This document shows, piece after piece, positions 1-40,289 of a DNA stretch of 40,289 nt. Location of the stretch: the NCBI GenBank assembly GCA_011364975.1, contig RDOE01000023.1:1-40289 (forward strand). The letters run 5' to 3'. The first letter of the stretch is position 1, and each line of letters starts with the position of its first letter. Origin of the DNA: Promethearchaeota archaeon. GTDB taxonomy: Archaea; Asgardarchaeota; Lokiarchaeia; Sigyniarchaeales; SOKP01. The notes below the pieces were generated by a model. The model did not search any database, was not told the origin of the DNA, and saw only the letters and a list, made by a program, of their open reading frames with translations. Both the position numbers and the translations under genes were made by a program.

Positions 1-1285
1 CTGTTAAATTGTAATTCCTTATTCCATCACCCCAACCTGATGTATTAAATCGCCACAACTGATCAAGAATATCCCATCTAATTGTCTCATCATTGTAATT
101 GGGATCTTCAAACGCTTCAGAATCGGTTATCAATGTCATAAATGCGAGATGGATCATATTAAAAAAAGCATTCCGATGATATCTCAAGAAACTGTAAAAT
201 CCTTCTTCAAATCGTTTGATATAATGATGTTGGAGACAAGGATTATCTTCTAACATTACAAGAGCAAATTCCACATCCATACTAAAAGCCAGGGCATAAG
301 TATCATAAGCTGTATTTCCTACTGAGCCCATGTTGCCATTATGCATTGACATTATTTTCGCAGCAGCATAATTATAAAGAGAGTCATATTTATCAGGTCT
401 TGCTGTGGCACCAATACGTAGTAGTGCTAATTGCCACATGCTTTCACCCAAAATTGGGTTTAAATCTGAGCCAACAGGTTCCCCTTCTCCTCCGAGTAAG
501 AGCCAATTAGTATTACGAAAGCCTTCAATCATCTGTTCTGTTAGTAAGGAAATTCGCTCTACACACCATCTACTATCCTCATTAGTGTTAGGATCAATAA
601 ATTTTAGCACACTCGCAAAGCCAAGATAATAACCAGCAAGCTCATCTCGTGATGTATGTAGTCTCACCCTCCAATTTTTATAGGCTCCTGTTCCATTGAA
701 ATGTCTTTCATCTTCATCAAAGATCCATTTATGATATTTGTAATTTTCAGGAGCACAAACAAATCTTGCAGGCATGCCAGGATAATCTGGACCTATACCT
801 CCATTAGGAGCAGCTAACATATTGCTGAATCCAGAAACACACTTTTTAACCATACGAGTAGCATTCGTTAATTCATCCAAATCATTATTATCTAATGCAT
901 ATTTATATCGAAGACTTTGTGAGGTTAAAGTATATCCTAAATGAAGAGCACCATTATCAGTTCCAAGCCATTCCTTAACTTTATTATAAGAATTATTTTC
1001 AAAGATTAAATCAACACTGATATTGGTAGGTATATGCCATTTCTCTAATTGATAATCAAAATTGTGAGCCATTTGCTCTAAGTAGGTTTGATTGGCAGTA
1101 ATTTGATTTAATGGGGTGAAATAATCAGTGTTAGGAGGATCAAGCTCAAGAGTAAATGATGCAACATCATCTATTATGGATAAGCCAAAACCAAGAAATG
1201 AAAAGAATCCAATTAAGGGTATGGAAAATAAAATTGCTACAACAACATTTTTCTTAATCAGGTTTTTTCTTGTTCTGATCCGCAT
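1..1285 (-). CDS. Secreted or membrane-anchored hypothetical protein, partial (runs off left edge; missing from ORF track)
   Basis: ATG at 1285, open to the window edge (~428 codons): MRIRTRKNLIKKNVVVAILFSIPLIGFFSFLGFG (basic plus hydrophobic N-terminal anchor) ... WLGTDNGALHLG ... PGMPARFV ... LHTSRDELAGYYLG; predicted helix-rich. Confidence 0.85.
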   Translation of the reverse strand, partial: MRIRTRKNLIKKNVVVAILFSIPLIGFFSFLGFGLSIIDDVASFTLELDPPNTDYFTPLNQITANQTYLEQMAHNFDYQLEKWHIPTNISVDLIFENNSYNKVKEWLGTDNGALHLGYTLTSQSLRYKYALDNNDLDELTNATRMVKKCVSGFSNMLAAPNGGIGPDYPGMPARFVCAPENYKYHKWIFDEDERHFNGTGAYKNWRVRLHTSRDELAGYYLGFASVLKFIDPNTNEDSRWCVERISLLTEQMIEGFRNTNWLLLGGEGEPVGSDLNPILGESMWQLALLRIGATARPDKYDSLYNYAAAKIMSMHNGNMGSVGNTAYDTYALAFSMDVEFALVMLEDNPCLQHHYIKRFEEGFYSFLRYHRNAFFNMIHLAFMTLITDSEAFEDPNYNDETIRWDILDQLWRFNTSGWGDGIRNYNLT

Positions 1286-1332
1286 GTTAAATTGTGAGAA
1301 ATAATTTTTATGTTATTTATTTTACTTTTTAA

Positions 1333-2079
1333 CTATTTAAAGTTTAAAAATTGGAGCCAAGATCTATCATTTTTTAACCTTTCATATTCTTCGCGATTTC
1401 CAAAATCCCCTCTAAATTGATCTTTATTCATCTCATACACTCTTACTTTCCAATTTCTTGTTTTCATACCCATAAGTATCGCTTCAGGAAGTTCAAGTTC
1501 TTTTCTCTGAGAAGGTTTTATTAATTTCAAGGTTTCAAAAATTTCCTTTGAGAGAACAAAGAGACCAGCATTGTTAAGTCGAGATTTAGACGTACCCTTT
1601 CCTGGTTTTTCAATTATATCGGTTAAATAGGAATCTTTGGTATAGACAGCTGCACCTAAATGAGGATCATTAGTTTGATTTGCTGTAAGAATATAATCTT
1701 GTTTTTCGTTCTGAAAAATATGATTAATTTCCTTATAAACAGAATAGCCTAAGAGTATATCTCCCCATGTTAAAATGAAATGGTTGTTAGCTATTAATGG
1801 TTCACAAAGAAGTACAGCTCCTCCCGTTCCATTTAATTGCTTTTGCTCAATATACTCAATAGTAATATTTAATTTGATTTCATTTTGAAAATAATTAATG
1901 ATTTGCTCCTTTCTATATCCTACTACGAGAATAAAATCTCGAATTCCTGAGTAGACTAATCCTTCTATTATATATCTTAGTAATGGTTTTCCATGTATTG
2001 GTATCATCGTTTTTTGATACTTTTCGGTGTATGGATAAAGGCGTTTTCCATATCCTGCACATAAAATAACAACTTTCAA
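1333..2079 (-). CDS. Sugar-1-phosphate nucleotidyltransferase (NTP_transferase family)
   Basis: VILCAGYGKRLYPYT...K signature, EQ..LNGTGGA, WGD, IIEKP, NAGLFV. TTG start overlaps the upstream stop (TTGA). Confidence 0.9.
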   Translation of the reverse strand: MKVVILCAGYGKRLYPYTEKYQKTMIPIHGKPLLRYIIEGLVYSGIRDFILVVGYRKEQIINYFQNEIKLNITIEYIEQKQLNGTGGAVLLCEPLIANNHFILTWGDILLGYSVYKEINHIFQNEKQDYILTANQTNDPHLGAAVYTKDSYLTDIIEKPGKGTSKSRLNNAGLFVLSKEIFETLKLIKPSQRKELELPEAILMGMKTRNWKVRVYEMNKDQFRGDFGNREEYERLKNDRSWLQFLNFK

Positions 2080-3179
2080 TAAATATCAGCTCCTTTACTG
2101 GTTTCTATTATGTATGCTACCCCTTTAGCGTCTTCAATTGCATTTTTAAGCTTTTCTTGATTACGGGGATAAAGAGCAAACATGGTACCACCAAAACCAG
2201 AACCGTTAATTTTTCCACCATAAGCCCCAATATCTTTACAATTGGAGAGCATTTTGTCTATTCTATCCGTTGAGACACCAATGTTATCTCTTAATTGTTT
2301 TTGATGGTTTTCCAATAGAATTCCCAACTTTTTATAAAATTGATAGACTTTCCTAAAATCATTTTTTCTATTAAGTATTTTAAGATTATTATCAATCAGG
2401 GATTTAGCTTGAATTGTTAAATCTCGATTTATTAAAATACCTTTAATTTTCTTTTGGTATTCTTTATTTAAATTAGGTAAATAAGATTCTATATCTTCTA
2501 ATTTGGTCTGAAATTGATTGAAATTAGGCATTAATTCTTTCATCAATTTAATTGAAATTAAACTAGCTTCTTTTACTTTTATTAAATCATCTACTGTATT
2601 CTTTTTTTCCATTGAATTTCCCAGTACAAAACCTTCGAGCGTAATATTATAATTTATTAGCTCAGGATTTGGCACTGATGGGTTAAGGTAAAGAAGATTT
2701 CCATATGCAGCAGTATAATGATCCATCATACCTCCTCCCTCATTAAATTCTGTAACTTCTGAATGGTAGCCCATCAAAGCGAGCTGATATAAATCAAATC
2801 TTTGATTTGAAATTAAATTTAGAAAGTAAAGCCAAGCCATTACTAATGCAGAAGAGCTTGCAACTCCCGCATTTATCGGAATATCACCAAAAATTATTAT
2901 CTTATAGCCATTATCAAATTTGATTCCACTCCTTAGAAATAGATTAAATCCACTCTTCAAATAATCTCGATTTGTACTATATTCTTGTTCCTTGTTAATC
3001 AATTTTATTTCAAGTTTTTGATGAACATCTGGAAGGTTAACTATGAATTTTTGTTCATTGGTTTTTTTTGCTTCTAAATAAATATACTTAGAAATTGCCA
3101 TAGAAATTACAGGATAGGACAGGTAATCTTGATGTTCCCCAAAAAGACAAATTCTACCAGGAGATTTAATTTTAATCAT
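2076..3179 (-). CDS. Galactokinase-like GHMP sugar kinase
   Basis: PGRICLFGEHQDY, IPINAGVASSSA, GGMMD, GGKINGSGFGG motifs. Sugar specificity is not assignable. Confidence 0.88.
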   Translation of the reverse strand: MIKIKSPGRICLFGEHQDYLSYPVISMAISKYIYLEAKKTNEQKFIVNLPDVHQKLEIKLINKEQEYSTNRDYLKSGFNLFLRSGIKFDNGYKIIIFGDIPINAGVASSSALVMAWLYFLNLISNQRFDLYQLALMGYHSEVTEFNEGGGMMDHYTAAYGNLLYLNPSVPNPELINYNITLEGFVLGNSMEKKNTVDDLIKVKEASLISIKLMKELMPNFNQFQTKLEDIESYLPNLNKEYQKKIKGILINRDLTIQAKSLIDNNLKILNRKNDFRKVYQFYKKLGILLENHQKQLRDNIGVSTDRIDKMLSNCKDIGAYGGKINGSGFGGTMFALYPRNQEKLKNAIEDAKGVAYIIETSKGADIY

Positions 3180-3374
3180 ATTTAAAGTAATTAAATATTT
3201 GAACTTACAAAATTAAATTTAACTATAGCAATTAATTGTTTTTACTTCTATTGGTAATACACGGATATTACATTTTTTTTTCTTTTAAAGAGATTTGTTT
3301 CTATAAATAGACAAATAGTAATTAATTCTTTTAGTTTTTATAATTCTCTAGAGAAAATTGTATGAGTTTAACCT

Positions 3375-4103
3375 ATGATACACGATTTCTTGATAATAAA
3401 AGATGGACTTCCCATATTATCTAGGAATTTTACTAATTCGATAAATGTTTTTTCTCAATCTGACACGCTCATTTTAGTATCTGGTTTCTTTACGGCCTTA
3501 AATTCGTTTTCTGATTCTTTTGAGGATCTAGGCACTATTAGTGAGTTAAAATTATCAAATAATGATTTAAAACTCTCATTTCTAAAAGATAATAGTATAC
3601 CAAACTTGATTTACTTAGCTACTTTCGATGAAGCTTCTAAATCTGTTAATGTTCGCCGAGTTTTAAGGAAAATATCTAGAACTTTTCTTCAAAAATATAA
3701 TATAACTGAAATATTGAATTGGAAAGGTAAAAGAAATTCATTTAAATCTTTTGAAACGATATTAGATAAATATGTTGAAGAAGAATTATGTGAAAGTGAC
3801 TCTAAATTTAAAGAAAGAATCGAAGATTTATTTAAGTGTGTAGAAGAGAAAATCAATGAAGAAACGAGTTTAAAAGCTCCTGATGACCTTCCTTCATATT
3901 GTAATCAAATTCCGACCTTTACAATAGTAAAGAAAGTAAACCCAAAAAATTTTTTAACTGGAGAAACCGCACATAAAGTATTTTATGATATTGATGGTAA
4001 AAAAACGATAAAAAATATCACTGATGATTTAAATTTATCACATGAACAAGTTTATAACATATGCAAAAACTTAATAAAATTAGGTTTTGTAAGCTTAAAT
4101 TAA
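3375..4103 (+). CDS. Longin-like domain plus C-terminal winged helix (NPRL2-like architecture)
   Basis: N-terminal IHDFLIIKDGLPILSRNF...LVSGFFTALNSFS longin pattern; C-terminal IPTF...IDGKKTIKNI...ICKNLIKLGFV wHTH. Confidence 0.7.
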   Translation: MIHDFLIIKDGLPILSRNFTNSINVFSQSDTLILVSGFFTALNSFSDSFEDLGTISELKLSNNDLKLSFLKDNSIPNLIYLATFDEASKSVNVRRVLRKISRTFLQKYNITEILNWKGKRNSFKSFETILDKYVEEELCESDSKFKERIEDLFKCVEEKINEETSLKAPDDLPSYCNQIPTFTIVKKVNPKNFLTGETAHKVFYDIDGKKTIKNITDDLNLSHEQVYNICKNLIKLGFVSLN

Positions 4104-4144
4104 GCTGTACTGATAATTTTTATCTGAACAATAAACAATTATTC

Positions 4145-4450
4145 CTATTTATGAGTTCTTTTTTGATGCTGCTTTTTTCTTTTTCTTTCTTCTTCTTCTG
4201 CTTCTTGCGCAAGTTTACCAATTTCTTGTTCATCTTTACTCTTAAAAAGAAATGTTCCTTGAATTTTACTTAATTCTCTTTGTCCAGATTTACCTATCTT
4301 CTCGAAAGTAAGAGTTACAGGTATTTCTTGTTTTAAAGCTAAGTTAATGAAATTAATAAAACCATAATGTTTACTTGGTGCAATATTAAATTTAATTTCA
4401 ACTTCTTTGCTTTTTTTAGTTGTAGTCTTTAGTAAAAGTCGTAATTTCAA
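4145..4450 (-). CDS. Small basic hypothetical protein
   Basis: 101-aa ORF with TTG start filling the gap between flanking genes; charged C-terminal helix. Confidence 0.7.
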   Translation of the reverse strand: MKLRLLLKTTTKKSKEVEIKFNIAPSKHYGFINFINLALKQEIPVTLTFEKIGKSGQRELSKIQGTFLFKSKDEQEIGKLAQEAEEEERKRKKQHQKRTHK

Positions 4451-4579
4451 TTGTTTTCACGATATTGTTATGTTTTTTAAGTATTGAATAACTCTTTTAA
4501 TTTCATTAAATTATAAAAGTTATAATATTGTTATAATTAACTATATTATATAAAATAAAAAGAATTTTGAGAGATCAAC

Positions 4580-5362
4580 ATGTCTTCCAACCTTTTTCCG
4601 TATAAATATTCAAAGGAGGAATGGTACAAAGCAGATTTCATTAATGAAGATGATGTAGTGGTGATCGTTGATACATCTAGAGAAATTATTTGGTTCTATA
4701 GCGGCAAAAAGAGTACTGCCCGAAATAGAATTAATGCACGTGAGCTACTTAATGAATTAATGAAAAATTATTCTTCATATGCATTAAAAGAGGTATCAGA
4801 AGAAACCCCAGATGATATCTTGGCTTATTTGGAAGATTTAAGAGAAGAATTCTTTAAAAGAAGAATATCGACTTTAGCATATGATATTCGAAAAGTGTCA
4901 AATCTATTTTTTTATCTTAACTGCCTAGCGTGTTTATTATTAATTATAACGTCTACGCTTTCAATTATATGGATTATTGGAACTAGTACTTATGAACTCA
5001 ATGGATTTGATCATTTCGCGATCAGTTTATCATCTTTTTCATTCCAGATTATATTTATTGCTTCATTATTATTAAGTTCATTTCTTTCATTTATGTTAAC
5101 CTTCATAATTGCGCTTTTCTTAAGGAAAAAATCCTTAATATTCTATACGATTATTACTTTAATTCTAAGCCTTGGTGGATTCTTTTTTGTTAGATTTTGG
5201 GATTTTTTAATGTTTTCTGAAATCAGTGGGCAAGTTATTTTCTTTCGAGTGGATATATTTACGCTATATATATTTAATCTCAATATTATTATGATAATTC
5301 CACTAATTATAGGAATCACTTTAATAATTATTGGGTCAAAAAAAATTCTTGAATATCCATAA
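4580..5362 (+). CDS. Gelsolin-like domain fused to about four TM helices
   Basis: FINEDDVVVIVDTSREIIWFYSGKKST...EETPDD resembles the gelsolin repeat core; four hydrophobic segments in the C-terminal half. Confidence 0.6.
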   Translation: MSSNLFPYKYSKEEWYKADFINEDDVVVIVDTSREIIWFYSGKKSTARNRINARELLNELMKNYSSYALKEVSEETPDDILAYLEDLREEFFKRRISTLAYDIRKVSNLFFYLNCLACLLLIITSTLSIIWIIGTSTYELNGFDHFAISLSSFSFQIIFIASLLLSSFLSFMLTFIIALFLRKKSLIFYTIITLILSLGGFFFVRFWDFLMFSEISGQVIFFRVDIFTLYIFNLNIIMIIPLIIGITLIIIGSKKILEYP

Positions 5363-5387
5363 AATCAACTAATTTTATCCCCTAATT

Positions 5388-6011
5388 ATGAGTTCAAAAC
5401 TTAGACTAAGAAAAGTATTCAAACCCCTTGTTATTTTTTTAGCTAAATTTTTAAGTAAAATGGGAGTATCCCCTAATTTAGCTACATCACTAATGCTATT
5501 TTTTGCTTTTCTTAGTAATATTACCCTTACAGTCTTCAATAACTTCCTATTATGTGCTATTTTCATTTTTATAACTGGAATATTTGACGGAATTGATGGA
5601 GCTATAGCAAGGTTAAGAAATAAAGAATCTTTGTTGGGGGGATTTTTAGACTCGTTCATGGATAGAGTAAGTGAATTTATAATATTCTTTGGATTTCTTA
5701 TGCGTTTTAACAGTAATCGATTATGGATAATAATTGATATGAGGATTGTTATTATTATATCCTTCCTAAGTTCAATTATGATAAGTTATACTAGAGCAAG
5801 AGGAGAAAGTCTTGTTAAGGGAGATTTTGATGTAGGATTAATGGCTCGCTCTGAAAGATTATTTTTCCTATTTCTTTCCTTTTTATTAGCGAGTTTTTTT
5901 GGATTTATAAATGAGTTCCTCTTTATTTTTATGTTATTAGTTTTATTTACAGTATTTTATCGATATTTTAAAATACATAAACTAATTTATCTAACCGAAA
6001 AAAACACGTAA
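5388..6011 (+). CDS. CDP-alcohol phosphatidyltransferase (archaetidylinositol-phosphate synthase-like)
   Basis: DGIDGAIAR...GGFLDSFMDR signature; SYTRARGE; GLMARSER. Confidence 0.92.
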   Translation: MSSKLRLRKVFKPLVIFLAKFLSKMGVSPNLATSLMLFFAFLSNITLTVFNNFLLCAIFIFITGIFDGIDGAIARLRNKESLLGGFLDSFMDRVSEFIIFFGFLMRFNSNRLWIIIDMRIVIIISFLSSIMISYTRARGESLVKGDFDVGLMARSERLFFLFLSFLLASFFGFINEFLFIFMLLVLFTVFYRYFKIHKLIYLTEKNT

Positions 6012-6048
6012 TTTAAAGTTCTTAAACATTAAAAGATAGAATTTTTTG

Positions 6049-6759
6049 TTAATAATTATTAGGATTAAAATTTAATATTAATTTGTCCCCATTATGGAGA
6101 TTGAAATAATCTCGTAAATAAGGTTTAGCAAGAATCTCAATTATATTTTTTTGATGATGAGTTCTTTGAATATCTAATATAGCTGCTTTCTTAAAATTGT
6201 TTTTATTATCTAATCTTGAAATGTATACATCATAACATTTTACGGGGCCATATTCTCTACTTTGATCCTTAAATCCATCAATAATTACTGGTGTTATATT
6301 TTTTAATTTTTCACGTAAGATTTCATTATCAGTATCACTAAGTTTTAAGTTTAAAGTTCCTTTGTAAGGTTCAAAACCTAATTTAGTCTTAAATTGATCA
6401 TAATATCCTTTAATCGCTACATAATAGCCTCCTTCATGCATTCCCTCAGTTACTTCCCCAACAATTAGAATTGATTCTAACATTGATTTTAGGTTTTTAT
6501 AAACTGTAAGCAGTACATTGGCTCCTTTTTTAGTGATAATGATTGCTTGAGATTTTCCATTTAGTTTCTTTTTGATCCAACCTAACTTTTCTAACTCATT
6601 TATTCTTCTACTCCCTGATTGTTGGCTTAAATTCAATAGCTGTCCGAATTCTACAGTAGTTATATTAATTGATCGTTTATCTTGAGTAAATTGACACAGT
6701 CGATAAAGTGTAAACCAATTTATATATTTTTCAGGAGTAATTCCATCTTCTTCAACCAT
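6049..6759 (-). CDS. ribK: CTP-dependent riboflavin kinase with N-terminal wHTH (RbkR-type)
   Basis: HTH LNLSQQSGSRRINELEKLGWI; GEVTEGMHEGGYY, LGFEPYKGTLNL, RTHH, EILA..YLR...L.NGD. Confidence 0.93.
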   Translation of the reverse strand: MVEEDGITPEKYINWFTLYRLCQFTQDKRSINITTVEFGQLLNLSQQSGSRRINELEKLGWIKKKLNGKSQAIIITKKGANVLLTVYKNLKSMLESILIVGEVTEGMHEGGYYVAIKGYYDQFKTKLGFEPYKGTLNLKLSDTDNEILREKLKNITPVIIDGFKDQSREYGPVKCYDVYISRLDNKNNFKKAAILDIQRTHHQKNIIEILAKPYLRDYFNLHNGDKLILNFNPNNY

Positions 6760-6773
6760 TAATGTCCCCTTAA

Positions 6774-7223
6774 CTATTTTTTTGACTGATCAATTATTTT
6801 CTTCTTAATTAGTCTAGAAGAATGTAAATTATATTTATCATAATATGTTTCCAATCGTTTTACAATGATATGATCTAAACCTTTTTTAAAAAGACCTTCT
6901 CTTAACATATCAATATCATATTTCTGATCAGGACCAAGTAAGATTATATCTGGGTTGAATTCTTCTACTGTTCTAAGAGTGTCGTTATCTGGTCGCCCTA
7001 ATTTTGCCACTTTTACGTTTTTTAATCCTTGAACTACTTCAAGTCTTTGGTTTTCTGGAACAATAGGTTTTTGACCTTTAAATCGCTCGGCATTTTTATC
7101 AGTAGAAACTATTACATATACATCACCAAGTTTCGCAGCTTCATTTATAAAAAAGATGTGACCGGCATGAATAATATCAAATGTGCCTGCGATGAGTATC
7201 TTCTTTTTTTTAATCATAATCAA
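6774..7223 (-). CDS. ribL: Archaeal FAD synthetase (cytidylyltransferase family)
   Basis: GTFDIIHAGH, PIVPENQR, PDIILLGPDQ, SSRLIK; adjacent to ribK. Start is TTG 7223 or ATG 7217. Confidence 0.85.
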   Translation of the reverse strand: MIMIKKKKILIAGTFDIIHAGHIFFINEAAKLGDVYVIVSTDKNAERFKGQKPIVPENQRLEVVQGLKNVKVAKLGRPDNDTLRTVEEFNPDIILLGPDQKYDIDMLREGLFKKGLDHIIVKRLETYYDKYNLHSSRLIKKKIIDQSKK

Positions 7224-8797
7224 CCTTTTATTTCTTTTTCTTCAATTGTTTCAAATGAAAGCCCGATAAAAACGGGTCCTCTAATATCAAATTTCTTTTG
7301 GGAGTTCCACAAAAATTCCATAATAATATCATCCAGCGTTAAATTCACTTCTGAGGCTCTGTAACACATTTTAACTCGATGCTCATAAAATTCTATTTTT
7401 TGATCTAACAAAATTTCAATATTATATGCCATTTCCGCAGCAATCCCTTCGAGATAAGTAAGTCCAGAGTCGATTGCATTGTCAAGCTTCTCATCAGGAG
7501 CCAATCCTACAATATTTCCTTCCTTTACCCATACTTTATTGAGAGCAGCTGGGCCTAATAATCTTACTCCCTGATCTTTTTCCCATAAGGTTACCCTTAT
7601 TTTTTTATTTTTTATTGTGCCTTCCCATACGTTAATTTCTAAAGGAGCTTGCGCATCTTTATATTCCCGAGCAATTTTAACAATCGCATTCTTTATTTCA
7701 ATCCCCGTTTCTGTTAATGGAACTTTTTTATATTTTAATCCACTCGCTATTTCATGATCAGTAAAGCTAATTTCTTCGTAAAAGTAAGGATAAACTAATT
7801 TTCGTATATCTTCAATTCCAGTTTTTATCATACAGATTCTTTCAACTCCAAATCCGATATTAAACACAGGATATGGTATTTCATATTTTGAAAGACTTAC
7901 TGGACTGTAAAAACCCCCATCTCCAATTTCGATCCATTCTTTTGTTTTTGGATGTTCTACGAATACTTCAAATTCAGTTTGTGGAGCATAATATTTTGAT
8001 GTTGCTTTTTTTATGGTAGACTTGCTATTCTTAAAACCAAATTCTTCACAAATTTGCTTAGCAATTTTTTGACAATCTTCAAGAGAGATTTCGGGTGTTA
8101 GGATAACTAAAGAGATAGTATTTGAATCAATTAGATGTGTTGCATCCAATTTCTGCTCTCTACGGAATTTAGGGCATATTGAAAAATATTGTAGGGGTAA
8201 AGTTTTCTTTTTTATTAATTGTGATAAAACCTTGAACCATAATGCGGTTGTATGACTTCTTAGAGTCATTTTAGATGGGATAGGCTTTAAGCCCTTTAAT
8301 TCAGGAAATACTTTATCTATTAATTCGGTAGCATTACTTTCTTCTATCTTTAACTCTTCGATAAAAACTTCAATTAAATCATCAGCTTCAATCTCGTTTT
8401 TCTTATATCTTCGGAATATATTTTGTAATTCATTAATTTGATTAAAGTTAGGGATAATTGATTTAATCTTTTCAATCTTCTCTTTAGAAATACCTATATC
8501 TGGACGGGGTAATCCTGCTAAATAAAATACTCTATCAAGAATAAGCACTGCTTCGGGACCGTATTGTTTATAAATTTCCTCCTCTTCAACAAACATAGGT
8601 AAAATTAATTCTTCGAATCCTAAATTAATCATTTTTGTTCTAGCATAAACAATAAAATCATTAATCAGATGAGAGTTTCCCTTCTGTTCTAACTGAAACA
8701 AATCACCTTTTAGTTTCAAAAGATTTTTTGTCTCTTGCCATGTTTTTTCATAGTCAATGCTACTTTCCTTATTGATCTTCTTGAAATCAAAATCCAT
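7220..8797 (-). CDS. sepS: O-phosphoseryl-tRNA(Cys) synthetase (SepRS)
   Basis: KQYGPEA.LILDRVFYLAGLPRPDIG, TLRSHTT..WF, FRREQ..DATHL, SKYY.P, FNIGFGVER, LLGPAALN, DIRGPVF. Confidence 0.92.
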   Translation of the reverse strand: MDFDFKKINKESSIDYEKTWQETKNLLKLKGDLFQLEQKGNSHLINDFIVYARTKMINLGFEELILPMFVEEEEIYKQYGPEAVLILDRVFYLAGLPRPDIGISKEKIEKIKSIIPNFNQINELQNIFRRYKKNEIEADDLIEVFIEELKIEESNATELIDKVFPELKGLKPIPSKMTLRSHTTALWFKVLSQLIKKKTLPLQYFSICPKFRREQKLDATHLIDSNTISLVILTPEISLEDCQKIAKQICEEFGFKNSKSTIKKATSKYYAPQTEFEVFVEHPKTKEWIEIGDGGFYSPVSLSKYEIPYPVFNIGFGVERICMIKTGIEDIRKLVYPYFYEEISFTDHEIASGLKYKKVPLTETGIEIKNAIVKIAREYKDAQAPLEINVWEGTIKNKKIRVTLWEKDQGVRLLGPAALNKVWVKEGNIVGLAPDEKLDNAIDSGLTYLEGIAAEMAYNIEILLDQKIEFYEHRVKMCYRASEVNLTLDDIIMEFLWNSQKKFDIRGPVFIGLSFETIEEKEIKG

Positions 8798-8817
8798 AGT
8801 AATCGTTTGGCTTTCTG

Positions 8818-9438
8818 TTATTTAGGTTTAACATTACTTTCAATGCATCTTTTAAGTTCATTCATTTGAAGAGAAATAGAAATATCCCCACGGGTTCTTT
8901 CTATAATATTTCTTGCTTGATCAGTTTTATGCCTTAAATCTTGGGTTAACCCTGAAGGGTAATCAATAGAGAATAAATATGTATATAGCTCATCCATATC
9001 TTCAAGAATCTGGTTAAGTTCTTCGATTTTTGAATTACGAATATTATCCAGTGCATATCTTCTTAATTCTCCAATAACATCAGCTAATCCTAAAGCATAA
9101 TGTAACGGAGAAACATTTAACTCATTTGGTGCAGGAATAGCCTTTTTAGAGACTATGGAATAAAAAACCACTGCTTCAGTATATTCCTGTTCTGGTGTTT
9201 TTAAATATTTAAAAAATATACCTGGATTATGGTTTATTAATGATAATAATTTGCTATGGCTAATTTGAATATTACTTATCTTTTCAGAATAATCCGCAAG
9301 TTCTCTACGATGTATGTGTTTAATAGCAATGCTACAATCTCTAATTATAATTCGGGATACTTTTAGAATCTCTTCTCTATTCAAGTCTAATTTATCTAAA
9401 TCTTCAGTTAAATCTGAGAAAATCTTTTTAAGGCTCAT
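8818..9438 (-). CDS. Translin/TRAX family RNA/ssDNA-binding nuclease
   Basis: REEILKVSR, QEYTEA, YALGLADVIGELRR, LRHKTD motifs. Confidence 0.92.
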   Translation of the reverse strand: MSLKKIFSDLTEDLDKLDLNREEILKVSRIIIRDCSIAIKHIHRRELADYSEKISNIQISHSKLLSLINHNPGIFFKYLKTPEQEYTEAVVFYSIVSKKAIPAPNELNVSPLHYALGLADVIGELRRYALDNIRNSKIEELNQILEDMDELYTYLFSIDYPSGLTQDLRHKTDQARNIIERTRGDISISLQMNELKRCIESNVKPK

Positions 9439-9563
9439 TCTTATAAATAAATATTTTAGTAATGATTAATTGTAATTTTAAATATAATTAATTATCAAAA
9501 GAAAGTAAAATATTTAGGATTTTTTGTTAAAAACAGTTTAGAAAAATTTAGAGAAGAGTTTCT

Positions 9564-11624
9564 ATGAAAATTTTACTAATTCATTCTGATGGTGTAGAAG
9601 TAACTAAAAATAAGGAAGCAACCACAAACCCACAGGATTTTCCAGAAGATTTTATAAAAATGGACGGTTTAGTCTTAGTAGCGTATGTTTCAGTAGAAGA
9701 TCAAGATACATATGATACTGATTTGATAGCAAAACAAGGAGCTCAAGTTATTGAAGATGCGATAATACAAATTACGAGTTTTCCAGAAAAAATACGTCAA
9801 AGAAATGAAGAGATCCAGAACTACAATAAACAAATCGAATCGGGTAAAATTAAGGGAAAATTACGCAATTTGGTTGATTTGATAAAAGAAAGAGATATGT
9901 ATCGCGTTGATAAAGTTTTAGTTTATCCTTGGGCTCATTTAAGCAAATTTTTAAGCCATGAACCAAATACTATGGAAGTTTGCCCCAAAATAGCTGAATT
10001 GCTAGAGGAAAAGGGAATTGTAGCAAAATTTTCTCCTTTTGGATGGTATAAATCCTTTAAAATAAATTGTATAGGACATGAAATTGCTGAAATGTATAGA
10101 GATGTTAAATTATATATTCAACCCGAAGAACATATTGAAAATGCAGTTTTTAAAGTTATAACTCCCCAAGGAAAAGAATTAAATATTAAATTTGACAAAG
10201 ATAGAAATGTGTTACCGCTAAAGGAGATTGAGGATGATGAATTTCTTACGTTTTTGAGGGCAGAGTTAGGAGAGAAAAGATCTGATGAGGGAATAGAACC
10301 AGCACATATAAAAACAATGAAGGAATTTGAATTAGTAGATTTTGATCCAAACACTGATGCAGGAAACCTTAGATGGTATACAAAAGGAGTAATTATGAAA
10401 AATCTGATTAAAAATTTTGTTGAAGACAGGATTATCGATTTTGGTGCAATGTTAATTGATACACCCCTAATGTATACTACCAAAAATAAGAAGTTAACGG
10501 CTCAAACCGCTCGATTTCCAGCTAGGAGTTATTGGGTAGAATCTGGTAATGATCGATACCTTTTACGATATGCTTCTGATTTCCTATTATTTGATTTATT
10601 CAGTACTATGAATCTTAAACCTCATTACTTCCCTTTAAGAATGTATGAATGGGAACAATATTCCTTTAGACGAGAAATGGAAGGAGAGCTTACAGGACTA
10701 AGAAGATTAAGGAGTTTTGTAATGCCAGATTTACATACTCTTTGTAAGAATTTATCTTCTGCTATTGAAGAGTTTAAGAGTCAATATTTCTTAATAAAAA
10801 ACTTGTTAGAGGATCTTGGTGTAAAATCCTATGTTATTTTTAGGGCAACTCAAGAGTTTTATAAAGAGAATAAAGAATGGATTATAGAGCTAATTAAGAC
10901 TGAGGACGAACCGATTTTACTGGAATTGTGGGAAGAAAGATATTATTATTTTATCTTAAAGTTTGAAAGACCGGTTTTATCAGCACAGGGTAAAAGTGCC
11001 ACTTTATCAACAAATCAAATTGATGTAGAGAGCACACTTGAATATATGGTTGATAATGACGGAAAAGAAAGACAAAAATATAATATCTTTTTCATTGATG
11101 AAGATGGAGAAAAAAAACATCCAATTATACTTCACAACTCTCCAACTGGAGGTTTAGAACGAATTTTATGGGGATTAATCGAAAATGCTATACGAAATAA
11201 GGATAGTATTGTCCCTGGATTTAAAACGTGGATTTCCCCAATTCAAGTAAGGATAATAACTGTAAGTGAAAATCAGAACAAATATGCTGAGAATGTACTA
11301 GATATTTTGAGTAAACACTCTTACAGAGCAGATTTTGATGATAGAGATGAAACATTAGGTAAAAAAATTCGCCAAGCAGAAGTGGAATGGATACCTTATA
11401 TAGTAATTTTAGGTGATAAAGAACAACAAAATCGCACAATTTCAGTAAGGAAACGATTAATAGGAAAACCAATTGGTCCTAAAAAGCAAACATCTGAAAA
11501 TATGAATAATATTAAAGTGTCAAAGTTATTAGAATTATTGGAAAACGAAACTAAAAATTTCCCCAAACACAAATTGCCTATACCCTTAAGAAAGTTTTCA
11601 ACTAAAATCTATTTCAGAAAATAA
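9564..11624 (+). CDS. thrS: Threonyl-tRNA synthetase, archaeal type with DTD-like editing domain
   Basis: MKILLIHSD...YPWAHLS...PFGWYKSF...GH editing domain; SFRRE..GEL.GL.RLR.F.MPDLH; ILHNSP.GGLER; DDRDETLGKKIR anticodon domain. Confidence 0.96.
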   Translation: MKILLIHSDGVEVTKNKEATTNPQDFPEDFIKMDGLVLVAYVSVEDQDTYDTDLIAKQGAQVIEDAIIQITSFPEKIRQRNEEIQNYNKQIESGKIKGKLRNLVDLIKERDMYRVDKVLVYPWAHLSKFLSHEPNTMEVCPKIAELLEEKGIVAKFSPFGWYKSFKINCIGHEIAEMYRDVKLYIQPEEHIENAVFKVITPQGKELNIKFDKDRNVLPLKEIEDDEFLTFLRAELGEKRSDEGIEPAHIKTMKEFELVDFDPNTDAGNLRWYTKGVIMKNLIKNFVEDRIIDFGAMLIDTPLMYTTKNKKLTAQTARFPARSYWVESGNDRYLLRYASDFLLFDLFSTMNLKPHYFPLRMYEWEQYSFRREMEGELTGLRRLRSFVMPDLHTLCKNLSSAIEEFKSQYFLIKNLLEDLGVKSYVIFRATQEFYKENKEWIIELIKTEDEPILLELWEERYYYFILKFERPVLSAQGKSATLSTNQIDVESTLEYMVDNDGKERQKYNIFFIDEDGEKKHPIILHNSPTGGLERILWGLIENAIRNKDSIVPGFKTWISPIQVRIITVSENQNKYAENVLDILSKHSYRADFDDRDETLGKKIRQAEVEWIPYIVILGDKEQQNRTISVRKRLIGKPIGPKKQTSENMNNIKVSKLLELLENETKNFPKHKLPIPLRKFSTKIYFRK

Positions 11625-11638
11625 ATTTAAAGAAAAAT

Positions 11639-12262
11639 ATGACGATTAAATGCATTATTTTTGATCTAGGAGATGTCATTGTCAATTTAGATTTCAGTAG
11701 GTTTTTTAATGAAGTTATTACACCCTCACCGTTAAATAAACCGAAAACACCCATAATTTTAGAATTTTTTCGCCAATCTGACACATATCATCAAGGAAAA
11801 GTAACTAATGAGGAGTTTTATACACAGGCGTGTGAATTACTTCAAATATGTAATTTAAATCAGAATGAATTTTTTGATGCTTTTAATAGTATTATTGCAG
11901 GTTTAGATCTTAGGGTTGTTGAAGTTATAAAGAAAATTCGCCAATTTAACAAACTAAAAATAATGTGTCTTTCAAATATTAACGCAAGTCATTGGAAATA
12001 TCTGAAGAGCCAAAAATGGGATATATGGGATTTATTTGACGAGTTTATTCTCTCCCATGAAATTAAATTAACTAAACCTGATTATAAAATATTTAAATAT
12101 GCAATAGAAAGAGCTGGATGCCGTCCACGTGAAATTTTGTTTATAGACGATGGATTAAATAATATACGCGCAGCGAGAGATGTAAATATAATCGCAATAA
12201 GATACATTGGATTAGATAACTTAATTGAAGAATTAATAAAGTATAATATTAAATTGAGTTAA
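11639..12262 (+). CDS. HAD-superfamily phosphatase (YihX-like)
   Basis: IIFDLGDV, LSN, KPD..IF, FIDD..NN motifs. Confidence 0.92.
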   Translation: MTIKCIIFDLGDVIVNLDFSRFFNEVITPSPLNKPKTPIILEFFRQSDTYHQGKVTNEEFYTQACELLQICNLNQNEFFDAFNSIIAGLDLRVVEVIKKIRQFNKLKIMCLSNINASHWKYLKSQKWDIWDLFDEFILSHEIKLTKPDYKIFKYAIERAGCRPREILFIDDGLNNIRAARDVNIIAIRYIGLDNLIEELIKYNIKLS

Positions 12263-12296
12263 ATTGAATTTTAAAAATTAATAGCACTCCTAAGAT

Positions 12297-12812
12297 TCAA
12301 TCAGATATACTTTGCAAACAAGATTTTGCTATTATTTCAAACGCAGTTTCAACATTTTCACCAGTTTTAGCAGAAGTTTCCAAATATTCACAACTTATTC
12401 TTTTAGCTAAATCTTCTGCTTCAGTTCGCTCTATTTTTCTCTCAAGATCTATTTTGTTTCCAACCATAATCATCGGAATTGATTTTTTTACTGTCTTTTT
12501 AATACTACTTACCCACCCAGGTAATTTAAGCAGAGATTGGGGATTAGTCACATCAAACACTCCAAAAGCAGCGTTACTTCCTTTGAAATATATCTGGCGC
12601 AACGGGAGAAATTGATCTTGACCTCCTATATCCCATAAAAGTAGCCTAACATTAGTATTACCTATCTCAACGTCTTTAATTAGAAAATTAGAGCCGATAG
12701 TTTGTTTTAAATCTGGATTAAAATAATCTTTTATATATCTAATAAGTAATGAAGTTTTTCCCACACCCCCTGGACCAAACAAGGTGACCTTGAACTTATA
12801 CATGTCATTCAT
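12297..12812 (-). CDS. Rab-like small GTPase
   Basis: GPGGVGKTS, TIG, WDIGGQ, NKID, ETSAK; no C-terminal prenylation motif. ATG at 12812 follows GGAGGAG and is preferred over 12875. Confidence 0.95.
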   Translation of the reverse strand: MNDMYKFKVTLFGPGGVGKTSLLIRYIKDYFNPDLKQTIGSNFLIKDVEIGNTNVRLLLWDIGGQDQFLPLRQIYFKGSNAAFGVFDVTNPQSLLKLPGWVSSIKKTVKKSIPMIMVGNKIDLERKIERTEAEDLAKRISCEYLETSAKTGENVETAFEIIAKSCLQSISD

Positions 12813-13086
12813 CCTTTCTACTCCTCCGAGATTAGAATCTCTAAATGAATAATTCTTAAATATAACTTTACTCATTAAAAATTTTTAGAATTCTTATTCG
12901 TATAATATACGGAAGAATCAAATATTCTATATTCAATATTATCTTAAGGGTATTTATATCTTTAGGATTTTGAAGAAGATAAGCCATAACCTTCTTAAGT
13001 ATAAATGATCATTTCAAGGGCAATATTATTTAGAAACCAGTTTACTATGATTAGTGTTTTAAAATCGAATAGAATAATATTGTTAT

Positions 13087-14364
13087 TCATTTCTTTTTTT
13101 TTCCTATTTTTCCTAAAGCAGCCATTAACCATTCAGGACTCCCAACCCCATTACCAAATTCCATCCAAATATACATTAAAAATCCTAATAATCCTACATA
13201 AGTTAAATTGATTATTAAAAACATAATTACATCTAATTGTCGAAAAAATAAATTAAGAAGTAATTGATGGATGAAAAATAGACTCAAGGATACCTTTCCA
13301 TAGTAAATCAGCATGTGAACAAAATTATTTTTGTTTTTCTTTTTAAGATCTATAAAGTAAAAGCTTATTGCGATAACTAGAAGTGCTGCACCTAAGTTAT
13401 AAAGAATATTTGGAGCTCTTCCACGGATTAACAGCTCCGGTATTCCAGGAATATTAAAATAGGGTTGACTATTAGCAACAGTTAGAAGGGCGATATGGGG
13501 GTATTCTGAAAGCCCACCTGCGATTGAATCTTTCGTATATAATCCAAAACCAAATCCAATTCCTGCAAAGATTAATATTAGACTCCACATTAAAAAGAAT
13601 CTAAATAACCCAATATAAGCATCTGTCGTTCCTTTATTCATTGCATCATATAGATACTCTCCAAAAATAGTTGATATAAAACAAATGGCCAATCCTGGTA
13701 ATAAAGGTACCATAGGATTTGGTCCAATTAATATAAAATGAAATATAATCGCGATTATATTCCCCGATTCTATTCCTGGAACAAATAATAAGTCTCTAAT
13801 AGGGTTTGAAACCGCAATGATCAAAATACCTATTACTGCTCGATGCAATTTCCTCAAATTTAGCGCATAATAGGAAATTATCTGTGAAAAGCCAATAAAC
13901 ATCAATATATTCCAGCCCCATAAACTAAGAGGAAAGGGAATATTATAATTTTCTAAAGTTAATGATGCAACGTTGTATATCATAGCAATAAAAATAATAA
14001 AAAATCCTCGTGAAAAAATCCTCATCTGAATTACTTTTTGGGGAAGTATATTCTGTTTATTTTTTATACTAAAAATAACACTCAATGCTGAAAGAAAAAC
14101 AAATAGGGATGGGCCTAGAAAATCTAATAAAGCAAATGCTATTCCATATATATATTTGTTTTCACTATTTAACCACGCACTGGAAGAATGGGCTAAGATT
14201 ATAAATACAATTGCAAATCCTTTTACAAAATCAATACTACCTATTCGTTTTGGAGACGCAAAATCTCTTATATCCTCTAAGGGAATTAATTCTTGTAAGT
14301 AATTAAATAGATGAGGTGATTCTGTTTCTGTTTTAAAATCATTTTGTATTGACATTTCACTCAT
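13087..14364 (-). CDS. DUF1624/HGSNAT-like multi-pass membrane acyltransferase, paralog 2
   Basis: RIGSIDFVKGFAIVFIILAH motif; about 10 TM segments; YGKVSLSLF. Confidence 0.82.
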   Translation of the reverse strand: MSEMSIQNDFKTETESPHLFNYLQELIPLEDIRDFASPKRIGSIDFVKGFAIVFIILAHSSSAWLNSENKYIYGIAFALLDFLGPSLFVFLSALSVIFSIKNKQNILPQKVIQMRIFSRGFFIIFIAMIYNVASLTLENYNIPFPLSLWGWNILMFIGFSQIISYYALNLRKLHRAVIGILIIAVSNPIRDLLFVPGIESGNIIAIIFHFILIGPNPMVPLLPGLAICFISTIFGEYLYDAMNKGTTDAYIGLFRFFLMWSLILIFAGIGFGFGLYTKDSIAGGLSEYPHIALLTVANSQPYFNIPGIPELLIRGRAPNILYNLGAALLVIAISFYFIDLKKKNKNNFVHMLIYYGKVSLSLFFIHQLLLNLFFRQLDVIMFLIINLTYVGLLGFLMYIWMEFGNGVGSPEWLMAALGKIGKKKK

Positions 14365-14420
14365 TTATTACATATGATTTTTGGATATAAAAAATTATTA
14401 TTTAATTATTCATCTTACGA

Positions 14421-15812
14421 TTAATTTTCAGAGTCATGTTCATGACGCTTTAACTTATGAATAGTCCCCTTTAATTCATCTTCTATTATTTGCATTTCTT
14501 TCATCACAGTTTTTCCCGTTTTCTGACCTATTCGTCCTATTTGGACCATGAGCCATTCTGGTGAACCAACACCATTAAAAAACTCATTCCAAACGTACAT
14601 TAAAAACCCCATAAATCCCACATACCCTAACCATATAAAGGGAAAGATTACAATATCAAAATACCATATAAACAACATAATAAATGTATAATGTATTAGA
14701 AACAAGCTTAAGGATACTTTTCCATAATAAATCAACATTGATATAAACGTATTACTTTTATCTTTAATATCAATAAAATAAAAACTAATAGCTATAATTA
14801 ATAAAGCAGCTCCCAAATTATAGATCATATTAGGGGCTCTTCCACGAATCAAGAATTCCCACATCCCGGGATATCTTATCTCTGGAATTATAATTTGAGA
14901 ATTCATGTCATAAAGAAGACCTATATGGGGATATTCATTTAAGGGAAGGGAACCTACAATTAGATCATTGGCGGGTGAATAAAAAGTTGCAGGAGCGTAG
15001 GAATACCTACCTAAAAATATTCCCATAATTACAAAAAATAATCCCCAGTATAGAAAAGTGCGAAAAAGTACAATGTAATCCTGTTTTTTACCCATCATCA
15101 TAGCATCATACAAATATTCTCCAAAAATTGTCGAGATAAAACATATTGATATCCATGGAAGTAATGGGGTCATAGGAGAAGGCGATACAATAATATAATG
15201 TAAAAAGGAGATGAATAAATTACCTGCTTCTTTACCTTCGAATAAAAATTGTCGTATTGGGTCGGAAGTGAAGATAATAACCGCCCCTAAAACCGCACGT
15301 GCCATTTTTCCAATTTTCAGAGCATATAATGAAAAAATCTGGGAAAATCCAATAAACATCAATATATTCCATCCCCATAGATTCAATGGAAAAGTATAAC
15401 CCTCGATTGTAAATTCAAAAGCAAAAATGTTAAAAATAATTGCAATTACAATAATTATGATACCTCGATTTAAAATCCTATTCCTAATAACCTTATTAGA
15501 TAGAGAACCCTTCTTTCGTTTGATACTAAACACAACACTAAGAGCAGAAAGAAAAATGAATAGTGAAGGACCTAAAATGTCTAGAAAGGAAAAAACTATA
15601 CCATATATGAAAATCCAAGAACTATTAAGCCATGCTCCAGCCGTATGGGCTAAAATTATAAATACAATTGCAAATCCTTTGACAAAATCAATACTTACGA
15701 TTCGTTTAGGAGAATCGAAATCTCTTAATTCATCAACAGGAATTTCTTTTTTTAAATAATCAAATAGATGGATGGAATCCATATCGACGTCATTTTCTTT
15801 TTCATTAGACAT
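14421..15812 (-). CDS. DUF1624/HGSNAT-like multi-pass membrane acyltransferase, paralog 1
   Basis: RIVSIDFVKGFAIVFIILAH, PLLPW, YGKVSLSLF; collinear with the neighbouring gene. Confidence 0.82.
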   Translation of the reverse strand: MSNEKENDVDMDSIHLFDYLKKEIPVDELRDFDSPKRIVSIDFVKGFAIVFIILAHTAGAWLNSSWIFIYGIVFSFLDILGPSLFIFLSALSVVFSIKRKKGSLSNKVIRNRILNRGIIIIVIAIIFNIFAFEFTIEGYTFPLNLWGWNILMFIGFSQIFSLYALKIGKMARAVLGAVIIFTSDPIRQFLFEGKEAGNLFISFLHYIIVSPSPMTPLLPWISICFISTIFGEYLYDAMMMGKKQDYIVLFRTFLYWGLFFVIMGIFLGRYSYAPATFYSPANDLIVGSLPLNEYPHIGLLYDMNSQIIIPEIRYPGMWEFLIRGRAPNMIYNLGAALLIIAISFYFIDIKDKSNTFISMLIYYGKVSLSLFLIHYTFIMLFIWYFDIVIFPFIWLGYVGFMGFLMYVWNEFFNGVGSPEWLMVQIGRIGQKTGKTVMKEMQIIEDELKGTIHKLKRHEHDSEN

Positions 15813-15924
15813 TTTTATCCCAATATTCGGATTGAATTGAAAGTAATTTATTAAAATTTAAATTAATATTATATTTTTATGTCATAGTATTTGAATCTTT
15901 ATAAAAAACCATAAAAGCTAGATT

Positions 15925-16377
15925 ATGATATCGAATGTCAAAAAATATTTGGATTTTCGCCTATTAGGGTTATCTGGTTCAATTTTCATGATACTATCTC
16001 AATTTTTACCTTGGTTTTCAGATTTAACATTATTGAATATTTATATTATTACCACGAGTTTAGCTATCGAGGATTCCTTTTTGTATCTGTTTCCGTTGAT
16101 AAGTGGTTTGATATGTTTCATAGGAACGTTTATAATAGTTTACAAACAAGAATATAGAATTAATTCTGTGATCGTTAATTTTGTTGGATTAGGTTTCTTC
16201 TTAATTTTCCTACTAGAATTAATTCCAAGAGAATTGATATATTTACCGACTATAGGCGTAGGGTTTTATTTTTCAATATTAGGTTTATTATTAGTATTTT
16301 TTGATATCTTACATATATTACTTACGAACAAGAATCAAGAGGAAGGGAACATACCATTAAAGGAAAAGAGAACTTAG
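15925..16377 (+). CDS. Four-TM membrane protein
   Basis: SQFLPWF near the N-terminus, G.GFY before the last TM; four hydrophobic segments. Confidence 0.8.
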   Translation: MISNVKKYLDFRLLGLSGSIFMILSQFLPWFSDLTLLNIYIITTSLAIEDSFLYLFPLISGLICFIGTFIIVYKQEYRINSVIVNFVGLGFFLIFLLELIPRELIYLPTIGVGFYFSILGLLLVFFDILHILLTNKNQEEGNIPLKEKRT

Positions 16378-17252
16378 ACTCTAATAAATCTAATGAGGAT
16401 GATATAGAAGCAAATTTTTATTATGCTCTAAGTCATGATATACGTAGGCGAATTATTAAAATTATTGGAGACGATACCTATACTTCTTTTACCAATTTAA
16501 AGAGAGAACTAAAGGTAAGTACTGGCACTATTTATCATCATCTTGATACTTTATCTCCTTTAGTTGAACAAAAAGATGATAAGAAGTATTACCTTACCGA
16601 TTTAGGTATTCATGCTTATAATTCATTAAAAGATAATATAACTACGATAATTACTGCAGATTTTACAAGTAGAGAATTTAATTCACCTCTTTTAAAAGGT
16701 TTGATGAAATTAACTCCTCGAAAAAGTATTACATTGCAAGATAATAATAAAATATTTTCTATTCTACTTTCAGTAATAAGCCTATTAATAGGTAGTATAT
16801 TTTGTGGACTTAATCAAGTATTTCCCTTTTTTCTTTTTTTCAATGAATCAAATTTATTTAGTTCTAGCTTAGAATTGTTATCACTACTATTATTTTCAAT
16901 TTTCTTTTTGTTAAATTTTCTAATTTATTATATAATTAATGAGGGGATTTGCCGTTTATTTTATAAGAAGAAAGAAAATAGTTTTAAATTTTTTAAAGTG
17001 TTTGGAATGATATTCTTTCCTGTTGATATATATTTAATTATTCGTTATTTCTTAAAAATTTCAAATTCTTTAAATTTTGCTACAATAAGAATATTGGATA
17101 ATATTCTAATGATTCTATTCCAGTTATGGTCGCTTTGGTTATTAACCTTTAATTTGACAGTAAACAAACAATTGAAGATTGAAAATTCACTAATTATAGC
17201 ATTGTTAATTCATTATGGTGGGTTTTCCTTATTTTTGTTATTTTCTATTTAA
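16356..17252 (+). CDS. ArsR-type wHTH regulator fused to a multi-pass membrane domain
   Basis: The frame of the 16701 ORF is open upstream and encodes ALSHDIRRRIIKIIG...SFTNLKRELKVSTGTIYHHLDTL...YYLTDLG. No ATG/GTG/TTG is available; ATT 16356 after GAGGAAGG is the proposed, uncertain start. Confidence 0.8.
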   Translation: MKGKENLDSNKSNEDDIEANFYYALSHDIRRRIIKIIGDDTYTSFTNLKRELKVSTGTIYHHLDTLSPLVEQKDDKKYYLTDLGIHAYNSLKDNITTIITADFTSREFNSPLLKGLMKLTPRKSITLQDNNKIFSILLSVISLLIGSIFCGLNQVFPFFLFFNESNLFSSSLELLSLLLFSIFFLLNFLIYYIINEGICRLFYKKKENSFKFFKVFGMIFFPVDIYLIIRYFLKISNSLNFATIRILDNILMILFQLWSLWLLTFNLTVNKQLKIENSLIIALLIHYGGFSLFLLFSI

Positions 17253-18558
17253 TGAGATTAAAGTGAGCTCTTTTTAATTGATTAAAAATTTCAGAAAATC
17301 TCTGTTTAGAAGAGTCGTGATCTTTACTTTTTGTTGCAATAAAACAAGAAAACTCTAAATGTTGGTTAGAATTAGCTTCTCTCAAACAAATTGGAGGAGT
17401 AACTAATTCAGGAATCTCTTGCATTAATTTTGGAATTTTAGTATCAATGATCTCTGTTAAGGAATCTCTTCCATCATAGATTAACTCAAATCTCGAAAAT
17501 TCAGAAAATCCAATATGCTTAATTTCAAGAGTCTTGTTTTGTTCGGATTCTTGTTCTAATAATAGCAAGGGGTTTCGATTCAATATATTTCTGATTCCGA
17601 TATAAGATGTAGTCATTCTTGGATTTATTTCAATGAAATATAATTTATCGTCTGGTGTTTTTATAAAGTCAATACCAAAATATCCCTTGAACTTATGTAA
17701 ACTTATTTTTTCAAGATTTTTTTGTAGAATCTTTTTCACGTGAGTATATTGTTTAATAGGGGTATAACCACCTAAATAATACGATCTGCCATTCAAACCT
17801 TTAAATCCTATATTTTGAGAATTAATGCTTAAAATGGATAGATTATCTGTTACTTTATCTTCCAATGGATTATTTATTATCGATACACTTAGATCAGTTC
17901 CTTCAATATATTCTTGAAGAATATAATTTCGGTTGGGATCTATGGGTATGTTTTCCCGAGTGAAAAACAACTCTAATTCCTTTTTCCTTTGAAAATAATA
18001 AATTGATTCCGCACCAACACCATCTTCAGGTTTAATTATAAAAGGGAACTGAAATTCTTCAAACTTTTCATATATAAAATCGAAATCAATTTTGCCATCT
18101 ACTAATGGAATCTGATAAGTTAGTGGTGTAATCAAATCATTATCCTTGAAAAAATCATATGTTTTTATTTTTGAGGCACCTAATTTAATTCCCTCTAAAC
18201 CGATACTATAAAGATCTTTTTGATTATTGAGGGCAATTTCAGTTAATTTGTAAAGATTGTTTGAAAATTCGGGTGCTATTATAAAGCAAAAATTTGCTTT
18301 TTCTAAACATGTCTTATATACATCTAAAAAATCATCATTGGCAGTTACTAGTGATAAATCATCCTGATTAAGATAATCCGATAAATTAAATATTCTCTCA
18401 TCTAATTGTGTTATTGTCTGGAATTTTAATTTCTTAAAATCCTCTAATATAGATCTTAACATCGCATAGCCTTCACATAATAACGACGAAGATATCTCTT
18501 CTGTATTAAATCCACCTCCAGAAACATATTCAAAAACAAAAATATTCTTTTTTGGCAT
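17245..18558 (-). CDS. mfnD: ATP-grasp ligase, tyramine--L-glutamate ligase (methanofuran biosynthesis)-like
   Basis: IFVFEYVSGGG...EGYAML, IIAPE, KPEDGVG, QEYIEG..LSVS, LSINSQ, GYFGIDF, EINPRMTTSY; carries a C-terminal extension. Confidence 0.75.
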   Translation of the reverse strand: MPKKNIFVFEYVSGGGFNTEEISSSLLCEGYAMLRSILEDFKKLKFQTITQLDERIFNLSDYLNQDDLSLVTANDDFLDVYKTCLEKANFCFIIAPEFSNNLYKLTEIALNNQKDLYSIGLEGIKLGASKIKTYDFFKDNDLITPLTYQIPLVDGKIDFDFIYEKFEEFQFPFIIKPEDGVGAESIYYFQRKKELELFFTRENIPIDPNRNYILQEYIEGTDLSVSIINNPLEDKVTDNLSILSINSQNIGFKGLNGRSYYLGGYTPIKQYTHVKKILQKNLEKISLHKFKGYFGIDFIKTPDDKLYFIEINPRMTTSYIGIRNILNRNPLLLLEQESEQNKTLEIKHIGFSEFSRFELIYDGRDSLTEIIDTKIPKLMQEIPELVTPPICLREANSNQHLEFSCFIATKSKDHDSSKQRFSEIFNQLKRAHFNLIK

Positions 18559-18694
18559 AAGAATCCAAAAAGATTGTATTTAAGATTTATTAGTAAGAAT
18601 TTAAAAATATTATATAGATAGATTAGTTTTAATTTGATGTTTTATATAATTTTAATTAACTTAAATTTAAACAAAAAAGATCTATGATGGTACA

Positions 18695-19933
18695 ATGCCA
18701 ACTTTTTTTGAACAAGAATTAATGCAACGTATTAGATACTTGCATTTCAAAATTAAAAAGATTGAGGAAGCTCTTGAAAAAGAAGAAGAGAATTTTACAT
18801 TAGACGATTTAAATTTGATATTAGAGTATACTAGAATTCTGAACCTAAACTACCAGAGCGCTAATCATGCTAAAATCCTAAATGAATTAGATATTACATC
18901 GAATTTCTTTGATCCATTAGAAAATAATAGAGAAATTGAAATTCAAGATTTGATGTTTGAATGTGCAAGAGCATTATGGGTTATGGCAAGAGCTTACAAT
19001 AAGATTTCCGAAAATTTCGAAGAAGAAGAGGATTGGGAAAATGCAGTTATTGCAATGGTTGAGAGTAGCAAAATGTTTAAAACAGCAGCATATTTTAGTG
19101 CTTCTGCAATATTTCAAAATGATATTGGAGTATCACTTTCATCTGAAAATCTTGAATTAAATTCCGAAGAAGCACGAGTCTTAGCTCAAAGTATCGCAGC
19201 GATAAGAGAAGAAACCTCAAATAATATATATTTCGCCTCAAAATTATACTCTGGATTAAGTTCTTTATCAAAAAGAATTTTTTATTTGAAAAAGCATGAA
19301 GAGAAGAGAAAGCAGCAACTAAGAGCGCAATTTCATTTTGATATGGGTAAAGCATGTCAACTAAAAGCAAGAGCATCATTTGAATCTTCAATTACAACTA
19401 TTAACCAAGAAAAAGTAAAAAGACTTCAAGAGAAAGCAAAATTTTACTTTATGAAAGCAGAAGAGATATGGGGAGATATGCTTAAAAACGTATCAGAGAT
19501 TCAATCTGAAGAAAAAAAAAACATTGAATTAAATCTTTCAATTGTAAGAGAGCTTGTAAAAGAACTCAAAGTTGATGTGCTAGACTATTTAGAGATTAAA
19601 AAAATACAAGATCCAGAACCAATAATTATTGTCCCAGAAAATCTTGCTCCTTTTGTACCTAAAAATACTATATACTTAACTAAATTTGTGCCAAAAGACT
19701 TAAATATCAAAAGGTTTAAAGCATTTCAAAGTAAAAAATTAGAACAAAAAATTCCATACAGCAAACGTGAAAAATTAATAGATAAGAAAGCCGGTATAGT
19801 AAGAACCATAAATGAGTTGAAGTTGTTAAAAGAAAACAAAGAAATTGATACCAACAAATTTGCTGAGTTAATGGAAAAATATTCTACAAAACTAAAAATG
19901 ATCGAAACTGCAATAGAAAAAATAGCTAAATAA
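18695..19933 (+). CDS. All-helical protein, putative BRO1-like domain
   Basis: LMFECARALWVMARAYNKIS, KMFKTAA, VLAQ, ASKL, ENLAPFVP occur in BRO1-like order. The CDS is secure; the family call is tentative. Confidence 0.5.
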   Translation: MPTFFEQELMQRIRYLHFKIKKIEEALEKEEENFTLDDLNLILEYTRILNLNYQSANHAKILNELDITSNFFDPLENNREIEIQDLMFECARALWVMARAYNKISENFEEEEDWENAVIAMVESSKMFKTAAYFSASAIFQNDIGVSLSSENLELNSEEARVLAQSIAAIREETSNNIYFASKLYSGLSSLSKRIFYLKKHEEKRKQQLRAQFHFDMGKACQLKARASFESSITTINQEKVKRLQEKAKFYFMKAEEIWGDMLKNVSEIQSEEKKNIELNLSIVRELVKELKVDVLDYLEIKKIQDPEPIIIVPENLAPFVPKNTIYLTKFVPKDLNIKRFKAFQSKKLEQKIPYSKREKLIDKKAGIVRTINELKLLKENKEIDTNKFAELMEKYSTKLKMIETAIEKIAK

Positions 19934-19984
19934 CACTAAACTATATTCACCAATATTAGAAGCTATTACTAATTATTATTTGTC

Positions 19985-20461
19985 TTAAACGCGATTTAAA
20001 TAGAGTTGTCGATTTCTTTTTATTTCAAAATTCCTTTTATCGGATTCAAGAAAAACCAAATCATATGTTTCTTTAAATATAAGCCCAATTAATAAAGTTT
20101 CAATTATTATAATCAAACTTAGCATTAATAATTGAAGATTATGCAAATGCAAAGAAAACATAGAAATTAGGAAAAATAAGTGTGGTAAAAATAGTAAAGC
20201 ACTAATTCCTAACCTTATCCCAAATTTGAAGATATGAGTAATGGTTGATTTAAATGTTTTTTTTAGATTCATTATTTCGAAAAAGTAATAGAGACAAAAT
20301 GCCATATCTATTGATGCAACGATAAGAATTAAATCTCTTTCCAATGGTTCTAATGCGATAAACGGCTTAAGAATTATTGAGACAATCATAAATGTCAAGG
20401 AGAGAATTAATAATACTAACGAGCATGATAGTAAACCATCATGGAAATCTTTGAAATCCAT
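19985..20461 (-). CDS. Four-TM membrane protein
   Basis: Four hydrophobic segments and a charged C-terminal tail. Confidence 0.75.
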   Translation of the reverse strand: MDFKDFHDGLLSCSLVLLILSLTFMIVSIILKPFIALEPLERDLILIVASIDMAFCLYYFFEIMNLKKTFKSTITHIFKFGIRLGISALLFLPHLFFLISMFSLHLHNLQLLMLSLIIIIETLLIGLIFKETYDLVFLESDKRNFEIKRNRQLYLNRV

Positions 20462-20490
20462 TTTAAACTATATAATAAGAGTCATATCAA

Positions 20491-20691
20491 TTAATTTCTA
20501 TAGATTTGAAATTTAACTTTTATACCAAGATCATCAAGAAGAATTTCTTTCATAAAAAAATTTGTACCAACAGTCATCATTGTATCCTTTTCAAATCTTC
20601 CATCTACATACCTATAAAGAATAGTTGTTTTTCCAACAGCACCATCTCCAACAATGCATATCTTATACATCATTTGTGCGTAGTCTGTCAT
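20491..20691 (-). pseudogene. Truncated Rab-like small GTPase (G1 and G2 only)
   Basis: YKICIVGDGAVGKTT...TVGTNF...KFQI then YRN-stop where WDxxGQ is expected; no room for the remainder before the next gene. Confidence 0.8.
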
Positions 20692-20933
20692 GATTAATAG
20701 TCCCCTAAATTAAGAATTAAATTATTAGCTGGTAAGAGATAAGCTATTATCAGATTAATCATATAATCTTTTATTTTATATTTAAAATTTAGGGAATTTT
20801 TTTATAAATTAGAGACTTGCGGAGAAAATTCAGTTTCTAATTTATTTCATTAAATTTTTAAGGATTGAACCCATTTATTATTTAAATAATAAATTATGAA
20901 TAATCATCCACAAAAAAATTAAAGAGTTTATGA

Positions 20934-21362
20934 ATGATGGTAATTGTAGCAATTCCTAGTTTTGGGACTGGGGGGTTGAATGAAATTTTTGCTGAAAGGT
21001 TTGGGCGCTGTGACAGCTTTGCGTTTGTAACCATAGATAACAATGAAATAACTGAAGTTAGAATAATAGAAAATCCAGCAAAGGATGAGATGGGAGGAGC
21101 TGGAATTAAAGCAGCACAATTTGTGGGAAATAACAAAGCTAAGGATGTTATTGTTGGAATCGTTGGACCAAATGCTGCTCAATCGTTAAACGCGTTAAAA
21201 ATTAATATGTTGAAAGCTCCAGAACGTCAAATAACAGTAAAGGAAGCATTAGATCTTTATATTGAAGGAAATCTTTCAAAAATTTCATCTAGTAATTTGA
21301 TGAATAGAGCAGGAGCAGGGGGAAGTCAAGGTTTAGGAAGACGTAGAAGAGGAGGATTTTAA
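20934..21362 (+). CDS. NifB/NifX-family (COG1433) cofactor-binding protein
   Basis: VAIPS, RFGRCDSF, GGAGIKAAQF, GPNA; Gly/Arg-rich tail. Confidence 0.92.
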   Translation: MMVIVAIPSFGTGGLNEIFAERFGRCDSFAFVTIDNNEITEVRIIENPAKDEMGGAGIKAAQFVGNNKAKDVIVGIVGPNAAQSLNALKINMLKAPERQITVKEALDLYIEGNLSKISSSNLMNRAGAGGSQGLGRRRRGGF

Positions 21363-21401
21363 TCTCTAATTTTATTTTTTGAAAAGTTAAATATTAAGAT
21401 T

Positions 21402-22316
21402 ATGGTTAAAAAGCCTTTATCAATTTGTATTACTGGAGGAAAAGGAGGGACTGGAAAAACCCTTGTCGCTGTAAATTTAGCAATAATGTTAAAAAATAAA
21501 GGATATCGCGTTCTGCTTGTAGATGGGGACGTAGAAAATCCTAATACATTTCTTCTTCTAAAAGGAAAATTAAAAGAATACGTTGAAGTTCCGTATTTTA
21601 TACCAAGAATAAATGAGATAAAATGCTCAAAATGTGGAGTATGTGCTGAAAATTGTGCTTCAAATGCATTATTGCACATTAAAGATTCAATTCCAATTCC
21701 AATGATTAATCTTTGCTCCGGATGCAAACTATGCTTTAAAATTTGCCCTGAAAATGCAATAGAAGAAGGTTCAAAAATTTTGGGTAAAATTTATTCATTA
21801 TCATCTAATGGTATGAAACTTTTTGTTGGAGAGCTAACAACAGCAGAAGCACGTTCTGCGGCGTTAGTTAAAGGATTATTAAATGAGACCAATAAACATA
21901 TAAAATCAATAGAACAAGCTTATGATTATATTATTTTAGATACTGCCCCCGGAGCCCATTGCGATGTTGAGGAATTAATTAGTAATTCTGATTTAGCAAT
22001 TCCGGTTACTGAACCCACCAGATTTGGGGAGCTTGACCTTTTTAGAATCATTAAACTTATTATTCTTTTGAAGAAGGAATATAAAGTTATAATAAATCGT
22101 TCTAGTTTGCCAGGATACAAAGAGAAATTCTATCAAGAGCTCAATAATGAGCAAATTGAAATTTTAGGGGAGATTCCACTAGACGAGGGAATATTGGAAT
22201 CATATTGTAATCAATCACCATTTATGGAAAATAATGAATATGGAAATAATCCTGCTTTTAAAGCATTCAAAGAAATATATTCTAACATTATGGATTGGAT
22301 TGGTGATAAAATATAA
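21402..22316 (+). CDS. MinD-superfamily P-loop ATPase with inserted ferredoxin domain (COG1149), copy 1
   Basis: GGKGGTGKT, DGDVENPN, CSKCGVCAENC and CSGCKLCFKICP, DTAPG, VTEPT. Confidence 0.93.
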   Translation: MVKKPLSICITGGKGGTGKTLVAVNLAIMLKNKGYRVLLVDGDVENPNTFLLLKGKLKEYVEVPYFIPRINEIKCSKCGVCAENCASNALLHIKDSIPIPMINLCSGCKLCFKICPENAIEEGSKILGKIYSLSSNGMKLFVGELTTAEARSAALVKGLLNETNKHIKSIEQAYDYIILDTAPGAHCDVEELISNSDLAIPVTEPTRFGELDLFRIIKLIILLKKEYKVIINRSSLPGYKEKFYQELNNEQIEILGEIPLDEGILESYCNQSPFMENNEYGNNPAFKAFKEIYSNIMDWIGDKI

Positions 22317-23236
22317 GCCCAATAAGTATAGGAATTCTTTCTGGAAAAGGAGGAGTAGGAAAGACTTCCTTAGCAGCATCTTTAACAGTTTTGGCTCATT
22401 TAGATCCCACAGTTAGCTCTATTACCCTAGATTGTGATGTGGACGCCCCGAATTTAGCTCTAATATTGCCTCCAATTAATGATGATAATACGCAGATAAA
22501 AGAGGTTTTCACCTCAAAAAAAGCTGACTTTTTACCAGATAAATGTATTACTTGTAAAAAGTGTGTTGATGAGCACTTTTGCGAGTTTGGTGCATTAAGT
22601 TGGGATTTTACCAAAGAAACTCCTATAATAGATTATTTAGCATGTGAAGGTTGTGGAGCTTGTAGAATTTTATGTCCTGAACAAGCGTTTAATATTAAAA
22701 ATGTCAAAAGTGGAGAAATAAAAGCTTATAAAACAATTCAAGAAAGTTATTTAGTGTATGGCACGACAGTTCTTGGAAGCACTACTTCGGGAAAACTTGT
22801 CACAGAAGTAAAAAACTTTGTTGAATATCCAAAAGATTACAAAATGTTAGATTTAATAATAGTAGATGGCCCTCCTGGAATTGGTTGTCCAGTGATAGCA
22901 ACAATCTCTGGCTTAGATTATGTCTTATTAATAACAGAACCTACACCATCAGGATTGCATGATTTAAAGAGAGTTATTGAAGTTATCAAGCAATTTAATA
23001 TCCCATTTGGAATCGTAATTAATAAAGCTAATATAAAGAGCTTATTTAAGAAAAAAATTATGAAATTTATTAAAATAAATAAGTACAATCTATTAGGATT
23101 AATTGATTTTGATTTAATTATCCCTGAAGCAATGGCAGCAGCCATGCCTATTGTAGAATTTGCTCCTCGATCAGAAGTAACGAGGGAGATTAAAGATATT
23201 TATAATAATCTTAAATCTACTATTAAATTAAACTAA
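22313..23236 (+). CDS. MinD-superfamily P-loop ATPase with inserted ferredoxin domain (COG1149), copy 2
   Basis: Walker A SGKGGVGKTS lies in frame upstream of the tracked TTG 22391, so an ATA start at 22313 is proposed; DCDVDAPNL, two Cys clusters, DGPPGIGCPV, TEPTPSGLHDL. Confidence 0.92.
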   Translation: MSPISIGILSGKGGVGKTSLAASLTVLAHLDPTVSSITLDCDVDAPNLALILPPINDDNTQIKEVFTSKKADFLPDKCITCKKCVDEHFCEFGALSWDFTKETPIIDYLACEGCGACRILCPEQAFNIKNVKSGEIKAYKTIQESYLVYGTTVLGSTTSGKLVTEVKNFVEYPKDYKMLDLIIVDGPPGIGCPVIATISGLDYVLLITEPTPSGLHDLKRVIEVIKQFNIPFGIVINKANIKSLFKKKIMKFIKINKYNLLGLIDFDLIIPEAMAAAMPIVEFAPRSEVTREIKDIYNNLKSTIKLN

Positions 23237-23257
23237 AAAAAAATAAATAAGGGTTTC

Positions 23258-24658
23258 TTAAAACCCAAGCTCTTTTAATTTTATTTTATTTTCCATATAT
23301 TTTTCAGGTGTGATAGGATAATATTTCCAGTATAAGAATGTACAAATTGCCAAGATAATAGCGGGGATTACACTCATGTGTAATCGGACGCCTATTTTTG
23401 CAAGTTCCGTTTGAACGGTTTGACCCTCAACAAAACCAGTAAGAACATGTACAAACGCAAAAGCACCTATTTGAACCCCACGTGATAATCTCGAAAAAAA
23501 CGCTGAAACACCTACAGTTGCTCCTCTAATATCAGATTTAGTTAAAACCACTCTCTCATCTAAAACATCGGCAAAATAAATTGTCATCAAGGCCCAGAAG
23601 TTACCCATTGTTAATCCTAAAATAGTGATATAGATTAATGAATCTATTAGCCCAACATAAAAAGTGCTAAGTAAGGTGCCTAATGTTAATGTTATACCAC
23701 CAATCACTGCTGATTTTTTGTTGTTTTTTATTTTCTTTATAAGGAAGATCCAAATAATTGAACCAATAATCGCCCCTTGAAGAAAAAAAGCAAATAGCAA
23801 TATGGTATTAAATTCAGCATCAGGACCACCTATAACAATTTCAACGGCATATGGAATAGATGCAGTTAAGGAACCTGTCACAACTTGAAATCCAAAGAAC
23901 AGAATTATATAAAACTGAAAACTCTTTTGCGTTAAAGTAGATTTGAGTGCGTGAATAAAACTCTCACCCTTGACTTCACTTACGTAATATCTATCTTTAA
24001 GTTCTTTGTTTTCGTACATTCCGGGAATGAATAACAGACCAACTGTAATTAATATCCCTACTACTAGCCATGCCATGGGAATGTATGTAGAGGCTACATT
24101 TAATGTAATTATTAATGGTGGAATAATACTCGCGAATGGAAGTGCTATTATTGATAGAGGTGTACCCCAACCTTGTGCCTTTCTTCTTGCTCCATCAGTA
24201 CGAAATTTATCTGGAAATAAAGAATTTACATTGACAAAACATAGAGAACTTAACGTATCAAATAAACAAGTTGTTAGTATAATCCAACCAAATAATGGCA
24301 AAGGTTCGGTAGCAGGATTTACCGGAGGTGGCATAAATAAAAGAATAAATATGAAACTAGCGGGTATGATTCCCATAACAATCCATGGAAATCTCTTACC
24401 AATTTTTCTTGTGAACTTAAACCGACGATCTGTTAGATAACCGATTAAGGGATCATTTACGGCATCCCATAGGGTAAAAATTATCATCGCTGATGCTATA
24501 TAAATTGCATTTAATCCTACGGCGACTTCATAGAAGAAAAAAACATAAGAACCAAATACTGACCATGCAAACATGCTCCAAAATCCTGAGGAGGAATAGG
24601 AAAGTATATTAAGAATTGAAGGCTCTTTATAGGTTTCTACACTAGTATTTTCGTTCAT
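23258..24658 (-). CDS. MFS transporter, GPH/MelB family
   Basis: WDAVNDPLIGYLTDR, GKRFPW, ADVLDE; about 12 TM segments. Confidence 0.93.
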   Translation of the reverse strand: MNENTSVETYKEPSILNILSYSSSGFWSMFAWSVFGSYVFFFYEVAVGLNAIYIASAMIIFTLWDAVNDPLIGYLTDRRFKFTRKIGKRFPWIVMGIIPASFIFILLFMPPPVNPATEPLPLFGWIILTTCLFDTLSSLCFVNVNSLFPDKFRTDGARRKAQGWGTPLSIIALPFASIIPPLIITLNVASTYIPMAWLVVGILITVGLLFIPGMYENKELKDRYYVSEVKGESFIHALKSTLTQKSFQFYIILFFGFQVVTGSLTASIPYAVEIVIGGPDAEFNTILLFAFFLQGAIIGSIIWIFLIKKIKNNKKSAVIGGITLTLGTLLSTFYVGLIDSLIYITILGLTMGNFWALMTIYFADVLDERVVLTKSDIRGATVGVSAFFSRLSRGVQIGAFAFVHVLTGFVEGQTVQTELAKIGVRLHMSVIPAIILAICTFLYWKYYPITPEKYMENKIKLKELGF

Positions 24659-24787
24659 TTAACATCTTCTCGATTTTTTAGAAATAGATTTAATGTGACT
24701 ACTTTGCTAATCTTTTATTTAAAGATCTCTAATTATCAGATATTCGATGAACGAAAAACCAGTAGTTTTGATTATATGGAAAGGTTA

Positions 24788-25651
24788 TTAATATATTTTA
24801 GGTTTCTCGGGAGGATTACCTAACAATTCTGAGATTGATTGTTGAAAATTATCGAAATGCCCGGGTAACGTTTTTAGCACATAAAATGCTTCTGCTGTGG
24901 TTAAATTCATGCTCTTTCCAATTACCTCGGCTAAAGAACGATATAATGTATTAGCATGTTTAGTCAATTTTTTTAACTCTTTTTCTGATACATTAGAAGG
25001 ATCTATTTTAGGAGCAAATAAATTTGCTAATAATTCAAGAGTCGCTTCAAATTTCAAAGCAGCGGTAATTTTTCTATCTAAAGTTGAGGAGATATCTATA
25101 AAATAGTTTGGCTTATGTCCTAGTAATCCCATAAACCACACTTCAGAGCAGTTATAAGGTTCAATATTTTCTTTACTTTGATGAGAATATAACAAAGGAA
25201 ATGCTGCAAATGCTGCGGCCTCAGCAGCCATTCTGCCCACAATTAGATGATCAGGATGTACTTCATAGGAAACCCAGGGATCAAATGTAACTACACGATC
25301 AGCTTTGTATTTGCGAACATAATAAACTAATTTCTCTCTAAGTTCAGATCCGTTTATAAAACCTGCATCAGGATATCCCAAAATTAAGGTTTCCTTCACA
25401 CCAATAATTTCATTGGCAGTTCTTAATTCCTTTTCTCTAATCGCAGCTACTTGTTCCTTTGTTAAATCTCTTCTTAATGTTCCTACCTCACCGTTAGTGA
25501 CACACAACGCATATACATTATGACCTTCATTTGCCCATCTTGCCAAAGTTCCCGCACAAAATATTGAGAGATCATCGGGATGAGCAAAAATTGCCAAGAT
25601 ATTCATAATTTTTATATCCATCTTATTCACTTCACTATTTATTACCATCAA
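24788..25651 (-). CDS. PIG-L/LmbE family N-deacetylase
   Basis: AHPDD, TNGEVG, R.KE...A, HPDH. True start may be the downstream ATG (MDIKIM). Confidence 0.92.
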   Translation of the reverse strand: MMVINSEVNKMDIKIMNILAIFAHPDDLSIFCAGTLARWANEGHNVYALCVTNGEVGTLRRDLTKEQVAAIREKELRTANEIIGVKETLILGYPDAGFINGSELREKLVYYVRKYKADRVVTFDPWVSYEVHPDHLIVGRMAAEAAAFAAFPLLYSHQSKENIEPYNCSEVWFMGLLGHKPNYFIDISSTLDRKITAALKFEATLELLANLFAPKIDPSNVSEKELKKLTKHANTLYRSLAEVIGKSMNLTTAEAFYVLKTLPGHFDNFQQSISELLGNPPEKPKIY

Positions 25652-25678
25652 TAAAATAAATTAAATCTCAAAAAAAAA

Positions 25679-27106
25679 TTATTGTAATAACTGTTTTTTT
25701 GCAGTATTAAGTACAGTCTCTAAATCCTGAGTTAAATCAGGTGTAATTGGAGGAGATACTATTTTAGTTAATAATTCTTCTTTTCTCTTTTTTATATATT
25801 TCCTCATACTAGAACTTCCTTTGCTTTTCCAATTCTCAAAATTATTACGATCTAACAGTGTTGGAATCCATAGGTCTCTTTTGAAATGTTGGAGTGTGTG
25901 CCGATTGCTAATAAATGAGCCTTTTGGACCGACCTTTTCAATAATATCCACTGCAAAATCTGAATTTTCAAATTTAATTGGATTTTGTAATCTTTCCAGA
26001 TATGAAATAATTTCAGATTGCAAAATAAGCATATCTAAGGATGCAGCTTGATCTGCCCCAGCTATTCCCATATGACCAAAAATGTCTGCTCCCGAAGCAA
26101 TACCAAACGCTAAGGTTGTTCCACATTCCAAACCTGCTTGAGCATCGGGAATCTTAGAATCTGTTAGACCAGTGTTAATATATACAGGTAATCCATAATA
26201 TTTTCCCATTTCACTCATTGCCAAACTAAAAATGATTTGTTCTGGGCCTCCAAAAATAATTTGCATGGAGCGCATATCAAATGCATGACAGATTCCACCA
26301 TAGCATATGGGAGTTCCCTTTTTAATTAATTGAACCAGACATATTCCTGCGAGTATTTCAGCATTCTCTTGAGCTATAGTTCCAGCAATAGTGGCAGGAG
26401 CAGTTATTCCCATTTGAGCCATGGGTCCAATCTGAACTGGTGTATTTAGTTTTGAAGTTTCAAATAATAAGTCCATACCATTAAACGGAAACGTCAAAGG
26501 ACTTACCGGTTCGAGTAAGGGATAACATAAAGGATACCTTATGGCAGACTTTTCATCCCCTCTCAATGTAATTATCAAATCCATCAAATATTTTGTTGAG
26601 GCTTTATCATAAAACCAGAATGTAATAGGTTTTAAAGTATTTTTAATCATTTCATAGGCAATATTAATACTCCTTACTTTTACGGGAAGTTCATGGGGAT
26701 CAGCCATGGCTCCAGGAATTGTAATTTGATCTAAATTCTCCGCAAAACGAGTAGCAGTAATCACATTTTCAAGCGTGGCATATCTTCTCTCTTCTCCCTC
26801 ATTCTCAATCCATAATGCTTGACCGCCCGAAGTGTTATAATTCCGTTTTCCTTTTCCAAATTCTGCTTTTTTATTTAAATCACGCCCATATATAGTAAAT
26901 TCTTTACTCGTATATGATAAGAGTTCCATGATTAAATCGGAGGGTATTTTTACTAATTGAATTTTATCATCAACAATAGCGCCGTGATCTTTACATAGTT
27001 GACGTACTTTTGGATGAGGGATAATCACTCCTATTCTATTTAAGATTTCAAGAGATTTTTCATGTATGAGGATGATTTCATCTTTAGATAAGAGGTTAAG
27101 TTTCAT
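25679..27106 (-). CDS. MttB-superfamily corrinoid-dependent methyltransferase, non-pyrrolysine
   Basis: IHEKSLEIL..IGV, VSPL, G.TAPATIAG...NAEILAG, FDMRS, TDSKIPDAQAGLE, VGPKGSF..HT. Confidence 0.92.
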   Translation of the reverse strand: MKLNLLSKDEIILIHEKSLEILNRIGVIIPHPKVRQLCKDHGAIVDDKIQLVKIPSDLIMELLSYTSKEFTIYGRDLNKKAEFGKGKRNYNTSGGQALWIENEGEERRYATLENVITATRFAENLDQITIPGAMADPHELPVKVRSINIAYEMIKNTLKPITFWFYDKASTKYLMDLIITLRGDEKSAIRYPLCYPLLEPVSPLTFPFNGMDLLFETSKLNTPVQIGPMAQMGITAPATIAGTIAQENAEILAGICLVQLIKKGTPICYGGICHAFDMRSMQIIFGGPEQIIFSLAMSEMGKYYGLPVYINTGLTDSKIPDAQAGLECGTTLAFGIASGADIFGHMGIAGADQAASLDMLILQSEIISYLERLQNPIKFENSDFAVDIIEKVGPKGSFISNRHTLQHFKRDLWIPTLLDRNNFENWKSKGSSSMRKYIKKRKEELLTKIVSPPITPDLTQDLETVLNTAKKQLLQ

Positions 27107-27368
27107 TTTAATTCAAATTTATAATTTTTAAAATAGATTAAACACTTTATTTGAATACTTTAACTAAGCCATAATCGATTAAAAAGATTTTATCTTCATT
27201 AAAACATTGTTTTATCTCCTAATTTCTATAACAAATTGTTAAAGGCTTATTGAGTAAATTATTTATAATCAATAATCTGAAAAAATTAAAACCTATATAA
27301 CCTTAAATAAATTGATTAAGTGTTTCCAAGATAATACAAGGTGATATTTAATTCCAGTTCAAAATTTT

Positions 27369-27836
27369 ATGGAATTATACAAATTTCTTCCGAAAACTAA
27401 TTGTAAAAAGTGCGGAAAACCTACCTGCATGGCATTTGCTTTAGATTTATTACAAGGCAAGGTGAAAGTAGATGAATGTACTCCACTACTAGAACCAAAG
27501 TATCAGACCCAATATAACACCCTTAAAGACATGCTTGGGAAGGAAGAGGGCAAACAAAAAGAATTACGAATTAACGTAGACACAGATTTATGTGATGGGT
27601 GCGGGATATGTGTTACAGTATGTCCTGTAAATGCCAGATACTGTCCTCCAAGTTTAAGTGGAAAAGCTCCCGACTATCCCCCTGAGGATCATCAATTATT
27701 TCAAGTAAAAAAGGGGAAATGTGAATTACTGAATCTAAAACATTGTAGACGACTTGATGCCGAAGGACGTGAAAGAGAATGCCGTGTTTGTGAAACTTAT
27801 TGTCCACGTGAGGCAATAAAAATAGAGTATGTATAG
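27369..27836 (+). CDS. Fe-S domain plus 2x[4Fe-4S] ferredoxin (FwdG-like)
   Basis: LPKTNCKKCGKPTCMAFA...C; CDGCGICVTVCP; C...CRVCETYCP; first gene of the fwd cluster. Possible ATT start at 27351 after GGTGA. Confidence 0.85.
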   Translation: MELYKFLPKTNCKKCGKPTCMAFALDLLQGKVKVDECTPLLEPKYQTQYNTLKDMLGKEEGKQKELRINVDTDLCDGCGICVTVCPVNARYCPPSLSGKAPDYPPEDHQLFQVKKGKCELLNLKHCRRLDAEGRERECRVCETYCPREAIKIEYV

Positions 27837-27867
27837 AATAGAATATTTTATTTTCTAGGTAATTAAT

Positions 27868-29175
27868 ATGAAACGTATAACGTGTTCTGGCTGTTCTTTA
27901 TTATGTGATGATATTATTGTAAGAACAGATGGATTATTTATTGATGAGGTTATAGGAGCCTGTTTAAAGGGAAAAGAAAGATTTGATCAAGTAACTTCTC
28001 CTAATCGAATTACAAATCCTATGATTCGAAAAAATGGAGAATTAGTTAAAGTTACATGGGATGAAGCTCTTGATTACACAGTAAATATTATTAAAAAATC
28101 ATTAAAACCATTACTTTATGGATTTTCTAACATAACATGCGAAGCACAATACAACGGAATAGAATTAGCTAAAGAAATAGATGGATTTATTGATTCTAAC
28201 GCTTCAATTTGTCAGGGTAAAGTTTTTGAGAATCTTTTAGACATAGGTATTAATTTAACTAGTTTAACTGAGATATTAAATAAAGCTGATTTGTTGATCC
28301 TTTGGGGTGCAAATCCAGCTGAGACTATCCCACGTTTGTTGAATAAAGCCTTATTTTCTCGAGGAAAATTTCGGATGACAGGACGGGAAATTAAAACCTT
28401 AATTGTCATAGACCCCGTTAAAACTGCGTCATTCAAAGTAATGGGTGTAAGAGATCTTGCATTATTAATTGAACCGGATAAAGATATTGATTTAATTAGA
28501 ACCTTAAAGGATGAGTGCTGTGCTACCAATGCCATTCCAGAGAAGGGAGTTGCGGGAATAGACCAGGATGACTTAAAAAGATTGCTTCTTCATTTAACTG
28601 GTGCTGAAAATGGAGTAATATTTATTGGGCAAGCTCTGTTACAACCTCATAAGAATTATAACCTAATTAAAGAACTCCTAGAATTACTACAACTTATTAA
28701 TGAGCGACAATCGAAAGGTAGAATTTCATTAATTTTATTAGGAGGGCACTTCAATATGGCTGGATTTGATCATGTAGTATTAAGTAATTATGGAACATAT
28801 GGCAATTTGCAATTTGAAGATAAGAAGTTGAAAAATGAAAAAATAACGTTAGTTAATAAACTAAAAAATGAAGAGTTCGATTGTTCTCTAATAATTGGGA
28901 CTGATCCAATTTCTCATCTTCCTTATTCTCTAAGTTCGAGATTAGCAAAACAACCAATAATTCTCATAGATAATAAGAAATCAGCAACATATCATTTAGC
29001 TCAAGTCGTACTACCAACAGCTATAACTGGAATTGAGAGTAGTGGCATGGCTTATAGACTTGATCAAGTACCAATCGAATTAAATAAAATTGTAAATCCT
29101 CCCTCAAATATTCCTTCTGATGAGGAATTATTACTTCAATTAATTACTAAATTAAAAAGTAAAGATGAGGAATAA
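27868..29175 (+). CDS. fwdB: Formylmethanofuran dehydrogenase subunit B-like (divergent)
   Basis: CSGCSLLCDDI...C, CEAQ..G, DSNASIC, WGANP, GHFN.AG, GIE..G.AYRLDQVP, SDEE. Confidence 0.9.
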   Translation: MKRITCSGCSLLCDDIIVRTDGLFIDEVIGACLKGKERFDQVTSPNRITNPMIRKNGELVKVTWDEALDYTVNIIKKSLKPLLYGFSNITCEAQYNGIELAKEIDGFIDSNASICQGKVFENLLDIGINLTSLTEILNKADLLILWGANPAETIPRLLNKALFSRGKFRMTGREIKTLIVIDPVKTASFKVMGVRDLALLIEPDKDIDLIRTLKDECCATNAIPEKGVAGIDQDDLKRLLLHLTGAENGVIFIGQALLQPHKNYNLIKELLELLQLINERQSKGRISLILLGGHFNMAGFDHVVLSNYGTYGNLQFEDKKLKNEKITLVNKLKNEEFDCSLIIGTDPISHLPYSLSSRLAKQPIILIDNKKSATYHLAQVVLPTAITGIESSGMAYRLDQVPIELNKIVNPPSNIPSDEELLLQLITKLKSKDEE

Positions 29176-29176
29176 C

Positions 29177-29551
29177 ATGAAGCTTATTCTTAATACCATT
29201 CGTAAAATAGATAATGATCAACTTAAGGAATTTAGTTTTGGTGATGATAAGTCATTAGAAGAAAAGTTAGCAGCCTCATTTTTAAATCCTGTGGACTTTA
29301 AGAAAGCTAAATTAAGTTCCTCTTCAAATGTTAAAATTTCCTCTCCAAATTGTTCGGTTATTGTTAAAGGATATGAAGACGTTAATGTACCTGAAGGTAT
29401 GATTTTATTGCCTGTCTCAATTTGGTCCAATCAACTAACTAACATTGAACAAGGAGAAATTAAGTATAAAAATCTTAGTGTTGAGATTGAACTTACAAAT
29501 GAACCTGTATTAAGTTTCAAGAACTTATTAAAAAGAATTAAAGGGGTATAA
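29177..29551 (+). CDS. fwdD: Formylmethanofuran dehydrogenase subunit D-like (divergent)
   Basis: Position between fwdB and fwdA; LNP.D, PEGMI.LP..IWSN double-psi-barrel pattern; ATG 29177 follows GAGGA. Confidence 0.8.
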   Translation: MKLILNTIRKIDNDQLKEFSFGDDKSLEEKLAASFLNPVDFKKAKLSSSSNVKISSPNCSVIVKGYEDVNVPEGMILLPVSIWSNQLTNIEQGEIKYKNLSVEIELTNEPVLSFKNLLKRIKGV

Positions 29552-29555
29552 AATC

Positions 29556-31220
29556 GTGTCGAAATTATTAATTAAAAATGGTTTGATATTTGATCCAATT
29601 AACAGTATTGCAGGGGAAGTTAATGATATTCTAATTGAGAATGGAAAAATTGTGAATAAATTTAGTAATGAAAAAAATGTAAAAGAAATTAATGCAAAAG
29701 ATAAAACCATTATTCCTTCAGCATTAGATATTCATGCCCATATAGCATCTCATCAATTAAACCTAGTCCGTTTATTAGGAGCGAGAGATCTGAAATTTCA
29801 AAAGCATTGGGCAGGATTAAAGCTACTAGACATAACCAAGAATTATATAATGCAAGGTTTTTCTTTCATTTTAGAGGCAAATGTAATGCCTTCATTTGCT
29901 AAACAAACAACATTTGATTTTTTACGTATACCCGTTTTAGATAAAGGATTCCTTTTAAATATCAGTAATTTATGGGCTTTGGAACTTGAATATCAAAAGG
30001 GGTTATATCAGGACGGTGCAATGTTTGTATCTGATCTTTTAAGGAAAGTTAAAGGTTTTGGAGTCAAGATATATAATCCTTTTGAAGCTGAAAATTGGAA
30101 TTGGAACATTTTAAGGAAAGAGCTAACTGAAAAAGGAAGACTTTATAATTTCAATCCTTTAGATGTTTATATTACTGTTACAAAAATAGTTGAATTTCTT
30201 AAACTTCCCCACTCTGTTCATGCCCATATCGAAGGATATGAATCCCGAGAAGTTAAAGAGAATCTTATGAAAGTTTTAAATGAAATTAAACCCTTAAATC
30301 CAATTGAGGCCAGTTCTAATAATCTAAAAGTTGGTAGATCTCAAATTTTTCATTTAGCTCACGCATCTTCTTATAATATTGATGGAGATAATTCGGAGCT
30401 AATAGATTTCTTCAATAAAAATATAAAGTTTGATCTAGACATAGGTTTTGTTGGATTTAACCCAATAAATCCTATAATGACTTCAGACAGAAGATTTTTC
30501 AATTCCTTTAAAAACTTAAATGAAAAAAGACCTGTCGTAAGAGAATCCTTAGAATCGGAAGGTGATAGTTTTATCGGTGTAAGAGAATTCAATAAACGGA
30601 ATGTTGATCATTGTAATCTGTGGGGTAATGCTTTAGACTTAGCATTGAATATTAAAAATAAATGGCAACTTCAATTTTCAGTTAATTTTCCAATTTACAG
30701 TGATATCAAGAACACTCCCCTGATTTATGAATGGTTAATGAATAAAAATTCAAGGGAACGATTTATGAAAGATATGAATACCGAATTTTTGAAAAAGCAT
30801 CCAATTGTTAATAACTCTGATGAGTATTCTTTTAAGGATTTAATAATTATCACACGGTCAAGCCCTGCAAAATCTTTAGGATTAGAAAAATATAAAGGAA
30901 ATCTTGGATTGGGGGCTGATGGAGATTTAAATGTACTTGATATTAATATTGACACACTAGATCCTTCAAAACAAGTTGAGGAGATAATTAAAGCATTTCA
31001 AAATATTGAATATGTAATCAAGGAAGGAAATATTGTAAAAAAACAGGATGATTTCGCTCTTAATTATCCCGGTAAAATATTTTGGAGCAAGGGAAATGCA
31101 AATATAGAAAAATCAGCTACAATTCTAAACAAAAAACGAGAATTTTATGAGAAGTATAGCTCAATTTTTTATGATAGTTTCGAAACAAATATAAAAAAAG
31201 AATTTTTAAGAGAAATCTGA
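29556..31220 (+). CDS. fwdA: Formylmethanofuran dehydrogenase subunit A-like amidohydrolase (divergent)
   Basis: IKNG..FDP.N, DIHAH, G.K..NP, LPHSVHAH, ITRSSPAK.LGL, LG.GADGD; GTG start. Confidence 0.9.
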   Translation: MSKLLIKNGLIFDPINSIAGEVNDILIENGKIVNKFSNEKNVKEINAKDKTIIPSALDIHAHIASHQLNLVRLLGARDLKFQKHWAGLKLLDITKNYIMQGFSFILEANVMPSFAKQTTFDFLRIPVLDKGFLLNISNLWALELEYQKGLYQDGAMFVSDLLRKVKGFGVKIYNPFEAENWNWNILRKELTEKGRLYNFNPLDVYITVTKIVEFLKLPHSVHAHIEGYESREVKENLMKVLNEIKPLNPIEASSNNLKVGRSQIFHLAHASSYNIDGDNSELIDFFNKNIKFDLDIGFVGFNPINPIMTSDRRFFNSFKNLNEKRPVVRESLESEGDSFIGVREFNKRNVDHCNLWGNALDLALNIKNKWQLQFSVNFPIYSDIKNTPLIYEWLMNKNSRERFMKDMNTEFLKKHPIVNNSDEYSFKDLIIITRSSPAKSLGLEKYKGNLGLGADGDLNVLDINIDTLDPSKQVEEIIKAFQNIEYVIKEGNIVKKQDDFALNYPGKIFWSKGNANIEKSATILNKKREFYEKYSSIFYDSFETNIKKEFLREI

Positions 31221-31237
31221 ATTTCCCTTTATATTAT

Positions 31238-32758
31238 TTATCCGATCGCATGATAATGTAGCATAGATCGATGGTAATAGCGTGGAGCTATAATATATGC
31301 CAATGGTCTTGTTCTAATATATGTTTCTAAGTCTTGTTCAAAGAATGAATAGATACTTAAATGGATTGTTGGAATTATCAAGTTTCTCCATCTACTTAAT
31401 TGCTTTTCAGAGAGATTATTCTCAATTTTAAGTACGTTTGGATTTAAACACATTAGAAGAGCATATTCCATCAATTCAGGAATAAATTTAGCGCTTTGGG
31501 CTTTCAATATATTAGATTGAGCACGCAATAAAATCATCCAAGTCTCTTCAGACTCCCAGGGATACAAAGATGCAATAGAGGAGAAAAACTTTGTTCCTTC
31601 GGGAATATCTTCAATCAGTTCATAAAAATAATTATAGGCATCGAGATTGGTCGAAAATGCTAGTATAAGTAAAACAAAAACCATCTCCTCATTAATGTTT
31701 TGTGTTAAATGTTGATATAAATGTGTTCTTTTGCCAATCATAGGTAAATCTCTCTGAAAATCTACAAATATTTTTAGATTTTCATAATATTGGGTTATTT
31801 CATCATAATTTTCTTGATTTTGGGAACTCCATATAGTAAATAATTTCCCCAGTAAAGAAATTTCTTTCATTATTTTTTCTCTCTCACGTGTTGGGATGGT
31901 TATTTTACGCAAAATATCATCTATGATTTCTTTTGGTTGATTGTAAGGATATTGGGTTCTTAAATTATTCTCGATCATTTTAGCGTCCCGATTATTTCTG
32001 GGAATAACAGCTCCAGGATTATTGATAAGATAGAAAGATAATTTCATCATTCTTTTTTGGGCAATATTGTAATTGTATTCACTCATGGTGATTGAGTTCA
32101 TTACTTCAGTCAAGCTAAGCATATTCATGTTAATTAAATATAACGCCCATATAGGAGAGAAGTTATGAGTACTCATTATATTTCCTATCTGATATATGAT
32201 TGAATTAAATGCATTATCTAAGGCGTTTAAAACCTCAATTAAATCTCTTAAATCTCTTGAATAAAATCTGCGACGTGCATGAATTTCATCAATCATCAGT
32301 TCACCTAAAGGAGTGAGAGTTACGTGTAAACCATTTACTTTAACAGCTCTCTCAATCGATTCTAAATCTCTTGTTAACTCTAATATTTTATCTTTAAGGG
32401 TTCTTGAATCTATTTCTTTATTCTGAATAAATTTTTTTAAATCTTTGATCTCCTTTTTTAATCTAGCTCCTTTTCCAACTTTTAAAAAGGAAAAGGAGCG
32501 ACTAACAGTAGATACATGATGATATTCTCCTTCTAAAGTTACTAAAGTTTTATATGCCTCTCTTATATCTTGAGTAAGTTGAATAAATTGCATTTTTGTA
32601 CTTGTTATCTCACGATCATGATCAATATTTATTTCTTTAGATTCAAATTGAGAGATCAGATGATATTGCATTAATTCCGATATTTCTTCATAAGAGGTTA
32701 CTATATCCTCTTTATTTTTAATTGATGATAATACTTCTAAAGTTCTTTCACAATTCAT
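31238..32758 (-). CDS. Hypothetical helical protein: wHTH-like N-terminus with coiled-coil insertion
   Basis: 506-aa ORF with ATGA overlap to the upstream gene; heptad region at about aa 48-137 followed by VTLTPLG; His/Tyr-rich tail ending HAIG. Confidence 0.8.
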   Translation of the reverse strand: MNCERTLEVLSSIKNKEDIVTSYEEISELMQYHLISQFESKEINIDHDREITSTKMQFIQLTQDIREAYKTLVTLEGEYHHVSTVSRSFSFLKVGKGARLKKEIKDLKKFIQNKEIDSRTLKDKILELTRDLESIERAVKVNGLHVTLTPLGELMIDEIHARRRFYSRDLRDLIEVLNALDNAFNSIIYQIGNIMSTHNFSPIWALYLINMNMLSLTEVMNSITMSEYNYNIAQKRMMKLSFYLINNPGAVIPRNNRDAKMIENNLRTQYPYNQPKEIIDDILRKITIPTREREKIMKEISLLGKLFTIWSSQNQENYDEITQYYENLKIFVDFQRDLPMIGKRTHLYQHLTQNINEEMVFVLLILAFSTNLDAYNYFYELIEDIPEGTKFFSSIASLYPWESEETWMILLRAQSNILKAQSAKFIPELMEYALLMCLNPNVLKIENNLSEKQLSRWRNLIIPTIHLSIYSFFEQDLETYIRTRPLAYIIAPRYYHRSMLHYHAIG

Positions 32759-33966
32759 AATATCTCCACCTTTTCAATTATAGGTATTTCAATTGAAGGT
32801 AAATCTTTACCTTCTATAATAATTGTTAAATTTTGATTCTTATTTTCAGAATAGGTAAAAAAATCTTTATTTAAGGCTTGATAAAACATAAATGCTAATT
32901 CTTCTCTCTGTTTTGACCATGTTATTTGACGGTTTTCCAACAAATGACGGTAAGAATCAATTTGAACTAATGCATATAAAAATTCATATACTAATTTTTG
33001 CCACTCTTTTGTTTGAACTTGAATATATTCATTTAGGGATACTTTCTTCCATATAAAACCTTCTATATCTGCGAAGTGAATTATCCCATCCGCAGCCACT
33101 ACACAATCTTTGTCTAACCATACATCCTGATAACAAATACCCGAAACCTCGTTTCCTTGTAGTTTTGCAGAACGCGTAAAGAGGGTTAAGAGAGCTATGC
33201 CACTTTTTATAAAATTTAGTTCGAAGATTTCTACGTCTTGCAGTGATTTAATTCCAAATAATTCGAATATTGAACTTGGGGCCGCAATGACATTATCTGA
33301 TTCGAAATATAGTCTAATATTTGATGGAACAAGGCGTAATACTTGATAGAAATGGTCTTTATAAGTTCGAAACCAAAAAAAGTTACGTGCTGCTTTTTCT
33401 ACCTCTTTTGGAAGTTGAACAACAGCTATAGCGGGGCATAAATATGCACCATTGATAGAATCCATTTCTGCTACTTTTGAAAATTCTAATTCGTCGAACC
33501 CGTTTACCAGACCTTGTGCCCCATATGGACTTTCCCCCATCCAAGACTCACCCATAATAAACCCAGTGGCTTTTGATAAACCAGCTAATCTATGTAGAGC
33601 TTTTGGATCCCGACAGGTATTCCTTAGCTTTTCAAGAGTTAAACTTCCCCCAAAAAACATATCTTGATAAGCTCCGCATCCTTTATCAGACAAATAAAAT
33701 GGTTTCTTATTGATCTCAAACGAAAATTCAGGGATTATTGCATTTCTATTTTCATCTCTAATTGCAGCTATTTTTTTCTGCGTTAATTCATTGAACTGAG
33801 CTGTAGCAGATCCTAAATATGAAAATATCCACTTTTCTAGTGATTTAAACTGGGGATTTATAGAAATGGACTCTGGTTCTACTTGAAAGAGTTCACTATC
33901 AATTGACTTGATTAAATACTTATGGTATAAAGAATTAACATTAGAATTTATTGTAATTTGGGTCAG
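32755..33966 (-). CDS. SelO-like protein-kinase-fold protein
   Basis: Frame is open 91 codons upstream of the tracked TTG, to CTG 33966; R.NA...LSDKGCG, E..S, AIAVV.LP, RLVPSNIR, HFADIE. The CDS is secure; the family call is inferred. Confidence 0.6.
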   Translation of the reverse strand: MTQITINSNVNSLYHKYLIKSIDSELFQVEPESISINPQFKSLEKWIFSYLGSATAQFNELTQKKIAAIRDENRNAIIPEFSFEINKKPFYLSDKGCGAYQDMFFGGSLTLEKLRNTCRDPKALHRLAGLSKATGFIMGESWMGESPYGAQGLVNGFDELEFSKVAEMDSINGAYLCPAIAVVQLPKEVEKAARNFFWFRTYKDHFYQVLRLVPSNIRLYFESDNVIAAPSSIFELFGIKSLQDVEIFELNFIKSGIALLTLFTRSAKLQGNEVSGICYQDVWLDKDCVVAADGIIHFADIEGFIWKKVSLNEYIQVQTKEWQKLVYEFLYALVQIDSYRHLLENRQITWSKQREELAFMFYQALNKDFFTYSENKNQNLTIIIEGKDLPSIEIPIIEKVEIL

Positions 33967-35636
33967 TAACGTCTCACCTTAACCTTTGGCATCTCCTTTC
34001 CTAATAGATTTATTTTTCCAATAATTTCAGCATTAAAATCATCATAGATATTTTTTGCGGGACTGTTCCATTCTGCGATTTCGGTTATTGCTGAATTTAA
34101 ACCTAGTTCTTTAAGTGCTGAAAGACGGGATAATACAATCATCCTCCCAATCCCTTGATTTCTGAATGCAGGATGGACATAAAGCCCATAAAGCCAACCT
34201 TGGGTTTCACCGGGAGTAAGAAATCCTGCTCCCAATACAATTTCATTCATAAGCATTTCAGGTTTTGGATAATTTCTTCTATTTAATTCCGTCATTAGAG
34301 TTTGCACCCAACTTTCATTAATTGATGCGATAGCAACTACAGCAATATCATCATGAGAAGATTTTATCACCCATTTAGCATACTTTTTGCTCTTTTTACC
34401 ACTATCTTCATTCGCAATCATTTTCATCACAGCATCCAAATGTTGTTCATTGAGAGGTCTAATATGATTAGTATCGAAACTCAAATCCCGCTGGTCAAGA
34501 TCACTAACTTTAAAAATATCAAATGTTTCAATTGTTCTAAAATCCTTCAATCGACTAATTTCTGTGAAGGCATATTTAACTTTAGCATATTCTGCCATAT
34601 TAGAAACATAACTACCATAAAAGGTTCCCACCTTCTCATCTGTCTCTATAAATCCTATCCCTTCAATAAGATCATTTTTATAGGCGCACACTATTTTTTT
34701 ATCATGGGCTCTAGCTCTAACTAAAAAGGAAGGAATCATTTCTGAATACGCGGATTCAATAGCAAACTTTGCATTTTGAGGTAAATTTCTTTCAATTACA
34801 ATATCACCTTCCTTAGTTGGAGTTATCCTTGGTCTCCAGCGTAAGTTTTCATACACTACATAAAAGAGTATAACAAAACAGAAGATAGGAAACCAATAAG
34901 CAAGTAGGTACATTCCAATATTAAAGGGTCTCAAATAATTTGCTGATGTAATAAAAATAACGGAATTTAACTGAAATTGAGACCAAAAATGAGTATCTCT
35001 ATCATAACCATCATCAAATTCTGTATATACTTCTCCAATAAGAAAACCATCAGGTGTAAAATAATCACTTACTTCATAATTTGCATCAAATGTTCCATAA
35101 ATATCATCTCTGACGTAGGATCCCGTTCTATAGAGTTTATTCCCTAAAAAGGGCATTAAATGTCCAACCCAAATATTATGATAACCCTCTAAAACTTCAA
35201 AAGAGATATCTAATAAAAAGTACGTAGATGCTTGAATACCCCCAGGAATATGGAACCATACATTCATTCCAGTAGTGTCAAGATCTTCTTGATCCGTTCC
35301 CCAAACGTAGGACCCATCAATTAAAGAATAAGAGAAAATATAATCGTCAATATCACTTTCGAAATAACCATAATAGTTTTCTTCCCAAGTCCAAGAAATT
35401 CGTGCAGTAACATTGGCATAATTCCCGTTAAAGTCAATTATATAATGACCAGTAGCTCGAAACGTTTCTGTATATCCCTCGTACCATCCACCAGTACCTA
35501 TTAAATCCCAATTATACACATATTCGAATTCGATGTCATGAGACGAAGATTTGACGCCTAAATATGGGATGCCGAATAATTGTACTATAGTAGATATCAT
35601 TACAAATAGTATTATTAAAACTGTTCGTTTTCTCAT
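33963..35636 (-). CDS. Single-pass receptor-like protein with cytoplasmic GNAT acetyltransferase
   Basis: N-terminal signal or anchor, about 210-aa acidic/aromatic ectodomain, TM (MYLLAYWFPIFCFVILFYVVY), C-terminal GLYVHPAFRNQGIG and N.PA..IY GNAT motifs. Confidence 0.85.
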   Translation of the reverse strand: MRKRTVLIILFVMISTIVQLFGIPYLGVKSSSHDIEFEYVYNWDLIGTGGWYEGYTETFRATGHYIIDFNGNYANVTARISWTWEENYYGYFESDIDDYIFSYSLIDGSYVWGTDQEDLDTTGMNVWFHIPGGIQASTYFLLDISFEVLEGYHNIWVGHLMPFLGNKLYRTGSYVRDDIYGTFDANYEVSDYFTPDGFLIGEVYTEFDDGYDRDTHFWSQFQLNSVIFITSANYLRPFNIGMYLLAYWFPIFCFVILFYVVYENLRWRPRITPTKEGDIVIERNLPQNAKFAIESAYSEMIPSFLVRARAHDKKIVCAYKNDLIEGIGFIETDEKVGTFYGSYVSNMAEYAKVKYAFTEISRLKDFRTIETFDIFKVSDLDQRDLSFDTNHIRPLNEQHLDAVMKMIANEDSGKKSKKYAKWVIKSSHDDIAVVAIASINESWVQTLMTELNRRNYPKPEMLMNEIVLGAGFLTPGETQGWLYGLYVHPAFRNQGIGRMIVLSRLSALKELGLNSAITEIAEWNSPAKNIYDDFNAEIIGKINLLGKEMPKVKVRRY

Positions 35637-35890
35637 AATTTTAATTTAACTCGTAATGTTATTGGATTATATATTGTAATATTATTAATGCATATCTTAA
35701 TTTAAAGTGCATTAATATGGAATTTCTTATGGATTTTAATATAAACTTACCCTTTTAAATCTTCATATTGTAGTGAGATTGGCTTTTTTAAAAAAGCTTA
35801 CATACATGTCAAAACTTTAATAGTGAATTTATCCAAATAAATAATATATATCTAAATTTGATTCTTTGAATTATGGTAAGAGGGTAATCT

Positions 35891-36526
35891 ATGGGTGAAA
35901 ATTCAAAAGCAAGCATAATTTGTCCTAAATGTAGAAAGGAAAATAATATTATAAATGAATATTGTGTTGAATGCGGTTCCCGTCTAAAGGAAAAAAACTC
36001 GAAATTGTTTCAGATTGTGGAAAATCTAAAAGCAGATTTATATGGGAGTGTAATTTGTATAGTTGTATTTGTTGCATTCATGATTTTCGTCACATATGGT
36101 ATAATATCCAATTACGGAGCCTATGGTTTTATTTCAATTCTAATCATTTGGCCCTTAACAATAGGGTTTATCCTATGGACAAGACATTATCTAAAGGGGC
36201 TTTCAAAGATTAGGAGATTTACAATTACTAAGGATTACATAGAAATATTTGTGCCCCATAAACCACAATTCCATATTAATTGGACTGATTTTAATTCTAT
36301 CGAAATTAAAAGGAGTGATTCAATAACAACTGTCCCAACTGGAGATGGAATTGTTATGGGTCCCAGATTTGTATACTTTAATTTAATCTTTAGAGGTTCT
36401 AATTTAGAGCGCAGCTATGAGTTTGAATCGGGAAAAGATTTCAAAGTGAAATCGAGAAAAAAAATTTTAATTGCTTTAGAACAATTAGCGCAAAAACAAG
36501 GTAAGACCTTTAAAGCTTGGAGATGA
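35891..36526 (+). CDS. Zinc-ribbon plus two-TM membrane protein with PH-like C-terminal domain
   Basis: CPKC...YCVECG; two TM helices; F.ITKDYI...INWTDF.SIEI bacterial-PH-like pattern. Confidence 0.8.
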   Translation: MGENSKASIICPKCRKENNIINEYCVECGSRLKEKNSKLFQIVENLKADLYGSVICIVVFVAFMIFVTYGIISNYGAYGFISILIIWPLTIGFILWTRHYLKGLSKIRRFTITKDYIEIFVPHKPQFHINWTDFNSIEIKRSDSITTVPTGDGIVMGPRFVYFNLIFRGSNLERSYEFESGKDFKVKSRKKILIALEQLAQKQGKTFKAWR

Positions 36527-36640
36527 AAGAACTGTCATTAATTCAGAAACGAGCGAAATAAGATATCAATATAATCATCTAGTATTTTTTTCTGGGCATT
36601 GAGATTTTATTTATATCTTTTTACTAAATTTTAATTGAAA

Positions 36641-36662
36641 TCAGACGCTGAATTTACATTTC
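36641..36662 (+). repeat. Intergenic 22-bp direct repeat, copy 1
   Basis: TCAGACGCTGAATTTACATTTC; 20/22 identical to 39056-39077. Confidence 0.7.
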
Positions 36663-36977
36663 AATTTCACAGAAAATTGGGACAAACTTTAACAAAGCTT
36701 GAAACTTACGTTGTAGTTATAAAAATATCAAAAATGACGTGAGAAAAACATGAATGACGGAAAGGAATTTGATGCATCTTTTTCAGTAACCATTGAATGA
36801 AAAACAGTAATAGATTTATGGGAGGAGTATATTGAGGCAGCAAAAACGATCAAGATGATCAGATAAAAACCATGTATTATTCTAAAATGTCAAAATATTA
36901 ACTATTAAAAATAAATACTGAGAAATGTTATATACCCCTTATCTCTATACAAGTAATTTCAAAGAAGTGAATCTAAC

Positions 36978-38999
36978 ATGCGTCCCTCGGTTATCAAGTT
37001 AATGTTGTTTTTTTTTATATTATTATCTTCGAATATTATAATACTCACTTCAAATAAAGATAATGAAGTGGATTTAAAAACCTCAGCATTAACTCCAAAT
37101 CAGTTTTATGATTCGTTCAAATTCTTTGGTCCAAATGGTGAATTGCTTGCTCAGCTTTTTGATATACTCTTTAATCAATCTCTCACTTTAGATAAACATG
37201 AGATATTAGACGGAGTCTATGTTTTTAATGCATCGAAAAACAAGAATTATTCAGGTACATATTATTTTGGAGAGAATGATCAGGAAATCCATTTACTCTC
37301 ATGGGCAGATGCGAATAACGATAGTATTAATGATTTTGCGGATCCTGGTCCGGGGGTTTCATATTGCGTTGTTTCAAAGATAGGGTCATTTAACTATTCA
37401 ATAAATATCGAAGCACATGTCACGTTAATCGTCTGGGATAATGATCGTTCATTTGTGGATGCGATGAAGAGAATCCTCGATTTTGCGATTCTACTTCATG
37501 GACAAGCTCCTGAAGAAATATTAATTTCTGAACAATCAAAATTAATCTCATGGCTGTTAAAGTATCTTAACAGTATCTTTTCTGGAGACGAATTGTTCAT
37601 TTTTAATCCTATTGCCTTTCAGAAAATTGAATTCACTCCCTTACAAGGGTATGATATAACTAAGACATGGTACAATACTGGAGCTAATGGAATCATCGAT
37701 AACGACGATTTCATGATCGATCCGAGCATCTTGGTTAATTGGAATGCTACAGCGGGTATAGTTAAAGATTCACGAATGCAATGGCTTTTAACCAATATGT
37801 CTGGTAACCCTTTTACCGTGCAAAGTTATATTACCATATCATTTGATTTAATTCAGTTATGGCTTAAGAATTTTGAAATATCTGTTGATGCTGGAGTAAC
37901 CAATATGGAAAATCAAGATACGAGTGTTTTTACAGGAATGAGCATCGAGTCTTATCTATTTAGGCACAATCTAAAAGGAGGATATTTGTACCGTGATGAC
38001 GATCTAGATGCCAGTGTTGTGGTTGATGTTGAAGAAAAAATAATAGCAGAAGAGAAACCAGATCTCGTTTTAAGTGGAAAAAAGGTCGAAGTTACAGATA
38101 ACATAGTTTTAACAGTCATTGGAGGGATACACACTTTACCTCCGGAAGTAGAAGGAGAGGAAAACGTAACCTGGGCAGTATCCTTCAAGGATCTACAAGT
38201 TACCTGCTTACCCATCGGAATTGCTATTGATTCCTATCAACCAGCATATAAAGAGAATCTTACGTTTATGGATTTCAAACTCACGTTTATAAATTCAGCT
38301 GGAGAACCAAATACAGATGGAAAAGTGAACGCAATCGGAAATGTAAAGCTTGAACACAACTTAGCCCCTTGGAATAATGGCTCTGGTCCAAAAAAAGACA
38401 TTACCGGACTAGACTTGGCAATGATGTATCTTTCAAGCATTTTCCATTTTAAATTTGATGTAGATGCCCAAAATATAGATCTAGTCAATCAAACTCAATC
38501 AGATATTATAGATGAATATGATAAAACTAATAATCGATTAAAGATCAAAAATTACCTTAGTAGAGGGGATAACTACCTTGATTTCGTTGACATCACTGGA
38601 GACAACTACATTTTAGGGCAAAAAGCAACCTTGAATGGAGAACCGATTGGAGGAACCTCATATGAAGCTAATTCTGCAATTGAACTTTCAGGTTTGTGGA
38701 AACTTCAAGGTGATTCATGTGAATTGCATACGGGGGACATTGATACGATAAAAGATGATTTTTCTCCAGACTTTGGTTATAATATAAGTAATAATGTAAT
38801 GTTTTATGCTAATTGTTATTCAAACTTTAGTGATAATAATGCTCCGGGTATTTGGCATGATCCCACTTTCTATATTTACATGGTTTTTATTCGCGAGACT
38901 ACGAGTTTCTGGCCGATATTATTTGTTATAATGGGTGTTGGATTAGCTGGAATCGCCACGATAATGATCATCATCTTCAAAAGAAGAGGAGTACGCTGA
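36978..38999 (+). CDS. Cell-surface protein with signal peptide and C-terminal TM anchor
   Basis: Signal peptide then DLKTS; many N-x-S/T sequons; IWHDPTF before the TM helix and basic KRRGVR tail. Confidence 0.88.
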   Translation: MRPSVIKLMLFFFILLSSNIIILTSNKDNEVDLKTSALTPNQFYDSFKFFGPNGELLAQLFDILFNQSLTLDKHEILDGVYVFNASKNKNYSGTYYFGENDQEIHLLSWADANNDSINDFADPGPGVSYCVVSKIGSFNYSINIEAHVTLIVWDNDRSFVDAMKRILDFAILLHGQAPEEILISEQSKLISWLLKYLNSIFSGDELFIFNPIAFQKIEFTPLQGYDITKTWYNTGANGIIDNDDFMIDPSILVNWNATAGIVKDSRMQWLLTNMSGNPFTVQSYITISFDLIQLWLKNFEISVDAGVTNMENQDTSVFTGMSIESYLFRHNLKGGYLYRDDDLDASVVVDVEEKIIAEEKPDLVLSGKKVEVTDNIVLTVIGGIHTLPPEVEGEENVTWAVSFKDLQVTCLPIGIAIDSYQPAYKENLTFMDFKLTFINSAGEPNTDGKVNAIGNVKLEHNLAPWNNGSGPKKDITGLDLAMMYLSSIFHFKFDVDAQNIDLVNQTQSDIIDEYDKTNNRLKIKNYLSRGDNYLDFVDITGDNYILGQKATLNGEPIGGTSYEANSAIELSGLWKLQGDSCELHTGDIDTIKDDFSPDFGYNISNNVMFYANCYSNFSDNNAPGIWHDPTFYIYMVFIRETTSFWPILFVIMGVGLAGIATIMIIIFKRRGVR

Positions 39000-39055
39000 A
39001 ATTTATAGAGAAATATAAGAATTATCTTCTAAGCTCAGCGAATACATATTACAAT

Positions 39056-39077
39056 TCAGACACTGAATTTACCTTTC
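39056..39077 (+). repeat. Intergenic 22-bp direct repeat, copy 2
   Basis: TCAGACACTGAATTTACCTTTC; overlaps the perfect dyad AATTCAG-ACA-CTGAATT at 39053-39069. Confidence 0.7.
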
Positions 39078-39193
39078 CATCAAAAGGCATCAAACATTAG
39101 AAAATATGGCAAATCTTTTCAAAAATGCTTTTTTAAATAGGGATCTGCTTTTTTTTTAGAGTAAAGTAAAAAAGAGTGTGAAATTCGTATAGT

Positions 39194-39670
39194 TTATTCA
39201 GATTTAATCTGATTCTCTTCTTGATCTACTTTATATTTTTCACTAGCAAAAAAAATTAGTAATGGAATTAATAACTCATACACACCTTTTCCTAAATCTG
39301 TTAGTTCATAACTAACTCGAATGGGTTGTGTATTGCTTATTGTTCGAGTTACAATATGATTTTCTTCAAACTCTTTCAAGCGTGTCGTTAACGTGCGTGA
39401 ATTTATATTTGGTAAAGCTCGACGAATATCATTGAAGAATGGTTTTCCTTTAATTCTGATGATATATATTAGATCCATTGTCCATTTTTTTTGCAAAAAA
39501 TTTAGTGCATCGTTGAGAAATAGTAATTCTTCTTGTATATGAGCATCATCATGCACAAAAGCTTCAAAATCTTTTTTAAGTCCCTTCATCACTGCTTCAC
39601 GCATTAAAGGTATTTGTTCATCCATCTCTTTCCATATAATGGAAAGCTCTTTCCTCAAATTATTCTTCAT
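39194..39670 (-). CDS. HxlR-family wHTH transcriptional regulator
   Basis: KKWT..LI, FNDIRRALP.INSRTLT.RLKE.E, P.RVSYELT..G. Confidence 0.93.
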   Translation of the reverse strand: MKNNLRKELSIIWKEMDEQIPLMREAVMKGLKKDFEAFVHDDAHIQEELLFLNDALNFLQKKWTMDLIYIIRIKGKPFFNDIRRALPNINSRTLTTRLKEFEENHIVTRTISNTQPIRVSYELTDLGKGVYELLIPLLIFFASEKYKVDQEENQIKSE

Positions 39671-39782
39671 AAAACCTCAACTCGTCTCTAGAATATCTCT
39701 CATAATTTAGATAAATCTCTTTTAGATTATACAATTTTACCACGTTTTTCACATTCCGGTTAAATTTATTATATTAATCTTT

Positions 39783-40289
39783 TCAAAGACTATCTACGAA
39801 TTTCTTCACATTTTTCAAGGCGTGTCTAAATTCAGGTGTTAGTTTTCCCAGTATTGGAATCGCTATAAAAATTAGAAACGCATGAAACATTCCTTCCCAT
39901 AAATCAACAGTTACGGAAACTCCCTGGTTTTTCATTTTTTCTGCAATAATTAAAGAATCATCGAGTAGTACCTCTCTTGTCCCCACTTGTAGAAATATCG
40001 GAGGGAATCCATTGAAATCAGCAAAAATAGGTGAGATTTCCGGATTTTCTGGAGATTCGGTTTTTACATAAGCTATAACACTAGTTTCCAAATTTTTCAC
40101 ATTGAAGAAAACATCTTGTTCAATTTTCGTTTTCATAGTTTCACTAGTTAAGGTTAGATCAGTCCAGGCCGACAAACATATAGCTGCTTTTGGTTGAGGT
40201 AAATTTTGTACTCCAATTCGATGAAGCAAAGCCAGAGTTAATCCCCCTCCAGCAGAATCACCCATGATAATTATATTTTCTGCGGGAAT
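39783..40289 (-). CDS. HSL-family alpha/beta hydrolase (esterase), partial (N-terminus off right edge)
   Basis: Open to the edge: IPAENIIIMGDSAGGGL, ISP...D..GFPP, EVLLDDS, GMFHAF catalytic triad motifs. Confidence 0.93.
   Translation of the reverse strand: MPAENIIIMGDSAGGGLTLALLHRIGVQNLPQPKAAICLSAWTDLTLTSETMKTKIEQDVFFNVKNLETSVIAYVKTESPENPEISPIFADFNGFPPIFLQVGTREVLLDDSLIIAEKMKNQGVSVTVDLWEGMFHAFLIFIAIPILGKLTPEFRHALKNVKKFVDSL

Follow-up and report, generated by a model that had tools for sequence, protein, structure and literature searches.

Three minus-strand genes at positions 31238-35636 of the window (the whole 40,289-nucleotide stretch of archaeal DNA analysed here) form a conserved unit in which a membrane-anchored GNAT protein (gene 1) is encoded together with a divergent relative of SelO (predicted, gene 2) and a helical protein that ends in a near-invariant glycine (gene 3). 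The combination resembles an undescribed protein-modification system. The earlier note knew of no described system of such composition; likewise, we found none among family and defence models, and no print description of a module joining GNAT, SelO-like and gene 3 proteins. We propose, tentatively, that the three genes constitute a self-contained archaeal protein-modification module in which gene 2 would AMPylate the tail of the gene 3 protein and the GNAT would act on the same protein.

Layout and conservation of the locus

Gene 1 (33963-35636, 557 aa, ATG start), gene 2 (32755-33966, 403 aa from CTG 33966) and gene 3 (31238-32758, 506 aa, ATG start) are coupled through 4-nt overlaps. CTGA at 33966-33963 combines the TGA stop of gene 1 with the CTG start of gene 2, and ATGA at 32758-32755 combines the gene 2 stop with the gene 3 start. 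Upstream, an AT-rich spacer of 254 bp (35637-35890; GC 0.209, or 21%, vs 0.304 across the window) separates gene 1 from a divergent zinc-ribbon membrane gene and is the presumed promoter region of a three-gene operon. The coordinates, both overlaps and the AT-rich region of about 250 bp given in the earlier note are all present in the sequence, as is the tight minus-strand operon layout that it described. No Shine-Dalgarno-like motif was found upstream of the gene 1 ATG. For gene 2, a Shine-Dalgarno-like AGGTGA, presumably complementary to the anti-SD, lies within the end of gene 1 (33974-33979, minus strand), 7 nt before the start codon; this distance is identical in the window and in 27/27 Asgard loci examined.

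The start of gene 2 differs from that in the program-made ORF list, which begins at TTG 33693 and yields 312 aa. The open frame extends over 33978-32755 (407 aa), and the 91 residues before the TTG are conserved among homologues (query coverage 97-100%) and make up the N-lobe of the fold in the AF2 model. In the closest homologue, which is 79% identical, Met1 aligns with CTG 33966-33964.

Homology and neighbourhood searches bear out the claim that the three genes belong together. In loci of relatives, genes 1 and 2 were found in the same order in 13/13, with full-length gene 1 homologues upstream of gene 2 in every case, and gene 3 in 12/13 (tblastn). A wider set of 80 loci covers Asgard, Thermoplasmata/Methanomassiliicoccales, Bathyarchaeia, Nitrososphaerales and Methanoperedens; in 79 of them gene 2 is immediately followed by a gene 3-family ORF, and the sole exception stops at a contig edge. 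Gene 1, or both of its halves, is carried by 74 of the 80 loci, and all six without it are truncated by contig ends. Asgard gene 1 is a fusion of two genes that stand separate but close together in other lineages; the module counts three components in the window and four in lineages with the split form. At its core are gene 2 and gene 3, a pair that reaches far beyond Asgard. Apart from these genes, no family recurs between lineages among the neighbours in the 80 loci. A distant relative of gene 2, of DPANN type, has neither partner beside it (n=1), and canonical SelO was not found in 151 sampled Asgard genomes.

Domains and conserved residues of the three proteins

Gene 1 has the signal-ectodomain-transmembrane-GNAT arrangement read from it earlier (all coordinates in this section are on the minus strand). 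A hydrophobic segment at residues 5-23 (35568-35624; Kyte-Doolittle 2.52, 19-residue window) comes after MRKR and would be a signal peptide or, alternatively, a signal anchor. An ectodomain rich in aromatic residues and in Asp and Gly (residues 24-242, 34911-35567) fills the space between this and a single transmembrane segment (residues 243-261, 34854-34910; Kyte-Doolittle 2.22), which is directly followed by the positively charged YENLRWRPR, a cytoplasmic region and the terminal GNAT domain. The ectodomain has no Pfam or NCBIfam match, and an Atlas feature search returned solely unnamed archaeal clusters (0.85-0.87). The GNAT core (residues 472-531, 34044-34223) matches PF00583 with E 3.6e-8 and 34.1 bits (cut-off 20.7 bits). 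Its motif A, R492-G497 (RNQGIG), keeps R-x-x-G-i-G in both fused and split forms of gene 1 (27-row alignment), and among solved structures the closest in sequence is that of diamine acetyltransferase 2 (2bei_A, E 0.0098). The domain looks like an ordinary acetyl/acyl-CoA type, not an HlyC type.

Gene 2 has no match to Pfam (PF02696 included), NCBIfam or PADLOC models, and it is structure comparison that upholds the SelO-like kinase fold suggested for it. With the AF2 model (pLDDT 94.1, pTM 0.92), an exhaustive VIA search gave SelO 6eac_A as the best match (Z 15.4, rmsd 4.1, 273 residues), and in a second comparison all seven SelO/YdiU entries took ranks 1-7 (Z 13.8-15.7, 260-276 residues aligned). 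NIS synthetases came next (Z 9.4-12.3), and protein kinases reached at most Z 9.9. Comparisons by hhalign were non-significant, whether gene 2 was set against E. coli SelO (probability 0.4) or a 13-sequence SelO profile (0.24), or a 108-sequence superfamily profile was used (2.4). On our best reading, gene 2 probably belongs to the SelO superfamily as a very distant member.

Over 51 gene 2 sequences, with identity down to 30%, 29 positions are invariant and include a Lys, two Arg and three Asp at predicted active-site elements, which argues for catalysis. Because there is no significant sequence link, the pairing of these residues with SelO is based on the fold, on similarity between motifs and on spacing. 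In the beta-3 lysine motif LSDKGCG (residues 92-98, 33673-33693), K95, G96 and G98 are invariant; the only hhalign alignments to SelO, local and neither significant alone, place K95 on SelO K107 and R74 on R87. N73-R74 would correspond to G-D-G-R87 and K95-G96-x-G98 to K107-G-x-G110. RLVPSNIR (residues 211-218, 33313-33336; R211, P214, S215 and R218 invariant) resembles SelO RVAPSHLR, in which R170, S174 and R177 are invariant over a 13-sequence alignment, and R211-x-x-P-S215-x-x-R218 was paired with R170-x-x-P-S174-x-x-R177 by eye and spacing, with no significant alignment. At DKD...FADIEG (residues 285-303, 33058-33114) the catalytic-loop and DFG-like aspartates D287 and D300 would be equivalent to SelO D246 and D256. 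Invariant here are W283, D285, K286, D287, D300, E302 and G303, and the 69 residues from R218 to D287 equal the distance from R177 to D246 in SelO. A conserved counterpart of the metal-binding Asn of SelO (E. coli N247) was not found in the gene 2 alignment; the corresponding column holds C288 in this gene 2 and Ala in other sequences. A review (PMC8097203) describes the equivalent residues K113, R176 and R183 of P. syringae SelO as holding the gamma-phosphate of a flipped ATP and D262 as the DFG aspartate; the arginine pair is the SelO hallmark of flipped ATP binding.

Gene 3 is a predicted soluble helical protein (AF2 pLDDT 83.5) with no family match, Pfam and NCBIfam included, and no fold match in structure searches, which returned generic coiled-coil matches only (Z about 10). 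Proteins of this family are too divergent for BLAST to connect. Of the winged-helix and coiled-coil features attributed to gene 3 in the earlier note, a long antiparallel coiled-coil hairpin is predicted at residues 47-137 (32348-32620; helices 47-80, 84-92 and 96-137), whereas the winged helix was not confirmed. The C-terminal tail (residues 476-506, 31241-31333; pLDDT <50) reads ...RPLAYIIAPRYYHRSMLHYHAIG and ends in Gly. Y480, R484, P485, L486 and Y488 are invariant, and H501, Y502, H503 and G506 are conserved at 90% or above. The terminal residue is Gly in 93/95 homologues, both exceptions being labelled partial at source, and in 75/77 complete gene 3 ORFs at the loci vs 32/696 background ORFs. 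Of 80 examined, 73 carry the pattern H.H.{2,14}G$. The earlier reading had overlooked this tail, as well as the gene 2-gene 3 core with its wide spread and the fused nature of gene 1.

Proposed mechanism and competing explanations

The near-invariant glycine tail of gene 3 favours chemistry at the C-terminus or tail, of the type known from MchC/MchD, over generic signalling. We infer that gene 2 would bind ATP flipped, as SelO does, and transfer AMP or another NMP, and that its substrate would be the gene 3 protein encoded beside it. The target would most probably be the conserved flexible C-terminal tail (YY..S..H-x-H..G-COOH), with a side chain (Tyr, Ser or His) or the carboxylate of the last glycine as acceptor. 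Gene 1 would contribute a GNAT acyltransferase that binds CoA and is tethered to the membrane within a single-pass ectodomain protein; this enzyme would act on the gene 3 protein or on an activated intermediate. Any role of the ectodomain, including the outside-in signalling suggested in the earlier note, is likewise conjectural. The GNAT substrate could also be unrelated to gene 3. The idea of gene 3 as the shared target of two writer enzymes receives weak support from co-folding of genes 2 and 3.

It is unlikely that the genes instead serve a small-molecule or lipid-headgroup pathway, in which an NIS-synthetase-like gene 2 would adenylate a carboxylic acid and couple this with an amine or alcohol, the GNAT would acylate a precursor at the membrane, and gene 3 would be a scaffold or carrier, not a substrate. 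Anchoring of the GNAT in the membrane suits such a pathway, as do the matches of SbnC, AcsD, IucA and DesD to the gene 2 model over 270-297 residues and the existence of acyltransferase and NIS-synthetase pairings, DfoC (PDB title acetyltransferase/NIS-synthetase) being among the matches. However, SelO/YdiU outscores the NIS synthetases every time, gene 2 retains the SelO-type R-x-x-P-S-x-x-R with its spacing, and it has no Pfam IucA/IucC match at E up to 0.1. Monooxygenase, transporter and other biosynthetic genes never recur beside the module in the 80 loci, and the invariant terminal Gly of a 500-aa partner would be left unexplained.

The distribution of the module bears on a further explanation. 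It was found in 20/301 sampled Asgard genomes and is patchy even among near-complete genomes of the window's own genus (13/27), while its presence in unrelated archaeal phyla suggests transfer. A role in conflict or in a particular niche is also compatible with this patchy spread. Toxins that AMPylate and toxins that acetylate are both known, and in a conflict module (defence, toxin-antitoxin or stress switch) the SelO-like AMPylase or the GNAT would modify an essential host or invader target, with gene 3 and the membrane protein sensing or restraining the modifying enzyme. We regard this as improbable: PADLOC models match none of the three proteins, mobile-element and defence genes do not recur beside the module, large proteins in a translationally coupled operon of fixed order are unlike typical toxin-antitoxin pairs, and this explanation too leaves the invariant C-terminal Gly unaccounted for.

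Least probable is that gene 2 is not an AMP transferase and acts as a conventional phosphotransferase, or as a non-catalytic pseudokinase scaffolding gene 3 and the GNAT; the protein-kinase-like fold (many kinases match at Z 8-9.9), the lack of a conserved metal-binding Asn and the non-significant sequence links to SelO would fit, but the invariant active-site-type residues, the absence of an HRDxxxxN-type catalytic loop and the SelO-type arginine pair speak against it.

Comparison with known systems

The module can be set beside four known systems. The SelO/YdiU protein adenylyltransferases (PF02696; structures 6eac, 6k20, 6lna, 6iii and 9jym) are the top structural matches of gene 2 and present the KGxG lysine, R-x-x-P-S-x-x-R, catalytic-loop Asp and DFG-like Asp in the same order. 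Gene 2 differs from them in that (i) identity is 10-13%, with no Pfam or profile-profile match; (ii) it is about 75 residues shorter and lacks the SelO C-terminal helical region and Cys/Sec tail; (iii) an insert of about 50 residues separates the Lys from the Arg pair; (iv) the metal-binding Asn is not retained; (v) gene 3 and a GNAT always accompany it, whereas SelO has no such constant partners.

The NIS synthetases (IucA/IucC family: AcsD, SbnC, IucA, DesD, DfoC), the second-best structural class, form adenylates at an ATP site like that of kinases, and in some cases, such as DfoC, an acetyltransferase is joined to them. Unlike gene 2, they span 550-600 aa with an extra N-terminal domain and lack R-x-x-P-S-x-x-R; gene 2 has no Pfam match, and siderophore pathway context is missing at the 80 loci. 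These enzymes adenylate small-molecule carboxylates, an alternative chemistry for gene 2.

In ubiquitin-like/E1 systems, considered together with C-terminal conjugation of non-ubiquitin proteins, the substrate has a free C-terminal glycine, as does, almost invariably, the candidate substrate gene 3 beside a predicted ATP-using enzyme. In contrast to the beta-grasp substrates of those systems, gene 3 is all-helical in its AF2 model; ThiF/E1, E2 and JAB-type genes do not recur in the neighbourhood, and the activating enzyme here would be of kinase fold.

MceIJ, the fourth system together with MchC/MchD, is ATP-dependent. These proteins mature siderophore-microcins, and the comparison was made with the E. 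coli CFT073 mch cluster. Sequence similarity between MchC and gene 2 is undetectable, and the acyltransferase there is HlyC-type (PF02794) vs Acetyltransf_1 (PF00583) here. The microcin, an exported bacteriocin of 75 aa, has Ser as its last residue, whereas candidate gene 3 is a cytoplasmic protein of 500 aa ending in Gly, and the archaeal module has no adjacent siderophore, glycosyltransferase or ABC-exporter genes at the 80 loci. As with gene 2, hmmscan gives no PF02696 match for MchC. As described in the literature, MchC/MceJ, a distant SelO subfamily, and the HlyC-type acyltransferase MchD/MceI attach a siderophore to the Ser/Gly-rich microcin C-terminus (PMC3281104, PMC7472721, PMC10233263), which in MchB is ...SSAGGGS. 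On that description, the two systems would share a SelO-superfamily protein with an acyltransferase-superfamily partner, working on the flexible Gly/Ser-rich C-terminus of a ribosomal polypeptide, and in our best reading MchC/MchD is, by analogy, the nearest precedent for the archaeal module.

Operon layout and the start of gene 2

The three genes lie on the minus strand of a window of ~30% GC, within a 3.74 Mb genome bin of Lokiarchaeia-type Asgard (completeness 99%, contamination 6%). Gene 1 (33963-35636, 557 aa) encodes a membrane-anchored GNAT, gene 2 (32755-33966) a putative SelO-like protein and gene 3 (31238-32758, 506 aa) a helical protein that ends in glycine. The earlier note had described these three open reading frames, an AT-rich spacer upstream of the operon and two four-nucleotide overlaps, and all were recovered at the positions it had claimed. 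The spacer occupies 35637-35890 (254 bp, GC 0.209 vs 0.304 for the window). At the ATGA overlap (32758-32755) the stop codon of gene 2 is joined to the ATG of gene 3, and at the CTGA overlap the gene 1 stop codon TGA (33965-33963) shares bases with a CTG (33966-33964) that lies in the frame of gene 2.

A mechanical list of reading frames begins gene 2 at TTG 33693 and yields 312 aa with the whole N-lobe missing; the database entry for the window's own protein (P0002) is likewise 312 aa. Several observations point to CTG 33966 as the start. Homologues of ~400 aa cover 97-100% of the resulting 403-aa protein, the CTG aligns with Met1 of the closest homologue (79% identity), and residues 10-95 form a confidently folded β-sheet lobe in the AF2 model. 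Of the 29 Asgard loci examined in which gene 1 is fused, 17 have TTGA at the gene 1/gene 2 junction, ten have CTGA and two have TAA followed by ATG. At the CTGA loci, the nearest canonical start is 15-297 nt further downstream. AGGTGA lies exactly 7 nt 5' of the YTG, within the 3' end of gene 1; this holds for the window and for 27/27 YTGA loci. From these sequence comparisons we infer initiation or re-initiation at the near-cognate CTG. A frameshift fusion of gene 1 and gene 2 was considered and dropped, since relatives carry TTG or ATG exactly at the CTG position and the Shine-Dalgarno-like motif is conserved. For annotation, gene callers have cut gene 2 short by starting it at a downstream canonical codon, giving 312 aa in the window, and have done likewise in several relatives among loci L026-L057; its conserved start would be a CTG or TTG that shares bases with the stop codon of gene 1. 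Words of the operon sequence were next to absent from six metatranscriptome runs of the same studies.

Fold and motifs of gene 2

SelO-type pseudokinases are the textbook example of how a kinase fold came to serve AMP transfer instead. The AF2 model of gene 2, built from 51 homologues (pLDDT 94.1, pTM 0.92), was compared with 48,161 PDB representatives by a structure search (VIA). P. syringae SelO ranked first (6eac_A; Z 15.4, rmsd 4.1, 273 residues, 13% identity), followed by NIS synthetases (Z 10.4-12.3) and protein kinases (≤9.7). A second look at 999 chains placed all seven SelO/YdiU entries at ranks 1-7 (Z 13.8-15.7), with NIS synthetases at 9.4-12.3 and kinases at ≤9.9. Foldseek returned two weak PDB matches only (E 3.6e-4 and 3.8e-4), both to SelO/YdiU. 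The SelO-like kinase fold that had been proposed from motifs is thus supported at the level of the predicted structure. The best-matching YdiU structures (9jym, 9jyn and 9l29) are 2026 entries with NAD bound, which makes NAD a candidate gene 2 donor besides ATP and UTP.

Gene 2 matched no Pfam (E up to 0.1), NCBIfam or PADLOC family, and its profile found no PDB sequence at E up to 10. PF02696 matched neither gene 2 nor any of 35 remote relatives. By hhalign, comparison with E. coli SelO, with a 13-sequence SelO profile and with a 108-sequence superfamily profile gave probabilities of 0.4, 0.24 and 2.4, none significant; the sole local alignment with SelO set the R74/K95 block on R87/K107. The 13 reference sequences comprise E. 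coli selO and plasmid-borne genes, one of them haloarchaeal, which were used because a search for SelO homologues gave only sequences of at least 79% identity. As the profile-profile comparisons are non-significant, structure and motifs carry the link between gene 2 and SelO, and sequence statistics do not.

Residues were paired by motif and spacing, outside any significant alignment. The Gly-loop arginine of SelO (G-D-G-R87, E. coli numbering) corresponds to D-E-N-R74 of gene 2, and the β3 lysine K107-G-x-G to K95-G-x-G98, invariant in both. The arginine pair R170-V-A-P-S174-H-L-R177 is represented by R211-L-V-P-S215-N-I-R218, a motif invariant in gene 2; K107, R170, S174 and R177 are invariant in the SelO reference alignment. 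The catalytic-loop aspartate D246 is tentatively paired with D287, and the DFG-like D256-Y-G with D300-I-E-G. Between the second arginine and the catalytic-loop aspartate there are 69 residues in both proteins (R177-D246 and R218-D287). Both D285-K-D287 and F-A-D300-I-E-G are invariant in gene 2; SelO reads N-T-D-N in the catalytic loop and D-[YF]-G at the metal-binding aspartate. The metal-binding asparagine of SelO (N247) is not conserved, its position holding Cys or Ala. In P. syringae SelO, as described in the accessible part of PMC8097203, the equivalent residues K113, R176 and R183 hold the γ-phosphate of a flipped ATP and D262 is the DFG aspartate. On the modelled fold and these motifs, we take gene 2 to be a putative AMP (NMP) transferase of the SelO type.

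Conserved partners: gene 3 and the membrane-anchored acyltransferase

The gene 2 family is small: a profile search of 1.84 billion representatives gave 146 clusters at 50% identity. It appears to be confined to archaea, DPANN lineages included, and among the matches listed every row with a source name reads 'hypothetical protein'. Relatives occur in 265 species genomes. The 80 best matches, from Promethearchaeota, Thermoplasmata/Methanomassiliicoccales, Bathyarchaeia, Nitrososphaerales and Methanoperedens, were taken for the co-occurrence count that the earlier note had proposed as a check. An open reading frame of ~500 aa that an iterated gene 3 profile recognises directly follows gene 2 in 79/80 loci, the remaining one ending inside gene 2. 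The gene 1 family is present in 74/80, and all six loci that lack it are cut by contig ends. Among the 80 loci, no further gene family recurs beside the module across lineages.

The module is patchy within Asgard, being limited to two families of one order (20/301 genomes; 10/90 high-quality genomes); it is present in 13/27 genomes of the window's genus. Neither the window's genome nor 151 sampled Asgard genomes yielded canonical SelO, and the accessible part of a 2012 survey (PMC3281104) describes it as nearly absent from archaea. A single DPANN-type locus was found, on a metagenome contig (L116:5968-7113): a distant 381-aa gene 2 relative that keeps GGR, KGxS, QELRLLPSNVR and DRD...YYTDLES, and adjoins ribosomal-protein genes with no gene 3 or GNAT partner.

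Three further genes surround the operon in the window. At 29556-31220 (+), convergent with gene 3, lies a 554-aa amidohydrolase that resembles subunit A of formylmethanofuran dehydrogenase (TIGR03121, 287 bits, under the 392.75 cut-off). It accompanies the operon in 6/13 relatives' loci but in none beyond the order, and hence probably does not belong to the module. The divergent gene at 35891-36526 (+) encodes 211 aa, with a zinc ribbon at the N-terminus and two transmembrane segments. The 673-aa product of the gene that follows it, at 36978-38999 (+), has a signal-like segment at its N-terminus and a transmembrane anchor at its C-terminus, and matches no family. In other lineages neither gene accompanies the module.

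Hydropathy indicates that gene 3 is soluble. Its AF2 model (pLDDT 83.5) has a small N-terminal α/β unit, a coiled-coil hairpin (47-137), a β-hairpin and an all-helical domain reaching residue 482; the tail (476-506) falls below pLDDT 50. No Pfam, NCBIfam or PADLOC family was found, and the gene 3 profile gave coiled-coil noise only against PDB sequences (E 0.35 or worse). With the whole-protein model, Foldseek found nothing in the PDB at E up to 0.001, and an exhaustive VIA search of the PDB gave only generic coiled-coil hairpins (Z ≤10.3, residues 36-147). Matches to viral models in BFVD were at E 0.005 or worse (TM ≤0.19), and the ESM Atlas held no usable match.

By BLAST-level methods gene 3 is visible in Asgard only (95 proteins); with the iterated profile, matches rose from 41 to 75 and then 80. 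Across phyla the protein is barely alignable, the iterated HMM reaching only to about residue 240, and the tails were compared by direct reading. As far as the alignment extends, the conserved features across phyla are a short N-terminal block and a His-rich tail ending in Gly. The tail reads ...S-x-L-H-Y-H-x-I-G in Asgard, ...H-P-x-H-V-H-G-x-G-G-F-x-G in Thermoplasmata and Bathyarchaeia, and ...H-P-V-H-x-H-T-V-x-x-F-G in Methanomassiliicoccales. The final residue is Gly in 93/95 database homologues, both exceptions being labelled partial, and in 75/77 complete gene 3 reading frames of the loci vs 32/696 other reading frames. In two Thermoplasmata loci (L071:8039-10624 and L087:8144-10726) the frame after gene 2 is ~860 aa; that of L087 is an overlapping alternative frame which also spans a membrane-protein gene, and the L071 relative does not end in Gly and may be extended or frameshifted. 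That a free Gly is invariant on a tail both conserved and disordered suggests that this terminus is itself recognised or takes part in chemistry.

Gene 2 and gene 3 were co-folded with ATP and Mg. The runs gave ipSAE values of 0.52, 0.51 and 0.42 (median 0.51; best of 3 controls 0.00), shared at least 46% of contacts and had partner pLDDT of at least 76, which was graded as weak support. In calibration the mark was reached by 58/80 solved complexes and 2/110 mismatched pairs, and the range up to 0.60 held 7 of those 80 complexes together with both passing mismatches. We give this predicted complex no weight for or against an interaction.

Gene 1 has hydrophobic segments at residues 5-23 and 243-261 by hydropathy; with the flanking positive charges, these predict residues 24-242 outside and 262-557 inside the cell. 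Residues 472-531 match PF00583 (34.1 bits vs a cut-off of 20.7, E 3.6e-8), so the order of signal, ectodomain, transmembrane segment and GNAT that had been read from the sequence holds. GNAT enzymes bind acyl-CoA through motif A, R/Q-x-x-G-x-G/A. In gene 1 it is R492-N-Q-G-I-G497, and R-x-x-G-i-G is kept in fused and split forms alike. The acyltransferase matches PF00583/PF13508 and not PF02794; its solved relatives by sequence, all weak, are small-molecule or protein N-acetyltransferases (best 2bei_A, E 0.0098). By family and motif it is an ordinary CoA-type GNAT. The ectodomain matched no Pfam or NCBIfam family, and the ESM Atlas gave unnamed archaeal clusters only.

In Asgard and some Methanomassiliicoccales, gene 1 is a single fused gene upstream of gene 2. 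Most Thermoplasmata and Bathyarchaeia have two separate genes instead: one for the signal-ectodomain-transmembrane part (profile positions 1-280), placed after gene 3 on its strand, and one for the GNAT part (positions 285-540), lying convergently on the opposite strand. The fused form was seen 33 times, the split N-terminal part 31 times and the split C-terminal part 29 times. The Asgard fusion of the GNAT with the membrane protein argues that these two act together.

Proposed chemistry and comparison with known systems

We propose that gene 2, as a SelO-type AMP/NMP transferase, would act on gene 3 with the gene 3 tail as its substrate. The acceptor may be a side chain in the tail (Tyr, Ser or His) or the terminal carboxylate. 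Tyr, Ser and His are acceptors of SelO/YdiU-type enzymes; the carboxylate has a precedent in MchC/MceJ and MchD/MceI, which modify the microcin C-terminus. The module would add a whole archaeal branch to the SelO superfamily, and one which brings a built-in candidate substrate with a His-rich, Gly-ending tail. As this candidate is encoded beside the enzyme, the chemistry could be tested directly on three recombinant proteins. Were the tail to be the site, the module would be a second, independent case of a SelO-like enzyme acting with an acyltransferase on a protein C-terminus, the enterobacterial microcins being the first, and could reveal a new archaeal route of protein or lipid conjugation.

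The most novel version of such a route, which we hold to be rather improbable, would make gene 3 the cargo. The kinase-fold enzyme encoded by gene 2 would adenylate the free carboxylate of the terminal Gly, and the activated glycyl end would pass to a membrane acceptor, such as the ectodomain protein, some other protein or the head group of a lipid. The carrier may be CoA, in a thioester able to occupy the acetyl pocket of the GNAT, which binds CoA. If true, this would be ubiquitin- or Atg8-like chemistry with no β-grasp modifier, E1 or E2, found in several phyla of archaea, among them the Asgard lineage to which eukaryotes are related.

Tail modification by gene 2 has to be weighed against three other explanations, all of which account less well for the invariant terminal glycine. 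A small-molecule ligase pathway of the NIS type is unlikely: NIS synthetases (IucA/IucC) follow SelO in the structural ranking, scoring below every SelO/YdiU entry, and gene 2 has no Pfam match to them. A conflict or stress module would fit the patchy distribution, and we regard it as a poor prospect; PADLOC defence models matched none of the three proteins at E up to 0.1. That gene 2 is a non-AMPylating kinase or a non-catalytic pseudokinase is very unlikely. Structures of eukaryote-type kinases rank below SelO/YdiU, and gene 2 has no Pkinase match and no HRDxxxxN, its catalytic-loop region reading D-V-W-L-D-K-D-C.

The closest parallel to the proposed action of gene 2 on the gene 3 tail is the microcin system. 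According to the accessible part of PMC3281104, MchC/MceJ is a distant SelO subfamily that acts with the HlyC-type acyltransferase MchD/MceI. The accessible parts of PMC7472721 and PMC10233263 describe how these enzymes link glycosylated enterobactin to the Ser/Gly-rich microcin C-terminus. The mch cluster of E. coli CFT073 served as the control. MchC, like gene 2, has no PF02696 match (hmmscan), and both systems have a conserved flexible C-terminal tail on a cluster-encoded polypeptide, MchB ending ...SSAGGGS and gene 3 being the candidate substrate here. MchD matches PF02794 (2.4e-11), whereas the archaeal partner belongs to PF00583/PF13508. An hhalign comparison of the gene 2 alignment with CFT073 MchC detected no likeness (probability 0.13); as MchC itself escapes PF02696, such a result carries no weight for or against kinship. 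By analogy, the resemblance to MchC/MchD is one of logic and not of family membership. With ubiquitin-like systems the module has the terminal Gly alone in common; gene 3 has no β-grasp fold and there is no recurring neighbour of the ThiF-type E1 kind.

The earlier note had known of no system with this composition, and we found no description of one in the accessible full-text literature or the accessible part of a survey of archaeal 'dark matter' (PMC4158269). The enzyme folds of the module belong to known kinds. What is new here is the gene 2 family, its obligate Gly-tailed partner and the four-part composition.
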